Shown here in pieces: positions 1 through 64,000 of a DNA stretch of 64,000 nucleotides. The position numbers were made by a program, and so were the translations under genes. The notes beneath the pieces were generated by a model. That model saw only the letters and a program-made list of their open reading frames with translations, did no database searches and was not told the DNA's origin. Each line of letters opens with the position of its first letter. Within the stretch, counting starts at the first letter, position 1. Location of the stretch: positions 1,472,001 through 1,536,000 of the forward strand of contig OZ241744.1 of assembly GCA_965200965.1 (NCBI GenBank), written 5' to 3'. Source of the DNA: an uncultured Candidatus Binatia bacterium. GTDB taxonomy: Bacteria > Desulfobacterota > Binatia > Bin18.

Positions 1-222
1 GAGGTTGCCACGCCCCTCGGCATAGCTGACGCGCTCAACGCGGAGTTTCCCGGCCCGGACCAGCGGACTCAGCTCGGTGACAACGATATCGCCGGCCACA
101 TCTTCCTGGGGCGGCGGTACCTCTTTGCTGAGCGAGTTTTGCAGCTTGTCACCGACCGCTACCATGCCGCCCAGCACACGCAGAAAGCGGGCGGTGTTGA
201 GCGTCCAGGTGGTGAGCTCCAT
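1..222 (-). CDS. M20 family metallo-hydrolase, acetylornithine deacetylase-like (5' part; runs off window start)
   Basis: Manual translation from ATG at 222: MELTTWTLNTARFLRVLGGMVAVGDKLQN...PQED...VERVSYAEGRGNL, resembling the N-terminus of ArgE-like deacetylases (QN..P.ED, GRGNL). Not in ORF track. Confidence 0.55.
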   Translation of the reverse strand, partial: MELTTWTLNTARFLRVLGGMVAVGDKLQNSLSKEVPPPQEDVAGDIVVTELSPLVRAGKLRVERVSYAEGRGNL

Positions 223-253
223 ACCCGGCTTGCTCGCCAACGGCCCAGGGCGC

Positions 254-662
254 TTAGATGCCTTCGGCGTCAAAGACTTCCTTGGCAACCTGAAAGGCGT
301 TGACCGCGGCCGGCACGCCGGCGTAGAAAGCCATCTGCATCAGGATCTCGATGATCTCTTCCTTGCTCAGGCCGATGTTGAGGCCGTTGGCGATATGGGC
401 TTTGAGCTGTGGCAGGCGTTGCATGGAGGTCAGGGCCGCGATTACGGCCACACTGCGCAGCTTGAGTTCAAGGCCCGGTCGCCCCCCAGACCTTGCCAAA
501 CACGACCTCGTTCAGCAGGTCCTCCAAATCGGGCGACAGTTCTGCCAGCGCGGTGGTCGACCCGCCGTAGCGTTTCCCGCTCAGCTTCTTACGGATCGCA
601 AGGCCCTTTCGATAGGCCGCAGTTTTCGGGGTGGCTCTTTTCCTGGCCGGTGCTTTTGCCAT
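254..662 (-). pseudogene. carboxymuconolactone decarboxylase (CMD) family protein, split by a +1 frameshift in a G6 run
   Basis: ORF 468..728 (from M at 662: ...LNEVVFGKVWG) joins ORF 254..499 (RPGLELKLRS...FYAGVPAAVNAF) if one base is removed from the C6 run at 482-487. May be a sequencing error. Confidence 0.75.
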
Positions 663-833
663 ACTTCCTCCCTGTTGGTGATGTTCGGTCGCTCGCAGAC
701 TATAACCTAGGCCGGGCGGGGGGCACAAGCGAGGCTGGACCGGCGGCTTGACAGGCCGGACAGCGGCATGTTCAAAACGAGTGTGGTGTCGCTACGATCG
801 GTGAGATGCAACAGACAGTGAAGGAGGGACGCT

Positions 834-1901
834 GTGAAATTTGGCCTTTTTTACCAACTCCCGTGCGCGGACGACCAGTCCGCCGTCGTCCGCTACCGAG
901 AGACGATTGAACAGGTCCAGTACGGCGACGAGCTTGGCTTCGGCTGCGCTTGGCTGGCTGAGCTGCATTTTTATAAACCCTTCTCGATCTTGTCCTCGCC
1001 CCTGATTGTGGCCACCGCCATTGCCCAGAAAACCCGCACTATTCGGCTCGGCATCGCTGTCAGCCTGCTGCCGCTGTGGCACCCCTTACGGAGTGCCGAG
1101 GACGGCGCAACCGTAGACATTCTGAGCGACGGACGGCTGGAGTTTGGCGTTGGCCGAGGCGCAATCCCGCTCCACTTTGCCGGCTTTGGCGCTTCCCGCG
1201 AGGAGAGCCGCCAGCGGTTTGAAGAGTCGCTGGAGATCATCAAAAAAGCCTGGACGACCGAGTCTTTCTCGTATGACGGGCAGTTCTACCACATCCCCGA
1301 GACGAGTGTCGTTCCCAAGCCCCTCCAAAAGCCTCACCCGCCGCTGCGGATCGCCGCCAACAGCCCGGAGACCGCGGTGTTTGCCGGCCAGCAGCACTAT
1401 CCGATCTTTGTCGCCTCGGTCACCAACCCGCTGCCCCGTATGTATGATCAGGTTGACCGCTACCGGGAAGCCTGGGCGGCTGGTCCACGCGCAAACGGTG
1501 AGGCCGGGCCGGATGTCTCGACTATGTTCTTCATGCGACCGGGCGACAGTCTGGCCGAGGTCCAAGACGCGATTGAGCCCAGCCTGAACAATTATTTCCA
1601 GAGCGTGTCGGGCATGGTCCGGGCGGCCGTGGACGCCGAGAGCGGCTCAGACAGCTACCGCTATCTGCAGGAAGTCCAGAAAAATGTGGACAGCCTGAGC
1701 TTTGAGACGATGACCGGGAACATGGCAGTTTTTGGCTCGCCGGCCGCGTGTATTGAGCGCATCAGGGCACTCCATGAGCGGCTCAACATGCGGGAGCTGA
1801 TCTGCTGGTTTAATCCTGGCGGCAAGGTCCCGCATACACAAGTCATGGCCGCGATGGCCCGCTTTGCCACGGAGGTCGCGCCGGCGGTCCAAGACCTGTA
1901 A
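834..1901 (+). CDS. LLM class flavin-dependent oxidoreductase
   Basis: MKFGLF..., AWLAELHF, HPLRSAEDGATVDILSDGRLEFGVGRG; RBS aaggagg upstream. Confidence 0.92.
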   Translation: MKFGLFYQLPCADDQSAVVRYRETIEQVQYGDELGFGCAWLAELHFYKPFSILSSPLIVATAIAQKTRTIRLGIAVSLLPLWHPLRSAEDGATVDILSDGRLEFGVGRGAIPLHFAGFGASREESRQRFEESLEIIKKAWTTESFSYDGQFYHIPETSVVPKPLQKPHPPLRIAANSPETAVFAGQQHYPIFVASVTNPLPRMYDQVDRYREAWAAGPRANGEAGPDVSTMFFMRPGDSLAEVQDAIEPSLNNYFQSVSGMVRAAVDAESGSDSYRYLQEVQKNVDSLSFETMTGNMAVFGSPAACIERIRALHERLNMRELICWFNPGGKVPHTQVMAAMARFATEVAPAVQDL

Positions 1902-1997
1902 GCATTCGTCTTTCGCTTGACAAGCCGAGGCGAGAGGCTGATAAGAGAGGCTGGTGTCAGAGCACAGACAGGCCAGACCAGTTCAGAGGAGGGCAGT

Positions 1998-3269
1998 ATG
2001 GGACGGACTTTTTTTCGCGGGGCAAATCTGATTGACGGGCTCCACAGACCCAAAGCCAACGCCACCGTGGTGGTTGAGGGCAAGCGCATTAGTGCGGTGG
2101 GGGTGGGCGGGCGGGTGCCCAAACCGACCGCTCAAGACACGGTATATGATCTGAATGGCAAATCGCTGATGCCGGGCATGGTCCAGAGCCACTACCATGT
2201 GGCTTACGCCAATATCAGCGATCTGAACGACATTGATATGAAATACCACCCGACCCATCTGGCGCTGATTGCGGCCAAAAACGCCGAGTTGCTGCTGCGC
2301 AGCGGTTTCACCGGCGCGGTCGGGGCCGGGACACTGCACAATATCGACGTCTCGCTCAAGAAGGCGATCAATGCGGGGCTGATTCCCGGCCCGCGTTTCA
2401 TGGCCGGCGGCCGCGATGTGGTCACGACCGGTGACTCGGTTGATAGCCATCCGTCATTCTGGAACCTCAAGATGGAAGGGCTGGCCCATATCTGTGACGG
2501 CCCGGCCGAGTTCCGCAAGGCCGTCCGCAGCGAGATCAAACAGGGCGTGGACATCATCAAGCTGTACCCGACCGGCGGGCACGGCTTGCCCTGGCCGATC
2601 GAGACCATGACCATGAGTCAGGACGAGATTGAGGCGGCATCCAACGCCACCCACGAACGGGGCAAAAAGATCCGCGGCCATATCTGCTCCACCAAAGGCA
2701 TCAAGGCCGCCATCAAGGCCAAGGTCGATCTGATTGACCACGGCGACCGTTTAGACCAAGAATGCATTGACCTGATGGTCGAGAACGGGACGTTCCTGAC
2801 GCCCAGCCTGTACTTCCCGTGGATGGTGGTTGAGGAGCACAAACGCAGCGGCAAGGTCATGTGGGACGAGATTGAGGGCATGAGCCGTGGGGTTGACAAC
2901 TTTGCCAAGATGCTGCCCAAGGCCAATACAGCCGGCGTCAAGCTCTTGGTTGGGGATGATTTCGGTATCTCGATCATGCCCCACGGCGACTATGCCAAAG
3001 AACTCGAAGCCTATGTCGAAGGCGCGGGCATCAGTCCGCTGGATGTCATTCGCTGGGCGACGGTCAACGGCGCGGACCTGATGGGCATGAAGGACGAGCT
3101 GGGATCAATTGAGGCCGGTAAGCTGGCCGACCTGCTGGTGGTCAACGGCAATCCGGCCAGAGACATCACCGTCCTCCAGGATCGCAACAAGCTGGAGGTC
3201 ATCATGAAGGGCGGCGAGATGTTTACATGCCAACTCAGCCCGGGCAAGGTTCAACTCAAAGCCGCCTAA
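1998..3269 (+). CDS. metal-dependent amidohydrolase (amidohydrolase-1, Xaa-Pro dipeptidase-like)
   Basis: LMPGMVQSHYH (HxH), IKLYPTGG, IDHG, GDD, GSIEAGKLADLLVV; start at ATG 1998 after ggaggag. Confidence 0.9.
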   Translation: MGRTFFRGANLIDGLHRPKANATVVVEGKRISAVGVGGRVPKPTAQDTVYDLNGKSLMPGMVQSHYHVAYANISDLNDIDMKYHPTHLALIAAKNAELLLRSGFTGAVGAGTLHNIDVSLKKAINAGLIPGPRFMAGGRDVVTTGDSVDSHPSFWNLKMEGLAHICDGPAEFRKAVRSEIKQGVDIIKLYPTGGHGLPWPIETMTMSQDEIEAASNATHERGKKIRGHICSTKGIKAAIKAKVDLIDHGDRLDQECIDLMVENGTFLTPSLYFPWMVVEEHKRSGKVMWDEIEGMSRGVDNFAKMLPKANTAGVKLLVGDDFGISIMPHGDYAKELEAYVEGAGISPLDVIRWATVNGADLMGMKDELGSIEAGKLADLLVVNGNPARDITVLQDRNKLEVIMKGGEMFTCQLSPGKVQLKAA

Positions 3270-3364
3270 GCGGCAGGCTGCGGGGGCGGGTCGGCCCTGC
3301 TCCCGGCCTGTCTTGCCCACCCCTTATCCGCCCCCGATTTTTCCTTGTCCAGGAGACGCACCCC

Positions 3365-4495
3365 ATGAGCCGGATTATTGATGCCGACAGTCATTTCATG
3401 GAGCCGCTTGACCTGTGGGAGCGTTACATCGAACCGCAGTACCGGCCACGGTGTTTACGCTTTCGCCAGGAGGCCGACGGTCGCTACATCATGCTGGTCA
3501 ATGAAGACAAACAGGTTCGCGGGGTTGGCGAGTTCAGCATGGAACAGATGCTCGGGGTGGGCGTGGGCTACGGCCAAAAGGAGGAAGGCTCGGGCCTGGG
3601 CCACTTTGATTTTTCCGCGGCCTTCAACAACAGCCTCGAAGACATGGGTACCCGTGTCGCCTTCCTTGACCGGGAGGGCATGGCCTGTCAGTTCATCTAT
3701 CCCACCCTGGGTCTGCTGTGGGAGGGCCAAGTCACCGACCCCGAACTGGCCGCGGCCCACTGCCGGGCCTACAACACCTGGGCCCTGGAGGTGTGCGCTC
3801 CCCATCGGAAGCGGCTCTTTCCGGTCGGCCACATCTCCCTGCGTCATCCACCGGCGGCCGTCCAGGAACTTGAGCGTCTGGCCCGGGCCGGGGTGCGAGC
3901 GGTGTTTGTCGGCGCACTCCCGGTTGAGGGCAAGAGCTTTGGCTGTCCTGATTTTGATCCGATTTGGGCCAGCGCCGAAGGACTGGACCTGGCTGTTGGC
4001 CTTCATCTGGTTGTGCATCGCAACTATGTCGGCCACGACTGGTACGAAGACCGTCGGCCAGGCTTCATGTACCTCAGCATGAACACCATCCAGGACCCGC
4101 GTATCGCGCTGACCACGATGGTCTACGACGGGGTATTTGAGCGCTTCCCGCGGCTGCGGGTAGCCACGATTGAGGCGGCCAGCGGCTGGGTTGTTGAGTG
4201 GGTTGACCGGCTCGATTATCGCTACAGCTATATGGGCCATACCTGCCAGATGAAGCGGCCGGCCAGCGAGTATTTTGAGCGGAATATCTGGATTGGGGCA
4301 GACCCGGAAGAACGCCTGCTGCCCTATATGATTGAGTTGCTCGGCGACCACAAGTTTTTCATTGGCTCGGATTACCCGCACGCCGAGGGCTTTGTCGAGC
4401 CGGTTGCCAAAGCCCGCACGGCGCTCCAGACCTTATCACCGGCCTCGGTGGATAAAATCCTGGGCGAGAATGCGGTGCAGTTTTTTGGGGTCTGA
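3365..4495 (+). CDS. amidohydrolase-2 family protein
   Basis: IIDADSHFMEP, GVFERFPRLRVATIEA, GSDYPHAEG; start ATG 3365 after aggag. Confidence 0.9.
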   Translation: MSRIIDADSHFMEPLDLWERYIEPQYRPRCLRFRQEADGRYIMLVNEDKQVRGVGEFSMEQMLGVGVGYGQKEEGSGLGHFDFSAAFNNSLEDMGTRVAFLDREGMACQFIYPTLGLLWEGQVTDPELAAAHCRAYNTWALEVCAPHRKRLFPVGHISLRHPPAAVQELERLARAGVRAVFVGALPVEGKSFGCPDFDPIWASAEGLDLAVGLHLVVHRNYVGHDWYEDRRPGFMYLSMNTIQDPRIALTTMVYDGVFERFPRLRVATIEAASGWVVEWVDRLDYRYSYMGHTCQMKRPASEYFERNIWIGADPEERLLPYMIELLGDHKFFIGSDYPHAEGFVEPVAKARTALQTLSPASVDKILGENAVQFFGV

Positions 4496-4505
4496 AAAGC
4501 CGCGT

Positions 4506-5237
4506 TTATGCTTTTGCGGCCGTGAAGCCAGTGACCGGTGGCTTGGCCATAAAGGCGTCCCAGAACGGGTCATCCCGCTGGGAAGGGTGTAGATAGGGGC
4601 CGACCCACTGAAAATCGGCAAAGCCGGCTTGGTGAAAGGCGGCCCGGTAGGTCTCCGGTGTCAGAAAGAAGTTCCTGAAGGCAAACTGCCGCCCGTCTTC
4701 GTTGGTAAACCGGTACTCAATCGCGTCCCCCTCTGCGGGAGGATGGGCGCAGCTTCTCTCAAAGCCGTACTGTGCCCAGGAGTCGGTTTCAGCCGGCGGC
4801 AGCCGCACGTTATCGTTGAAGCCGACAAAGCGCCCTCCGGGCCGTAAGACCCTGGAAGCGGCCTCGCAGAAGCGCAGGAGTTCGCCTCCGGTCTTGGCAT
4901 AATTCAGCAGATACATGGCCACCACGACCTCAACCGCCTCGAGTTCCAGGTCTGCCACATCCTGATGCAGATAGGCACAGCCGAGCGGGCGAACCCGTTC
5001 TTCTTCCTCTGCCAGCCGGATCATTTCACCAGAAATATCCACCCCGGTGACGTGCGCGGCCCCGGCTTGCCTGATTTTGCGGGTGTAAAACCCTTCGCCG
5101 CAGGCCAAGTCCACCACTTGCCTGCCCCGAATGTCTCCCAGGGTTTCAAACAGAGTATATTCTTCTATGTATTTGCGCCACGGCAGGCGTTTGGAGTCTC
5201 GGTAGGCGGTGGCAATGAAGTCGTACTCGTGACTCAT
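4506..5237 (-). CDS. class I SAM-dependent methyltransferase
   Basis: VVDLACGEG motif I, GVDISGEMI, LRPGGRF; probable start ATG 5237. Confidence 0.88.
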   Translation of the reverse strand: MSHEYDFIATAYRDSKRLPWRKYIEEYTLFETLGDIRGRQVVDLACGEGFYTRKIRQAGAAHVTGVDISGEMIRLAEEEERVRPLGCAYLHQDVADLELEAVEVVVAMYLLNYAKTGGELLRFCEAASRVLRPGGRFVGFNDNVRLPPAETDSWAQYGFERSCAHPPAEGDAIEYRFTNEDGRQFAFRNFFLTPETYRAAFHQAGFADFQWVGPYLHPSQRDDPFWDAFMAKPPVTGFTAAKA

Positions 5238-5308
5238 GGGCGGACACTCCGGTGCTGATTCAAGAATCTTGGGCTGCGGCACTTCACCAGCCATTCCCTC
5301 CGCGTCAC

Positions 5309-5779
5309 TCAGCTCTCCTCTTCCAGCAGCTCGTCCAACTGGACCAGGATGCCGTCCGGGTCGCACAGGAAGGCGCTGTGAAACGTGCCGTCCGCGGTCT
5401 TGGCCTTACTGGGCGGGACGACAAACTCGGCCCCTTTGGCTTTCAACTCCTCATACACGCCCGGCAGGTCTTCAACCCAGAAAGCAAAATGGTGGACGCC
5501 GATCTGGTCAAGCTTGATCGGCTCGCCACTGACCGGCCTATCAGAGTGTTCCGACAGGACCAGAAACGCCTCGTCTTTGCCGCGTTTCCAGTACAGGGTG
5601 GCCACCCGGCGCTGGTCGTGGGGGTCTTTATACAGGGCCGGCAGCACCGTGCCCCGGGTGGGCTGGATTTCGTCTCGGACGACCTCAAAACCCAGCAGGT
5701 CCCGGTAGAAGGCCAGGGACTTGTCCATATCCCGGACGCCGACCGCAATGTGTGAGACGCCTCTGGTTTTCATGCGCAT
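5309..5779 (-). CDS. VOC / glyoxalase family protein
   Basis: SHIAVGVRDMDKSLAFYRDLLG, HHFAFWVED, DPDGILVQL. Confidence 0.9.
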   Translation of the reverse strand: MRMKTRGVSHIAVGVRDMDKSLAFYRDLLGFEVVRDEIQPTRGTVLPALYKDPHDQRRVATLYWKRGKDEAFLVLSEHSDRPVSGEPIKLDQIGVHHFAFWVEDLPGVYEELKAKGAEFVVPPSKAKTADGTFHSAFLCDPDGILVQLDELLEEES

Positions 5780-5982
5780 TCCCTCCTGTTCCCTTGTCTG
5801 CCAGCTGAGGGTGAAAGTCAAGTGCGACAGGGCGCTGCCGGGACTTTACAAGCCGGCCGTGGGCTGGGACAGTGGTGGAAAGCTCAGGAGACATGTGGCG
5901 AGGACCGGACGCCAGGCCGAGGGAATCAGCTGGGGAGCTCATCCGGGGCGTGTTGAGCGATTGACAGGAGATTGTGTCAGCC

Positions 5983-6615
5983 ATGTACGCGCGTGTTATT
6001 CCGCTGCACTTCAAGCCGGACTCTATAGACGACTTTTTGACCGTATATCAGAAGAGCGCCGTTCCCGAGCTGCTCAAGCGCCGGGGGTTTGGCGGCGCTT
6101 TGGCCTTGACCGATGGGGCCTCACAGCGCGGTCTGCTGGTCTCGCTGTGGGAGGGGCCGGACGAACTGCGGCGCTCGCAGCCGCCCAGCCAGCGCATCCT
6201 GTCGGCCATGCTGCTGCCCTTTCTGGCCCGGCCGCCGACGCCCGTCCACTATGAGGTGTGTGTCGAGGCCGGCCGGCATATCGGCGGACGGGTGGCCCGC
6301 ACGCTGAGCCTGCCGATAGCCGGCACCCGGCTTGACGAGGCGCTGGCAGTGTATACCGAAACGCTGCTGCCCGAACTGAAGCGACAGGCCGGAAGCGGCC
6401 TTGGCCTGAGCCTGTGGACCTCGGCCGAGGCGATGCGGGCGGCTGACGAGCCGGGCGCGTTTTTTCCGCGCGCAGCCCAAGCCTTGGCCGCGTTTTTTCA
6501 GGTCCCGCCGGAGCGGGGCTATTATACGGTCAGCAGTCAGCTCCAGGTTGCCGGGCCTGGACAAAGGCTTTCTTCTCCCAGCCCTGCTCATACGGCGTCC
6601 AAAAGCTGGGGGTGA
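5983..6615 (+). CDS. hypothetical protein with two ABM-like (dimeric alpha/beta barrel) repeats; second repeat appears shortened
   Basis: Internal repeat ARVIPL...PELLKRRGF...VSLWE versus VARTLSL...PELKRQAG...LSLWT; 3' end overlaps the convergent gene. Confidence 0.5.
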   Translation: MYARVIPLHFKPDSIDDFLTVYQKSAVPELLKRRGFGGALALTDGASQRGLLVSLWEGPDELRRSQPPSQRILSAMLLPFLARPPTPVHYEVCVEAGRHIGGRVARTLSLPIAGTRLDEALAVYTETLLPELKRQAGSGLGLSLWTSAEAMRAADEPGAFFPRAAQALAAFFQVPPERGYYTVSSQLQVAGPGQRLSSPSPAHTASKSWG

Positions 6616-7024
6616 CGCTGAGACGCTGAAACTTCCACTCGCCGTTCACCCGCACATAGGCTTCGGTGTAGGTCGCCGCCCCCCAGACGGCCTGCGTATG
6701 CTTGGCATAGGTGCAGGCCTGGAACAGATACCATTTGCCGGTAGCCGTATCGCCGTGGACCTCAATCCGCGGATTCATGACATAGTGGAGGGCAAAGGGG
6801 AGCTGGTGTGGGGCACCGGAGAAAAACTTGCGGATGGCCGCCTGTCCTGCGCAGGTGCCAAATACCTCTCCTCCGTCCCACACCCCGTCTTCGACAAACA
6901 GACCGGCGATGCCGTCCGGGTCATAGCCGTCATCACAAAAAGCGCAGTAGCGGGCTTTGAGACGTTTGATCGCTTCGGTATCTTCGAGGACCTGGAGTCG
7001 TCGGGATAGTGTTTCGAGATTCAT
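6530..7024 (-). CDS. SnoaL-like / NTF2 family protein
   Basis: From ATG 7024: LEDTEAIKRLKARYCAFCDD...LFVEDGVWD...HYVMNPRIEVHGDTATGKWY...GEWKF. Confidence 0.88.
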   Translation of the reverse strand: MNLETLSRRLQVLEDTEAIKRLKARYCAFCDDGYDPDGIAGLFVEDGVWDGGEVFGTCAGQAAIRKFFSGAPHQLPFALHYVMNPRIEVHGDTATGKWYLFQACTYAKHTQAVWGAATYTEAYVRVNGEWKFQRLSVTPSFWTPYEQGWEKKAFVQARQPGADC

Positions 7025-7132
7025 GCTGGCCCAATTAGTCCAGGGCTGGCCGATTGTCAAGCTGGCGACGCCCGTCTCGACTCGTTCCTTGCCGCGGCTT
7101 GTGCTACGGTCCGGCCGAGGGAAGGAGGAACA

Positions 7133-8128
7133 ATGACACATAACATTTCGGTTGGCATTGATTGGCAGGGCAGGATTGATTACCCCGCGATTATTGAACG
7201 GGTGAAAATTGCCGACGCGGCCGGGGTCCACTCGGTCTGGATTCCCGAGGCCTGGGGGCGGGACGCCTTTACGATTCTCTCGGTCCTGGCCTACGAGACC
7301 AAACACATTCAGCTCGGCACCGGGATTGTGAACATCTACTCCCGCACCCCGGCCGCGCTGGCTCAGCATTTTGCAACCCTGGACGAGTTGTCCGGCGGGC
7401 GGATGATTATTGGTCTGGGGACGAGCGGGGCGCAGGTGATTGAGCACTTTCATGGCGTGCCCTTTGAGCCACCGCGCACCCGGCTCAAGGAGTACATCGA
7501 GATCATCAACACCCTGATGAAGGGCGAGAAGCTGAACTACCAGGGCAAACTGTTCAATTTGCAGCGCGGCTTTACCCTGCGTTTTCCGCCGGTGCGCAAC
7601 CAGATTCCCATCTATCTGGCGACCCTGAACGCCAAAAGCCTCAAGCTGACCGCCGAGCTGGCGGACGGCTGGTTGCCGATCTGGTTGCCGATGAAGCAGC
7701 TCAAGGCGGAAATCGGCACCGTGCGCAGCATGAGCGTCGCTGCCGGTCGGCCGGTCAACGCCGTCTCGGTCCGCGCGCCGAGCGCGGTGGCCGTCACCCC
7801 GCACGCAGACAAGGCGCGGGCCGCTCACGCCGGCACAGCGGCCTTCTACATTGGCCGGATGGGGGTCTATTATGCCGCCCAACTGACCCGGCTGGGCTAT
7901 GGCGAGACGGTCGAGAAGGTCAAAAGTGCCTGGCAGAACGGCTCACGCGCCGCGGCCGAGGCGGTCGGCGACGAGCTCGTCAATGACACCTTGTGTGCCG
8001 GCCCGGTTGAAGCCTGCCTTGAGCGGATGCAGGCCCAGGAAGAGTGCGGGGTTGATATCCACACCGTCAGCGTTGAGGCCGCGGACAACGCGGAATACGA
8101 GCGCATCCTGACCCGGCTGGTCGGCTAG
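7133..8128 (+). CDS. LLM class flavin/F420-dependent oxidoreductase
   Basis: VWIPEAWGRDAF, LGTGIVNIYSRTPA, LGTSGAQVIE, AELADGW; RBS aaggagg. Confidence 0.92.
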   Translation: MTHNISVGIDWQGRIDYPAIIERVKIADAAGVHSVWIPEAWGRDAFTILSVLAYETKHIQLGTGIVNIYSRTPAALAQHFATLDELSGGRMIIGLGTSGAQVIEHFHGVPFEPPRTRLKEYIEIINTLMKGEKLNYQGKLFNLQRGFTLRFPPVRNQIPIYLATLNAKSLKLTAELADGWLPIWLPMKQLKAEIGTVRSMSVAAGRPVNAVSVRAPSAVAVTPHADKARAAHAGTAAFYIGRMGVYYAAQLTRLGYGETVEKVKSAWQNGSRAAAEAVGDELVNDTLCAGPVEACLERMQAQEECGVDIHTVSVEAADNAEYERILTRLVG

Positions 8129-8216
8129 GTCCTGTCCTTTCGCAGCAGCCGGCCGAGTTGTCCCGAGAAGTTCGGCTGGTTGCGGCCATTCACTACGGGT
8201 AACGCGGGAGAAAAGC

Positions 8217-9518
8217 ATGGACATGCTATGGCGATTGCCTATGGCAATTGTGGAAGACTCAATCGCGTTCTCTTTCGCGTTGGTCATTGGCTTGGTTTTG
8301 ATTCTGGCCTTGTTGGCCCGATTTGTGGGACGCTTCCAGCGTTTCGGGGGGCTAGAGCGTTCCGGCCCTACCTTACTGGCCACCTTGGGCGTCCTTGGCA
8401 CTTTTGTCGGGGTTGCGATCGGGCTCCTTGATTTTGACGTGAGGAACATTGATGCAAGCGTCCCTCAGTTATTGGCTGGGCTCAAGATCGCATTCCTGAG
8501 CAGTATTATCGGCTTGGCTGCATCAATCATTCTAAAAGCCGTGCAAGCGACCACGCCGGGGGCCGATACGGAAGAAGCAGAGGTCACGCCGGAGGCTATC
8601 CATGCCACCCTGATCGCTATTCAAAAAGGAATCGACACAGCGGCAGCCCAAGAACGCGATTCGCTTGAACATTTACGCAAGTCAATTTCTGCCGATAGCG
8701 ACAGCAGCCTTCTTACCCAGGTCCAAAAATTGAGAACGGATTTCCAAGACGGCCAGACAGAGTTGATAACAGAGTTTCGTCAATTCGCGGAGACTATGGC
8801 CAAGAATAATTCACAGGCTCTCATTGAAGCTCTTGAACAGGTCATTCGCGACTTCAACACACAACTGAATGAACAGTTCGGCGACAATTTCAAGCAGCTT
8901 AACGAAGCGGTGGGGAAGCTCCTGGCTTGGCAAGACAATTATCGGGAGCACGTCGAGGCTTTGGAAAGTCGGCTTGAGAAAGCGGTTCAAGCAACCGAGG
9001 CTTCAGAACAAGCACTCGGCGAGATTGCAGGCCACACGAGGCAGATTCCTGAGACCCTGCAAAGCCTGCGGGACATTCTGAAGGGGCTGGACGAACATCT
9101 GACAACCGTTGCGGAACTGAAGGACAAGGCTATAGCGGCTTTCCCCGTGATTGACGACAAACTCAAAGAACTGACAGACCGGCTCGGAGAATCGGTTGAG
9201 CGGTCTGACAATGCCCTCCAGCGTCAGCAGGAGGCTCACAACGCGCTTCACCGGGGCTTCGACACGCTCCTGGAGCACTCTCAGCAGTCCCACCAGCAAT
9301 TCGAGGACGCCCTCAAGGATGCTCTGTCAAGGGCGGCTTCCGGGATCGAAGCTCAGCTTGGCAGACTGAACCAGGAAATGGAGCGGACGCTGCACGAGAG
9401 TATCCAGAGCATGGGACAAAAGCTGGCGTCGCTGTCTGAAAAATTCGTCGAAGACTACGGTCCCCTGACCGAAAAGCTCCATAAGGTGGTTCAGATGGCG
9501 CAGAGACCAGGCGCATGA
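8217..9518 (+). CDS. zorA: Zorya ZorA (MotA/TolQ/ExbB-like channel with long helical tail)
   Basis: TM segments LGVLGTFVGVAIGL...AGLKIAFLSSIIG, followed by ALIEALEQVIRDFNTQLNEQFGDNFKQLNEAVGKLLAWQDNYR; in operon with MotB-like and HNH genes. Confidence 0.85.
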   Translation: MDMLWRLPMAIVEDSIAFSFALVIGLVLILALLARFVGRFQRFGGLERSGPTLLATLGVLGTFVGVAIGLLDFDVRNIDASVPQLLAGLKIAFLSSIIGLAASIILKAVQATTPGADTEEAEVTPEAIHATLIAIQKGIDTAAAQERDSLEHLRKSISADSDSSLLTQVQKLRTDFQDGQTELITEFRQFAETMAKNNSQALIEALEQVIRDFNTQLNEQFGDNFKQLNEAVGKLLAWQDNYREHVEALESRLEKAVQATEASEQALGEIAGHTRQIPETLQSLRDILKGLDEHLTTVAELKDKAIAAFPVIDDKLKELTDRLGESVERSDNALQRQQEAHNALHRGFDTLLEHSQQSHQQFEDALKDALSRAASGIEAQLGRLNQEMERTLHESIQSMGQKLASLSEKFVEDYGPLTEKLHKVVQMAQRPGA

Positions 9519-10225
9519 TGACGGTGGAAAAGCTGTTTGGTCGCCGTGCATCGTCTGACGACGAGCACTGGATGTCTGTTGCCGACCTGATGGCCGGCCT
9601 GATGGTCATTTTTCTGTTTATTGCTATCACCTATATCCGGCCTATTGTCGAAATCCAGTCCAAGATTCGGAACATTGTCGTCGCCTGGAAAGACTCGGAG
9701 GTGGAAATCTACGAGGCGTTGAATGAGGAGTTCAAGAACGAGCTGCCGAGATGGTACGCAGAACTGGACCGGAATACCTTGTCTATACGTTTTAAGGCTC
9801 CTGAGATTTTGTTTGACTCGGCAACCGCGGCACTGAAACCCGATTTCAAATTCATCCTGGCCGAATTTTTCCCTCGCTATCTCAACGTACTGTCTCAGTT
9901 CAAGGGCGCGATTGCGGAAGTTCGCCTTGAGGGCCACACATCGTCCGAGTGGGAGGGGGCCACAACCAGGGACGAAGCGTATTTCAGGAATATGGAACTT
10001 TCGCAAGCCAGGACCAGAACGGTTTTGGAATACTGTCTCGGGCTGCCGTTGGTTGAGCCGTACAAGGACTGGGCGCGCGGGCTGATTACCGCCAACGGCC
10101 TTTCTTCCAGCCGTCTGATTTTCCGGGATTCCACAGAGGATAAGCCCAGCTCGCGACGCGTTGAATTCAGGGTCCGCACCAATACCAAGGAACAGATTGT
10201 CAGAGTTCTGGAGACAATAGAATGA
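9515..10225 (+). CDS. zorB: Zorya ZorB (MotB TM plus OmpA-like domain)
   Basis: WMSVADLMAGLMVIFLFI, EVRLEGHTSSEW, NMELSQARTR, SRRVEFRV; ATGA overlap with zorA. Confidence 0.88.
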   Translation: MMTVEKLFGRRASSDDEHWMSVADLMAGLMVIFLFIAITYIRPIVEIQSKIRNIVVAWKDSEVEIYEALNEEFKNELPRWYAELDRNTLSIRFKAPEILFDSATAALKPDFKFILAEFFPRYLNVLSQFKGAIAEVRLEGHTSSEWEGATTRDEAYFRNMELSQARTRTVLEYCLGLPLVEPYKDWARGLITANGLSSSRLIFRDSTEDKPSSRRVEFRVRTNTKEQIVRVLETIE

Positions 10226-11121
10226 TAGACTTTCCAGAACTTCAAGCGTTGGTGAACCGCATGGGCGCGAGTCTTTCGTCTTGGCGGCTCCCACCCTATG
10301 AAACAACGCGGCAAAGAAAAGAAAGGGAGGAAAGGGAGAAACTGAGGCGAGAGCTTCGGCGCGGCATAGAGGTAAAGAATCTTGACGAAGTTAAACCGTA
10401 CGACGATCTGCTTACACATAAGGGCGAACAGATCGTCATCTACATCAAAGATACCAGGCAGGATAAATATACACTTTTGGGCGATCCAAAAAACGCCAGG
10501 AGGTTTCATGTCGCCGAATGTGAAACCATAAGGGATATGCGCACAGGAGGGCGCTTTAATCGGTATGTCATGACGGACAGACAGGACGGAAAATTTCTTG
10601 TGGAAGCCAGGGCTTCAAATGGGGCGGTAGTGCCATTTGAAGCCCCTCTATACGTCTGCAAGAACTGCCTTGGACAATTGAACTGGAAAGGATATGCGTC
10701 TTCGAGAAGCGACAAATTATGGAAAGAATTCTCGCTTCAGGACTTTTTTGCGGAATTTACGACCTTCTTTTCTGTAAGACCCCTGCATACGGCCCTGACA
10801 GCACTCCCGGCAGGTTATGCCAAAAATTGGCCCCGCCTGTCAACCAAGCTCAGGCATCAACGGGGTTGGCGTTGCGATGAGTGTGTCGTGAACCTTTCCG
10901 CCCATCGCCGTCTGCTTCACTGTCACCACAAGAACGGCGTTACCCGGGATAATAGACCGGAGAATATCGCCGTTCTCTGTCTCCTGTGCCACTCGAAACA
11001 GCCGTATCACGGACATGTTTCAACCGGTGCGGCAGAGCGTCAGATCATTGAATCGCTACGCAATGAACAGCGCTCTCAACCCCAAAACCGACAACCAACT
11101 AGGGGATATGAAAAGTGGTGA
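10222..11121 (+). CDS. zorE: Zorya type II effector ZorE (HNH endonuclease)
   Basis: FHVAEC...GRFNRYV, VCKNCL, WRCDEC, HCHHKNGVTRDNRPENIAVLCLLCH; ATGA overlap with zorB. Confidence 0.8.
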   Translation: MIDFPELQALVNRMGASLSSWRLPPYETTRQRKEREEREKLRRELRRGIEVKNLDEVKPYDDLLTHKGEQIVIYIKDTRQDKYTLLGDPKNARRFHVAECETIRDMRTGGRFNRYVMTDRQDGKFLVEARASNGAVVPFEAPLYVCKNCLGQLNWKGYASSRSDKLWKEFSLQDFFAEFTTFFSVRPLHTALTALPAGYAKNWPRLSTKLRHQRGWRCDECVVNLSAHRRLLHCHHKNGVTRDNRPENIAVLCLLCHSKQPYHGHVSTGAAERQIIESLRNEQRSQPQNRQPTRGYEKW

Positions 11122-12112
11122 CATATTCGTTCTCAAAACCCTTGAGTTCCAGGCGGCGGTCCAGGGGCTGAAACCGCGCGGCCAGAGCCGGGGTTTCGTG
11201 GCTGAGGCGGTCTAGGGCAGCTTCGGTGGCGATGATCCCGCCGGGCGGGATGTGCTTGAGCAGCCGTGAAGCCAGATTGATGCTCGGGCCGATCAGGGTG
11301 ACCGAGCGACGCATGGCCACGCCGACCACGCCAATGATGATGTCGCCGAGGTTGAGACTGATGCGGGCCTGGAGGGCCATGTGCTCGGGCCGAGTGTCTG
11401 ACAGGGCTTTGCGGACGTCCAGGGCGGCCTGCACGGCTTCCGTCACCGATTCAAAATACAGCAGCGCACCGTCGCCCTCATAGTCTTTGACATCACCGCA
11501 GTTTTCCAGGGCGATTTCGGTCACAAGGGCCATAAAACCTTGGACTAAATCCAGGGCGCGTTCCGGAGGCTGGTTGACCAGCGTGGAGGTGGAGTTGGCA
11601 ATGTCAACAAAGACAACGGTGAGTTCCTTTCTGATTGGCGTGTTGCCCTGCGACAGATGGCTCCGCGCCAAACCGGGCAAAAACGTATGGGCATGGCTCG
11701 GCGTCTGGACCGCGGACGACGGCTCTGAAACGCCGTGAGGGGCGGGGGTCTGCTCCTGATTCAGGGCGACGGTCGGATACCCGGCCTCTCGCCAAGCGCT
11801 CAGGCCGCCGGCCAGAACCGCAACCGACTGAAAGCCTTCGGCTTGTAACCACAGCGCCGCCCGGGCGCTGCTCGCATCCCCGGGTCAGGTTCAATACAGC
11901 GCAATCAGGGCCTCCCGGGGCAAGCTGTGCGCCCGTTGGACGATCCCGGCTATGGGCAGCCAGCGCGCGTTCGGCAATTGGACGGGCAGGAACAGGCGGG
12001 CATCGGTGGTCCGCACGTCAATCGGAATAACCGCCTCGCCGCCGGCCATACGGGCGTGCAACGCCTGGGGGTTGATCCGCCGGACATCTTGGGCGCTGGT
12101 GTGTGTTGGCAT
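11099..12112 (-). CDS. rhodanese-domain / class III adenylate cyclase fusion, putative selenoprotein with two in-frame UGA (U74, U76)
   Basis: ORF 11891..12112 continues in frame through TGA-ACC-TGA into PGDASSARAALWLQAEGFQSVAVLAGGLSAWREAGYP (rhodanese C-half), then without further stop into ORF 11099..11680 (FVDIANST, KDYEGDG, TLIGPSINLASRL). Confidence 0.8.
11860..11884 (-). promoter_or_regulatory. candidate bacterial SECIS-like hairpin immediately 3' of the second UGA
   Basis: CCCGGG-GAUGCGAGCAGCG-CCCGGG: 6-bp GC stem with a possible inner UG/CA stem and CGAG loop; folded by eye only. Confidence 0.4.
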
Positions 12113-12171
12113 TGCGCATTCCTCCCTGTCAGCCCAGTCTGTTGTTTTGCCGGGGCGGTGACAAGCCCGGT

Positions 12172-13155
12172 TTACTGAGCAAATGCGTCAACCAGGGTCC
12201 GCAGTTCGTCCGGGGTGAGACGGCTGCTTGGCAGAGCGGCAACCACGGCCAGGCTCAGCCCGGCCTGGGTGAAAGCCCTAAGCTGGGTGTGACACTCCTC
12301 GGCCGTGCCAAAGATGTACAGGTCTTCGACCATCGTGTCGGGGATGGCGGCTTGGGCTTGGGCCCGGTCGCCGGCCTTCCAACAGGCATGAACTTGGTCC
12401 ACAATCTCGCCATAGCCAAAGCGCCGGAACCCCTGAATATAGGTGTTGGCCTGACAGTAGCCGGCCAGGATACGCCGCATCTGCTCAAGCGTCCGCTCCC
12501 GGTCGTCGGTCACCATGGTATGGATGTAACAGCCGACATCAATATCTTCCAAGCGCCGGCCGGCGCGCCTGGCCCCCGTGGCGATCTCGGCCAGCGAGTA
12601 CGGGACCTGCCGGGCCGGCAGCCAGGCGAGTTGCACGCCGTCAGCAATCTCGCCGGCCAGTTGCAGCATCTTGGGGTTCACCGCGGCCAGATAAATGGGC
12701 AGCTGGTGTGGGGCCGGGACGCTGAGTTGAAACCCGTGGGGCCGATAAAATCGTCCCTCATGGCTGACCCGCTCGCCGGCCAGCAGCCGGCGCAGCAGGG
12801 CGACGTACTCGCGCGTGCGGGTCAGCGGAAAGTCCCAGGCCAGGCCGTGGAAGGTGTTGATGTTGCGGGTGCTGACCCCCAGGCCGAGCCGGGCCCGGCC
12901 CGGCGCAATCAGGTTGAGGGTGGCGGCCTGCATCGCGGTCAGGGTCGGTGGGCGCAGGTAGAGGGAGACAATGCCGGTGCCAACATGAATGCGCTGGCTG
13001 CGGGCCAGCAGCGCACCGACCATTGTGCAGGTTTCGGTGCCCCAGGCTTCGCCGACCCACACACTGTCAAAATTGGCCGATTCGGCCCGCTGGACAATCT
13101 CTGTGCAGAGGTCCATCGCCATACCCAGCGGCGGCAGTCCAAGTCCGATGCGCAT
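12172..13155 (-). CDS. LLM class flavin/F420-dependent oxidoreductase
   Basis: VWVGEAWGTE, VGTGIVSLYLRPP, QLAGEIADGV; start ATG 13155 (MRIGLGL). Confidence 0.9.
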   Translation of the reverse strand: MRIGLGLPPLGMAMDLCTEIVQRAESANFDSVWVGEAWGTETCTMVGALLARSQRIHVGTGIVSLYLRPPTLTAMQAATLNLIAPGRARLGLGVSTRNINTFHGLAWDFPLTRTREYVALLRRLLAGERVSHEGRFYRPHGFQLSVPAPHQLPIYLAAVNPKMLQLAGEIADGVQLAWLPARQVPYSLAEIATGARRAGRRLEDIDVGCYIHTMVTDDRERTLEQMRRILAGYCQANTYIQGFRRFGYGEIVDQVHACWKAGDRAQAQAAIPDTMVEDLYIFGTAEECHTQLRAFTQAGLSLAVVAALPSSRLTPDELRTLVDAFAQ

Positions 13156-13168
13156 TGTGTCTGTCCTT

Positions 13169-15118
13169 TCAGCCGGCTTCGCCGTCCAACTCCTCGGCCA
13201 GCTCGGTCCAGCTTGCATAGTGTTGTTCCAGTTCCGCCTTGAGCGTTTCGTACTCGGCCGCGGTCTGCCTAGCCCGCTGAGACGTGCTGTATACGCTGCC
13301 GTCCGCCATCAGCGTCTCAATCTCTCGCCGCCGTTCCTCCAGTCCGGCGATACGCCGTTCGGCTTCTGCCAGGCGACGCTCCCGCTTGGAGCGTTCGGCC
13401 CGGTCGGCCTTCTGCCGCGCATACCGCGCCTTGCCCCGCTTTGCCTGCCGGATAGCGCTCACGAGCTCCTGTGCGCCGCTCTGGTCAGTCTTTGTCCCGT
13501 GCCCTTCCCCGTCCACATCGCGTTCTTTCCGCGCCAGAAACGCGGCAAACGACCCTGGGTACATGACCAGCCGACCGTCCTGCATTTCTATCACCTTGGT
13601 CACCAGACCGTCCAGAAAGTCACGGTCGTGTGAGACCACCACGAAGGTGCCGGTGAACTGCTGGAGAGCCTGTTTCAGCACGTCCTTGGTCCGCAGGTCC
13701 AGATGGTTGGTGGGTTCGTCCAGGATCAGAAAGTTTGAGGCCTGGAGCAGCATTTTGGCCAGGGCCAGCCGGCTTTTTTCGCCTCCACTCAGCACTGCCA
13801 CCCGTTTGTCAACCGCCTCGCCAGAAAACAAAAACGTCCCCAGCAAGGTTCGCAGTTGGGGGACGATGTCGAACGCCGCCCCGCTCGCAATCTCTTGATA
13901 CACCGTCCGCTCGGTGTTGAGCTTATCGGCCTGCTGCTGGGCGTAGAAATCGAGTGCCACCTGATGCCCCAGTGCGCGCTGTCCGTGGCTCGGCGCTTCT
14001 ACCCCGGCCAGCAGACGGCTCAGGGTGGATTTGCCGGCCCCGTTCGGGCCGAGGAGCGCAATCCGGTCGCCGCGCTCAATAGTCAGATCAAGCCTGGTGA
14101 AGACCTGGACCTGCTCGTAGTGTTTAGCCACCCCTTTCAGCTCCAGCACGACCCGGCCGCTGCGGGGGGCGCGTGGGAAGTGAAAGCGGACGCCGCTCGG
14201 AACGGTGTGAGGGGCCGGCAGACGCTCCATTTTCTCTAACTGTTTGATACGACTCTGGACCTGAGCGGCTTTGCGCGCGTTATAGCGGAAGGTATTGATA
14301 AAACGAGTGATGCGTTCGATCTCGGCCTGCTGTTCCTCGTAGGCTTTGCGGTCGGCTTCCAGCGTCTGGGCGAACTGGCGCTCAAAGGCCGAGTAATTGC
14401 CCACATAGTCGCTCAGGCCGTGGCGGTGGATGGTGGCGATGCGGGTGACGGTCCGGTCAAGAAACCTCCGGTCGTGGGAGACGATGATGACACTGCCGGC
14501 ATAGGCGCGCAGATAGCCTTCGAGCCACAGCACGGAGGCGAGGTCGAGATGGTTGGTCGGCTCGTCCAAAAGCAGAATATCCGGGCCTTGGAGCAGCAGC
14601 TTGGCCAGCGCGATACGCATCTGCCAGCCGCCGCTGAAGACTTCGGTTGCCCAGCCAAACTGTTCCTGGCGAAAACCCAGACCGTTTAGCACCTTGGCCA
14701 CCTCGGCATCGGCCCGAAAGCCGTCCAGTTCCTCAAAGCGGTGCTGGAGCTGGCCGTAGCGGGCCAACTCGTCGGTTGTCTGGGTGTGGTGCCCGGTCTC
14801 AAGGACAGCATGCAGGCGGGCCAACTCGCGCCGAATAGCGCTCAGCTCGGGCAGGCCGGACCGGGCTTCCTCAAACAGACTGTGCCCGACAATCGGCACG
14901 CCTTCCTGGGGCAGATAGCCGAGGCTGGTCTCCCGGCCGCGCCGGATGTGTCCGCGGTCCGGTTCGATCTGACCCATAATCAGTCGAAAGAGGGTTGTTT
15001 TGCCCGCGCCGTTGGGGCCGACAAGACCGACCCGGTCACCCCGGCGCAGTTGCCAGTTGAGCCGACGGAAGAGTGCCTGCCGGCCAAATGCCAGAGAGAG
15101 GTCGGTAATCTGCAGCAT
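13169..15118 (-). CDS. ABC-F family ATP-binding protein (YheS/Uup-like)
   Basis: Two GPNGAGK Walker A motifs, FSGGWQMR and LSGGEKSR signatures, LDEPTNHLD twice, C-terminal coiled coil, no TM. Confidence 0.93.
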   Translation of the reverse strand: MLQITDLSLAFGRQALFRRLNWQLRRGDRVGLVGPNGAGKTTLFRLIMGQIEPDRGHIRRGRETSLGYLPQEGVPIVGHSLFEEARSGLPELSAIRRELARLHAVLETGHHTQTTDELARYGQLQHRFEELDGFRADAEVAKVLNGLGFRQEQFGWATEVFSGGWQMRIALAKLLLQGPDILLLDEPTNHLDLASVLWLEGYLRAYAGSVIIVSHDRRFLDRTVTRIATIHRHGLSDYVGNYSAFERQFAQTLEADRKAYEEQQAEIERITRFINTFRYNARKAAQVQSRIKQLEKMERLPAPHTVPSGVRFHFPRAPRSGRVVLELKGVAKHYEQVQVFTRLDLTIERGDRIALLGPNGAGKSTLSRLLAGVEAPSHGQRALGHQVALDFYAQQQADKLNTERTVYQEIASGAAFDIVPQLRTLLGTFLFSGEAVDKRVAVLSGGEKSRLALAKMLLQASNFLILDEPTNHLDLRTKDVLKQALQQFTGTFVVVSHDRDFLDGLVTKVIEMQDGRLVMYPGSFAAFLARKERDVDGEGHGTKTDQSGAQELVSAIRQAKRGKARYARQKADRAERSKRERRLAEAERRIAGLEERRREIETLMADGSVYSTSQRARQTAAEYETLKAELEQHYASWTELAEELDGEAG

Positions 15119-15180
15119 CGCGCCCCACGCCTGCCCGGAGCAGTGTAGCGGAGGGACAACGCCCAGGCCAGCCGGCGAGC

Positions 15181-17754
<2,574 letters not shown>

Positions 17755-17769
17755 GGTGGTCATCATCAT

Positions 17770-17950
17770 TCACCTTGGGCGGCGTAAACCTTCGGTCCGA
17801 CACCGCTCATGGACCTCGGTCCGAGTCGTTTGCATCCTGGCGGGCCTACCCGCGGCGTGGACGTTGAACATAGCTGCCCCCAGGCGGGCGGCTGCGATCC
17901 CGGGGTTTGCTGCCGTGCGGGGAATATCGTGGAACTTGAGATGCTGGGCA
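17770..17950 (-). pseudogene. pyrF: internal fragment of orotidine-5'-phosphate decarboxylase
   Basis: HLKFHDIPRTAANPGIAAARLGAAMFNVHAAG matches the PyrF DLKFHDIPNT...NVHA.GG signature; first Asp lost; no N- or C-terminus. Confidence 0.7.
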
Positions 17951-18012
17951 ACCCGGGGATTATTCGCGTTCCAGCACGCTCGACGCCACCGTGCTGTGGG
18001 CAAAGCCCCCCG

Positions 18013-18172
18013 CTCAGCAATTTCTTCCGGTGACGCGCCGGCTTTTTCGACCCGTTTGGTGTGTACATCAATGCAGTACGGACACTGGGTCACATGGGCG
18101 GTTGCCCCGGCGAGCAACTCTTTTGTTTTGACACTCAGCGCGCCGTCTTCACACCACCTTGGTAGCGAACAT
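18013..18172 (-). pseudogene. AhpD/CMD-like alkylhydroperoxidase fragment
   Basis: EDGALSVKTKELLAGATAHVTQCPYCIDVHTKRVEKAGASPEEIAE (CxxCxxxH); upstream ATG is out of frame and the C-terminus is missing. Confidence 0.7.
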
Positions 18173-18275
18173 GGCTGTCCCTCCTGTGTGGGTCTGAGGG
18201 TATCTGAGCAAAGTCAAAAGTCAAAGGGCAAAGGTGCAGACAGGGCCGGGCCGCACATGCCGTGGTGGCGGACGC

Positions 18276-18809
18276 TCAACTCCACGGCTGGCGTATCTCG
18301 CAGCCGCTGAGGGACTTCTGGATCTGATTGATGCCACCCTTGCTGACCAGGGTACTGCGCAGATTCAGGACGCGGAGACCGCTCAAGCCCTGCAGGAGGG
18401 GCAGACCGGCGTCGCTGATGCGGGTGTCGTAGAGCCATAACACGCGCAGTCCGGTCAGATGCTTAATGTGTTCAAGCCCGGCGTTTGCCACACGAGTGCC
18501 GGAGAGCTGGAGGTATTGGAGCCCGTTGGACGATACGGCGGCCAGAGGAGATAAATCGGTGGATGCCTGGGGGGTAACGTTGAGACGCAGTTCCTTTCCG
18601 GCCGAGATCTCAATCGGCCCCTGGGCCCGCCCGGACTTCTCCCAAAAGGAGTACAGCTCGGGCTCAAAGCCCTTACGGACGAACAGTTCCCCCATCGAAC
18701 GATCGGGCGGAAAGACAACGGTCCGGGCCGGCAGCGGTGCGCTGCGCTCTGACTCATCACGCATGAACGGCAGCAGCGGGTCATCGAGACGTTTGAGTTT
18801 TCTCTTCAT
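18276..18809 (-). CDS. small leucine-rich-repeat protein
   Basis: LQYLQLSGTRVANAGLEHI / LRVLWLYDTRISDAGL / LRVLNLRSTLVS LRR units. Confidence 0.75.
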   Translation of the reverse strand: MKRKLKRLDDPLLPFMRDESERSAPLPARTVVFPPDRSMGELFVRKGFEPELYSFWEKSGRAQGPIEISAGKELRLNVTPQASTDLSPLAAVSSNGLQYLQLSGTRVANAGLEHIKHLTGLRVLWLYDTRISDAGLPLLQGLSGLRVLNLRSTLVSKGGINQIQKSLSGCEIRQPWS

Positions 18810-18878
18810 CAGTGTTGTCAAAGGGACGGGACGGCACACCGACTTTTCACGCGCCGGCGACACCGGCCCTGTACGCGC

Positions 18879-20507
18879 TTAAATCGCCCGATAGGCGGCA
18901 AACGACTGCGTTGACGAGCGGGCTTTTGGATCAACAACGATGTTGACCACGGCCGGTTTGCCCGAGGCGGCCGCCCGCTCTAGGGCGGGCCGGATATCCT
19001 GGGGTTTTTCGACAAACTCGCCGTGCGCGCCAAACACCTTGGCCATCTCATCATAGCGGCTGAATCCCAGGTCACGCCCGGCGTTCATCACCCCTTGACC
19101 GGCCCAGCCGCCATTGTTGCTGATCACAATCAGGGCCGGGATGTCGTGCCGCACCATCGTGTCGATCTCCATCCCGTTCATGCCAAACGAACCGTCGCCG
19201 CTGAGCACGATGACCTGGGTGCCCGGCTTGGCCACCTTGGCCCCTAGACCAAAGGCGGCGGCCACCCCCATACAGCCGTTTGGACCGGCGTTGACCCGGT
19301 GGCCGGGCGTGTGGGTAGGCACCGACTGGCGGGCAAAATTCAAAATCTCGTGCCCGTCAACGACCACAATAGCGTCCCGGTCCATGAACTCTCTGACCTC
19401 TTTACACAGCCGCAGGGGATGCATGGGCAAGGCGTCCGAGTTCATGATCTCCTCGGATTTTGCCTGCGACCGCTGGTCATAGCCGCGCAGCGCCTGAGTC
19501 CAGTCGGCCGGCACCTGGATATTGTCAGCCCCAGCGTTGATAAGCTGACGCAAGACCGTTTTGGCATCACCCACAATGCCGAGGTCGACCGGGCGGTTGC
19601 GGCCGATCTCTTCGTCGGCAATATCAATCTGGATGAATTTGACAGCTTCGGCAAAACGCGGCGGCCGGCCGAACCCGATAATAAAGTTAAAGCGCGTACC
19701 AACTACGAGCACGACATCGGCTTCCTTCCAGGCGCGGTTCCGGGCACCGGGAAAACTCAGGGCGTGATCTTCTTCAATCACTCCCCGACCTTGGGGGGTG
19801 GTGAAAAACGGAATGCCGCTGGCCTCGACAAACTCTCTGAGTTCGGCCATGGCTTCCGACCAGAACACCCCGGTCCCGGTCAGGACCAGCGGCCGCTGGG
19901 CGTCTTTGAGCAGGCGAATAGCCTGGCTGACCTGATCCGGGTCAGCCGCAATACGGGGAATCTCATGCGGCCGCTTGATAAACGGGGCTTCCTGATCGTC
20001 AACCTCGCGGTACAGCACGTCGCCCGGCAGGTCGAGATATACCGGCCCCGGCTGGCCGCTCGTCGCCACCCGAAAAGCCTTGTTGACCAGCTCGGGAATA
20101 CGCCGGGCGTCTTTCACTCGCTCGGCCCACTTGGTGATCGGCTTAAACATGCCGACCTGATCCATCTCCTGGAAGGCCCCCATCCCGTCCTGTAAAATCG
20201 CGCTCGCTCCACCGAGGGCAACGACCGGAACGGCGTCCAGGTAGGCATTCCCGACCCCGGTAATCAGGTTGGTCACGCCTGGCCCCGAGGCGGCAAAACA
20301 CACGCCCGGCTTGCCGGTCACCCGGCTGTAGGCGTGAGCGGCCATTGCCGCCGCCTGCTCATGGCGCACATCCACCGATCGAAAGCCGATCTCGATGCAT
20401 TTGGTCGCCACGTCAACCATCGGCCCGCCGGTCAGATAGAAAACCGTCTCAACCCCTTCGTCTTTCAGTGATCGGACCACAAGAGAATTGCCGTCAACCT
20501 TGGCCAT
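18879..20507 (-). CDS. thiamine diphosphate-dependent enzyme (2-hydroxyacyl-CoA lyase / oxalyl-CoA decarboxylase-like)
   Basis: RHEQAAAMAAHAY, SGPGVTN, GPNGCMGV, GDGSFG...NN ThDP motif. Confidence 0.88.
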   Translation of the reverse strand: MAKVDGNSLVVRSLKDEGVETVFYLTGGPMVDVATKCIEIGFRSVDVRHEQAAAMAAHAYSRVTGKPGVCFAASGPGVTNLITGVGNAYLDAVPVVALGGASAILQDGMGAFQEMDQVGMFKPITKWAERVKDARRIPELVNKAFRVATSGQPGPVYLDLPGDVLYREVDDQEAPFIKRPHEIPRIAADPDQVSQAIRLLKDAQRPLVLTGTGVFWSEAMAELREFVEASGIPFFTTPQGRGVIEEDHALSFPGARNRAWKEADVVLVVGTRFNFIIGFGRPPRFAEAVKFIQIDIADEEIGRNRPVDLGIVGDAKTVLRQLINAGADNIQVPADWTQALRGYDQRSQAKSEEIMNSDALPMHPLRLCKEVREFMDRDAIVVVDGHEILNFARQSVPTHTPGHRVNAGPNGCMGVAAAFGLGAKVAKPGTQVIVLSGDGSFGMNGMEIDTMVRHDIPALIVISNNGGWAGQGVMNAGRDLGFSRYDEMAKVFGAHGEFVEKPQDIRPALERAAASGKPAVVNIVVDPKARSSTQSFAAYRAI

Positions 20508-20586
20508 ATCGTTTCCCTCCTCTCGGTTCGGTCGGACGCATATTTGTCACACTTGCCTCCAAAATACCAGCCGTAGCTTCAGGCTT

Positions 20587-21726
20587 TCACAGATTCAACT
20601 CTTGGGCCACCACTTCGCGATGCACCGGCGCACTGCCAAAAGCCGCCTCAGAGGCCAGCCCGCGGCGATAAAACAGGTGCATATCGTGCTCCCAGGTAAA
20701 ACCGATGCCGCCGTGTACCTGAATGGCCTCGCTCGTCACGGTTTTGCACATGTCACTGCAATACGCCTTGGCCATAGGGACCGCCTGGCGGGCTTCGGGC
20801 ACATTCTCATCAACCGTCCAAGCCGCGTAGTAGGTCAGCGAACGGGCGTTCTCGACCTGGACCATCATATCCACACATTTATGCTTGACGGCCTGGAAAC
20901 TGCCGATCGGCTTGCCAAACTGCACCCGCTCTTTGGCGTAGGCTACCGCCATATCGAGCGCCTGCTGACCGGTACCGACCATCTCGGCACACAAACCGGC
21001 CAGCGCTTGATCGAGCGTGCGCTGAACAATCGGCCAGCCCGCGCCCACCTTCCCCAAGACCTGGTCGCCAGACACAGCCACATCCTGGAACGCCACATGG
21101 CACTGACGGCGGGTCATATCAACCGTCTTGAGCTGGGTAATCGTCACTCCGGGGGCTTTGGCGTCAACCACAAACACACTGATGCCGTCCGCGGTCGCAC
21201 TGCCCTGTCCGGTCCGGGCTACCACAACAAGCTGATCTGCCACATGGGCGTCGGGCACAAAGAGTTTCTCTCCCGATAACAAAAAATCCCCACCTTTGGG
21301 CGTTGCCGCCAAGGACACCCCACCCGCGTCATAGCGACCGCTCTTTTCGGCCAGGGCCAGGCTCAGGGTGCTCTCACCGGCCGCCACCCCGGGCAGCATG
21401 GCACGCTTCTGCGCGTCCGAGCCTCCGGCAATAATGGCCGGCGTTCCCAACAGCGCGGTGGCAAAGAACGGCCCAGGCAAGAGCGCACGCCCCATCTCCT
21501 CCAGGATCACCACCATATCCAGAAAGCTGCCCCCCACCCCGCCGTGAGCCTCGGCAATCAGAATAGCCGGCCAGCCCTGCTCGGCCACCTTTTTCCACAT
21601 CTCGGTGGCGTGGGCACTGTCGTCCTCCATCATCTTACGGACAAAACTTGTCGGACACTCGTTATCGAGAAACCGGCGGGTTACGTCGCGCAGCATCTCC
21701 TGTTCTTCACTGAAACCGAAATTCAT
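20587..21726 (-). CDS. acyl-CoA dehydrogenase family protein
   Basis: MNFGFSEEQEMLR, RVQFGKPIGSFQAVKH, IQVHGGIGFTWEHD; start ATG 21726. Confidence 0.93.
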   Translation of the reverse strand: MNFGFSEEQEMLRDVTRRFLDNECPTSFVRKMMEDDSAHATEMWKKVAEQGWPAILIAEAHGGVGGSFLDMVVILEEMGRALLPGPFFATALLGTPAIIAGGSDAQKRAMLPGVAAGESTLSLALAEKSGRYDAGGVSLAATPKGGDFLLSGEKLFVPDAHVADQLVVVARTGQGSATADGISVFVVDAKAPGVTITQLKTVDMTRRQCHVAFQDVAVSGDQVLGKVGAGWPIVQRTLDQALAGLCAEMVGTGQQALDMAVAYAKERVQFGKPIGSFQAVKHKCVDMMVQVENARSLTYYAAWTVDENVPEARQAVPMAKAYCSDMCKTVTSEAIQVHGGIGFTWEHDMHLFYRRGLASEAAFGSAPVHREVVAQELNL

Positions 21727-21914
21727 AGCTCCTCCTGATGCGGAAAAACGGCCCCCGCCGGCCAAGCTCACACCCCAAGCCGCCCCAGCAGTCCCGGGTG
21801 GCGGCTCACTCGCTGTCGGATATGTCCGTACTGTCAGCCGGCACGAGGGTGATGGTGGGGATGTGGGACGGCGCGACAATCGCCGAACTGGAGATTCGGA
21901 ATGTCTGCGAGAGC

Positions 21915-23834
21915 CTATCCGCCGCTGCCCCCGCTCACACTCGACGCCTGGCCGCTCGCCACGTTGTTCTGGCCCCCGCTCACACTGGCGGAAATGCCGC
22001 TGGCCTCATTACTCTGGCCCCCGCTCACACTCGACGCCTGGCCGCTCGCCACATTGTTGTAGCCCCCGCTCACGCTGGCGGCAGGGGCTCGGGCTACGTT
22101 GTTCTGGCCCCCGCTCACGCTGGCGGAAGCGGATTGGGCCACGTTACGGTAGCCCCCGCTCACGCTGGCGGAAGCGGATTGGGCCACGTTACGGTAGCCC
22201 CCGCTCACGCTGGCGGCGGTACCGTGGACCCTGTTGGAGGTACCCCCGCTGATGCTGGCGGCAGTGCTGGTGGCCATATTGGACTGCCCCCCGCTCACGC
22301 TCGCATACGGGCCGCTGGCCACGTTCCCCACACCCCCGCTCACGCTCGACGCGTCGTCACTCGCCTCGTTGTTCTGGCCCCCGCTCACACTCCCATAGTC
22401 CCCGCTCGCCTCGTTGTCCCGGCCCCCACTCACGCTCGCGTACGCCCCGCTGATGATGTTCCCGACCCCCACCACCAAGCCACTATGACTCGAATACTCG
22501 TGCTCAGGGCCAATCACCACATTGTGCGAACCGCTGCGATCATTGCGGCCCGCAGTCCGCGGGGATCTGACCCCGACGGTGTTGAGATCTTCGTTGTAGC
22601 CCACGATCAGGTTGCCTAACCCGTTGGTCGTATTGGTGCTGCTAGCCCCGTTGCGGAAGTGGACATTGCAGCCCTCGAAGACTACATCAGCCTTCGTCTG
22701 GCCCCGGACGGCTTCGGTGGTGAGACAGGCAGGCAGACGGTTGCTGAAATCGTTGGCCGCTGCCACGGTCACGCCGCTGCCGCCGCCGATGGTGGAGAAG
22801 TTGCCCGTGGCCTGGTTGTTGGAACCCCCGCTCACACTCGCCGCACTGCTGGTCGCCGTGTTGCCGGAACCCCCGCTCACGCTGGTCGCCCAGCCGCCGG
22901 CCGTGTTGGCATGGCCCCCGCTCACACTGGAGTCATAATGCCGGGTCGTGTTGCTGTGGCCCCCGCTCACGCTGGAGTTCTCGCCGATGGCCGTGTTGCT
23001 CTGCCCCCCGCTCACGCTAGTGTGATAACCGATGGAGCGGTTGCGGTAGCCCCCGCTCACGCTCGCCGCAGGACCACTGGCTGTGTTCTGAGTACCCCCG
23101 CTCACGCTGGAGTCAAAGCTGCTGGCCGTGTTCTGATAGCCCCCGCTCACGCTGGAGTTCCCGCCGATGGCCCTGTTCTGATGACCCCCGCTCACGCTGG
23201 TGTGATAACCGATGGAGCGGTTGCGGTAGCCCCCGCTCACGCTCGCCGCAGGACCACTGGCCGTGTTGCCGGAACCCCCGCTCACGCTAGAGCTAGAGCT
23301 GCTGGCCGTGTTGTGGGAACCCCCGCTCACGCTCGCCGTCCAGCCGCGGGCTCGGTTGGACCAGCCCCCGCTCACACTCGCCGCATAGCCGGAGATAGCG
23401 TTATCATGCCCCGCCACCAGCCCGCCAGAACTGGGGTACTGATGCTGACTCCCAATCACCAGGTTGTGCGAGCCGCCCCGCTTGCTGCTATCTTCCTCGG
23501 GCCACGCCTCGTTGTAGCCGATAATCAGGTTGCCCAGCCCCAGGGGTTCGGAGACCCAGCCATCGTTCACGGTCCGTCCTTTATGGGTCACCCCCGACCC
23601 GCTGCGGATGTGGACATTGGCCCCGGTGAAGATTATGTGCGGACCGCTCAGGCCATGGTAGGTGCTGGTGGCCGCATCCTCAATCACCTGAATGTAGCGG
23701 GTCAGCTTGGCCACCGTGGTCTGTAAGGCCGACACTTGGGCCGCTAACTCCGCCAAGCTGGGCGCTTGGCCCCAACAGGGACTGGCTGCAAGCAGGACAC
23801 TACACACCGATGAGCACAGGAGGGAATAACGCAT
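21915..23834 (-). CDS. secreted SVSGG 15-residue repeat (beta-solenoid-like) protein, paralog 1 (N-module A, C-module alpha)
   Basis: Signal peptide MRYSLL...CWG, short coiled coil, two GLGNLI(I/V)GYNE...GSHN domains each followed by 45-bp SVSGGxxNxAxG repeats; RBS aaggag. Confidence 0.85.
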   Translation of the reverse strand: MRYSLLCSSVCSVLLAASPCWGQAPSLAELAAQVSALQTTVAKLTRYIQVIEDAATSTYHGLSGPHIIFTGANVHIRSGSGVTHKGRTVNDGWVSEPLGLGNLIIGYNEAWPEEDSSKRGGSHNLVIGSQHQYPSSGGLVAGHDNAISGYAASVSGGWSNRARGWTASVSGGSHNTASSSSSSVSGGSGNTASGPAASVSGGYRNRSIGYHTSVSGGHQNRAIGGNSSVSGGYQNTASSFDSSVSGGTQNTASGPAASVSGGYRNRSIGYHTSVSGGQSNTAIGENSSVSGGHSNTTRHYDSSVSGGHANTAGGWATSVSGGSGNTATSSAASVSGGSNNQATGNFSTIGGGSGVTVAAANDFSNRLPACLTTEAVRGQTKADVVFEGCNVHFRNGASSTNTTNGLGNLIVGYNEDLNTVGVRSPRTAGRNDRSGSHNVVIGPEHEYSSHSGLVVGVGNIISGAYASVSGGRDNEASGDYGSVSGGQNNEASDDASSVSGGVGNVASGPYASVSGGQSNMATSTAASISGGTSNRVHGTAASVSGGYRNVAQSASASVSGGYRNVAQSASASVSGGQNNVARAPAASVSGGYNNVASGQASSVSGGQSNEASGISASVSGGQNNVASGQASSVSGGSGG

Positions 23835-23882
23835 CACACGCTCCTTGCGGCCCCACAGGGGCGGAGAGAGAAGATGACACAC

Positions 23883-23912
23883 TCAATACCTGCCTTCCCG
23901 CTGAGCCGTCAA
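23883..23912 (-). promoter_or_regulatory. putative sigma70 promoter of A-type repeat genes (also copied upstream of 25950 and 28815)
   Basis: TTGACG-18nt-TATTGA; positionally conserved as TTGACC-18nt-TATGAA upstream of the diverged B-type genes. Confidence 0.45.
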
Positions 23913-23966
23913 GGCAGGGCCGCCGGACCTGCTGCGGAACAGAGCCGGCCCGCCGGCCGTGCAACG

Positions 23967-24115
23967 CCCCTGCCGCGTGCGCCCGGAGCGGGGGCATATA
24001 TGGGATGAAGTCCGTCACCGGTTGCTGCCCCTGCCGCGTGCGCCCGGAGCGGAGGGCTGGCCAGGAGACCTACCTCATCGGCCTCAAACCCCTGCCGCGT
24101 GCGCCCGGAGCGGGG
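23967..24115. CRISPR. orphan CRISPR-like mini-array 1 (3 repeats, 2 spacers)
   Basis: CCCCTGCCGCGTGCGCCCGGAGCGG(G/A)G starts at 23967, 24028 and 24089 (period 61), with unrelated spacers. Confidence 0.7.
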
Positions 24116-24201
24116 TAAACCCAGGGCACAGCCGGCTCGCCGCGCAGGGACTGACCGGCTCTGAACCGGTTGCCTGGGAGGACTCGCCGGGCAAGTCAGA
24201 A

Positions 24202-24222
24202 CGGGGGCGGGGCACGCCCCCG
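24202..24222 (-). terminator. GC hairpin just 3' of the paralog 2 stop (copy at 29061-29081)
   Basis: Minus strand CGGGGGCG-tgccc-CGCCCCCG followed by TTCT; weak U tract. Confidence 0.45.
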
Positions 24223-24237
24223 CAGCCCCCGGCAGGA

Positions 24238-25950
24238 CTAGAGGTCGGCGTTGACCGTCTGGTTCTTGCCCCCGCTGATGCTGCTCCGCCTTCCGCTCGC
24301 CCGGTTGTTCAACCCCCCGCTCACGCTCGCCGCTGCCCCGCTCGCCCGGTTCTGCACACTCACACTCGCCAGCGGATCAGGGCCAGCCGTGTTGCTCTGC
24401 CCCCCGAGCACGCTCGCATACGAGCCGCTGGCCACATTCGCCACGCCCCCGCTCACGCTCGACGCGTCGCCACTCGCCTCGTTGTTCTGGCCTCCGCTCA
24501 CACTCCCATAGTCCCCGCTCGCCTCGTTGTCCCGGCCCCCACTCACGCTCGCGTACTCCCCGCTGATGATGTTCCCGATGCCCACCACCAAGCCACTATG
24601 ACTCGAATACTCGTGCTCAGGGCCAATCACCACATTGTGCGAACCGCTGCGATCATTGCGGCCCAAGGTCCGCTGGGCAACGATCCCGGCGGTGGTGTCC
24701 ACATCTTCGTTGTAGCCCACGATCAGGTTGCCTAACCCGTTGGTCGTATTGGTGCTGCTAGCCCCGTTGTGGAGGTGGACATTGCAGCCCGTGAAGACTA
24801 CATCAGCCTTCGCCTGGCCGTCCACGTCTTTGGTGGTGAGACAGGCAGGCAGGCGGTTGCTGAAGTCGTTGGCCCCTATCACGGTCACGCTGCTGCCCCC
24901 GCCGACGGTGGAGAAGTTGCCCGTGGCCTGGTTGTTGGAACCCCCGCTCACGCTCGACGCAGTGCTCGTCGCCGTGTTGCTCTGCCCCCCGCTCACGCTC
25001 GCGTGCCGACCGCCGGCCGTGTTGTAGGCACCCCCGCTCACGCTCGCGTGCCGACCGCCGGCCGTGTTGTAGGAACCCCCGCTCACGCTCGTATGAGGAG
25101 CCGTGGCCTGGTTCCCATAGCCCCCGCTCACGCTCGCCGTCCACTCGCTGGCCCTGTTGCTGTGGCCCCCGCTCACACTGGAGGTCACGCCGCTGGCCCG
25201 GTTCCCATCGCCCCCACTCACACTGGAGTTCGGGCCGCTGGCCGTGTTGTACAAGCCCCCGCTCACGCTCGCCTGAGGGCCGATGGCCCTGTTGCTGTGG
25301 CCCCCGCTCACGCTGGTGTGATAACCGATGGAGCGGTTCCCATAGCCCCCGCTCACGCTCGCCGCAGGACCACTGGCCGTGTTGCCGGAACCCCCGCTCA
25401 CACTAGAGCTAGAACTGCTGGCCGTGTTACGGGAACCCCCGCTCACGCTCGCCGCCCAGCCGCGGGCTCGGTTGGACCAGCCCCCGCTCACACTCGCCGC
25501 ATGGGCGGAGATAGCGTTATCATGCCCCGCCACCAGCCCGCCAGAACTGGGGTACTGATGCTGACTCCCAATCACCAGGTTGTGCGAGCCGCCCCGCTTG
25601 CTGCTATCTTCCTCGGGCCACGCCTCGTTGTAGCCGATAATCAGGTTGCCCAGCCCCAGGGGTTCGGAGACCCAGCCATCGTTCACGGTCCGTCCTTTAT
25701 GGGTCACCCCCGACCCGCTGCGGATGTGGACATTGGCCCCGGTGAAGATTATGTGCGGACCGCTCAGGCCATGGTAGGTGCTGGTGGCCGCATCCTCAAT
25801 CACCTGAATGTAGCGGGTCAGCTTGGCCACCGTGGTCTGTAAGGCCGACACTTGGGCCGCTAACTCCGCCAAGCTGGGCGCTTGGCCCCAACAGGGACTG
25901 GCTGCAAGCAGGACACTACACACCGATGAGCACAGGAGGGAATAACGCAT
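24238..25950 (-). CDS. secreted SVSGG-repeat protein, paralog 2 (N-module A, C-module beta)
   Basis: N-terminus identical to paralog 1; second domain YNEDVDTTAGIVAQRTLG; ends KNQTVNADL. Confidence 0.85.
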   Translation of the reverse strand: MRYSLLCSSVCSVLLAASPCWGQAPSLAELAAQVSALQTTVAKLTRYIQVIEDAATSTYHGLSGPHIIFTGANVHIRSGSGVTHKGRTVNDGWVSEPLGLGNLIIGYNEAWPEEDSSKRGGSHNLVIGSQHQYPSSGGLVAGHDNAISAHAASVSGGWSNRARGWAASVSGGSRNTASSSSSSVSGGSGNTASGPAASVSGGYGNRSIGYHTSVSGGHSNRAIGPQASVSGGLYNTASGPNSSVSGGDGNRASGVTSSVSGGHSNRASEWTASVSGGYGNQATAPHTSVSGGSYNTAGGRHASVSGGAYNTAGGRHASVSGGQSNTATSTASSVSGGSNNQATGNFSTVGGGSSVTVIGANDFSNRLPACLTTKDVDGQAKADVVFTGCNVHLHNGASSTNTTNGLGNLIVGYNEDVDTTAGIVAQRTLGRNDRSGSHNVVIGPEHEYSSHSGLVVGIGNIISGEYASVSGGRDNEASGDYGSVSGGQNNEASGDASSVSGGVANVASGSYASVLGGQSNTAGPDPLASVSVQNRASGAAASVSGGLNNRASGRRSSISGGKNQTVNADL

Positions 25951-26082
25951 CACACGCTCCTTGCGGCCCCACAGGGGCGGAGAGAGAAGATGACACACTC
26001 AATACCTGCCTTCCCGCTGAGCCGTCAAGGCAGGGCCGCCGGACCTGCTGCGGAACAGAGCCGGCCCGCCGGCCGTGCAACG

Positions 26083-26291
26083 CCCCTGCCGCGTGCGCCC
26101 GGAGCGGGGGCATATATGGGATGAAGTCCGTCACCGGTTGCTGCCCCTGCCGCGTGCGCCCGGAGCGGGGGGGCTTTGAGGGAGATGTAAAATGCCAGCA
26201 GGACCCCTGCCGCGTGCGCCCGGAGCGGAGGGCTGGCCAGGAGACCTACCTCATCGGCCTCAAACCCCTGCCGCGTGCGCCCGGAGCGGGG
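26083..26291. CRISPR. orphan CRISPR-like mini-array 2 (4 repeats, 3 spacers)
   Basis: Same repeat at 26083, 26144, 26204 and 26265 (periods 61, 60, 61); spacers 1 and 3 are identical to those of array 1. Confidence 0.75.
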
Positions 26292-26420
26292 TAAACCCAG
26301 GGCACAGCCGGCTCGCCGCGCAGGGACTGACCGGCTCTGAACCGGTTGCCTGGGAGGGCTGCGCCGGGCAAGTCAGAACGGGGCGGGACACGCCCCCCAG
26401 CCCCCCAGCCCCCGGCAGGA

Positions 26421-27962
26421 CTAGAGGTCGGCGTTAGCCGTCTGGTTCTTGCCCCCGCTGATGCTGCTCCGCTTCCCGCTCGCCCAGTTGTGGTACCCCC
26501 CGCTCACGCTCGCCGCTTCCCCGGTCGCCCGGTTCAGCCGGCCCCCGCTCACACTCGACGCCGAGGCAGGGCCAGCCGTGTTGTTGTTCCCCCCGCTCAC
26601 GCTCGCATACGAGCCGCTGGCCACATTCGCCAAGCCCCCGCTCACGCTCGCCGCGTCGCCACTCGCCTCGTTGTTCTGGCCTCCGCTCACACTCCCATAG
26701 TCCCCGCTCGCCTCGTTGTCCCGGCCCCCACTCACGCTCGCGTACTCCCCGCTGATGATGTTCCCGATGCCCACCACCAAGCCACTATGACTCGAATACT
26801 CGTGCTCAGGGCCAATCACCACATTGTGCGAACCGCTGCGATCATTGCGGCCCGCAGTCCGCGGGGATCTGACCCCGACGGTGTTGAGATCTTCGTTGTA
26901 GCCCACGATCAGGTTGCCTAACCCGTTGGTCGTATTGGTGCTGCTAGCCCCGTTGCGGAAGTGGACATTGCAGCCCTCGAAGACTACATCAGCCTTCACC
27001 TGATTCCTCACGGCTGGCGGTTTGGTCCTCAGGCAGGCCGGCCAGAGGTAGCGGAAGTCGGCCACGCCGGTCGCGGTCAGGCCGTCGCCCCCGCTCACGC
27101 TGGAGAGCCGGCCGGAGGCCTGGTTGCGATGACCGCCGAGGACGCTGGCCCAATGCTCGCTCGCCGCGTTCGCCCGGCCCCCGCTCACGCTCGACACCCG
27201 CCCGCTGGCCATGTTCAGACGGCCCCCGCTCACGCTGGAGTAGTAACCAATGGCTCGGTTGTCCAAGCCCCCGCTCACGCTCGCATAATCGGCCGTGGCC
27301 CAGTTCCCATAGCCCCCGCTCACGCTCGCCGTATAGCCGCTGGCCGTGTTCTGATAGCCCCCGCTCACGCTCGACGCGCTGCTCGTCGCCGTGTTGCCCC
27401 GGCCCCCGCTCACGCTCGCATGAGCACCGCTGGCCGTGTTGTCGAGGCCCCCGCTCACGCTGGAGTCCTTACCCTGGGCCACGTTCCCACCACCGCCGCT
27501 CACGCTGGCCGCATAGCCGGAGATGACGTTGTTATGCCCCGCCACCAGCCCGCCGGAGTTGGGGTATTGATGATACCTCCCGATCACCAAGTTGTGCGAG
27601 CCGCCCCGCTGGGCCGTATCCGCAGTCGGCCAAGTGTTCGCCTCGTTGTAGCCGATAATCAGGTTGCCCAGCCCCAGGGGTTCGGAGACCCAGCCATCGT
27701 TCACGGTCCGCCCTTTGTGGGTCACCCCCGACCCGCTGCGGATGTGGACATTGGCCCCAGTGAAGATTATGTGCGGACCGCTCAGGCCATGGTAGGTGCT
27801 GGTGGCCGCATCCTCAATCACCTGAATGTAGCGGGTCAGCTTGGCCACAGTGGCCTCTAAGCTTTGGACCCGGCTCTCCAGGGTAGGCGCTGTCTGGCTC
27901 CAGCCCGGACTGGTGGTCAGCAGGATGGAGAACAGGGAAGAGAACAACACGAAACAACGCAT
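26421..27962 (-). CDS. secreted SVSGG-repeat protein, paralog 3 (N-module B, C-module alpha)
   Basis: Signal peptide MRCFVLFSS...PGWS; second domain YNEDLNTVGVRSPRTAG as in paralog 1. Confidence 0.85.
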   Translation of the reverse strand: MRCFVLFSSLFSILLTTSPGWSQTAPTLESRVQSLEATVAKLTRYIQVIEDAATSTYHGLSGPHIIFTGANVHIRSGSGVTHKGRTVNDGWVSEPLGLGNLIIGYNEANTWPTADTAQRGGSHNLVIGRYHQYPNSGGLVAGHNNVISGYAASVSGGGGNVAQGKDSSVSGGLDNTASGAHASVSGGRGNTATSSASSVSGGYQNTASGYTASVSGGYGNWATADYASVSGGLDNRAIGYYSSVSGGRLNMASGRVSSVSGGRANAASEHWASVLGGHRNQASGRLSSVSGGDGLTATGVADFRYLWPACLRTKPPAVRNQVKADVVFEGCNVHFRNGASSTNTTNGLGNLIVGYNEDLNTVGVRSPRTAGRNDRSGSHNVVIGPEHEYSSHSGLVVGIGNIISGEYASVSGGRDNEASGDYGSVSGGQNNEASGDAASVSGGLANVASGSYASVSGGNNNTAGPASASSVSGGRLNRATGEAASVSGGYHNWASGKRSSISGGKNQTANADL

Positions 27963-28014
27963 AAGGCGCTCCTTTCGGCCCTACAGGGGGCGGTCAGAGT
28001 TAAGATAGAGCGCA

Positions 28015-28044
28015 TTCATACGCTTCTTCCGCCCAAGCGGTCAA
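28015..28044 (-). promoter_or_regulatory. putative sigma70 promoter of B-type repeat genes (second copy near 30997-31026)
   Basis: TTGACC-18nt-TATGAA upstream of aaggag RBS. Confidence 0.45.
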
Positions 28045-28156
28045 GGCGGGGCCGGGGCCGGGCGTGCCTGCCACGGAAGAGAGCGGACCCGCCCGCCTTG
28101 CACCTCAGGTTTGCCCTCTGTATATGAGGACAGGCCAGCGTCGGGACTCCAGCACC

Positions 28157-28660
28157 ATGCAATCAACACCCACATCACGCTCAGCCTTCCGCTTCCTGGT
28201 CCTCCTGAGCGCCACGCTCGGGGTGTTGACCGCGGTGCAGACTCAGGACGGGCCAGGCGTGTAGAATGGAGGAAAGGCCGCCTGGTGGGATTTTTCCCTC
28301 CTTGATCTGGGGCTGATCGGCTGGGGCAACGCGCCCCAACAGCCGGTCGCTTTCAGCCACGCTCTGCACGCCGAGGCCGGCCTTGACTGCCTGTACTGCC
28401 ATAGCGCAGCCCGCCTCTCGCCCCAGGCCGGGATTCCGCCCCTCGCAACGTGTATCGGCTGCCACAGAAGAGCCACCGCCCAGCCCGAACTGCTCAAGGT
28501 GCAGGACTACTGGCAACGCCAGCAGCCCATCCCCTGGGTGCGGGTGCATAGGCTACCCCGCTTTACCCGCTTCAGCCACAAACGGCATATTCGGGCCGGC
28601 CTTGAGTGCTTGAGTTGTCACGGCCCAGTGGACCGGATGGAGCGGGTGGAGCAGGGCTCG
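28157..28660 (+). pseudogene. actA: duplicated, inactivated copy of actA
   Basis: Near-identical to 31145-31648, but TGG>TAG at 28262-28264 and truncated after RMERVEQ (last two heme motifs lost). Confidence 0.9.
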
Positions 28661-28815
28661 TCAATCACCTGAATGGAGCGGGTCAGGGTAGCGACTGTGG
28701 TCTGTAAGGCCGACACTTGGGCCGCTAACTCCGCCAAGCTGGGCGCTTGGCCCCAACAGGGACTGGCTGCAAGCAGGACACTACACACCGATGAGCACAG
28801 GAGGGAATAACGCAT
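28661..28815 (-). pseudogene. 5' stub of a fifth SVSGG-repeat gene (A-type)
   Basis: MRYSLL...ALQTTVATLTRSIQVI then abuts the actA pseudocopy. Confidence 0.85.
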
Positions 28816-28947
28816 CACACGCTCCTTGCGGCCCCACAGGGGCGGAGAGAGAAGATGACACACTCAATACCTGCCTTCCCGCTGAGCCGTCAAGGCAGGG
28901 CCGCCGGACCTGCTGCGGAACAGAGCCGGCCCGCCGGCCGTGCAACG

Positions 28948-28974
28948 CCCCTGCCGCGTGCGCCCGGAGCGGGG
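28948..28974. repeat. solo copy of the CRISPR-like repeat (no spacer) in the third copy of the intergenic module
   Basis: CCCCTGCCGCGTGCGCCCGGAGCGGGG with the same left and right flanks as arrays 1 and 2. Confidence 0.85.
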
Positions 28975-29096
28975 TGATCCCGGGGCACAGCCGGCTCGCC
29001 GCGCAGGGACTGACCGGCTCTGAACCGGTTGCCTGGGAGGACTCGCCGGGCAAGTCAGAACGGGGGCGGGGCACGCCCCCGCAGCCCCCGGCAGGA

Positions 29097-30944
29097 CTAG
29101 AGGTCGGCGTTGACCGTCTGGTTCTTGCCCCCGCTGATGCTGCTCCGCCTTCCGCTCGCCCGGTTGTTCAACCCCCCGCTCACGCTCGCCGCTGCCCCGC
29201 TCGCCCGGTTCTGCACACTCACACTCGCCAGCGGATCAGGGCCAGCCGTGTTGCTCTGCCCCCCGAGCACGCTCGCATACGAGCCGCTGGCCACATTCGC
29301 CACGCCCCCGCTCACGCTCGACGCGTCGCCACTCGCCTCGTTGTTCTGGCCTCCGCTCACACTCCCATAGTCCCCGCTCGCCTCGTTGTCCCGGCCCCCA
29401 CTCACGCTCGCGTACTCCCCGCTGATGATGTTCCCGACCCCCACCACCAAGCCACTATGACTCGAATACTCGTGCTCAGGGCCAATCACCACATTGTGCG
29501 AACCGCTGCGATCATTGCGGCCCAAGGTCCGCTGGGTAGCGATCCCGGCGGTGGTGTCCACATCTTCGTTGTAGCCCACGATCAGGTTGCCTAACCCGTT
29601 GGTCGTATTGGTGCTGCTAGCCCCGTTGTGGAGGTGGACATTGCAGCCCGTGAAGACTACATCAGCCTTCGCCTGGCCGTCCACGTCTTTGGTGGTGAGA
29701 CAGGCAGGCAGGCGGTTGCTGAAATCGTTGGCCGCTGCCACGGTCACGCCGCTGCCGCCGCCGATGGTGGAGAAGTTGCCCGTGACTCGGTTGTTGGAGC
29801 CCCCGCTCACGCTCGCCGCAGTGCTCGTCGCCGTGTTGCTCTGCCCCCCGCTCACGCTGGTCGCCCAGCCGCCGGCCGTGTTGGCATGGCCCCCGCTCAC
29901 GCTGGAGTCATAAGCCCGGGTCGTGTTGCCAGTGCCGCCGCTCACACTGGAGGTCCCGCCGATGGCCCTGTTCTGACTGCCCCCGCTCACGCTGGAGTTA
30001 ATGCCGATGGCCCTGTTCCTATAACCACCGCTCACGCTCGCCCCCAAGTCGCTGGCCCTGTTCTGACTGCCCCCGCTCACGCTCGCCACATAGCCGATGG
30101 CCCTGTTCCCCTGGCCCCCGCTCACGCTCGCCGCAGTGCCCGTCGCCGTGTTGCTCTGCCCCCCGCTCACGCTGGTCGCCCAGCCGCCGGCCGTGTTGGC
30201 ATGGCCCCCGCTCACGCTGGAGTCATAAGCCCGGGTCGTGTTGCCAGTGCCGCCGCTCACACTGGAGGTCCCGCCGATGGCCCTGTTCTGACTGCCCCCA
30301 CTCACGCTGGAGTTAATGCCGATGGCCCTGTTCCTATAACCCCCGCTCACGCTCGCCCCCAAGTCGCTGGCCCTGTTCTGACTGCCCCCGCTCACGCTCG
30401 CCGCAGTGCTCGTCGCCGTGTTGCTCTGCCCCCCGCTCACGCTGGTCGCCCAGCCGCCGGCCGTGTTGGCATGGCCCCCGCTCACGCTCGCCGAAACGCC
30501 GGAGATGACGTTATCCGCCCCCACCACCAGCCCGCCAGAACCGGGGTACTGATGCTGACTCCCAATCACCAGGTTGTGCGAGCCGCCCCGCTGGGCCGTA
30601 TCCGCAGTCGGCGAATCGTTCGCCTCGTTGTAGCCGATAATCAGGTTGCCCAGCCCCAGGGGTTCGGAGCCCCAGTTATCGTTCACGGTCCGCCCTCTAT
30701 GGGTCACCCCCGACCCGCTGCGGATGTGGACATTGGCCCCAGTGAAGATTATGTGCGGACCGCTCAGGCCATGGTAGGTGCTGGTGGCCGCATCCTCAAT
30801 CACCTGGATGTAGCGGGTCAGCTTGGCCACCGTGGCCTCTAGGCTTTGGACCCGGCTCTCCAGGGTAGGCGCTGTCTGGCTCCAGCCTGGGCTGGCGGTC
30901 AGCAGGATGGAGAACAGGGAAGAGAACAACACGAAACAACGCAT
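29097..30944 (-). CDS. secreted SVSGG-repeat protein, paralog 4 (N-module B, C-module beta)
   Basis: B-type signal peptide; C-terminal part nearly identical to paralog 2; internal block duplications at 270 and 315 bp offsets. Confidence 0.85.
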   Translation of the reverse strand: MRCFVLFSSLFSILLTASPGWSQTAPTLESRVQSLEATVAKLTRYIQVIEDAATSTYHGLSGPHIIFTGANVHIRSGSGVTHRGRTVNDNWGSEPLGLGNLIIGYNEANDSPTADTAQRGGSHNLVIGSQHQYPGSGGLVVGADNVISGVSASVSGGHANTAGGWATSVSGGQSNTATSTAASVSGGSQNRASDLGASVSGGYRNRAIGINSSVSGGSQNRAIGGTSSVSGGTGNTTRAYDSSVSGGHANTAGGWATSVSGGQSNTATGTAASVSGGQGNRAIGYVASVSGGSQNRASDLGASVSGGYRNRAIGINSSVSGGSQNRAIGGTSSVSGGTGNTTRAYDSSVSGGHANTAGGWATSVSGGQSNTATSTAASVSGGSNNRVTGNFSTIGGGSGVTVAAANDFSNRLPACLTTKDVDGQAKADVVFTGCNVHLHNGASSTNTTNGLGNLIVGYNEDVDTTAGIATQRTLGRNDRSGSHNVVIGPEHEYSSHSGLVVGVGNIISGEYASVSGGRDNEASGDYGSVSGGQNNEASGDASSVSGGVANVASGSYASVLGGQSNTAGPDPLASVSVQNRASGAAASVSGGLNNRASGRRSSISGGKNQTVNADL

Positions 30945-31144
30945 AAAGCGCTCCTTTCGGCCCTACAGGGGGCGGTTAGAGTTAAGATAGAGCGCATTCA
31001 TACGCTTCTTCCGCCCAAGCGGTCAAGGCGGGGCCGGGGCCGGCGTACCTGCCACGGAAGACGGAAGAGAGCAGGTACGCCCGCCTTGCGCCTCAGGGTT
31101 GCCCTCTGTATATGAGGACAGGCCAGCGTCGGGACTCCAGCACC

Positions 31145-31726
31145 ATGCAGTCAACACCCACATCACGCTCAGCCTTCCGCTTCCTGGTCCTCCTCAGCGC
31201 TACGCTCGGGGTGTTGACCGTGGTGCAGACTCAGGACGGGCCAGGCGTGTGGAATGGGGGAAAGGCCGCCTGGTGGGATTTTTCCCTCCTTGATCTGGGG
31301 CTGACCGGCTGGGGCAACGCGCCCCAACAGCCGGTCGCTTTCAGCCATGCCTTGCACGCCGAGGCTGGCCTTGACTGCCTGTACTGCCATAGCGCAGCCC
31401 GCCTCTCGCCCCAGGCCGGGATTCCGCCCCTCGCAACGTGTATCGGCTGCCACAGAAGAGCCACCGCCCAGCCCGAGTTGCTCAAGGTGCAGGACTACTG
31501 GCAACGCCAGCAGCCCATCCCCTGGGTGCGGGTGCATAGGCTGCCCCGCTTTACCCGCTTCAGCCACAAACGGCATATTCGGGCCGGCCTTGAGTGCTTG
31601 AGTTGTCACGGCCCAGTGGACCGGATGGAGCGGGTGGAGCAGGTCTCGTCGCTGAAAATGGGCTGGTGTGTGAGCTGCCACGAGGCCCAGCGGGCGGACA
31701 AAGACTGTCTGGTATGCCATTATTGA
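31145..31726 (+). CDS. actA: alternative complex III pentaheme cytochrome c
   Basis: PQQPVAFSHALH; CLYCH, CIGCH, CLSCH, MGWCVSCH, CLVCH. Confidence 0.9.
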   Translation: MQSTPTSRSAFRFLVLLSATLGVLTVVQTQDGPGVWNGGKAAWWDFSLLDLGLTGWGNAPQQPVAFSHALHAEAGLDCLYCHSAARLSPQAGIPPLATCIGCHRRATAQPELLKVQDYWQRQQPIPWVRVHRLPRFTRFSHKRHIRAGLECLSCHGPVDRMERVEQVSSLKMGWCVSCHEAQRADKDCLVCHY

Positions 31727-31747
31727 GCCACACCACAGGGTACGCGC

Positions 31748-34729
31748 ATGGGAATTGATCGCCGAAATTTTCTCAAACTGCTTGGCCTCGGCTCAACCGC
31801 GCCACTGGTCGGCTGTGCCGCGGAGCCGGTCGAGAAAATCATTCCCTATGTGATTCAGCCCGAGAACATCGTGCCCGGCATTGCCAACTCCTACGCGACC
31901 ACCTGCCGGGAATGTCCGGCCGGCTGCGGCATGGTGGTCCGCACCCGTGAGGGCCGGGCGGTCAAAGCCGAGGGCAACCCATCCCACCCGATCAACGCCG
32001 GTACCCTGTGCGCCCGGGGCCAGGCGGCACTGCAAGGACTGTATAATCCAGACCGGATTCGCCAACCGCTGGCCCGGGACGCGACCGGGACCCTGCAGGC
32101 GGTCGCGTGGCAAGACGCCCAGCAGACCCTCGTGGACAAGCTCCGGGCCCTGCGGACAGAAGACCGGCTGGCGCAGACGGCGTTTCTGACCGGCCCGCTC
32201 GGCGACAGTCTGCACGGCCTGGTAAGCCAGTGGCTGGGCCGGCTCGGCTCGCAGCGGCTGACCGTCTATGAACCGTTTGCCTATGAGGCGCTGCGCCGGG
32301 CGAGTGAACTCTGTTTCAGTCGACTCACCCCCAGCTATGCGATAGACAAGGCCCGATTTCTGGTCAGCTTTGGCGCGGACTTTCTGGAGACATGGCGCTC
32401 CCCGGTCGAGTACGCCAGGGCGTTTGGCACAATGCGCAGCAAGCGCGGCAGCTTTGTGCAGGTTGAGCCGCGCTTGTCGCAAACCGGCGCAAACGCCGAT
32501 ACCTGGGTCAGTATTCAGCCCGGCAGGGAGGCGTTTCTGGCCCTTGGCATGGCCCGGAGCATTGTTGACGAACAGCTCACCAACGGCGTGTCAGCCGCGG
32601 AAGGGCAAAAACTCAGCGCCCTGCTGGCCCCCTATTCGCCGCGGCGCGTTGCCGCACTGAGCGGCGTACCGGCTTGGCGGATTCAACGCCTGGCCCGCGA
32701 CTTTGCGGCTCAGCGGCCGAGCCTGGCACTTGGGGCCGGGGTGGCGACAAGCTCACGACAGGCGACGGCCAGTCAGGTGGCCGTCCTGGTGCTGAACTAT
32801 GTGGCCGGCAATATCGGTCAGACCGTCCTGTTTGAAGCCGATGACGGCCTGAGTCGGGCGCATCCCTATACCTCGCTCCAGGCGCTCATCAGCGCGATGG
32901 AGGACGGGCAGGTCCCGCTCCTGCTGCTGGCCCACACCAACCCGGTCTTCAGCGCGCCCGAGGCCAGCGGATTTGCCAAAGCCCTTGAGCAGGTCCCGTT
33001 TGTCGTCAGCTTCTCGTCTTTTCCTGATGAGACGACCGAGCGGGCCGACCTTGTGCTGCCCGACCACAGCCCGCTGGAGAGCTGGGGTGATAGCAGCCCG
33101 CGGACCGGCGTCCACGCCCTGATGCAGCCGGTCATGGCCCCGGTGTTTGACACCCGGCCGATGGGCGATGTCCTGCTCTCAGTGGCCGCCCAACTTGAGG
33201 CGGCCCCGGAACCCAGCGGGAAGGCCGCGGCTTCCCAGCCGTGGAACAGCTTCTATGCGTGTCTCCGGGACTCGTGGAGAACGATCCACCAGCGGGCCGT
33301 ACAGGGAGCAGAAACCGATTTTGACACCTTCTGGCGCGAGGCCGTGCAGCGCGGGGGCTACTGGGAAGCGGCCCAGCCGCTAGCGGTTGAGCTGTCGCCG
33401 GCCGTCTATGCCCAGACATTTGATGTGCCGGAACTGTCCGGTCCGCCAGGCTCCTCCCTGCCCCTCATGCTGTATCCGTCCTCACGCTATTTTGACGGAC
33501 GGGGGGCCAACAAGCCCTGGCTGCAAGAACTGCCCGACCCCATGACCAAGGCGGTGTGGGACTCCTGGATCGATATCCACCCCCAGACCGCGGCCCGGCT
33601 CGGCATTGAGGACGGCGAGGTGCTGACCCTGCACTCGCCCCACGGCCGGCTTGAAGCCCCGGCCTGCCTGTACCCCCACATGCAGCCGGAACTGCTGGCC
33701 ATGCCGATCGGGCAGGGCCACACCGGCTACGGTCGCTACGCGGCCGGCCGCGGGGCCAACCCGATTCACCTGTTGCCGGCCGACGCTGAGACCGCGGCCG
33801 GGGGCCTGGCCTGGTTCTCGACGCGGGTGCAAATCGCGCCGGCCGGACGCCGCCAGCCCCTCGTCACCACGGCCGGCAGCAACACCCAACTCGGCCGCGG
33901 CATCGCCCAATCAGTCACGGCCGCGGCCCTGGCCGAGCAGTCCGCGGCCGACCCTGGTACGCCGTCCGGCAAGGGGCATGCGCACGACATGTACCCCGAA
34001 CTGGAATACGAACACTACCGCTGGGGCATGACGGTTGACCTGTCGGCCTGCACCGGGTGCGGGGCGTGTGTGACGGCCTGCTACGCCGAGAACAATATCC
34101 CGACGGTCGGCAAGGAAGCAGTAGCCGAGGGGCGGGAGATGGCCTGGCTGCGGATTGAACGCTATTTTGCCGATAGCTCGCCCCGGCACTGGGACCCCGC
34201 CGCCCCGCCGGTGTCCTTTGCGCCCATGCTGTGTCAACAGTGCGGCAACGCCCCGTGCGAGCCGGTGTGCCCGGTGTACGCCACCTATCATAACCCAGAG
34301 GGCCTCAACGCCCAGGTCTACAACCGGTGTGTCGGCACCCGCTATTGCTCAAACAACTGCCCCTACAAGGTGCGCCGCTTCAACTGGTCGCCGGCCGAGT
34401 GGCCCGAACCGCTCCACCTCCAACTCAACCCCGATGTGACCGTGCGAGAAGCCGGGGTGATGGAGAAGTGTACCTTCTGCGTCCAGCGGATTCAGGCGGG
34501 CAAAGATCGGGCCAAAGACGAAAACCGCCCGGTCCGGGACGGCGAGATCACACCGGCCTGCGCCCAGACCTGTCCAACCCGGGCGATTCATTTTGGCAAC
34601 CTGGAAGACCCCCAGAGCGCCGTCTCACAGCACCGCCAGGACCCGCGCGCCTACACCGTCCTGGACCACCTCAACACCAAGCCGGCGGTGACCTACCTCA
34701 AAAGAGTCGTCAGGCACCGAGACGGCTGA
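31748..34729 (+). CDS. actB: alternative complex III ActB (Tat-exported molybdopterin-oxidoreductase-like plus 4Fe-4S domains)
   Basis: RRNFLK Tat motif, DGRGANKPWLQELPDP, CTGCGACVTAC, YNRCVGTRYCSNNCPYKVRRFN, GVMEKCTFCVQRI. Confidence 0.92.
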   Translation: MGIDRRNFLKLLGLGSTAPLVGCAAEPVEKIIPYVIQPENIVPGIANSYATTCRECPAGCGMVVRTREGRAVKAEGNPSHPINAGTLCARGQAALQGLYNPDRIRQPLARDATGTLQAVAWQDAQQTLVDKLRALRTEDRLAQTAFLTGPLGDSLHGLVSQWLGRLGSQRLTVYEPFAYEALRRASELCFSRLTPSYAIDKARFLVSFGADFLETWRSPVEYARAFGTMRSKRGSFVQVEPRLSQTGANADTWVSIQPGREAFLALGMARSIVDEQLTNGVSAAEGQKLSALLAPYSPRRVAALSGVPAWRIQRLARDFAAQRPSLALGAGVATSSRQATASQVAVLVLNYVAGNIGQTVLFEADDGLSRAHPYTSLQALISAMEDGQVPLLLLAHTNPVFSAPEASGFAKALEQVPFVVSFSSFPDETTERADLVLPDHSPLESWGDSSPRTGVHALMQPVMAPVFDTRPMGDVLLSVAAQLEAAPEPSGKAAASQPWNSFYACLRDSWRTIHQRAVQGAETDFDTFWREAVQRGGYWEAAQPLAVELSPAVYAQTFDVPELSGPPGSSLPLMLYPSSRYFDGRGANKPWLQELPDPMTKAVWDSWIDIHPQTAARLGIEDGEVLTLHSPHGRLEAPACLYPHMQPELLAMPIGQGHTGYGRYAAGRGANPIHLLPADAETAAGGLAWFSTRVQIAPAGRRQPLVTTAGSNTQLGRGIAQSVTAAALAEQSAADPGTPSGKGHAHDMYPELEYEHYRWGMTVDLSACTGCGACVTACYAENNIPTVGKEAVAEGREMAWLRIERYFADSSPRHWDPAAPPVSFAPMLCQQCGNAPCEPVCPVYATYHNPEGLNAQVYNRCVGTRYCSNNCPYKVRRFNWSPAEWPEPLHLQLNPDVTVREAGVMEKCTFCVQRIQAGKDRAKDENRPVRDGEITPACAQTCPTRAIHFGNLEDPQSAVSQHRQDPRAYTVLDHLNTKPAVTYLKRVVRHRDG

Positions 34730-34753
34730 ACACCGACGGCTCACCCCTGCGGT

Positions 34754-36625
34754 ATGGAAACCACGCCCCTCAGCTATCGTCAGGTCAACCGCGACTTGCT
34801 CAAGCAGGTCTTTTCAGCCCCGGCCAAGCCCTGGTCCATTCTGTTGGCCTGCGATCTGGCGGTCCTGGCCTTTGGGCTGTACTGCTGGCGATACCAGCTC
34901 GAGGCCGGGCTGGGGGTAACGGGCTTGAACCACCCGGTGAGCTGGGGCGTGTATATCACGAACTTTGTGTTCTGGGTCGGCATTGCCCACTCCGGGACCC
35001 TGATCTCGGCGGTCTTGTTTCTGTTTCGGGCCGGCTGGCGCACCTCCATTGCCCGGAGTGCGGAGGCGATGACGATTTTTGCAGTGATGACCGCCGCCCT
35101 GTTCCCCATCATCCACCTGGGCCGGGCGTGGAACTTTTACTGGCTGCTGCCGTATCCGAATCAGCGTCAGTTGTGGGTCAACTTCCAGTCTCCACTGGTC
35201 TGGGACGCCTTTGCAATCAGCACCTATTTTGCGGTCAGCGCCATGTTCTGGTACATCGGCCTGCTCCCCGACCTGGCCGCCATCCGTGACCGGGCCGGCG
35301 GCCTGCGCCGCACCCTCTACGGCCTGCTGTCCCTGGGCTGGCAGGGCACGAACCGCCAGTGGCTCCACTATCTCAGCGCCTACGGTTTTTTTGCCGCCCT
35401 GGCCACCCCGCTCGTCGTCTCGGTCCACAGCGTGGTGTCGTGGGACTTTGCCATGGCCCTGGTACCGGGCTGGCACAGCACGATTTTTGCCCCCTACTTT
35501 GTGGCCGGGGCGATTTTCTCGGGTCTGGCCATGGTCCTGACGCTGCTGATTCCGCTGCGGCGAATCTTTGGTCTGGAAGCGTATATTACCCCTACCCACT
35601 TCGATAATCTGGGCAAAATGATTATCCTCACCTCGCTGATCCTCAGCTACGCCTATGTCAGCGAGGTCTTCATTGCCTGGTATAGCGGCAACCCGTTTGA
35701 GCGCGCAATTTTCTGGTACCGGGCGTTTGGCGATTACAGCCACCTCTTTTGGCTGATGGTCTGTTGCAACTGCCTTGTGCCGATGCTGCTGTGGGCGCGC
35801 TCGATTCGGACCCATACGCTGTGGCTGTTCGGCATTGCGCTGCTGATTAACGTCGGGATGTGGCTGGAGCGCTTTGTCATTATTGTCTCGTCGCTGGCCC
35901 ACGAGTTTAACCCGTCGGCCTGGGGCGTGTACTGGCCGACGTGGGTCGAGCTCGGCATCACCGCCGGCAGCTTTGCCTGGTTTTTCCTGTGGTTTCTGCT
36001 GTTCATCAAGTTTCTGCCGCTGGTCTCACTGGCCGAGATCAAAGAGCATCTGCCCCTGCCGACCGACCGGCCGCCGACCGGCCCGGACCGGCAGGCAATG
36101 GCACCGGCGCTGACCGGACACGAGAGCGGAGCGGTGGGGATTTTTTCTCAGCTCGACAGCCTGCTTGCGGCCATCACCCATCTCCGCCGGCGCGGCTACA
36201 GCCAACTCAGCGTGGTCTCGCCCTTTCCCGTAGCCGAAATCCAGCGCGCGTTTGGCGCGTCCACCAGCCCGGTCCGCTATTATACCCTTGCCGGCGGCCT
36301 GCTGGGGGCGTGCCTGGGCTTTGGTCTGCCAATCTATACGGCCCTGGACTGGCCGCTCCAGACCGGCGGCAAACCGATGATCGGGCTGCCGTCATTTGCC
36401 ATTATCGGCTTTGAAATGACCATCCTGTTTGGCGCGCTGGCGACCCTGCTCGGTCTGTTGCTGCACGCCCGCCTGCCCGCCCGCCCGATCGCAATCGGTC
36501 AAGACCCGCGTTTTTCAGAAGACTGCTTTGGGCTGTGTGTGGCCTGTACAGGCGCACAGCTGAGCGCGGTCAAGGACAGCCTCACTGTGAGCGGTGCCCA
36601 GGACGTGTATGGCCGAGGTGTGTAA
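34754..36625 (+). CDS. actC: alternative complex III ActC (NrfD family) fused to ActD (DUF3341-like)
   Basis: WGVYITNFVFWVGIAHSGTLISA, HSVVSWDFA...PGWHSTIFAPYF; after ~aa 448 ActD motifs SPFP, DWPLQTGGKP, FEMTILF, DPRFSED. Confidence 0.9.
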   Translation: METTPLSYRQVNRDLLKQVFSAPAKPWSILLACDLAVLAFGLYCWRYQLEAGLGVTGLNHPVSWGVYITNFVFWVGIAHSGTLISAVLFLFRAGWRTSIARSAEAMTIFAVMTAALFPIIHLGRAWNFYWLLPYPNQRQLWVNFQSPLVWDAFAISTYFAVSAMFWYIGLLPDLAAIRDRAGGLRRTLYGLLSLGWQGTNRQWLHYLSAYGFFAALATPLVVSVHSVVSWDFAMALVPGWHSTIFAPYFVAGAIFSGLAMVLTLLIPLRRIFGLEAYITPTHFDNLGKMIILTSLILSYAYVSEVFIAWYSGNPFERAIFWYRAFGDYSHLFWLMVCCNCLVPMLLWARSIRTHTLWLFGIALLINVGMWLERFVIIVSSLAHEFNPSAWGVYWPTWVELGITAGSFAWFFLWFLLFIKFLPLVSLAEIKEHLPLPTDRPPTGPDRQAMAPALTGHESGAVGIFSQLDSLLAAITHLRRRGYSQLSVVSPFPVAEIQRAFGASTSPVRYYTLAGGLLGACLGFGLPIYTALDWPLQTGGKPMIGLPSFAIIGFEMTILFGALATLLGLLLHARLPARPIAIGQDPRFSEDCFGLCVACTGAQLSAVKDSLTVSGAQDVYGRGV

Positions 36626-37154
36626 ACCCCGCTCCTCGCGCCTCACCGGGGTGAAGTGGGGTCTGGCCGGCCTGCTCGGAACCGCGCTGGTCCTGAGCGT
36701 TCAGCCCGGCCACAGCCTGCCGTGGAACACCGATATGTACGGCCAGTCCGGACTCGCAGCCGGCACGGCCCCGCAGGCTCCACCGGCCCACACCGTCCCG
36801 ACGACCGGGGCTGAGTCGCCCGGGTCGGCGCGGATGTCGGCGCGGATCAGAGCCGGTCTGGGCCTGACAAACCCGAGGCCGGCCTCAGCCGAATCCCTGG
36901 CCAGCGGCAAAGCCCTGTTTCAGATCTACTGCACGGCGTGTCACGGCCCCTCCGGCAGAGGCGACGGCCCGGTCGTGGGCAGGGGCATGCCGTCCTCAGA
37001 CCTTCACACCGCGCGCATCACAAGCCAAAAAGACGGCTATGTGTACGCCACGATCCGCAGCGGTGGCATCATCATGCCCGGCTATGGCCACGCCCTGTCC
37101 ATCACAGAGCGCTGGGATATTGTGAATTACCTCCGTCACCTCCAGGGACAATGA
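36609..37154 (+). CDS. actE: alternative complex III monoheme cytochrome c (start uncertain)
   Basis: DMYGQ..PPAHTVP, YCTACHG, MPGY, ERWDIVNYLR. Confidence 0.82.
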   Translation: MAEVCKPRSSRLTGVKWGLAGLLGTALVLSVQPGHSLPWNTDMYGQSGLAAGTAPQAPPAHTVPTTGAESPGSARMSARIRAGLGLTNPRPASAESLASGKALFQIYCTACHGPSGRGDGPVVGRGMPSSDLHTARITSQKDGYVYATIRSGGIIMPGYGHALSITERWDIVNYLRHLQGQ

Positions 37155-38407
37155 GCACCCCGGCCACAGTTCGCCCGGGGTCTGCCACCCAGTCCGCCCG
37201 GCTGGTCGGGCTGTTATGGGCCTGTGTCGGCCTCGGCGTGGTGGCCTTTGGGCTGGGCGTCTGGATACACCCCCAGCGCGCCTGGCAGGCCTACTTGGTC
37301 AACTGGCTCTTCTGGTCGGGCGTGGCTCTGAGCGGCACGACATTTGCCGCCATCTTAAACCTGGTCAAGGCGCGGTGGGCCGGCCCGCTGCGCTACCTGG
37401 CCGAGGCCCTGGCCGCCTGGCTCCCGGTCTCTTTTGGGTTGTTTGTCCTGCTGGTATTTGGCACGGCCTATCTGTTCCCGTGGCTCCATGAGCCGGTCAA
37501 GGCCAAACAGAACTGGCTGAATACGGGCTTTGTCTTTTTCCGCGCTTTTTGCGCCCTGGCCATCCTGTACACGCTGAGCCTGGTCTTTGTGTATTACTCG
37601 CTGCGGCCTCGAGCCAACCGCCTTCCTGCTCAGACGCAGCGCTGGCTGGCGGCCGTGCTCGAAATGCTGCGCCGCGACTGGCGTGACGCGGAGACCGAAC
37701 AGACCCGCAGCCGGCGGGTCCTAGGGCTGCTCTCGCCGGTCTTTCTGGTGCTGTATGCGGTGTTGTTCAGCCTGATTGGCTTTGACTTGGTGATGTCGCT
37801 TGACCCGCACTGGATCAGCACCCTGTTTGGCGCTTTCTGGTGCGTCGGCAATTTGTATGCCGGACTCGCAGTTCTCATGGTCGGAGCGCTTGGAGTGCGC
37901 AAGCTCGGCCTCCAGGAGTTGCCCACGCCCGCCGAGTCGCACGACCTGGGCAAGCTGATTTTTGGCTTCTGCCTGCTGTGGACCTATCTGTTCTGGTGTC
38001 ACTATCTGCCGATCTGGTACGCCAATCTTCCAGAAGAAACCGGCTTTGTGCTGCGCCGGCTGGCCTCCCAACCGTGGGCGGCGGTGAGCCTGGTTGTGCT
38101 GACGCTGAACTTTCTGATTCCGTTTCCGGTCCTCCTGAGCAGGCGTGTCAAGCAACGGCCAACAGCCCTCGCCGGCTTGGGGCTTGTCATTGGGCTGGGC
38201 ATGTGGCTGGAGCGCTATGTGCTCGTCGTTCCGTCGCTGTGGCAGCCGACCAGCCTGCCCTTGGGCGTCTTGGAGTTGTGTCTGCTGGCCGGATTTTCTG
38301 GCAGCTATGCCCTGGCCTTTCTGGGCTTCGTCCGGGTCTTTATTCCGGCTGACAACAGCCCTAGGACGCCGGCAGGGCAAACACCACCAGCGCGCTGCCC
38401 TGATTGA
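37151..38407 (+). CDS. actF: alternative complex III membrane subunit
   Basis: DLVMSLDPHWISTLFG, HDLGKLIFGFCLLWTY, IWYANLPEET; ATGA overlap with actE. Confidence 0.88.
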   Translation: MSTPATVRPGSATQSARLVGLLWACVGLGVVAFGLGVWIHPQRAWQAYLVNWLFWSGVALSGTTFAAILNLVKARWAGPLRYLAEALAAWLPVSFGLFVLLVFGTAYLFPWLHEPVKAKQNWLNTGFVFFRAFCALAILYTLSLVFVYYSLRPRANRLPAQTQRWLAAVLEMLRRDWRDAETEQTRSRRVLGLLSPVFLVLYAVLFSLIGFDLVMSLDPHWISTLFGAFWCVGNLYAGLAVLMVGALGVRKLGLQELPTPAESHDLGKLIFGFCLLWTYLFWCHYLPIWYANLPEETGFVLRRLASQPWAAVSLVVLTLNFLIPFPVLLSRRVKQRPTALAGLGLVIGLGMWLERYVLVVPSLWQPTSLPLGVLELCLLAGFSGSYALAFLGFVRVFIPADNSPRTPAGQTPPARCPD

Positions 38408-40073
38408 CCTTCTCCGGTTTTCCGAGCAGCGTTGTGGCTAATCCGCCGCCGCCGCTCGGCACGGCCACATACTGCCGCCCGTCAAGCTTGTAGGTGACGG
38501 GCTGTCCGCGCACGCCCGAGCCGGTCTGAAAGCGCCACAGCAACTCGCCAGTCTCGGCGTCAAAGGCCAGGGCATAGCCGGCCTGATTGCCACTGAAGAC
38601 CAGACCGCCGGCCGTGGCCAGCGTTCCGCCGACCAGGGGATAGTCGTCCTTGTACTGCCATTTGATCGCGCCGGTTGAGGGATCGATGGCCGACAGGTGG
38701 CCATAGGACGAACCGTCGTCGCCCTGGGTTGCGCCCGGACCGCCTCCCCAGTAGGGAATCCCCTGGACAAAGACGGCGGCCGCTTTGCGCATCTCCATAC
38801 AGCTCTCAATCACCGGCACATACAGCAGACCCGTCCGCGGGCTGTAGGCCGCGGTCACCGAGCCGTTCTGGCCGCCGGCCGCACCCGGACAGATAAACTC
38901 TTGTGGCTCTGGGGTGGGGACATAGCGGGGGTCAACAATCGGTCGGCCGGTCTCGTCCAGGCCCTTGGCCCAGTTGAGTTGATCGACGTATCTGGTGGCG
39001 TGCAGGTATTGCCCGCTGGCCCGGTCGATCACATACAGATAGCCGTTGCGGTTGGGCTGAACGATCGCCTTGATGGTCTTGCCGCTGCGGACGACATCGA
39101 CGAGCAGCAGGCCGGTATTGCCGTCGTAGTCCCAGATATCGTGGGGGGTGAACTGAAAGTGCCATTTGATCTGACCGGTTTGGGGGTCCAGGGCCAGCAC
39201 TGAGCTGGAATACAGGTTATCGCCCTCCCGCACATCCCCGTTCCAGTCGGGGCCGGGGTTGCCGGCCGCCCAGTACAAGATGTCTTGGTCCGAATCGTAG
39301 GCACCGGTGACCCAGGTCGCCCCGCCGCCGCTCTTCCACGAGTCGCCGGCCCAGGTCTCGTTGCCCGGCTCTCCCTCACCCGGAATCGTGTAGCGCCGCC
39401 AGCGGCGTTCGCCGGTCTTGGCGTCATAGGCGTCCAAAAACCCCCGCACGCCATAGTCGCCGCCGGCAATACCAACGATCACCAGGTCTTTGACCACCAG
39501 CGGCGCGCCAGTGCCGCTATAGCCCCGGTGATATTTTTCAATCTCCACATTCCACACCACCTCGCCCGTCCTGCGGTCCAGGGCAAGCAGGCGAGCGTCC
39601 AAGGTGCCCATGTAGAGGGTGTCAGCGGCAATCGCCACGCCCCGGTTGCCCGGACCGCAGCAAATGCGGGCATCGCTCGGCAGTGGGTGATCGTATCTCC
39701 ACAAGACTTCGCCCGTCCTGGCGTTAAGCGCAGAGACGTGGTTGTAGGCGGCCGAGACGTACATCACCCCGTCGGCGACAATGGGAGCGGCCTGAAACTG
39801 GTACGGAATCCCGGTCTGGAAGACCCAGGCCGGGCTGAGTTTTTTGATGTTCTGCCGGTTAATATCGGTCAGCGGACTAAAGCGGGTGTTGTCATAGTTG
39901 CCGCCATACATCAGCCAGTCACGAGACTCGGCCGTGCCGGTCAGCAGTCGCTCTTGGCTGACCGGTTGCAGTTCAGGGGCGGTGTCGCCAAGTGTGGGGG
40001 CAGCGGCATGAACCGCCAGCGGCAGCAGCAAATGACCAACAAGCAGGATTCGAGACACGCACCGGGATCGCAT
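38361..40073 (-). CDS. PQQ-dependent dehydrogenase, methanol/ethanol family
   Basis: Signal peptide, RFSPLTDIN, vicinal CC (ICCGPGNRG), GNPGP, PHDIWDYDG, Trp-docking repeats, GRQYVAV. Confidence 0.92.
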   Translation of the reverse strand: MRSRCVSRILLVGHLLLPLAVHAAAPTLGDTAPELQPVSQERLLTGTAESRDWLMYGGNYDNTRFSPLTDINRQNIKKLSPAWVFQTGIPYQFQAAPIVADGVMYVSAAYNHVSALNARTGEVLWRYDHPLPSDARICCGPGNRGVAIAADTLYMGTLDARLLALDRRTGEVVWNVEIEKYHRGYSGTGAPLVVKDLVIVGIAGGDYGVRGFLDAYDAKTGERRWRRYTIPGEGEPGNETWAGDSWKSGGGATWVTGAYDSDQDILYWAAGNPGPDWNGDVREGDNLYSSSVLALDPQTGQIKWHFQFTPHDIWDYDGNTGLLLVDVVRSGKTIKAIVQPNRNGYLYVIDRASGQYLHATRYVDQLNWAKGLDETGRPIVDPRYVPTPEPQEFICPGAAGGQNGSVTAAYSPRTGLLYVPVIESCMEMRKAAAVFVQGIPYWGGGPGATQGDDGSSYGHLSAIDPSTGAIKWQYKDDYPLVGGTLATAGGLVFSGNQAGYALAFDAETGELLWRFQTGSGVRGQPVTYKLDGRQYVAVPSGGGGLATTLLGKPEKVNQGSALVVFALPAS

Positions 40074-40222
40074 ACTTCCCCCTATGGTCGGGCAAACAGG
40101 GCTGCCCGTGTTGATTTGGCCGACAGAGCCACAGAGTTGACCGGCAGCCTACTGGCTTTTCCGAGCACGATCAAGGCAAAAGTGCCCTGACAGGCGGTTT
40201 GCCGCCCACCCGGAACCTGTGC

Positions 40223-40571
40223 TTACTCCCAGCTTTTCCACACCTGCGGACAATAGCCTACTGTGGCCTGTTTGCCGTTACGCACGACCGGGGTGTTGCA
40301 CAGCAGGGGATCTTTGAGCAGCGCGGCCTCAATCCGCCCGGAATCAAGCGAGGCGTGGGCCAAACCCCGGTCAACAAAGCGCTGGCAGGAACGGTTGAGG
40401 AGTTGGTCAAGCGGGACGCTGGCCGCTGGCCGCCACCGAGCGCAACTCGCCTTTTGACAGGCCCGTGTCGGCGAGGTTGACGAACTGAAAACGAATCCGG
40501 CGCTCTTTGAAAAAACGCTGGGCTTTGCGTGTCTCGGTACATTTTTTGAGACCAAAAATCTGGATATTCAT
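40223..40571 (-). pseudogene. ArsC/Spx family protein disrupted by a 7-bp tandem duplication
   Basis: MNIQIFGLKKCTETRKAQRFFKERRI...SKGELRSV joins AASVPLDQL...PLLCNTPVVRNGKQATVGY when one GCTGGCC copy (40418-40431) is removed, giving 113 aa. Confidence 0.85.
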
Positions 40572-40770
40572 CGGCTCACCGTCCTGGTGGGTGATAGCAA
40601 CAGTATATCAAAAATGCCGGGCCAACATACGCCCCTGTGCTGACCGTTTGCGGCTTGACTTTCCGGTCGAAATGGATAATGTTCCGGTCAGCCTGATTCT
40701 TGCCTGTGGACAAGCCTGTCTGCATAGGCTAGATATGGCATACAGTCAGCCCAGGAAGGAGGTCTCAACC

Positions 40771-40848
40771 GTGGAATGGACGATGCCCGATTTTGAAGAA
40801 GTGCGGATGGACGCCGAAGTCAGCATGTACATTTTGATCTCGGAGTAG
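40771..40848 (+). CDS. pqqA: PQQ precursor peptide
   Basis: GTG start after aaggagg: MEWTMPDFEEVRMDAEVSMYILISE with ExxxY; directly upstream of pqqB. Confidence 0.92.
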   Translation: MEWTMPDFEEVRMDAEVSMYILISE

Positions 40849-40868
40849 TTCCGAGCAGTCCGCCTTGC

Positions 40869-40910
40869 TGCAAACGGGCTTCTCTGTAGCCGGGGAAGCC
40901 CGTTTTTGCA
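40869..40910 (+). terminator. hairpin/attenuator between pqqA and pqqB
   Basis: AAACGGGCTTC...GAAGCCCGTTT inverted repeat with T run. Confidence 0.7.
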
Positions 40911-40927
40911 TCTATGAGGAAGAGCGT

Positions 40928-41848
40928 GTGCGGGTCCATGTCCTAGGCTCCGGGGCCGGAGGCGGCTTTCCCCAATGGAATTGCAACTGCCCAAACTGCC
41001 GCAATTTCCGGGCCGGCACAGTCAGGGCCCGAGCCAGAACCCAAGCCTCGATTGCCGTCAGCGCCGACGGCCAGGGCTGGTATCTCATCAATGCCGGTCC
41101 CGATATCCGTCAGCAGATTCAGACCTTCCCCGCCCTTGAGCCGGACCGCAGCCCGCGTCATACGCCCATCTCTGCCATCCTGTTGACCAACGCCGAAATT
41201 GACCACGTCGCTGGTCTGTTATCGCTCAGGGAGTCACAGCCCCTCAGCCTGTACGCCAGCCACCAAGTCCAGGGCTGGCTGCTGGAGACGAACGCCATGT
41301 TTCGGACGGTGTGTGCCCCCCCGCGCTGCAGGTGGCACAGCCTCGAGTATGGCGCTGCCTACGACCTTATCGGGGTTGAGGGCAAACCGAGCGGGCTGAG
41401 CTATGAGGCCTTTGTCGTTTCCGGCCGAGCGCCGGCCTACCTGTTGGGCCGCGTGTCGGACTGGAGCGAGGCGTCGGTCGGCTACAAAATTATCGACCGC
41501 CACAGCGGTCGCTCGCTGGTCTATGTGCCGGGTATCAAGGCCCTCAACGACCGCGTGCTGGCCTACCTCCGGAACTGTGATACCTTCTTTTTAGACGGCA
41601 CATGTTGGACCGACGACGAAATGATCAGCGTCGGCCTAGCCCAAAAGACATCGCTGTCAATGGGCCACATCCCGATGACAGGACCGGACGGCAGCCTCGA
41701 ACAGCTGGCCAACTCAGGCAAGGTGCGCAAGGTCTACACCCATCTGAATAATACCAACCCTGTCCTCATCGAGGACTCAGCCGAGCGGCGGACGGTTGAA
41801 GCGGCCGGCTGGGAAGTGGCCTTTGATGGCATGGACTTTGAGGTGTAA
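40928..41848 (+). CDS. pqqB: PqqB
   Basis: VLGSGAGGGFPQWNCNCPNC, ARTQASIA, DGTCWTDDEM, HLNNTNP, AFDGM. Confidence 0.96.
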   Translation: MRVHVLGSGAGGGFPQWNCNCPNCRNFRAGTVRARARTQASIAVSADGQGWYLINAGPDIRQQIQTFPALEPDRSPRHTPISAILLTNAEIDHVAGLLSLRESQPLSLYASHQVQGWLLETNAMFRTVCAPPRCRWHSLEYGAAYDLIGVEGKPSGLSYEAFVVSGRAPAYLLGRVSDWSEASVGYKIIDRHSGRSLVYVPGIKALNDRVLAYLRNCDTFFLDGTCWTDDEMISVGLAQKTSLSMGHIPMTGPDGSLEQLANSGKVRKVYTHLNNTNPVLIEDSAERRTVEAAGWEVAFDGMDFEV

Positions 41849-41851
41849 GCC

Positions 41852-42589
41852 GTGAGCGCAACGCAAGCACAACGGTGGAGCCGGGAGGCATTCATTGAGC
41901 GCTTACGCGCGGTGGGCGAGGCCGGCTACCACGATAAGCATCCGTTCCATGTCCTGATGCACGAGGGCAAGCTGACCAAGCGGCAACTCCAGGCCTGGAT
42001 TGAGAACCGTTTTTACTATCAGACGATCATTCCCAAAAAAGATGCGGCCATTATGGCCCGCATTGAGGACCCGGTGGTGCGGCGGGCCTGGATTCAGCGC
42101 ATCCTTGACCATGACGGCACGACCGACAATCCCGACGGTGGGATTCATAAATGGCTGGTCCTGGGCGAAGCGGCAGGGCTGAGGCGGCAAGACATGATCG
42201 CCCTGCGCTATGTGCTGCCCGGTGTGCGCTTTGCGGTCAATGCCTATCTGAGCTATGTCAAAGACCATTCCCTGATGGAGGCCGTCGCCTCGTCGCTGAC
42301 CGAACTGTTCGCCCCAAGGCTGATGGCCAGACGGCTGCCGGCCTTTGAGCAGCACTATCCGTGGGTCAAACAGCAGGGCTTGGAGTATTTTCGAGCCCGC
42401 CTGAGCCAGGCACCGCGCGATGTTGAATTTGGCCTTGCGTATGTGATTCAAGAGTGCAAAACGCGCGAGCAACAAGAGCAGGCCATCGTCGCCCTCAAAA
42501 CCAAGTGTCACATTCTGTGGTGCCTGCTTGACGCCGTTCATTTTGCGTATGTCTCCCCCGGCTTGCTGCCGCCGCTGTGGGGGGAATAG
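41852..42589 (+). CDS. pqqC: PQQ synthase PqqC
   Basis: [45 protein letters not shown]. Confidence 0.96.
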
Positions 42590-42599
42590 AGGCGCGTCT

Positions 42600-42881
42600 A
42601 TGGCTGACCCGCAAGAAACCTGGCGTCCCCGGCTGGCCACAAAAGCCCGTCTGCGGTGGGATACGATCGAGCAGCAACACATGTTGATGTTTCCCGAAGC
42701 GGCCCTCAAGCTGAACGCCACCGCGGCCGAGGTGCTCAAGCTGTGTGACGGCCAACGGACCGTAGCCCAGATCGTTGACGCCCTGCTGAGGAAGTTCTCC
42801 ACCGCCGACCGCCAGGTGGTTGAAGGCAACGTCAGGCAGCTGTTGACCCGCATCCGCCGCCGCGGGCTCCTGGAGAACTAG
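42600..42881 (+). CDS. pqqD: PqqD peptide chaperone
   Basis: LMFPEAALKLNATAAEVLKLCDGQRTV; lies between pqqC and pqqE. Confidence 0.92.
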   Translation: MADPQETWRPRLATKARLRWDTIEQQHMLMFPEAALKLNATAAEVLKLCDGQRTVAQIVDALLRKFSTADRQVVEGNVRQLLTRIRRRGLLEN

Positions 42882-43985
42882 ATGCCCGTCCCGCGTCCCT
42901 ACACCCTGGTTGCCGAACTGACCTACCGTTGTCCGCTCAGGTGTCTGTACTGTTCCAACCCGCTTGAATTCCATGTCATGCAAGACGAACTCAGCACCGA
43001 GCAGTGGTGCCAGACATTCACGCACGCGGCCGTCCTCGGCGTTGTCCAAGTCCATCTGTCGGGCGGCGAGCCGCTGGTCCGTAACGATATTGCGGCCTTG
43101 ATTCGGCACGCTCGGAAGTGTGAGCTGTACACCAACCTGATCACCGGCGGGACGCTGCTGAACGAGGCCAGGCTGAGAGAGTTTCGTGACTGCGGTCTGG
43201 ATCATATTCAACTCAGCCTCCAGGACACCCGGCGCGGGCCGGCCGAGTTGGTGGCCGGCCTCAGGTCGTATGACAAGAAACTCGAGGTGGCCCGGTTGAT
43301 TACACGGCTCGGCTACCCGCTGACGATTAACGTGGTCCTGCACAGGCTGAATATCGAACGCGTACCCGAGCTGATCCGTCAAGCGGCCGAGCTGGGTGCC
43401 CAGCGGCTCGAGTTGGCCAATACCCAGTACTACGCCTGGGCGTTTGAAAACCGTCGTGCCCTGCTGCCGTCCCGCGACACATATGAGCGCGCCGAGGCCA
43501 TCGCGCGGCAGGCACGGAAACAGTATGAAGGCGCACTGGAGATTGCCTTTGTCAAAATTGACTACTATGAAGACGCGCCCAAGGCCTGCTCAGGCGGCTG
43601 GGCCCGCAGCTCTATGTGCATCACGCCGACCGGCGAAGTTCTGCCCTGCCACGCCGCGCACGCGATTGAGCGGCTGCGGTTTGAGAGCGTCAAAAACCGG
43701 CCGCTGACCGAAATCTGGCCCGACTCGCCGGGGCTGAACGCCTTTCGCGGCTTCGACTGGATGCAGGAGCCATGTCGCAGTTGTCCGCGGCAAGAGCAGG
43801 ATTTTGGCGGGTGTCGGTGTCAGGCTTTTCTGCTGACCGGCGACGCCGCGGCAACCGACCCGGTGTGCAAACTCTCCCCGCGGCATGAGGTCGTGGTGCA
43901 GGCCGCGGCCGAGCCGGTGGAGGACCAGCCACAGCTGGTCTACCGCGATATGAAAAACAGCCAGCGTTTGTCGGCTCGCCCATGA
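42882..43985 (+). CDS. pqqE: PqqE radical SAM peptide cyclase
   Basis: AELTYRCPLRCLYCSNP, ELANTQYY, CRSC...DFGGCRCQAF. Confidence 0.96.
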   Translation: MPVPRPYTLVAELTYRCPLRCLYCSNPLEFHVMQDELSTEQWCQTFTHAAVLGVVQVHLSGGEPLVRNDIAALIRHARKCELYTNLITGGTLLNEARLREFRDCGLDHIQLSLQDTRRGPAELVAGLRSYDKKLEVARLITRLGYPLTINVVLHRLNIERVPELIRQAAELGAQRLELANTQYYAWAFENRRALLPSRDTYERAEAIARQARKQYEGALEIAFVKIDYYEDAPKACSGGWARSSMCITPTGEVLPCHAAHAIERLRFESVKNRPLTEIWPDSPGLNAFRGFDWMQEPCRSCPRQEQDFGGCRCQAFLLTGDAAATDPVCKLSPRHEVVVQAAAEPVEDQPQLVYRDMKNSQRLSARP

Positions 43986-44051
43986 GTGACACCACCACCT
44001 GGCAGTCGTCCGCTTCACCAGGCAAGCCCGGCGGTCCAAAGGAGGAACAAA

Positions 44052-44603
44052 GTGGGCGATGACCGCCCGACCAGGAAGAGATCATCACCCACTTTGCACG
44101 GCGTGGACTCCGCTGTTCTTATCATGGGCGGGCTGACCCTGGCCCTGGTCGGCTGGGCATTTGTCAAAGGCCCGGACCTGCCGCTCAAGGGCGTTCAGGC
44201 CAGTCTGGAGTTGTTCCGGGGCGTCTGGCTGCCGCTGCTGCTCGGATTTTGTTTAGCCGGATTTTTCAACGTCCTGGTTCCCCGCGAACTGCTCGTCAAG
44301 TGGATGGGCGAGCAGGCCGGGCTTCGCGGCATCCTGATTGCCTGGCTGATCGGTCTGCTCATGCCGGGCGGTCCCTATGTCGTGTTTCCCATCGCTGCCG
44401 CCCTCCTCAAGCAGGGCGTCGCCGTCGGCCCCCTGCTAGCCTTTATTACGGCCAAGGCCCTGCTCTCGCCAACCCGACTGTTGAGCTGGGAAGTGCCCTT
44501 CCTGGGCTGGCCGTTTGTAGCCGCCCGGGCGATTCCGAGCCTGCTTTTTCCCCCGATCATCGGCCTGATTGGTCAGCGCCTGTTTCAGCTGTTTTCCAAA
44601 TAA
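44052..44603 (+). CDS. predicted permease (DUF318/ArsP-like, half-size; start uncertain)
   Basis: Hydrophobic; WMGEQAGLRGILIA, PGGPYVVFPIAAALLKQG. Confidence 0.7.
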   Translation: MGDDRPTRKRSSPTLHGVDSAVLIMGGLTLALVGWAFVKGPDLPLKGVQASLELFRGVWLPLLLGFCLAGFFNVLVPRELLVKWMGEQAGLRGILIAWLIGLLMPGGPYVVFPIAAALLKQGVAVGPLLAFITAKALLSPTRLLSWEVPFLGWPFVAARAIPSLLFPPIIGLIGQRLFQLFSK

Positions 44604-44608
44604 GCACC

Positions 44609-45943
44609 TCAACTGCCCATGTGGGTCTGGAGAGCCAAGAGGCCGCTCCCGGCCTGGACGGCGACCAGCTTCTTGAGCGGCACTACCACCATATCGCTCT
44701 CAGCCTCAATCTGGCCTATCCGCTCTTCGACTTGGGCCCGGATTTCATCCGCCCGCGCCCGCTCACCGGCGTCTGTGGCCAGCCGGTAGACCTGGCCCAG
44801 ATACAGAGCGGGATGCAGAGTGCGGCACACCAGCGCGTCAAACGCCTGGGCTGTGGTGGCCTCTTCGGCATAGGCCGGCTCTTGGATCTGTTTGTGCTGG
44901 GCGGCCAGTCGTTTCGGCGTCCGTCGAACATAATCGGCCACCGAGCGAAACAGCCGATTGGCGGGGACCTTGCCCTGTAAGGCTGAGAAATGGGCCTCAA
45001 TCAGCCCGAGGGTCTCTTGCGTGCGCCGCATACCCTCGGCCAGCGCGTCGCGCCGTGACCGCCCATTCGGAGAGCTGTCGGCCAGGGCCGGGTCGGTGAA
45101 GTACGGCAGCTCACACACCAGGGTCAGGGCGTCGGGCACCCGCTCTTGCAGGTAGTCGGCCGAGCTGGTCCCGGTCAGAAGAGACTCAGCCGGGTCTCCC
45201 CCAAGGGTTTTGAGCAGATAGTCGTAGCTGTCCCGAACGCTGAAAAACGGATACACCGCCGGGGCCCAGGGCCGGATATAGGGCACTTCAGGCTCACCCT
45301 GATGGAGTTCCAGACCCTGGGCTGCTACCAGCCGGCGAAACTGCCCAAACAGGGCCGGCAGACACCGCGAGGCGTAAAAATAGACGCCGCAGAAACTGGC
45401 GTTATGCAGGGAGTAACAAAAGCGGGGACGATAGTCCTCCATCAGCCGCATCAGGACCTGGGTCTCGGCCGACGGGGTAGAAAAGTGCAAGGTCTTATAG
45501 TCAACAGGAAAGCCCCACTCGACCTGTTCAGCCTGGGTCGGCCGGTAATAGTGCAGCGCATAGCGAAGCGGAGAGAACCCGCTTTTGAGCCAACCGGCGT
45601 TGAGCGCCAACCCATCGGGGTCAACGACTTTGACGATCAGAAAGGTCGTATCAAGCTCCCGGCGTATATCGCGGCGCTCGCACAGCAGCCGGCTCAAAAA
45701 GTCAAGGCTGAGCGTTCCGACCGGCTCGTTGGGGTGGGGCACGCCGAACAGCAGCGCCGTCTGCGAGCCGTGGCCGATGCTCAGCAGTTCAATCGGTCGT
45801 CCGTCCGTTGATGTCCCAACCTGCCGCAGGCGGGCCAAGTCTGGAAATTCTTCAACGAGCCGGACCGAGTTGTGGTGCAACTCGTCGGGCAACAGAAACT
45901 CCTGGTAGTCGGGAATGGTATGCAAAATATCGCTGAGGTCCAT
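44609..45943 (-). CDS. M14 family zinc carboxypeptidase-like protein
   Basis: GTSTDGRPI, HPNEP (HxxE), DPDG, YSLHN. Confidence 0.8.
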   Translation of the reverse strand: MDLSDILHTIPDYQEFLLPDELHHNSVRLVEEFPDLARLRQVGTSTDGRPIELLSIGHGSQTALLFGVPHPNEPVGTLSLDFLSRLLCERRDIRRELDTTFLIVKVVDPDGLALNAGWLKSGFSPLRYALHYYRPTQAEQVEWGFPVDYKTLHFSTPSAETQVLMRLMEDYRPRFCYSLHNASFCGVYFYASRCLPALFGQFRRLVAAQGLELHQGEPEVPYIRPWAPAVYPFFSVRDSYDYLLKTLGGDPAESLLTGTSSADYLQERVPDALTLVCELPYFTDPALADSSPNGRSRRDALAEGMRRTQETLGLIEAHFSALQGKVPANRLFRSVADYVRRTPKRLAAQHKQIQEPAYAEEATTAQAFDALVCRTLHPALYLGQVYRLATDAGERARADEIRAQVEERIGQIEAESDMVVVPLKKLVAVQAGSGLLALQTHMGS

Positions 45944-46062
45944 AGCTCTCTACCCATGCCCCAAGCCGTCCGACGGGTCAATGCGTGGCCTGTCCCTGCT
46001 TGACACGCCAGAGGGAGTCGTGTTTGTCTTCAGCCCTCAGAGCAGGAAAGCTCCCCGCATCC

Positions 46063-47343
46063 ATGAGCACGCCCCAATCCCCGCCGGCCCAAGCCGATAC
46101 CAGCCTCGTTCGTTTTCTGAAAACCCTCGGGCCGGGACTGTTGTTCGCCAGTACCGCAATTGGCGTCTCCCACCTCGTGCAGTCCACGCGGGCCGGGGCC
46201 AGCTACGGCTACGCCCTGCTGTGGGCCATCGTCGCGGCCAATCTACTCAAGTATTCGGCCTTTGAATCTGCCCCACGCTATACCAACGCCACCGGCGAGA
46301 GCCTGATAGACGGCTATCTGCGCCTCGGCAAATGGATGCTGTATGTGTATCTGCTGATTACCATTGCGCCGCTGTTTATCATCAACGCGGCGATCGGCTT
46401 CACCACCGCCGGACTGCTGAATAATCTGTTGGGTCTGGACATCTCCGCGGCGACAACCGCCCTGTTTCTGCTGGCCGTGTGTGTCGGGGTACTCTCGGTC
46501 GGAGACTACAGTCTGCTCGACAATCTCATCAAGATGGTCTGTGTCGTCCTGTTTGTGTCCACGCTTGTCGCCTTCATCCTGACCGTGACGCGCGGCCCGG
46601 TCACATCGGTTCCATTCTATTCGTCCGAAATCTGGACCGCTTCGGGTTTCGCGTTTTTGATCGCCCTGATGGGCTGGATGCCGGCCCCGGTCGATCTGTC
46701 GGCCTGGAACAGCCTGTGGACCCTGGAGCGCATCAAGCAGACCGGGTATCGGCCGGCTATGCGCGAAACCCTGCTTGACTTTAAGATCGGCTATGCCATG
46801 ACCGCCTTTCTGGCGGTGTGTTTCATGACCCTGGGCGCGTTCATCATGTACGGCTCGGGGCAGTCCTTCTCCCACCAGAGCGGCGTCCAATTCACCAACC
46901 AGGTCGTGCGGCTGTACACCGCCACGCTGGGCGACTGGAGTTATGCGATTATTGCCGCATCCGCCTTTTCGGTCATGTTCAGCACCACCCTGGTCGTGCT
47001 TGACGGCTATGCGCGGGCGATGGAGCGGACGTGTGTGCTGTTGTTTTTGAGCGGCCACAGGAGCCGGCGGATGTATACCCTGTGGGTGGTGGTCAGTGCG
47101 CTTGGGGCCTATTGGATGATCGTCCAGTTCGTGACCAGCTTTACCACCCTCGTTGACTTGGCCACGATTATATCGTTTCTGGTTGCCCCGATTCTGGCCG
47201 CCGCCAACTACAAGCTGGTGGTTGGCGCATATATGCCCCCGGACGCCCGACCGCCGGACTGGTTGCGGCGGCTGGGCGTTCTTGGGATCGTCTTTCTGAG
47301 CGTTTTCAGCCTACTCTATGCCGCCATGCGGCTGCTGGCCTGA
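46063..47343 (+). CDS. NRAMP-like divalent cation / APC-fold transporter
   Basis: LGPGLLFASTAIGVSHLVQSTRAGA, ALMGWMPAP, MFSTT..LDGY; many TM segments. Confidence 0.8.
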   Translation: MSTPQSPPAQADTSLVRFLKTLGPGLLFASTAIGVSHLVQSTRAGASYGYALLWAIVAANLLKYSAFESAPRYTNATGESLIDGYLRLGKWMLYVYLLITIAPLFIINAAIGFTTAGLLNNLLGLDISAATTALFLLAVCVGVLSVGDYSLLDNLIKMVCVVLFVSTLVAFILTVTRGPVTSVPFYSSEIWTASGFAFLIALMGWMPAPVDLSAWNSLWTLERIKQTGYRPAMRETLLDFKIGYAMTAFLAVCFMTLGAFIMYGSGQSFSHQSGVQFTNQVVRLYTATLGDWSYAIIAASAFSVMFSTTLVVLDGYARAMERTCVLLFLSGHRSRRMYTLWVVVSALGAYWMIVQFVTSFTTLVDLATIISFLVAPILAAANYKLVVGAYMPPDARPPDWLRRLGVLGIVFLSVFSLLYAAMRLLA

Positions 47344-47454
47344 ACGAACCCTATCGGAGAGAGTCCAGGAATCGTCAGCTCTGTACCGGGTTGACTTTTG
47401 ATTTTTCCCCCTTCTTATCGTATGTATCACTCTACAAGGCAAGAAGGGAAGCAC

Positions 47455-48336
47455 ATGTCGGCAGGAGAACGAACTCAACACATTCTTGACGAGGCGGAGG
47501 CCGCGAGTTGGATTGAGGACGGCATGGCGGTCGCGGTCGGCGAGCCGGCCCCAATGGCCCTGCTGCGGCATATCATCCGGCGCAAGGTGTCACACCTGAC
47601 GGTCGTGGCCAGCGGTCTAGCTCTGGACCTGCTGATTGCCGCCGGGTGTGTGGCCAAAGCCATCAGCTACTACGCCGGCGGCGGCTTTGGGGTCGCAGTC
47701 GCGCCCTCGTTTCGGCGCGCGGTTGAGCGCGGCCAGGTCGAAACCTGGGAGTGTGAAGAGGGCATCCTGACGGCCGGGCTGCGGGCCGCGGCTCAGGCTC
47801 TGCCGTTTCTGCCCTGGCGCGGCGGGGTCGGTACCTCGCTGCCTGAGGTCAACCCCGACCTCAAGGTCATTACCGACCCGATCCAGGGTGAAACTTTACT
47901 CGCCGTGCCGGCGATCAAACCCGATGTCACCCTCCTCCACGCCGCCACCTCAGACCCCTACGGGAATGTCCAGCACTTCGGCGGGCCGGGCTGGCTTGAC
48001 CTGTTTCTGTACCGGGCGGCCGAGCGGACGATTGTACAGGTCGAAAAAATCATCGCCAACGAGGATGTCCGCAGCAATCCGTGGGCGACGACTATTGCCG
48101 CCGCGGACGGTGTGGTGCGTATGCCCTACGGCGCGCATCCGTTCTATAGTCGAGGCTATTACATTACCGACAGCGCGTTCTTAAAAACCTATGTGCGGGC
48201 CGCCACCACCGCCACCCAAGATGACCCGGCAGCCCTTCAGCACTTTCTGAGCTACTACTGCCGAGAACCCGGGACGCACGGCGATTATCTGGAACGCATC
48301 GGGATTAAGCGCCTGCTCTCGCTGTATGAATACTGA
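47455..48336 (+). CDS. family I CoA-transferase subunit A (glutaconate CoA-transferase-like)
   Basis: GLRAAAQALPFLP, VPAIKPDVTLLHA..SDPYGN, PYGAHP. Confidence 0.85.
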   Translation: MSAGERTQHILDEAEAASWIEDGMAVAVGEPAPMALLRHIIRRKVSHLTVVASGLALDLLIAAGCVAKAISYYAGGGFGVAVAPSFRRAVERGQVETWECEEGILTAGLRAAAQALPFLPWRGGVGTSLPEVNPDLKVITDPIQGETLLAVPAIKPDVTLLHAATSDPYGNVQHFGGPGWLDLFLYRAAERTIVQVEKIIANEDVRSNPWATTIAAADGVVRMPYGAHPFYSRGYYITDSAFLKTYVRAATTATQDDPAALQHFLSYYCREPGTHGDYLERIGIKRLLSLYEY

Positions 48337-48382
48337 GAGCGTGAAACGTCACCTCCGACAAAAGAGGAGCTGGTGTCTTCCT

Positions 48383-49186
48383 ATGACCACCCAAAACGGC
48401 TGCACCGCCCAAGAAATCATGGCCGTGTTTCTGGCCCGTGAGCTGCAAGACGGTGAGCTGCTCCAGGTTGGCGTGGCCATGCCGGTAGCCGAGGCCGCGG
48501 TCCGCCTCGCCCACAGTCTGCACGGCCCGAACATGGAACTGATCTTTCTCGGCACGCGCCTGAATGTCGCCCACCTCGACAGTCTGCCCATGCCGGCCTT
48601 TGGCTGGGACCGGCGGGTCGTGCGTTGGGCCGAATCGTACAGCGACACCGGACACCGCTTTGACCGGCTGAAAGACTGGTACAAGCGGGTCTTTTTTATC
48701 GGCGGGGTGCAGGTTGACCCCCACGGCAACACCAATTTAATCGGCGTTGGGTCTGAGTATACACAGATGCGCTTTCGCGGCCCGGGTTCGGTCGGCACGC
48801 CGACCCTGAGCAGCCACGTTGGCCGCTATTACATTGTGCTCAACTCCCACACGGCCCGCACCTTTGTTGAGCGTTGCGATTATATCAGCACCGTCGGCTG
48901 GGGCTCGGGCGGAGCAGATGCCCGCAAAAAACTGGGCCTTCCCGGCGGGGGTCCCAAGTATTGCATCACACCGCTATGCGTCATGGACTTTACCGAAGAC
49001 GAAAAGCGCATGCGGCTGCGCTCCCTCCACCCGGGCGTGTCGGTCAAGCAGGTCGAGGCCCACACCGGCTTTCCCCTTGTCATCCCCGAGCGGGTTCCCA
49101 CCACCGCACTGCCCACCGCCGAAGAACTGCACATCCTGCGCAGCCGGGTTGACCGGGCCGGAGTCCTGCGCCGAGAAAGGGGCTGA
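48383..49186 (+). CDS. family I CoA-transferase subunit B
   Basis: FFIGGVQVDPHGNTNL, RGPGSVG, ITPLCVMDF, SLHPGV...HTGF. Confidence 0.85.
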   Translation: MTTQNGCTAQEIMAVFLARELQDGELLQVGVAMPVAEAAVRLAHSLHGPNMELIFLGTRLNVAHLDSLPMPAFGWDRRVVRWAESYSDTGHRFDRLKDWYKRVFFIGGVQVDPHGNTNLIGVGSEYTQMRFRGPGSVGTPTLSSHVGRYYIVLNSHTARTFVERCDYISTVGWGSGGADARKKLGLPGGGPKYCITPLCVMDFTEDEKRMRLRSLHPGVSVKQVEAHTGFPLVIPERVPTTALPTAEELHILRSRVDRAGVLRRERG

Positions 49187-49188
49187 AC

Positions 49189-49461
49189 ATGGCCAACCGG
49201 GTGACCAATATGGACCGCAAGCGCGACCGGGCCCAGCGTACCGTTGGCTATGCGTGTACTTTGGCCGATGGCCGGCACATTCAGGTCTGGGTGTCTCAGG
49301 ACGAGCTGGATCTCGAGTTTCACGGCCTGGACCTCAAGAAAGCGTGCCGTCTGGCCGCGGAGCGAGCCTCGGCCCACGACATCGAGACCGGACAGCTGAC
49401 CGTCTCACGCGCCCTGCTCACTGAGGCTGAAGCGCGTGAGTCAGGCAGCGGGCGACGCTAG
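49189..49461 (+). CDS. hypothetical protein
   Basis: 90-aa ORF fitting tightly between co-oriented neighbours (2-3 nt gaps). Confidence 0.55.
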   Translation: MANRVTNMDRKRDRAQRTVGYACTLADGRHIQVWVSQDELDLEFHGLDLKKACRLAAERASAHDIETGQLTVSRALLTEAEARESGSGRR

Positions 49462-49464
49462 CCT

Positions 49465-51510
49465 ATGCCAAACCCCGAGCATGATCCCACCGGGCAGGGT
49501 GCCGAGTTGTCCCGGCTCGAAGCCTGCATCAACGCGGCCGCGGCCTGGTTGTACCAGCACCAGGCTGAGGACGGCTATTGGGTCGGCATGTTGGAGTCCA
49601 ACTGCTGCATGGAGGCCGAGTGGCTGCTGGCCATGCACATTCTGGGCTACGAGCATCCGCGTAAACATAACATCGTCCAAACCCTGCTTAACGCGCAGCG
49701 CCAAGACGGTGCCTGGGAGATTTATTACGAGGCACCGGACGGCGATATCAACACCACCGTTGAGTGCTACGCCGCCCTGCGGGCCAGCGGCCTGGCACCC
49801 GACACCCCGGCCCTGGGCAAAGCCCGCGACTGGATATTGGCCCACGGCGGGTTCGATAGCATCCGCGTGTTTACCCGCTATTGGCTGGCGCTCATCGGCG
49901 AGTGGCCGTGGGACAAAACGCCCTGCCTGCCGCCCGAGGTGATTGCCCTGCCCGGCTGGTTTCCGCTGAGCATCTACAATTTTGCCTGCTGGGCGCGGGC
50001 AACCCTGGTTCCGCTGAGCATTCTGTCGGCCCGCCGCCTGTGTCGGCCCCTGCCGCCCGAGCGGCGCTTGAACGAACTCTTTCCCCTGGGCCGGCAGCGG
50101 GCCTGCACCGCCCTGCCGCGCAAGGCCGGCCTGTTCTCGTGGCAGACGTTTTTCCTGGCCGCCGACACCGCGCTGCGCGCCTACCAAAAGTTCGGCTTCA
50201 CCCCCGGCCGTGAAGCCGCCATTCGCCAGAGTGTGGAATGGATCATCAAACACCAGGACGCCGACGGCGCGTGGGGCGGCATTCAGCCACCGTGGATCTA
50301 CAGTCTGATGGCGCTCTACGCCGAGGGCTATCCGCTCAGTCACCCGGTCCTGGCCGCGGGGCTGGCCGCCCTCGACACCCATTGGTCATATGAGCGGGAC
50401 GGCGGGCTGCACATTCAGGGCTGCGAATCGCCGGTCTGGGACACGCTGCTGTCGAGCCTGGCGCTGATCGACTGCGGCTACCAGTTCCAGCAGTCAGAGC
50501 CGATGCAGACCGCGCTCGACTGGATTCTTGCCCACCAAGTCACTGTCGGGGGCGACTGGCAACACACCCTGCCCGAGGTCACACCCGGCGGCTGGGCGTT
50601 TGAACGGGCCAATACCGCCTACCCCGATATTGATGACACCGCCCTCGCCCTGATCGTTCTGGCCCAGCTGCGCAAACAGTGTCCGGACGACGGGCGTTTC
50701 AGCGCCCCGTTTACCCGGGCCATAGACTGGATACTGGCCATGCAGTCCAGCAATGGCGGCTGGGCCGCGTTTGACCGCGATAACAACACACAGATGCTGA
50801 CCACGATCCCGTTTTGTGATTTCGGGGAGGTCCTTGACCCGCCCAGCGTTGATGTCACCGCCCATGTTGTCGAAGCCTTCGGCCTGCTCGGCTACGACAC
50901 CTCCCAGCCGGCAATGGCCCGCGCACTGGCCTACATCCGCGGCGAGCAAGAACCCGAGGGCAGCTGGTTTGGACGCTGGGGGGTGAACCATATCTACGGC
51001 ACGGCCGCGGTGCTGCCGGCCCTGCGGGCGATCGGCGAAGACATGCGCACCGCCTATGTCCAGCGCGCCGGCCAATGGCTGGCGGCCCATCAAAATGCCG
51101 ACGGCGGCTGGGGCGAGACCTGCGCCTCGTATATGGACGACCGCCTGCGTGGCACAGGGCCGAGCACCGCCTCCCAGACTGCCTGGGCGCTCATGGCCCT
51201 GACAGCCCTGGACGGACGAGATTTTGAGACCGCGATTCGTCGGGGGGCGGACTATCTGGTCCGCACCCAGCGTGGCGGCAGCTGGGACGAGCCCTACTAT
51301 ACCGGCACCGGCTTCCCCGGCTATGTCACCGGCGCGCGGACCGAACTCCAGGTCCAGGAAATGAAAAAACGCTTTGCCCAGGGCACCGAACTCCAGCGCG
51401 GTTTCATGCTTAACTACAACCTGTACCGCCACTATTTCCCGCTCATGGCGCTAGGCCGTGTGCGGGAGTATTTCAGCCGCGCGGCATCCCGCCCGGACGG
51501 CTGGTCGTGA
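49465..51510 (+). CDS. shc: squalene-hopene cyclase
   Basis: YPDIDDTA (DxDD), QW repeats (QAEDGYW, QDADGAWGG, QSSNGGW, QEPEGSW, QNADGGWGE), GRWGVNHIYG, YFPLMALG. Confidence 0.96.
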   Translation: MPNPEHDPTGQGAELSRLEACINAAAAWLYQHQAEDGYWVGMLESNCCMEAEWLLAMHILGYEHPRKHNIVQTLLNAQRQDGAWEIYYEAPDGDINTTVECYAALRASGLAPDTPALGKARDWILAHGGFDSIRVFTRYWLALIGEWPWDKTPCLPPEVIALPGWFPLSIYNFACWARATLVPLSILSARRLCRPLPPERRLNELFPLGRQRACTALPRKAGLFSWQTFFLAADTALRAYQKFGFTPGREAAIRQSVEWIIKHQDADGAWGGIQPPWIYSLMALYAEGYPLSHPVLAAGLAALDTHWSYERDGGLHIQGCESPVWDTLLSSLALIDCGYQFQQSEPMQTALDWILAHQVTVGGDWQHTLPEVTPGGWAFERANTAYPDIDDTALALIVLAQLRKQCPDDGRFSAPFTRAIDWILAMQSSNGGWAAFDRDNNTQMLTTIPFCDFGEVLDPPSVDVTAHVVEAFGLLGYDTSQPAMARALAYIRGEQEPEGSWFGRWGVNHIYGTAAVLPALRAIGEDMRTAYVQRAGQWLAAHQNADGGWGETCASYMDDRLRGTGPSTASQTAWALMALTALDGRDFETAIRRGADYLVRTQRGGSWDEPYYTGTGFPGYVTGARTELQVQEMKKRFAQGTELQRGFMLNYNLYRHYFPLMALGRVREYFSRAASRPDGWS

Positions 51511-51529
51511 AAGTTTTTGAGGCTTAGGG

Positions 51530-52999
51530 TTATTCTTCAACGGGGAATCCCGCTGATTTCATATCCCTCTGCAAGGAATACAAGTTTGACGCCTGAAAAA
51601 TATGAGGGCCAAAAGCGGATGCTCCTAGGCCGTCAAGCATGTAGAGTTTTAGGAGCCATACCGTAAAGCGGTAAATTCTGTGTATTGATGCAAGGTAGTC
51701 CCCTCCCAGTTTTCCGTGCATAGAGTCATTTCTGGTCTTAACCATGTCAAGGATAAAATTTGCCAGATCGTCATCACTTGGCGTATAGCCTATTGTGCGC
51801 ATGGCCTTTTGGGTAATCAAGCAGTACGGGAAATCAAAGTTGCTCATCTTCGGCTTTTCTCCCCCCTTTTCCTTGCGTTTTTCACACAAAAGGGCCTTCA
51901 GTCGTTGCCAATCCGAGTTGCTGTAGTTAAGTTCGTTTCTAATCGGCAATAGTTTATATGCCCCTTCCAACATGGGGGCCAACGTGTTGAACGCTGCTGC
52001 AGAATATTTTGGGCGCTCGTCAAAAAGAAGGTCGTAAAAACGAACAAGTTCGGTTCGCCCAAACTTGTCATAAAAGCTCCACCATTTGACTAAGACTTCT
52101 TTCAAATCTATGTTGGCCTTTTGAAGATCATGATAGCTGAATAGCATAGAAGCACTTCTAGATCTTTCCGAATGAGATTCATATAATTCATGCGGAGAGC
52201 AAACAAGAACATCCGTTTTTCTATCGCATATCTCCGGGCTGTGGACTTTACATTCCGACACCGGGGAGGCGTGATTCATGGCGAACTGAAAAAATCGCTG
52301 GACCTTTTTCATATCCTCCATAGCTGAGTTCAGTAGACGGGGCTTATCATATTCCAACCTTACCCATGTCCTTTGCTCCAACATGTCAAAGTCAAGGCGG
52401 ATGTCAAAGGTTATGCTCACCCTCGGCCCATCGGGCAATTCTACCTGTATATTTTCCGGTCGTTTATAGTTGACCTCTCCCGATTCGTACCACTGCTTAA
52501 AATCCATTCTGCCGGTATTGGGATCGGTGAAGAAACCATTGCCATGACCTCGCAGCCACTCTGATAAATTGGCTATAGAAAAAACTAACTTATCGCAGTG
52601 ATACTCTTCCGGGAGTTCGACAGGGCCGTCAGGCATAAATACCAAAGCGATGTCGGCGGTAATTGTCCAATCAGTAAAGTTTGGAGAATAACTAGACGAC
52701 ATTCCCCTTGGGTCCGGCATAACGATCATTCTTGGACCGCTCCAATCATGCGTTTCCCCCTTACCTACTCCGATAAGTATTTCTTGGCCAAGCTCGCTAC
52801 GGTCATCCCATTCTGGCCTCATAAGCCACGATGGGTTCGCTAGGGTCCATGCCTTAATAATCGGTGCTCCATCAGACCCCACTTCAAAAACCCCTGGAAA
52901 CCCTTTTTTTTGCAACTGGTGCAGACCGTCCGACAAGTGCTTTTCAATTTCTTCCCTTGTTGCGGTGTAAAAGAATCCCCGCAGGACTGGCTTTTCCAT
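51530..52999 (-). CDS. ApeA-like HEPN domain protein (putative anti-phage RNase)
   Basis: AT-rich relative to flanks; C-terminal RNDSMH (Rx4H); ApeA-like central segment MLFSYHDL...VLVKWW. Confidence 0.6.
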   Translation of the reverse strand: MEKPVLRGFFYTATREEIEKHLSDGLHQLQKKGFPGVFEVGSDGAPIIKAWTLANPSWLMRPEWDDRSELGQEILIGVGKGETHDWSGPRMIVMPDPRGMSSSYSPNFTDWTITADIALVFMPDGPVELPEEYHCDKLVFSIANLSEWLRGHGNGFFTDPNTGRMDFKQWYESGEVNYKRPENIQVELPDGPRVSITFDIRLDFDMLEQRTWVRLEYDKPRLLNSAMEDMKKVQRFFQFAMNHASPVSECKVHSPEICDRKTDVLVCSPHELYESHSERSRSASMLFSYHDLQKANIDLKEVLVKWWSFYDKFGRTELVRFYDLLFDERPKYSAAAFNTLAPMLEGAYKLLPIRNELNYSNSDWQRLKALLCEKRKEKGGEKPKMSNFDFPYCLITQKAMRTIGYTPSDDDLANFILDMVKTRNDSMHGKLGGDYLASIHRIYRFTVWLLKLYMLDGLGASAFGPHIFQASNLYSLQRDMKSAGFPVEE

Positions 53000-53011
53000 C
53001 TTCCTCTCTCC

Positions 53012-53557
53012 CTATTGTGGAGGCTTCTGACCGATCCGATGGGCCGATGTTATATCTTTGACTTTTCGAGCGACAGCAGGGTCAAAAGGAATCCCAAGGT
53101 GGGCCATCTCCTTTCTGACGCGATCTGTTTGCTGCTCGGTGAGCAACTTGACCGGCGCTCGAACGAGTCCCTCCCACATGTTCACATAGTTGACAGAGTT
53201 GTCCGAGGCGACACGCTGGAACAGCCCGTCCTGATCAAAGTGGAACGCTGTCACAGTATTGTCGTAATTGCCCCCACCCGCGAGCAGACCAACGAAAGGA
53301 ACGAATGTGGCCCCATGCATCGTCCACTTGGTGTAGTAGTAAATCCATGTGGACTCATCACCCGTGTACACGACATCGTGTGGCTGCCCAAAGTGTGTGT
53401 GGACTCCGCGTTTGGTCGTGATACTTTGCTGAAGCTGCATGTACCGGCCAACATCGGTCAGGTGAGGATTTCCAAGCTGCGCGGAGCAACCGGAGAACAA
53501 CACCACACTGACCGCAATGACTGTGGCAGCCATCCAGGTGGATTTGTATTTTTTCAT
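53012..53557 (-). CDS. lipoprotein, BamE/SmpA-like fold
   Basis: Lipobox FSGC, FGQP, WIYYY, FVPFVGLLAGG, FDQDG. Confidence 0.65.
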   Translation of the reverse strand: MKKYKSTWMAATVIAVSVVLFSGCSAQLGNPHLTDVGRYMQLQQSITTKRGVHTHFGQPHDVVYTGDESTWIYYYTKWTMHGATFVPFVGLLAGGGNYDNTVTAFHFDQDGLFQRVASDNSVNYVNMWEGLVRAPVKLLTEQQTDRVRKEMAHLGIPFDPAVARKVKDITSAHRIGQKPPQ

Positions 53558-53594
53558 CTAGGTCTCTTTTCAGTACTCCCATCTAGCACGACGC

Positions 53595-53984
53595 CTAATT
53601 CAGGTCAAGCGCGTACTCGCGCAGGAGTTCCAGCGGGACAATCTCCAGGGCGCGCTGGTGGGTGCGGGTCAGATAGACCCGGGGGGCCGTGCCGTGCTGG
53701 TAGGCTTCGAGCCAGCGGGCGGCGCACAGACACCAGCAGTCGCCCGGTTTGACGCCCGGGAAGCTGAACTCGGGCCGGGGCGTTGACAGGTCATTGCCGC
53801 GCTGGCGGGAGAAGTCCAGAAACTCCCGGCTGGCCTCAACGCAGACGGTGTGCGAGCCGCGGTCCTGACCGCTGGTGTTGCAACAGCCATCGCGGAAGAA
53901 GCCGGTCAGCGGCCGCTCGCTGCACGGTGTGAGCGGCTCGCCAAACACGTTGACCGAGTCGTCCATCTTCTGGGTTTCCATCAT
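53595..53984 (-). CDS. DUF2237 family protein
   Basis: NVFGEPL, TGFFRDGCC, HTVC, GNDLSTP, PGDCWCLCAARW. Confidence 0.9.
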   Translation of the reverse strand: MMETQKMDDSVNVFGEPLTPCSERPLTGFFRDGCCNTSGQDRGSHTVCVEASREFLDFSRQRGNDLSTPRPEFSFPGVKPGDCWCLCAARWLEAYQHGTAPRVYLTRTHQRALEIVPLELLREYALDLN

Positions 53985-54002
53985 GCACTATCCTCCTGTG
54001 GC

Positions 54003-54473
54003 TTATTCGGCCCGTTCAGGGACGTCTCCCGGTTGCGCTTGGGCCTGTGCAGGGGCGCACGCGCCAAGATGCCGACCAACCGCCCGTATGGTCTGTGAAA
54101 AGTCCTTACGCTCAAACCGCATGCGGCTGGTCATGGTCGTCCCGGTCACGCTGTACTCCAGGGTCCCGCTCAGTGGATGCACCCCTTCTCCACTGCCGCA
54201 GCTCAGCCGAGCGGTGAGTTTGCCGCCCTCCTGCTTGAGGTCGTGCAGCTCACAGCCCTCGTCTTTCACAAAGTCCTCAAACGGGGCGACCTCGGGCTCG
54301 TCAACACATTTGGTCTGGGTGGTAAATCTCGGCTGGGGCAGGGAGGGTGACGAGATGGTGGTGGTGATATGCCATTTGCCGACCCTGACCGGCAAGGTCT
54401 GCGCCCCGCCGGCTTGGCCGACAAGCAGGACAAGGCCGCAACTCAGGCAAAAAAGGTGACGGGGCTGCATCAT
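54003..54473 (-). CDS. DUF3617-like exported protein
   Basis: Signal peptide, GKWHITTT, four spaced Cys, terminal GRHLGAC. Confidence 0.65.
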   Translation of the reverse strand: MMQPRHLFCLSCGLVLLVGQAGGAQTLPVRVGKWHITTTISSPSLPQPRFTTQTKCVDEPEVAPFEDFVKDEGCELHDLKQEGGKLTARLSCGSGEGVHPLSGTLEYSVTGTTMTSRMRFERKDFSQTIRAVGRHLGACAPAQAQAQPGDVPERAE

Positions 54474-54493
54474 TTAAGAAGCCTCCTGTAGCT

Positions 54494-56875
54494 CTACGGC
54501 CCGACCGACGGGCCGGCCGCGCTGTTGTGGGCCGCGGCCACCCGGACGGTGGCAAAACGCGGCTTGAGCAGGGACACCATGGCAGGAATAAAGACGAGAG
54601 CACCGACAATGTGCAAAAACAGCACCAGGGCCAGCAGAAACGCCATCTCGGCCTGAAACTTCATCGGAAAGAACAACCAGAAGATGACGCTGGCCGTCAG
54701 CGTTGTGCCGGTAAACAGAATCGCGCGGCCGGTCGTCATCAGGGCATGTTCAATCGCCTGATCCATGTCGCCGAAGTTTGCGCATTCCTCGGTAATCCGG
54801 GACAGGACATAATAACCATAGTCAATCCCAATCCCAATCCCAATGGCGGCCACCGGCAGGGAGTTGACGTTCATATCAATGCGCGACCAGGACATAATGG
54901 CTTCGGTCAGCGGCTGGGCGATAATAGACGGAATCATCACGATCAGCGCCCCGGTCAGAGACCGATAGGTCAACAGGCTCAACACAAATACGGTGGCCAG
55001 GACCAGACTGAGATTGACCCGGTAGGACCAGGCGACCTCTTCGTTGATGGCGGCCAGAATGCCAAACAGCCCACCGGCCAGACGAAACTCAAGGGCTTCG
55101 ATGGGGTTGTTGGCAATATACTCCCTGGCCCGCCTCAGCGCCTGCATGACCGTGTCGTGTTGATAGTCCTGAAAAAAGATGGTGACGGTGGCGTTCTGGA
55201 GGTCTTTATCCACAAAACGCTCCAGGGCCGGTGCGCCGGCCGACATCAGGAAATAGGCAAACATATTGCCGATATCGACCGACTTTTTGGGCAGAATCGC
55301 CCACTTGGGAATCCCCTCCTCAAAGCGCTGGTATATCTGGCGGATGATGTCCGCCCCGCTGACGCTCCCGCCGGCCAGCGCGTTGTTGCGCTCCATATGA
55401 CGCTGAAAGCGCTCCAGAGCGTGCAGGGCCTCGGCCGTGCGAAACGTCCCCGGCTTGGCCCCTTCGGCGAGCACCACCAGCTGCGAGATGCCGGCAAACT
55501 CCCTGGCAATAATCCGGTCGTAAGCCACATTGTACGGATGGTCGGCATAAAACAGGGCTTTGCCAAACGACACATCACCAATTTTGATCTGCGCCGCAAA
55601 ATAGATGCCGACAATCAGGGCCAAGCCAAAACTGGTTGCCGTCGCATACCGGGCCGCACCCCGACTGACCCGGACTAAGCCGCGGTTTATCCCGGTATAG
55701 ACCCTGTCCGACAGGCGTTGACCAGCCCTGGGGTCATGGCGGGGCGGCGGCAGGAAGCTCAGCAGGATGGGGTGGAGGGTCACGACGCTGATGGCAATGG
55801 TAAAAATCCAGAAACTGGACAAAAAGGCCATCTTCTGGATCAGCGGAATGCGTGCCACCGCCAGGCTCAGAATGGCCAGCCCGTCCGAGGCGATCGAGAC
55901 TAGGGCGGGCGAGAAAAGCCCGAGGTAGGACTGCAAGATAGCGGCGTCTTTGTTGCCCAGGCGGGCGTACTCCTCGTGATAGCGCTCCATTGACTGGACC
56001 GAGTGGGACAGGGCGCGAGCGGTAATGAGCAAAAAGACCACAATCATCAGCAGGTCAATGCTGAAGCCCAGCGCGCCGGCAAAGCCCAGCGCCCAGACCG
56101 TGCTGAGTGTCCCGGAAAAGAGCGGAATCCAGACGCCGTGAATCGTCCGAAAGTAGAACCACAGCAGGGCCGTGATCGACAGCACGGTCAGCAGCGTAAT
56201 CCCGATAACCCACGGCTGGTACTGAAAGACCCAGCAGAACAGGGCCGGAAAGCCGGTCATATGGATGGTGTGCCAAGCGTCAGTCTGCTCGGCCTGGAGG
56301 CGGAACAGGTGCTCCTTCATCCGTCCAAAATCAAGCCCCGACTCCCAGAACGCGGCCGTAATCAGGGCCATCTGGCTATCGTGGGAGACATACACCCCAA
56401 GAATACCGTCGTTGGTATAGACCGCCTTCTTGATCCGCTTGGCCTCGGCCTCGGTTTCGGGTGGTCCGGGGAAGAACAACGGCAGGGCCTGGATGCCGGC
56501 GCTCGATATCTCGATATTGCGCATCTTGGGATGGGAGATGGACAGCACCTGCCAGCCGTTGACCCCGGGCGTCTCCAACAACGCAATAGTCAGCCGGTTG
56601 ATCTTACGGAGGGTTTCGACACTGAAAATATCGCCCTGTTTGACCTCAACCGCCATGACCAGGACATTGGCCGAGCCGAACATCCGGGCGTGTTTTTTGA
56701 CCAGCTGCATATAGGGGTGCCCGGGCGGGTAAAAATCCAGGAAGTTCATCTGAATCCTGGTGTGGGTCAGCTGGTAGACAAAAAATGCCGTCAGCACGAC
56801 CCCCAGGCCGAGCACGACCCAGCGCTTGCGCAACAGAAAGCCGATATAGGCTTCCATCCAGCGACGGGGTAACAT
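54494..56875 (-). CDS. MMPL/RND family transporter
   Basis: Duplicated TM-periplasm-TM architecture; ARALSHSVQ..RY, GIGIGIDYG, TTGRAILFTG. Confidence 0.88.
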   Translation of the reverse strand: MLPRRWMEAYIGFLLRKRWVVLGLGVVLTAFFVYQLTHTRIQMNFLDFYPPGHPYMQLVKKHARMFGSANVLVMAVEVKQGDIFSVETLRKINRLTIALLETPGVNGWQVLSISHPKMRNIEISSAGIQALPLFFPGPPETEAEAKRIKKAVYTNDGILGVYVSHDSQMALITAAFWESGLDFGRMKEHLFRLQAEQTDAWHTIHMTGFPALFCWVFQYQPWVIGITLLTVLSITALLWFYFRTIHGVWIPLFSGTLSTVWALGFAGALGFSIDLLMIVVFLLITARALSHSVQSMERYHEEYARLGNKDAAILQSYLGLFSPALVSIASDGLAILSLAVARIPLIQKMAFLSSFWIFTIAISVVTLHPILLSFLPPPRHDPRAGQRLSDRVYTGINRGLVRVSRGAARYATATSFGLALIVGIYFAAQIKIGDVSFGKALFYADHPYNVAYDRIIAREFAGISQLVVLAEGAKPGTFRTAEALHALERFQRHMERNNALAGGSVSGADIIRQIYQRFEEGIPKWAILPKKSVDIGNMFAYFLMSAGAPALERFVDKDLQNATVTIFFQDYQHDTVMQALRRAREYIANNPIEALEFRLAGGLFGILAAINEEVAWSYRVNLSLVLATVFVLSLLTYRSLTGALIVMIPSIIAQPLTEAIMSWSRIDMNVNSLPVAAIGIGIGIDYGYYVLSRITEECANFGDMDQAIEHALMTTGRAILFTGTTLTASVIFWLFFPMKFQAEMAFLLALVLFLHIVGALVFIPAMVSLLKPRFATVRVAAAHNSAAGPSVGP

Positions 56876-56989
56876 CGCCCTACAACCCTCCTCCCGGCAA
56901 AGACTGCTAGGCTAAGGGGGTGTCTGTGAGCTGTCAAGACTCGGCTTTCCCCATTGACGCCACGGGCGATTTATTGAAGATGTAGCCTC

Positions 56990-59725
56990 GTGTTACCCGC
57001 TCTCCTGCCCACGCTCATCGTCCTGCCCCTGCTGGGCGCGCTCGTCCCGCTGCCGGCGCGTTTCCACCGGGCGGCAGCCCCGCTATTCTCCCTTCTTCCC
57101 GCTGCTCAACTCTGCATCGTTCTGATCCTGTGGTCTGAGGTCCAGCGGGGCGCAACGGTGCAGCTCTCCTGGCCGTGGCTGCCGCCGCTCGGCCTGCGGC
57201 TGAGTTTTCAATTGGACGGCCTGAGCTGGCTGTTCAGCAGCCTGATCTCGGGCGTCGGGGTGCTGGTATTTGTCTATGCCGGCTCGTACCTGCGAGACGA
57301 CCCCCATCTCACCCGTCTGTACCGTTTGTTGCTGCTGTTCAACAGCGCCATGATGGGCGTGGTGCTGGCCGACAACCTGGTCGTTCTGCTGGTGTTCTGG
57401 GAGCTGACCAGTGTGGCCTCGTTTCTGCTGATTGGTTTCCGCTCTGAGCGCCCCGCGGCGTGTGAAGGGGCGACCAAGGCCCTGGGCCTGACCGCCAGCG
57501 GGGGCTTGGTTCTGCTGTTCGGAATCTTGCTGGTCTTTGCCGAGACCGGCAGCCTGGAGTTGTCGCGCCTGCTGGCCGATCCGACCCCGGTATCCAGCGC
57601 AGTCGGGGTCTGTTTTCTGCTCGCGGCGTTTACCAAGTCGGCCCAGTTTCCGTTTCACATCTGGCTGCCCTCGGCTATGGAAGCCCCTACCCCGGTGAGC
57701 GCCTATCTGCACGCCGCCACAATGGTCAAGGCCGGGCTGTACCTGATGGCGCGCGTCTCTCCGCTGTTCGCCACCGACCCGGTCTGGTCGGCGGCCGGCA
57801 TCAGCGTCGGAAGCCTGACCCTGGTCTGGGGCGGAGCGCTGGCGTGCAAGCAGACCGACCTGAAAGCCCTGCTGGCGTATTCAACGGTCAGCCAGTTGGG
57901 GATGATTGTGCTCTTGATCGGGATTGGGACGCGGCTGGCCCTGCTGGCCGCAACGCTGCACCTCGTCAACCACGCGGCCTTCAAAGGTGCCTTATTTTTG
58001 ACTGCCGGAGCGGTTGAGCACGAAGCCGGCACACGGGATATCCGCCGGCTGGGCAGCCAGCGCGGGGAGATGCCGCTGATTGCCGGGGCGGCAGCCCTGG
58101 CCTGTTTGTCAATGGCCGGTCTGCCTCCGCTCGGCGGCTTTATCAGCAAAGAGTTGTTCTACGAGTCGGTCCTGACGGTTGGACCGGTGCTGAGCAGTGT
58201 AGCTGTAGCGGCCAGTTGTCTCACCTTCCTGTATTCGGCCCTGCTGTGTTATGGGACATTTTTTGCCGCGCCGCTGCCCGCCAGCCACACCCCAGGCACG
58301 CACCGCCTCGATCACACGCCGCTCGGCATAGCCCTGCCCATCTTCACCCTCAGCGCTCTCGCCCTGGCCTCCGGGCTGCTGCCGGGTCTGGCCGAGGCCG
58401 TCATCACGCCAGCCCTCGGGGCGATTGCCGGGCCTGCTCCGTCTCCCCATCTTGGCCTGTGGCACGGGCTGACCCCGCCGCTTGCGCTGAGCCTCACCAG
58501 CCTCGGTGTCGGGCTAGGTTTGTTCCTGTTGCGCCGAGCGTTTATCCCCGCGCTCCAAACCCGCCAGGCCGCGTATTCGCTCAACCGTCTGTACATCGCT
58601 AGCCTCACCGCGCTGAGCGCCTTGTTCACCTGGCATCGTCGGCTGTATATGACCGGGCGTCTCAGCGACTATGTTTGCTATGTGCTGCTAGCCCTCATCC
58701 TGGGCCTCAGCCTGCCGATGTGGCAGTTTTTTGCCACAACGCCACTGCAAACCGATGTGGCGGCATCAAGCTCGCACGAAATTGGGCTGGCCCTGCTGAC
58801 CGCGGTGGCTGGCCTAGCCTGCTGTGTATTTCGCTCGCGGCTGGCCATCATCCTGGCCCTGGGCTTGGTCGGCTCCCTGGTCTCCATCTTTTTTGTGCTG
58901 TTCAGCGCACCGGATTTAGCCCTGACCCAGATTCTGGTTGAGGCGGTCGGGCTGGTCCTGTTTCTGCTGGTGCTGCGGTTTTTCTCTCCGCTTGACACCG
59001 ACCGGCCGGCTGTTGGTCGGCGGCTGCTGCACCTCAGCCTGAGCATCGGCACCGGGGTGTTGGTGGCCCTGCTGCTCCTGGCCGCCAACATCGGCCAGTT
59101 TGGGCCGTCCGAGTTGGCCCCGTATTTCCTGGACAACAGCTATGAGTTGGCCGGGGGAAAGAATGTGGTCAATGTTATTCTGGTCGATTTCCGGGGCTTT
59201 GACACTATGGGAGAAATCACTGTCTTTGCCGTTGCCGCGCTGGCGGTGTTTGCCATGATCGGGCTGGGCGACCGCGGCCAAGAGCCGCTGAGCAACACGA
59301 GCCGGGTCAGCTTTCGTTCCCCGATTCTGCCGTCTTTTGCCCGCCTGACCCTCCACCTCCTGCTGCTGTTCGCCATCCATCTGCTGCTGCGCGGCCACAA
59401 CGCGCCGGGCGGCGGCTTTATTGCCGGGGTGCTGACCGCGGGAGCGCTTACCTTTCAGATGATGGCCTTTGACGCCGAAGCGTTCCGCGCCGAGGGACCG
59501 CTCAATCCCCTGTGGATGGTGAGTCTGGGCCTGCTGCTGGCCGCCCTCACCGGGCTGGGCGCGGTGGTCTTGGGCCAGCCGTTTTTGACCAGCGCCTTCG
59601 GCCACATCTCTGTGCCCCTGCTGGGCGAGGTCGAACTGGTCACCTCAATGGGCTTTGATATCGGCGTGTACTTGGTCGTTGTCGGCACAACCATCGGGAT
59701 CATTCATAGCGTGGCCGAGGCATAG
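56990..59725 (+). CDS. mrpA: Mrp Na+/H+ antiporter subunit A fused to B
   Basis: [64 protein letters not shown] (MrpB part). Confidence 0.95.
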
Positions 59726-59733
59726 GGGAGCGG

Positions 59734-60066
59734 GTGGAACTCATTATCATCGGCCTTGTTGGGGTGCTGTTTGGCTGCGGGACCTATCTCCTGCTCCAGC
59801 GGCATCTGCTCCAGGTCATTATTGGGCTGTCGCTCTACTCGCACGCCGCCAACCTGGCGCTGATGGTGTCGGGCGGCCTCAAGCGCGGCAACCCGCCGGT
59901 GCTCAGCGTCGGCCCCCCCTATACCGACCCCCTGCCCCAGGCCCTGGTCCTGACCGCTATCGTGATCAGCTTCGGCATGACCGCCTTTGCCACCGTGCTG
60001 GCCTTTCGCACCCGCCAGGTGTGCGACTCAAACGACATGAATGAACTGGCCGGCGGAGAAGAGTGA
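59734..60066 (+). CDS. mrpC: Mrp subunit C
   Basis: YTDPLPQALVLTAIVISFG. Confidence 0.95.
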   Translation: MELIIIGLVGVLFGCGTYLLLQRHLLQVIIGLSLYSHAANLALMVSGGLKRGNPPVLSVGPPYTDPLPQALVLTAIVISFGMTAFATVLAFRTRQVCDSNDMNELAGGEE

Positions 60067-60085
60067 TAAAAACAAGGAGGTCCTG

Positions 60086-61276
60086 ATGTACGCTCTCGTC
60101 TTTGCTTTGGCTTTGTTCTTTGCAGTTCCCGCTCTGACTTACGCAAGGACTCTTGATGTTCCACGCAACGGGGACAAACTCTCGGGCATTGGGATCATCC
60201 ATGGCTGGAAGTGTACCGCGGAGGGGGAAATTACTGTCTCCTTCAATAATGGGCCCTCCATTCCCACGACCTATGGGTTTCCCCGTGGAGATACTAGCGC
60301 AGTGTGTGGGGACGATGGGCGAAACGGCTTTTATACCTTCTTTAACTGGGCAATCCTCGGCGATGGAGAACACACCGCGGTGGCCTCTGATAATGGCGTG
60401 GAGTTTACCCGGAGTACGTTCACGGTGACAACCACCGGGGAGGAGTTTCTGACCGGAGCAAATGCACGGATCACAGTTGAGGATTTTCCGTCGCCCGGGG
60501 AGATGACAGCGCTTGAGTGGAATCAGAGTACCCAGCGTTTCGAGATGGTCAGCGTCTCACAAACATCTGGGCGAACGATGACCGACCGCCCAGACGACAT
60601 CAGCGGTGCGCAGATACACCTCATACATGTACTTCCCAGTGATGGTGTAGATGAACATCTCGATACAAACGGAACCATCGAAACCTCAGTAACCGCAATC
60701 CAGAACTATCTTTCTCTCAGGGTATCTCGGCAGTTACGACTGGATACATTTCAGGGCGGTCCCGACATAACATTTTTTAGGAGTGCGCTAACGGATACGC
60801 AAATGGCCGCAGAGGGTCCATATGTGAGGGCCAGATTGAAAGAGAACTCTCACAGGCTGGTCGGCTGTCAGCCGATAAACTCTATGCGGTCTACTATGGC
60901 GGCAAAAGTACATTCGCCTGCGGCGGTGCTGCGTGGCCTCCTGTCCTCCCCGGTGTCGTTGCCGCTCTGTACCTGAACGGCGAGCCGCCAGGCCGCTCCC
61001 CCGTGTAACACCAACCCACTGGGAACGAGTCCAACGACTATGGGCTACTGGGAGTTTGCCATGCTACACGAGTTATTCCACTTGCTCGGCGCAGTATCCA
61101 CGGATGCGCCTAACCATGTGCTACGCGGCCATGTAGGCGACGATCCAAGGGACTTGATGTACGCTGGGTCCCAGCCTTGTCAACCGCAATTCATCGACAT
61201 AGGACGGAACGATTACTACGGCCATAATAACCCCAGCCTACTTGACCTAGGGGACAGCCCTTATCTCTCTCAGTAA
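60086..61276 (+). pseudogene. secreted two-domain protein with C-terminal zincin motif, two compensating frameshifts
   Basis: aaggagg RBS, signal peptide, SGIGIIHGWKC domain; shifted frame at ~60838-60993 reads ELSQAGRLSADKLYAVYYGG...ACGG..WP...ALYL, then HELFHLLG. Confidence 0.7.
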
Positions 61277-61356
61277 GTCCACGTCAGGCACGGCGCATTG
61301 GATGGGAAGTGCTGGGGACCTCATGTTCGGTTGATTTTTACCGCTTGGCTGTCCAT

Positions 61357-62847
61357 ATGCTGCACGAGCTTTTCATCCTGTTTATCATCGGGCCGGTCGT
61401 GGCCGCCGCCGCGCTGACCGCGTTTCCGCGTTGGCCGGTCCTGCAACGCCGGCTGAGCGTGGCCTGTATCGGCGGGCTGTGGCTTCTGTCCCTGGCCAGC
61501 CTGTTCTACGTCTGGAGCAGCGGCATCGTGGTGCTGCGCATGGGCAACTGGCCGCCGCCGTTCGGGATCATCCTGGTGGCCGATGCGCTGAGCATGACCA
61601 TGGTCGGGCTGAATATGACGGTCGCCCTGGCCGTCAGCCTGTTTTCCCTGGCCTCCATTGACACCCAACGCCAGGAGCATTTCTATTTCCCGCTGTTTCT
61701 CATCCTGCTGATGGGGGTCAACGGCGCGTTCCTGACCGGCGACCTGTTCAATCTGTTTGTGTTCTTTGAGATTGTGCTGATCGCGTCCTTCGCCCTGCTG
61801 GTCTTAGGCTCCGAGCCGGGCCAACTGCGCGAGACGATCAAATACCTGGTCCTCAATCTGCTCGCCTCCACCTTCTTCCTGATCGCCCTGGCCGTCACCT
61901 ACCGCAGCCTGGGCACGCTGAATATGGCCGACCTCGCTCTGAAAATACAGGCGGCACCAGACAGCCCGCTGCTGACCGTTCTGGCCCTGCTGTTTCTGTT
62001 CGTCTTCGGCTCCAAGGCAGCCATCTTTCCACTGTACTTCTGGCTGCCCGGCCCCTACTTCCAGCCCCCGGCCGGCATGAGCGCCTTCTTTGGCGGCATG
62101 TTGACCAAGGTCGGGGTGTACGCCATCTTCCGCACCTTTACCCTGCTGTTCCGCCACGACCCGGCCCTGACCCACGAACTGATCCTCGTCCTGGCCGCCG
62201 TGAGCATGCTGCTCGGCGTGTTCGGGGCCCTCTCCCAGGTCGATATGAAGCGCATTCTGTCCTACCACATCATCAGTCAGATCGGCTATCTGATGCTGGG
62301 CATCGGCCTGCTGAGCCGCCAAGCTCTGGCCGGCGTCCTGTTCTTCATGGTGCCCTATGTGCTGTCCAAATCGGCCCTCTTTCTGATTGCCGGAGTAGTC
62401 CAGCGCGTAACCGGCACGACCTCCCTCAAAATCATCGGCGGCCTCCAGTCCTCCTCCTGGCCGCTCAGCGGCCTGTTCCTGATCGCCGCCCTGAGCTTGG
62501 CCGGCATCCCACCGCTGGCCGGCTTTTTCAGCAAATTCATCGTTCTTCAGGCCGGCGTCGAAGCCGCCCGCTACGGCTATGCCGGCATTGGGCTGGTGGG
62601 CGGGCTGTTGACCCTGGCCTCTATGCTCAAAATCTGGAACGGGGTGTTCTGGGGACCCGAACAGGGCGAGCGCCGGCCGGTGGCCTTGAAACCGCTGCTG
62701 CCCGGCATTATGCTCCTGGTGGCCGGCATTGTGTGGATTGGCCTGTTTCCAGGCGTCCTCTACAGTGTGGCCGAGGTCGCCGCCCGGCAGGCGTATGAAC
62801 CGCGGGCATATATTGAGGCGGTGCTCGGACCGGCCGCCGGCCCCTGA
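61357..62847 (+). CDS. mrpD: Mrp subunit D
   Basis: GNWPPPFGIILVAD, GAFLTGDLFNLFVFFE, FPLYFWLP, LTKVGVY, GIPPLAGF. Confidence 0.95.
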   Translation: MLHELFILFIIGPVVAAAALTAFPRWPVLQRRLSVACIGGLWLLSLASLFYVWSSGIVVLRMGNWPPPFGIILVADALSMTMVGLNMTVALAVSLFSLASIDTQRQEHFYFPLFLILLMGVNGAFLTGDLFNLFVFFEIVLIASFALLVLGSEPGQLRETIKYLVLNLLASTFFLIALAVTYRSLGTLNMADLALKIQAAPDSPLLTVLALLFLFVFGSKAAIFPLYFWLPGPYFQPPAGMSAFFGGMLTKVGVYAIFRTFTLLFRHDPALTHELILVLAAVSMLLGVFGALSQVDMKRILSYHIISQIGYLMLGIGLLSRQALAGVLFFMVPYVLSKSALFLIAGVVQRVTGTTSLKIIGGLQSSSWPLSGLFLIAALSLAGIPPLAGFFSKFIVLQAGVEAARYGYAGIGLVGGLLTLASMLKIWNGVFWGPEQGERRPVALKPLLPGIMLLVAGIVWIGLFPGVLYSVAEVAARQAYEPRAYIEAVLGPAAGP

Positions 62848-62888
62848 GCCAGCCGCCCCCAGACCGGCCTTCCAAGCGCGTATTTGTC

Positions 62889-63368
62889 ATGCTGCCCCAT
62901 TTTACGCTGCACCTCACCCTCGCCTTTGCCTGGTGTCTGCTGGAGAACGACATCTCGCTGCGGCAGTTTCTGACCGGCTACCTGATCGGCATTGGTGCCA
63001 TGCTATTCTTTCCCCGTTCCTTTCAGCAGGAATCGCGCTATGTCCGCAAAGTCCTGCTAAGCGTGCGCCTGCTCGGCTTTTTTCTCAAAGAGCTGACCGT
63101 GGCCAACATTGATGTGCTCAAGCAGATCCTGGCCCCGCGGCTCAACACCCGCTCCGGGATTCTGGCCTACCCGCTTGAGGTCCGCCACGCTATCCTGATT
63201 ACCCTGCTGGCCAATATGATTACCCTCACGCCGGGCACTCTGTCGGTTGAGGTCTCGCCGGACCGTCGCCTGTTGTTCATCCATTTTCTCGACATCGCGG
63301 ATATTGAGGAAGAGAAACGGAAAATCAAAGACGGCTTTGAGCGTTATCTGCTGCTGATTGCCGAGTAA
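62889..63368 (+). CDS. mrpE: Mrp subunit E
   Basis: LLANMITLTPGTL, FIHFLD, IKDGFE. Confidence 0.93.
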   Translation: MLPHFTLHLTLAFAWCLLENDISLRQFLTGYLIGIGAMLFFPRSFQQESRYVRKVLLSVRLLGFFLKELTVANIDVLKQILAPRLNTRSGILAYPLEVRHAILITLLANMITLTPGTLSVEVSPDRRLLFIHFLDIADIEEEKRKIKDGFERYLLLIAE

Positions 63369-63382
63369 TCTCCGGGACGCAC

Positions 63383-63670
63383 ATGGTTGAGCGCATCTGT
63401 CTTGTTGTACTCGGGGGCATTACCCTCTCTATTCTGCTCAGCGCCTACCGGGTGCTCCGGGGCCCGACCGTCCCCGACCGGATCATCGCCCTGGACAACA
63501 TTTCGATCAATCTGGTGGCGGCAATTATTGTCATCTCTATCCGGGCCAGGAGCGCGATGTACATCGATGTGGCCCTGGTGCTGGCCGTGCTGTCGTTTCT
63601 GGGCACAGTGGCCGCGGCCCGCTATCTGTTAGCAGGAACCCCTATTGATGGACGTCCCACCGACTCTTGA
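63383..63670 (+). CDS. mrpF: Mrp subunit F
   Basis: RVLRGPTVPDRIIALD, LSFLGTVAAARY. Confidence 0.93.
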   Translation: MVERICLVVLGGITLSILLSAYRVLRGPTVPDRIIALDNISINLVAAIIVISIRARSAMYIDVALVLAVLSFLGTVAAARYLLAGTPIDGRPTDS

Positions 63671-64000
63671 AATCATCATGAGCGGCCTGCTGCTCCTGGG
63701 CCTGTTTTTTCTGCTGACCGGTACCTTTGGTCTGCTGCGGCTCAAAGATGTCTATTCACGGATGCACGCCACGAGCAAGAGCAGCACCTTTGGCGTGGCC
63801 GGGGTATTGCTGGCAGCCGTGTTTGATTCCCGTGTGTTGGACCTGCACTCAGGGCTCAAGGAGGGTCTGCTCCTCGGCTTCCTTTTTCTCACCGTCCCGA
63901 TCAGCGCCCATATGATCGCCCGGGCCGCCTACCGGACTGGCGTATCCATGTGGCTGGGCGGGGTGGTTGACGAACTGGAGGAATGGGAGGACGAACAGCG
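63648..64000 (+). CDS. mrpG: Mrp subunit G (runs off window end)
   Basis: Manual translation from ATG 63648: ...GLLRLKDVYSRMHATSKSSTFG...FLTVPISAHMIARAAY. Confidence 0.9.
   Translation, partial: MDVPPTLEIIMSGLLLLGLFFLLTGTFGLLRLKDVYSRMHATSKSSTFGVAGVLLAAVFDSRVLDLHSGLKEGLLLGFLFLTVPISAHMIARAAYRTGVSMWLGGVVDELEEWEDEQ

Follow-up and report, generated by a model that had tools for sequence, protein, structure and literature searches.

The minus strand of the window, i.e., the whole stretch of 64,000 nucleotides that was analysed (contig OZ241744.1 of an uncultured Candidatus Binatia bacterium), carries a gene in which a rhodanese-like domain is followed in frame by a class III nucleotide cyclase domain and which contains two in-frame TGA codons. 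Two UGA codons of one conserved gene are very likely decoded as selenocysteine (Sec). The features of the locus are as follows.

12121-12127, minus strand: Shine-Dalgarno-like AGGGAGG, 8 nt ahead of the ATG at 12112 (from the sequence)
11099-12112, minus strand: whole gene with two in-frame TGA codons, 337 codons plus TAG; full-length homologues known
11786-12070, minus strand: residues 15-109, rhodanese-like domain below the cut-off of the related NF041203
11891-11893, minus strand: codon 74, a TGA with Sec predicted; 62 of the 90 TGA-bearing loci have Cys here
11885-11887, minus strand: codon 76, likewise a TGA with Sec predicted; all 90 TGA-bearing loci have this TGA, CxC relatives have Cys
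11851-11871, minus strand: predicted bacterial SECIS, 8-bp stem and 5-nt loop CGGGC (11863-11859)
11684-11755, minus strand: variable low-confidence linker, residues 120-143
11102-11635, minus strand: class III nucleotide cyclase domain, approximately residues 160-337, with Asp170, Asp214, Asn279 and Arg283
11498-11500, minus strand: Cys205, conserved and family-specific, candidate redox relay (from conservation)
11483-11485, minus strand: Asp210, base-selecting position (from OaPAC alignment and conservation)
11297-11299, minus strand: Thr272, second base-selecting position (from alignment); Ala in most relatives

The first-pass annotation had placed the two TGA codons, deduced a read-through product of 337 residues and pointed to a split open reading frame, all of which proved correct on the sequence: codon 74 occupies 11893-11891 and codon 76 occupies 11887-11885, the read-through frame ends at the TAG at 11101-11099, and in the list of open reading frames under translation table 11 the gene appears as pieces of 73 and 193 amino acids. 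Its description of a rhodanese fold followed by an in-frame cyclase is likewise supported, as both domains exceed their Pfam cut-offs (Rhodanese, PF00581, residues 15-109, 35.9 bits vs 22.2; Guanylate_cyc, PF00211, residues 162-325, 36.9 bits vs 21.9). The best NCBIfam match, NF041203, scores 61.9 bits with the whole protein and 65.7 bits with the domain alone, compared with a curated cut-off of 115. Purine-rich sites precede the start codon in most relatives, and a search for a promoter-like site for the gene found none. A full-length structural model based on a 19-row alignment reached a mean pLDDT of 80.9 with a disordered linker (residues 120-143), and a single-sequence model of the rhodanese domain alone reached a pLDDT of 38. 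The active-site loop reads Y-U-T-U here and Y-C-x-U in 62 of the 90 loci, and has a two-residue insertion relative to ordinary rhodaneses. The register of the rhodanese active site is ambiguous by two, because the loop Cys of 3TP9 corresponds to U74 and residue 65 of GlpE to U76.

On the same strand, 59 bases separate the gene from an upstream LLM-class oxidoreductase gene (12172-13218, minus strand), with which it is possibly co-transcribed. Across 95 loci, the recurrent neighbours were an upstream LLM oxidoreductase (28 loci), a NAD-dependent dehydrogenase (26) and an ABC-F-like gene (19); they were taken as lineage synteny, and a conserved partner gene was rejected. Several other large neighbour clusters are antisense frames without Pfam match. 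On the plus strand, window positions 8217-11121 hold a type II Zorya-like trio with matches to ZorA2, ZorB2 and ZorE, all below NCBIfam cut-offs, and the ZorE-like reading frame overlaps the 3' end of the rhodanese-cyclase gene by 23 bases. Membership of the gene in this system was dismissed: it lies on the opposite strand, and no Zorya-like group occurs in the 32 largest neighbour clusters of the 95 loci.

Decoding of the two UGA codons

In a class sample of 301 genomes, 24 genomes had matches at 1e-30, at 28 places: 14 full-length UxU copies, four full-length CxU copies, one CxC copy, one UxU copy cut by a contig end and eight stand-alone cyclases. The argument of the first-pass annotation that a pair of chance nonsense mutations is improbable gains weight from this sample, in which 14 of the 18 full-length TGA-bearing copies have both TGAs and the other four have Cys at position 74. 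Among the best 80 of 219 related metagenome stretches, 58 were CxU, 13 were UxU and nine were unscored owing to contig ends or frameshifts. The genome copies, the metagenome stretches and one further genome locus (L039) together make up 90 TGA-bearing loci. Every one of them has TGA as codon 76, while codon 74 is TGA in 28, TGC in 60 and TGT in two, and not one has a further stop between the motif and the cyclase core. A profile search added 13 fused relatives without TGA, 12 of them CxC. Exchange between Cys and TGA at positions 74 and 76, which the first-pass annotation had suggested looking for, thus occurs at both codons, and full-length CxC relatives exist. In a tree of 84 distinct rows (of 91; at least 280 residues each, Sec written as Cys), Cys/Sec at position 74 changes eight times, and at least six of these changes are forced by well-supported branches. 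The family is for the most part CxU, and the predicted double Sec is a variant that recurs within it.

Selection acts on both sides of the codons, with dN/dS values for six same-genus genes of 0.27 (residues 10-73), 0.26 (residues 77-115), 0.24 (residues 116-143) and 0.10 (residues 144-337); residues 77-115, which lie beyond the UGAs, are conserved. None of the 120 best database proteins has a YCxC motif, and their query coverage is at most 76%, as expected if gene callers stop at UGA. The databases contain the Sec members in shortened form, with the N-terminal motif in 0 of these 120 matches.

The double TGA is not an assembly error. Seven distinct public runs span both codons (X4 may be the source of the assembly), and a check for TGC or TGT at codons 74 and 76 found neither codon so read in any of the seven, because every T>G difference falls elsewhere and no T>A occurs; in the fully listed read comparison, there is no difference at 11885-11893. 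The named public runs containing the stretch are sponge or unspecified metagenomes, with no RNA run among the matches listed. In runs X8 and X9 (two of the seven, from one study), a 2-base deletion at window position 12091 affects codons 7-8. It shifts the frame, and the upstream ATG, worked out from the sequence to be out of frame, would not rescue it. Because of this deletion, and because most genomes of one sister genus are without a match (matches in only 2 of 26), the gene is dispensable.

The genome encodes the machinery for Sec insertion, a point on which the first-pass annotation had made its proposal depend: selA, selB and selD all exceed curated cut-offs, and a tRNA-Sec with UCA anticodon adjoins selA. 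The selD gene carries its own TGA at the catalytic site, as do 5 of the 11 AhpC/TSA genes, one of which also has an extra TAG. Within the family, selA is present in 53 of 55 genomes, including 19 of 19 carriers of a TGA form. Five AhpC/TSA genes and a gene with a UGSC motif are probable selenoproteins (G000:C1:2709335, 1317287, 1301688, 3312768, 444373 and 666533). A second UGU candidate (C1:2576895-2576901) was dropped, as it lies opposite the end of a dehydrogenase-like gene, in antisense orientation. Elsewhere in the genome (G000:C1, approximately 2822800-2831400), regular repeats visible in all frames are probably a CRISPR array.

The bacterial SECIS (bSECIS) model describes a loop of 3-9 nt, a stem of 4-16 bp, G in the first two loop positions, a distance of 16-37 nt from the UGA and a folding energy of at most -7.5 kcal/mol (PMC13188914). 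The hairpin at 11871-11851 fits this model for both codons, its loop lying 27 nt past the first UGA and 21 nt past the second at -14.1 kcal/mol, with the loop G in second place. A generic SECIS rule, however, is passed by 742 of the 17,423 motif-filtered TGAs of the genome, and therefore only conservation counts as evidence. The inner five pairs are retained in all 67 distinct homologous 60-mers and all eight pairs in 43 of them, and in each of the 67 the loop G precedes a G or a U. The pair formed by the third positions of Ser82 and Ala86, both synonymous, is C-G in 40, U-A in 26 and U-G in one, i.e., compensatory. Codon use under the hairpin is fixed at Ala83 (GCC, 79/79) and Ala85 (GCG, 71/71), while elsewhere 0 of 105 comparable codon columns reach 0.9. 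In a shuffling test on 18 genome rows, the paired fraction was attained in none of 500 shuffles, a result that relatedness alone can give. A matching stem of 5-7 pairs occurs at the identical offset in 22 of 22 NF041203-type loci.

The CCCGGG hairpin that the first-pass annotation had noticed behind the second UGA is present in the sequence but not conserved, its six pairs being complete in just 2 of the 67 distinct 60-mers, and it was discarded as the SECIS; the conserved hairpin at 11871-11851 overlaps it. When the RNA of this genome is naked, the CCCGGG fold wins over the SECIS, whose pairing is then 0.16; this counts against our preferred explanation. With 6 nt past the first UGA masked, pairing of the SECIS core is 0.05, and with 9 nt masked, which is ribosome-like, it is at least 0.98.

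If the TGAs were true stops, the locus would be a pseudogene, or would yield a 73-residue peptide and a separately started cyclase. Stand-alone cyclase paralogues do exist (8 of the 28 places), gene callers split the gene and a frameshifted strain occurs. Yet across 90 loci the stops are TGA only and at Cys positions only, purifying selection acts on either side of them, residues 77-115 are conserved and the hairpin covaries. Separate translation from an internal start, which the first-pass annotation had named as an outcome that would count against read-through, also finds little to build on, since the only internal starts for a cyclase are TTG codons 145 and 148, neither with a Shine-Dalgarno sequence. 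True termination is accordingly very improbable. Decoding of codon 76 as Sec is close to certain on this evidence, and reading of both UGAs as Sec, served by SelB on one hairpin, appears highly probable. Stand-alone cyclases of the subfamily (L027, L028, P0135, P0136 and P0151) have a Cys pair of their own in a short N-terminal leader, and P0136 has an additional C-terminal domain without Pfam match.

Base-selecting residues of the cyclase domain

The modelled cyclase part superimposes on solved class III enzymes with Z 23 and an rmsd of 1.7 over 163 residues, and in these structural scores adenylate and guanylate cyclases are tied. The first-pass annotation had described an adenylate cyclase with intact D, GD, K/T and N..R residues. 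Asp170, Asp214, Asn279 and Arg283 are present as described, and across the 19 aligned sequences neither the two metal-binding Asp nor the Arg ever varies. The K/T pair, and with it the intact adenylate specificity, did not stand. In a gapless alignment with OaPAC, the Lys of K-F-I-G-D corresponds to Asp210, and Lys209 lies one register off. Every relative has Asp210 instead of this Lys, namely each of the 108 loci that contain the cyclase core (a 109th locus ends before it) and each of the 13 CxC-type relatives, whose position 209 is K in three, H in eight and R in two. Position 272, Thr here, is Ala in 86 of 91 scored loci and in the conspecific runs X3 and X11. Together, the invariant Asp210 in place of the Lys and the usual Ala at position 272 make the label 'adenylate' doubtful. 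In sequence terms, the invariant Asp210 is what defines this cyclase subfamily.

Base selection involves Lys/Asp in adenylate cyclases and Glu plus C/S/T/H/A/G in guanylate cyclases (PMC4215837). Measured against the guanylate cyclase pattern, the first site is acidic but Asp, not Glu, and the second-site residue fits. Asp is shorter than the Glu of guanylate cyclases, and our search turned up no characterised cyclase that has it at this position. In Ma1120, the K101E/D157T exchange cost 84% of the AC activity while GC activity rose by 236% (pH 7.5), and kcat/Km of K101E mutants for ATP was still equal to or above that for GTP (PMC4215837). Because these mutants retained ATP turnover, the D/A-D/T pattern is guanylate-like, not diagnostic. 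The active-site residues speak against cAMP as the product and possibly for cGMP. A product that is cGMP or mixed can be assigned tentatively from these residues; cAMP seems rather unlikely, and another nucleotide, or an inactive cyclase, is a little less likely again.

The selenoprotein switch proposed below could also drive an adenylate cyclase, one in which adenine is selected by means other than the canonical Lys. Of the solved cyclases, those that match best in sequence (OaPAC, Ma1120, CyaC and CyaB) make cAMP as adenylate cyclases, this copy has Thr272, the genome has a Crp-like gene and bacterial guanylate cyclases are rare (PMC4215837). We nevertheless consider this unlikely because every relative has Asp210 where the Lys would be, CxC relatives do not conserve Lys209, position 272 is Ala in 86 of 91 loci, and adenylate and guanylate cyclases are tied in structural score.

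Loss of the Lys could instead mean that the cyclase domain is a pseudo-enzyme, i.e., a module for nucleotide binding or dimerisation, with the rhodanese domain as the working end. In 24 of 91 scored loci Asn279 is replaced by His, Ser or Thr, and several CxC relatives have other residues there, which would agree with this reading. It is, however, quite improbable in view of the metal-binding Asp and Arg residues (invariant in 19 of 19) and the dN/dS of 0.10 in the cyclase part, and Ma1120 is active without the Asn (PMC4215837).

Cys205 is present in 91 of 91 fused loci, in 118 of 120 database proteins (two did not match the pattern) and in 12 of 13 CxC-type relatives, the exception being also without CxC and the first Asp. 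No counterpart occurs in 13 domains of nine unrelated cyclases. The other class III cyclase signal in the genome is one partial match (G000:C1:3162250-3162591), which covers profile positions 8-119 of 183 in an open frame of 155 amino acids and is probably truncated.

A proposed redox or sulfane-sulfur switch

It is tempting to propose that a double-Sec rhodanese domain switches the predicted cyclase according to redox or sulfane-sulfur state, an explanation to which we assign, as a whole and from sequence, a probability of roughly 0.55. Briefly, SelB on the single hairpin would serve both UGAs, as both lie within the 16-37 nt window. The pair at residues 74 and 76 would probably cycle from free selenols to a diselenide or perselenide and back, a state equivalent to that of Cys-x-Sec and Cys-x-Cys in relatives. 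On balance, the state of the pair would alter activity of the cyclase homodimer via helix 146-153 or by exchange with Cys205. Because there is no good internal start, the cyclase would be made only when selenium permits two read-throughs.

As hints of a switch we count the interchange of Cys and Sec, the family-specific Cys205 and six relatives with an AhpC/TSA domain. Several observations count against the proposal: Cys205 also persists where no rhodanese motif was scored (15 of 17 loci), only two cNMP-binding proteins are encoded in the genome, with no receptor identified among its genes, the catalytic Asn is replaced in part of the family, the gene is dispensable, and no family-wide redox or sulfur neighbour gene was found across the 95 loci.

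The six database relatives (P0010, P0012, P0013, P0015, P0038 and P0126) have a C-terminal AhpC/TSA domain and end at FYRGEW, and an AhpC/TSA gene of this genome reads FYRGNW-TGA-PYC at the equivalent point. The stop at FYRGEW in the AhpC-fused relatives is thus, by sequence comparison, probably a third Sec. DNA encoding the six proteins was not found in eight genomes of the genus. In one genome (G118, locus L014), a TAG is followed by a decayed remnant of the AhpC/TSA extension.

Spacing as in CxC is typical of metal sites, and the Sec/Cys pair, perhaps with Cys205, might instead form a soft-metal (Cu, Zn, Hg) site or act as a sulfur/selenium carrier. The two-residue insertion in the loop and the occurrence of the same module on DedA proteins and multiheme cytochromes would suit such a role. 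Repeated Cys/Sec exchange, on the other hand, is the pattern of thiol-redox sites (PMC13188914), and no family-wide metal-handling neighbour is evident (MgtE at 3 of 95 loci), which makes a metal or carrier site an improbable reading.

In its boldest form, the switch proposal would make this the first selenoprotein to produce a second messenger, as a bacterial guanylate cyclase switched by diselenide or perselenide, with one SECIS for two UGAs, a Cys205 relay, selenium-gated synthesis and, in some relatives, a third Sec in an AhpC/TSA domain that resets or oxidises the switch. Such a combination of parts is speculative and, taken together, unlikely.

Comparison with known systems

Among solved cyclases, the BLUF-cyclases OaPAC and bPAC (4YUS, 5M2A) resemble the protein in their short N-terminal sensor, linker helix, cyclase fold and arm length. 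They differ in having a light sensor, in selecting adenine by Lys/Thr and in being without Sec. The light sensor of these enzymes is a flavin. The bacterial guanylyl cyclase Cya2 (2W01) has acidic and small base-selecting residues (E/G; PMC4215837), compared with D/A or D/T here, and matches the modelled cyclase with Z 22.3 at 20% identity; its first residue is, however, Glu and not Asp, and the solved chain is without a rhodanese domain. CyaC of Sinorhizobium meliloti is a redox-controlled bacterial cyclase, but is membrane-bound, responds to respiratory quinones, makes cAMP and has an unrelated sensor (PMC10463352).

On the rhodanese side, NF041203 (rhodanese_LYCAU) is 'form 3' of the rhodanese-related (seleno)proteins with a CxU motif (PMC13188914, Table 1). 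It has the Y-C/U-x-U loop and the same hairpin at the same offset in common with the gene described here, whereas its 126-position model covers the rhodanese alone; here, the domain is fused to a cyclase, has two predicted Sec and scores below the cut-off. In a phylum sample of 201 genomes, UxU occurred in five NF041203-type loci, two stand-alone rhodaneses and three multiheme fusions, among ten places picked. The UxU rhodaneses fused to multiheme cytochrome c carry eight CxxCH motifs (L159:1239-2846, L160:688-2292 and L161), and DedA-rhodanese fusions (L163-L167) are CxU with the same hairpin. A UxU form of a rhodanese-related sulfurtransferase was reported in 2007 from symbionts of Olavius algarvensis (PMC1976440); it has the second Sec that is predicted here but no cyclase, a word that occurs 0 times in the main text of that paper. 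Novelty, which the first-pass annotation had attributed to the UxU rhodanese-cyclase as a whole, therefore extends to the fusion, for which we found no description, and not to the UxU rhodanese.

The 2026 catalogue of 119 prokaryotic selenoprotein families contains no cyclase fusion, 'cyclase' and 'UxU' occurring 0 times in its main text (PMC13188914), and a term search of a selenoprotein preprint found neither 'rhodanese' nor 'cyclase' (10.1101/2022.07.06.499078). Our literature search for a rhodanese-cyclase or Sec-cyclase fusion found none, although supplementary tables of selenoproteome papers could list one. The architecture of a cyclase-fused selenoprotein is apparently undescribed. A family with an assayable output also allows asking whether one SECIS serves two close UGAs, and its natural CxC, CxU and UxU versions of one proposed switch would let the benefit of Sec over Cys be examined directly. 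With no nucleotide cyclase among the 119 catalogued families, the proposed switch would therefore add second-messenger signalling to the roles of Sec.

Follow-up and report, generated by a model that had tools for sequence, protein, structure and literature searches.

Two CRISPR-like mini-arrays and a spacer-free copy of their repeat, found in a 64,000-nt stretch of the chromosome of an uncultured Candidatus Binatia bacterium (the window, to which the coordinates of the listed features refer), very probably arose when the host type I-E Cas1-Cas2 integrated spacers off target, three times, into a fragment of an actB-like gene, giving a new array, probably silent, which was later duplicated together with the adjacent genes of beta-helix proteins. 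The origin of the repeat, the repeat-spacer geometry, the self-matches of spacers with their flanks, the sister scars bearing the same anchor motif and the empty orthologous sites of these scars are observed directly. Evidence on how new CRISPR arrays and repeats are born, and on how frequently Cas1-Cas2 damages the genome that encodes it, comes mainly from the laboratory. Here, a single window preserves the complete trail: the ancestral gene still intact, a copy free of spacers, and stages with two and three spacers. Elsewhere in the genome lie about 14 single scars whose sizes suit different CRISPR systems, as well as one site that was hit independently in two species. The locus also provides defined substrates and an anchor rule of two bases that lend themselves to direct testing in vitro.

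The mini-arrays and their genomic setting

The 28-nt repeat is present in eight copies, with cores at 23967, 24028, 24089, 26083, 26144, 26204, 26265 and 28948, spread over three copies of one intergenic module with the layouts (R, repeat; S, spacer) R-S1-R-S3-R, R-S1-R-S2-R-S3-R and solo R; number, layouts and positions agree with those of the initial annotation. In a 28-nt register, which begins one base before the repeat as first delimited, the features are:

23966..24115, + strand: mini-array 1 (R 23966-23993, S1 23994-24026, R 24027-24054, S3 24055-24087, R 24088-24115)
26082..26291, + strand: mini-array 2, repeats (R 26082-26109, 26143-26170, 26203-26230, 26264-26291)
26110-26142, 26171-26202 and 26231-26263, + strand: mini-array 2, spacers S1, S2 and S3
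28947..28974, + strand: solo 28-nt site, spacer-free, its right flank with 3 substitutions vs array 1

The periods are 61/61 in array 1 and 61/60/61 in array 2, and S1, S2 and S3 measure 33, 32 and 33 nt, within the 60-61 nt and about 32-34 nt originally estimated. Mini-array 1 likely corresponds to array 2 minus one repeat-S2 unit, in an order of events that we infer, and the solo site is either a pre-integration copy or a collapsed array. A search of the whole 3.62-Mb genome (26-nt core, up to 4 mismatches) returned 0 further copies, confining the repeat to this locus; the exact 24-nt core had 0 matches in collections of genome contigs and metagenome contigs that may lack this genome and very close ones, no array-like match was found among 60 relatives, and Rfam gave four weak hits with E values of 5 or less, none of them on the mini-arrays. 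The repeat had been described as able to fold and the module as lying between a terminator-like hairpin and a promoter. Neither description is supported: the fold is no better than that of shuffled sequences (z 0.23, vs -3.47 for the host I-E repeat, the stem of which is absent), and consensus scans of the modules detected no promoter-like or terminator-like sites. By eye, the left flank of the mini-arrays is GC-rich and dissimilar to the host I-E leader.

The modules are interspersed with genes encoding SVSGG-repeat (beta-helix) proteins, regarded here as passenger context, and with two truncated genes:

21915..23882, - strand: A-type SVSGG-repeat protein gene, 655 aa, with weak LbR_Ice_bind and UspA1_rep matches
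24238..25998, - strand: A-type SVSGG-repeat protein gene, 586 aa
26421..27962, - strand: B-type SVSGG-repeat protein gene, 513 aa
28124..28660, + strand: truncated recent duplicate of a cytochrome c gene (family D12, 95% over 300 nt; right end set by eye)
28618..28863, - strand: truncated 81-aa start of an A-type SVSGG gene, located downstream of the solo site
29097..30944, - strand: B-type SVSGG-repeat protein gene, 615 aa

The truncated cytochrome c duplicate indicates that duplications of the SVSGG unit bring along the start of an act-like operon, and the proposed co-amplification of the mini-arrays with the SVSGG genes is supported. The initial placement upstream of each A-type gene needs correction for copy 3, which precedes the truncated 81-aa start and not a whole gene. 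A repeat-spacer small-RNA system tied to the SVSGG proteins, the other possibility raised at the outset, finds no support: the repeat is absent at the three other SVSGG loci of the same genome, similar scars lie at unrelated genes, and 0 of the 8 regions upstream of SVSGG genes in the relative G007 contains a repeat-spacer structure, be it the same repeat with other spacers, as had been envisaged for homologues in relatives.

The window, first noted as free of cas genes, gave no match to cas1, RAMP or cas6e, yet six cas1 loci and six arrays are present in the genome, all outside the window. Among the six host systems, I-E alone has a 28+33 geometry, which bears out the initial assignment of 28+32/33 as I-E-like: its array (2819952-2833585 of the host contig, G000:C1) consists of 224 identical 28-nt repeats with spacers of 33 nt in 220/223 cases, 32 nt in 2 and 34 nt in 1, and in the other arrays either repeats of 36-37 nt alternate with spacers of 30-46 nt, or the spacers are short, about 17-19 nt by eye. 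The I-E operon lies 1.3 Mb from the mini-arrays, which have no adjacent cas operon; all its eight genes are open frames, with cas1e and cas2e intact and cas8e and full-length cas3 scoring under whole-protein cut-offs. The mini-array repeat is without the central 6-bp stem of the I-E family, and its 13/28 identity to the host I-E repeat is also reached by 2.1% of genome positions.

Origin of the repeat

The homologue of the repeat is found in codons 84-93 of the neighbouring actB-like gene (20/28 identical; 25/33 including the flank), and the module flanks likewise have their counterparts nearby:

28875..28942, + strand: module left flank, homologous to the intergenic stretch that precedes the actA-like gene (31008-31088)
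28968..29055, + strand: module right flank, decayed actB-like coding sequence (32216-32305; 53/72 and 12/16; z 10-14)
31112..31726, + strand: multiheme cytochrome c gene, ActA/QrcA-like, under the NCBIfam cut-off
31748..34729, + strand: molybdopterin-oxidoreductase-like/4Fe-4S gene (ActB or QrcB+C-like), under the NCBIfam cut-offs, source of the repeat
31997..32024, + strand: intact repeat homologue, single copy, with CC at positions 8-9 from both ends already present

The solo module aligns to local DNA on one strand and in a single order, being collinear with 31008-31088, 31993-32017 (20/25) and 32216-32305; for the left flank, alignment to the two B-type copies gives z 8.2 and 3.6. A score of 25/33 is attained at 2 positions genome-wide, so that about 0.0003 would be expected among the 1,140 collinear positions; the actB of G007 scores equally. 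These alignments show the repeat to be a decayed 28-nt fragment of the actB-like gene. The ancestral coding sequence remains visible 3 kb away.

Spacer sources and flanking motifs

A search for spacer sources and a consistent PAM, as initially suggested, traced S1 and S3 to the host's own chromosome with AA flanks and gave no source for S2. S3 has its 33/33 match within a vWA-domain gene (G000:C1:2818268-2818300, +) that is 1.7 kb away from the host I-E array, with AA immediately 5' of the protospacer, so that the first base of the spacer is the G of AAG; in E. coli, protospacers of type I-E measure 33 bp and begin with the same G (PMC10011333). S1 matches 33/33 at G000:C1:2273757-2273789 (-) when shifted one base right, inside an unnamed gene of a DNA-methylase island and with AAT immediately 5', a fit that requires a single mismatch if kept in register, or else a slip of one base. 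The T of this flank was considered as a recent PAM-escape mutation and rejected as such, the same flank being carried by G007. For S2, no match beyond 14 nt exists in the host genome, and 0 of 54 family genomes (up to 3 mismatches), 0 viral contigs (25 nt) and 0 genome contigs (21 nt) contain it; two candidates, one metagenome and one viral match, were discarded as partial, covering 21-22 nt and having flanks that diverge.

AA adjoins 3/3 traced spacers of I-E size, i.e. S3 in register, S1 with the mismatch or slip, and that of a scar at 1833927 of the genome described below. The host I-E PAM is itself deduced only indirectly, from four self spacers that are out of register and from a small number of overlaps between spacers. 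Overlapping host spacers suggest GA and AG besides AA. Self spacers make up 2/3 of those in the mini-arrays vs 4/221 unique spacers in the true I-E array (Fisher p 0.0018), and 4/4 self spacers of the true array are without AA directly 5' in register, whereas S3 has it. Three of 14 self-protospacers lie within 25 kb of an array; closeness to an array is put forward for S3 alone.

Sister scars elsewhere in the genome

A genome-wide scan for similar scars yielded 138 candidates, 20 of which passed the filters; 14 were kept, 8 of these being compared with relatives, and 6 (periods 75, 87 three times, 90 and 96) were set aside as presumed coding repeats. Duplication and insert sizes are 27-30+31-33 at five sites and 37-40+28-41 at ten, size classes that follow the CRISPR systems of the host. 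Four single-spacer scars with a period of 60-61 (genome positions 1833927, 2790044, 1469848 and 1247292) have the same geometry as the mini-arrays and are located at genes unrelated to SVSGG; one of the four inserts is chromosomal (scar 1833927; 33/33, AAG on the minus strand). The orthologous sites are exactly 60 nt shorter in 5/5 relatives at 1833927 and in 4/5 at 2790044, 60-67 nt shorter in 4/5 at 1469848 (one unalignable), and 49-67 nt shorter in 5/5 at 1247292, there with gapped alignments. At the orthologue of 2790044, an insertion of 27+33+27 with another insert is found in the relative G004. An I-E cas1 is present in G004 and G006, and none scores over the cut-off in G007, G002 and G005. 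At another scar (1118450), the paralogues contain single copies. Modules of G007 were tried as empty orthologues of the mini-array site and rejected, since all four tested gave z 0.8-1.9, which is not significant; because they align so weakly, the empty state of this site rests on the solo copy and actB.

The dinucleotide CC at positions 8-9 from both ends is common to the host I-E repeat and 5/5 sites of I-E size, with a chance of 0.8-4.6% per site to be read in the light of the post hoc choice of the motif, made after inspecting the sites. It occurs in 0/10 longer scars and is absent from two degenerate period-60 pairs (24/27), and a relaxed scan found no further CC-bearing scars of period 60/61. 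The ruler anchors map to inverted repeats in the CC part of the repeat (Goren 2016, PMC5039180); these inverted repeats, indispensable in E. coli, are partial at the mini-array site (GCCCG vs GCGGG in the host).

Proposed mechanism and alternative explanations

Most likely, a decayed actB-like coding fragment offered a 28-nt target site where Cas1-Cas2, presumably that of the host type I-E system, pasted spacers by mistake three times, each integration duplicating the 28-nt site. The AA motifs would place the leader side at the left end, making S3 the oldest spacer and S1 the newest; S2 was probably lost from array 1 by recombination, and the array was likely then copied along with the adjacent beta-helix genes. 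The sequence supports both repeated acquisition and a recurrent hot site. The array itself is probably silent: hairpin and handle of the I-E type are absent, and if it were active, S3 would send the intact Cascade-Cas3 to the chromosome.

It is very unlikely that a functional CRISPR array, complete with a repeat of its own, was born here naturally, in which a leaderless site in dead coding DNA keeps acquiring spacers, the guides are transcribed, loaded and regulate host genes, and the integrases of several CRISPR types in the genus act as recurrent, site-preferring insertional mutagens that seed arrays of this sort; the low probability attaches to transcription, processing and function. An off-target start followed by present use, through processed guide-like RNAs that regulate the vWA and methylase-island genes or through action in cis on the SVSGG promoter, is very unlikely as well. 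The three hits on one site, the identity of S1 and S3 in two copies with targets still matching 33/33, and the location just upstream of each A-type gene speak in favour of such use; however, the perfect identity is equally well explained by recency, a perfect target match beside AAG should, as long as cas3 is intact, lead to self-killing rather than regulation, and neither the fold nor the consensus scans for promoters nor the G007 regions (0/8 with an array) speak for it.

The remaining possibilities deny the local origin of the repeat or the role of Cas1-Cas2. A horizontally acquired orphan array, either of type IV-A or a diverged I-E one, that decayed after its insertion here and resembles actB by chance, would account for the 28+33 geometry and for the 13/28 in-register likeness to the host I-E repeat. 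It is highly unlikely and is largely refuted by the collinear homology, as the repeat and both flanks follow local DNA and leave no room for a foreign leader or trailer; moreover, two spacers are self, Csf2 (TIGR03115) has no match in the host genome, and neither the searched contigs nor the 60 relatives contain the repeat core or a similar array. The same derivation from local coding sequence, along with the low identity to the host repeat, disposes of the ordinary orphan CRISPR array first considered. Cas-independent capture with target duplication is still harder to reconcile with the data: repair can yield short captured fragments and the region is prone to duplication, but templated break repair would leave unexplained that insert and duplication lengths track the host CRISPR systems, that AA flanks all the traced I-E-size spacers and that the CC anchor is confined to the I-E-size class, and a REP/MITE-like element would be dispersed rather than limited to eight copies at one locus with a fold no better than that of shuffles. 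Finally, mis-joining in a highly repetitive cluster, in an assembly with a CheckM-type contamination of 5.7%, could at most have altered the copy number. That it made the copies or arrays is scarcely credible, given a one-contig assembly, module copies that differ at diagnostic bases, sites that bear the motif and contain 33-nt inserts flanked by PAM-like bases, which mis-joining does not make, and the independent case in G004.

Relation to known systems

Off-target integration by the host Cas1-Cas2 finds its closest precedent in the neo-CRISPR arrays generated by E. coli I-E Cas1-Cas2 (Nivala 2018, Nat Microbiol 3:310, as cited in 10.1101/148544, PMC11788318, PMC7054753 and PMC11394691). In both cases, a spacer-length insert and a repeat-length duplication of I-E size occur at partly repeat-like, non-array chromosomal sites. 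The mini-array site is a duplication of pre-existing non-CRISPR DNA (actB-like homology, collinear flanks, solo copy), has the sizes of the resident Cas1-Cas2 system (28 + 33/32/33 vs 28 + 33) and has an internal anchor motif in common with the true repeat (CC, chosen post hoc; the full inverted repeats are absent). Unlike the E. coli case, which was reportedly obtained under Cas1-Cas2 overexpression, it is natural and fixed, was re-used three times and then duplicated, keeps its ancestral coding sequence 3 kb away, and is accompanied by scars sized for other CRISPR systems and by a site hit independently in a second species. A preprint citing Nivala 2018 describes the commonness of such arrays as unclear and the evidence of Nivala in two further species as circumstantial. 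Literature searches outside subscription journals found no paper on natural multi-spacer neo-arrays.

With canonical I-E arrays, the mini-arrays have in common the 28-nt repeat, the 33-nt spacers, an apparent AAG/AAT-type 5' flank and the CC at 8-9 from both ends. They differ in that cas genes are not adjacent, the left flank is homologous to DNA upstream of actA and does not, by eye, resemble a leader, identity to the host repeat is 13/28, the central 6-bp stem is missing, most spacers are self and the repeat comes from a protein-coding gene. Orphan and type IV-A arrays, CreTA and CRISPR-like RNAs and CAST homing arrays are similarly short, distant from cas genes and endowed with chromosome-matching spacers. 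The repeats of orphan, type IV-A and regulatory mini-arrays are akin to a functional CRISPR repeat and their matches are usually partial or directed to promoters or tRNAs, whereas S1 and S3 match perfectly and within coding genes, and the host genome yielded no Csf2 match. The mini-array repeat may bear some likeness to type IV-A repeats, although a literature search found no paper on the type IV repeat motif in question.

The proportion of self spacers among ectopic spacers of I-E size (3/7, vs 4/221 in the true array) suggests that silent ectopic arrays may record naive self-acquisition without purging. It also appears that some of the ‘orphan’ mini-arrays found in databases may be integration scars.

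Layout of the mini-arrays and the host CRISPR systems

The mini-arrays in the A-type intergenic modules upstream of the SVSGG genes are real and very probably represent a new natural case of the neo-CRISPR kind, whose origin is documented with unusual completeness. The eight repeats and three layouts (arrays 1 and 2 and a solo repeat) of the initial annotation were confirmed by sequence search, the spacers S1, S2 and S3 being 33, 32 and 33 nt long in a 28-nt register that starts one base before the repeat as first delimited. The repeat core (26 nt, at most 4 mismatches) has no further copy in the one-contig genome of 3.62 Mb.

The reported lack of cas genes in the window also held, in that neither a cas1 locus nor another array occurs there and six of each lie elsewhere in the genome. 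The cas1 types assigned are I-C, I-MYXAN, II and I-E; a fifth cas1, adjoining RAMP genes, is taken to be type III, and the sixth, beside a split Cas12c, is interrupted by a stop. Repeat/spacer sizes of the arrays are 37/34-38, 36/34-38, 37/30-31, 28/33 and 37/36-46 nt, and about 26/17-19 nt (by eye) for the sixth. Among the host systems, the 28+33 geometry is matched by I-E alone, so that the I-E part of the I-E/I-F likeness first proposed stands. The I-E locus comprises eight genes, all open frames. The type V-C locus (L036:6560-11975, G000:C1 about 678560-683975), with a short-spacer array, a cas1 that carries an internal TAG and a Cas12c split between two overlapping frames (817 + 469 aa), is either broken or mis-assembled.

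Other proposed signals fared less well: the repeat's hairpin is ordinary for its base composition (z 0.23), consensus scans of the modules gave neither the terminator-like hairpin nor the promoter that had been described, and Rfam returned nothing on the modules. The array is probably silent, because neither the stem nor the handle of I-E is present, because the flanking genes lie on the opposite strand and because an in-register AAG self target together with an intact Cascade-Cas3 should, we infer, kill if guided. Array 2 has G as the initial base of its two left repeats and A as that of its two right repeats, which fits leftward growth, other registers being possible. Relative to array 1, the solo copy carries three clustered base differences and is, therefore, not a simple recent collapse.

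Origin of the repeat and mechanism

The solo-repeat module aligns to local DNA in three stretches, collinear and on a single strand.

Matches of the solo-repeat module (window coordinates)
31008-31088: DNA upstream of the cytochrome c gene (31112-31726)
31993-32017: codons 84-93 of the actB-like gene (31748-34729), 20/25
32216-32305: later part of the actB-like gene, 53/72 and 12/16

Against shuffles, the flank matches reach z 8.2 and 10-14, and a 33-nt stretch over most of the repeat matches the actB-like gene at 25/33, a score found at two positions genome-wide, expected about 0.0003 times within the collinear interval and equalled by actB of the same-genus relative G007. The A-type intergenic module is therefore a decayed copy of the beginning of the act-like operon; gene order and Pfam underlie the names actA and actB, the Qrc matches in NCBIfam falling below cut-off. 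The same process is visible in a fresher truncated duplicate at 28124-28660. A recent duplication junction is seen at 28124-28863, where the truncated start of an A-type SVSGG gene is fused head-on to a truncated cytochrome c duplicate.

Off-target integration by Cas1e-Cas2e is very probably the mechanism. The act-like operon start would have been duplicated and then eroded; Cas1e-Cas2e would have added spacers at the left end in the order S3, S2, S1, each insertion duplicating the target site; the unit would then have been duplicated together with an SVSGG gene, and array 1 would have lost repeat-S2. Neo-CRISPR arrays are known from Escherichia coli overexpressing Cas1-Cas2, and the focal arrays work like them, sharing the repeat-length duplication of non-CRISPR DNA, the insert and duplication lengths of a resident Cas1-Cas2 system and, by the post hoc rule given below, an internal anchor motif, as far as papers citing Nivala 2018 describe these features. 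They do not qualify as canonical I-E arrays; a type IV-A array was rejected, a profile search of the genome finding no Csf2, as was a REP element, there being no repeat copy beyond the focal eight. Searches of the open-access literature gave no account of multi-spacer arrays arising naturally in this way, and the supplements of Nivala 2018 may list natural cases.

Spacer sources

S3 matches 33/33 within a vWA-domain gene 1.7 kb from the I-E array and starts at the G of AAG, which is the E. coli I-E pattern in the accessible part of PMC10011333, where a self-acquisition hotspot is also located beside the array. The 33/33 match of S1 lies in a methylase-island gene and is preceded directly 5' by AAT; it requires a one-base slip or one mismatch. 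No source of S2 was traced in the host chromosome, family genomes, or viral or metagenome contigs. Self spacers make up 2/3 in the focal arrays; in the true I-E array, full-length chromosomal matches occur for 4/221 unique spacers (Fisher p 0.0018).

Full-length self spacers of canonical arrays (G000:C1)
2820714, 2822543, 2823459, 2825410: I-E array, apparently slipped or flipped relative to an AA motif
2072357, 3367052, 3371339: other canonical arrays

An in-register AA directly 5' is missing from all four I-E self spacers: in one of them it stands at the opposite end, as though the spacer had been flipped, and the remaining three start inside an AA. Six of the 220 33-nt spacers of that array start with A. 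The host I-E PAM is best regarded as putative, drawn from self spacers and spacer overlaps, since the overlaps suggest GA and AG flanks as well.

Scars elsewhere in the genome

When the whole genome was scanned for repeat-insert-repeat units with two repeat copies, 138 candidates emerged, 20 of which passed the filters; six were excluded without testing as likely coding repeats, leaving 14 single-spacer scars of CRISPR size.

Scars (G000:C1)
1247292, 1469848, 1833927, 2790044 (L076, L077, L078, L083): period 60-61, I-E size
244733, 445086, 589271, 1118450, 1842262, 2173980, 2360022, 2540592, 3359968, 3494940: period 68-78

The ten longer scars (duplications 37-40 nt, inserts 28-41 nt) resemble in size the host I-C/I-MYXAN, type II and type III arrays. 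Inserts match the chromosome elsewhere in 5/14 scars (four exactly over 31-37 nt, one at 34/36), four of them among the longer ones.

Eight of the 14 (the four of I-E size and four longer, including 1118450) were compared with same-genus genomes, in which the I-E-size sites are mostly empty. The site is exactly 60 nt shorter at 1833927 (5/5 relatives) and 2790044 (4/5), exactly 72 nt at dprA (4/5, one not alignable across) and exactly 78 nt at 445086 (5/6 loci); gapped alignments are about one period shorter at 1469848 (4/5), 1247292 (5/5) and 3494940 (5/5). For 1118450, length did not discriminate, although its paralogues each carry one copy. At the 2790044 orthologue, the relative G004, which has an I-E cas1, carries its own duplication around a different insert.

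Insertion in G004
L091:1822-1908 (G004:C1 about 2692054-2692140): 27-nt duplication around a 33-nt insert (27+33+27), start of a recX-like gene

This insert has no match elsewhere within G004. The site is a recurrent hot spot, with independent insertions in two species.

The dprA scar (L079:313-422, G000:C1:1842262) adds 72 nt in frame, i.e. 24 residues in the conserved domain, its insert being a copy of G000:C1:1312088-1312123, with TTC at its 5' side. Scar L084 (G000:C1:3359968-3360080), with a 37-nt duplication, sits at a gene junction within the host's own RAMP (type III-like) cas operon.

Features of the target site

CC stands at positions 8-9 from either end of the host I-E repeat, and likewise in the focal repeat, in 4/4 period-60/61 scars and in its intact homologue within actB; under this post hoc rule, set after inspecting the sites, the pass rate of random windows is 0.8-4.6% with equal register freedom, none of the ten longer scars passes and two degenerate period-60 pairs fail. 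These positions fall in or beside the E. coli inverted-repeat anchors, which set repeat length according to the accessible text of Goren 2016 (PMC5039180). There, full inverted repeats are indispensable if adaptation is to be efficient; those of the focal site are partial, which fits rare integration events. Integration in vitro at repeat-like sequences outside arrays is mentioned in the accessible part of a review (PMC8047081).

The SVSGG genes

The same gene cluster is present in G007. A check for the repeat at SVSGG homologues, as first proposed, was negative: repeat-spacer structure occurs in 0/8 G007 upstream regions. The G007 modules align weakly to the focal site (z 0.8-1.9), too weakly for empty orthologues. 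The repeat is also absent from this genome's three other SVSGG loci, so that the SVSGG genes are read as passengers, against the idea of a small-RNA system tied to their proteins. With the query used, the family was detected in only 2/8 genomes of the genus; it forms tandem sets (window 21915-30944; G007:C4 347000-361100, L032) of secreted-looking proteins with 15-residue SVSGG repeats and weak LbR_Ice_bind and UspA1_rep matches.
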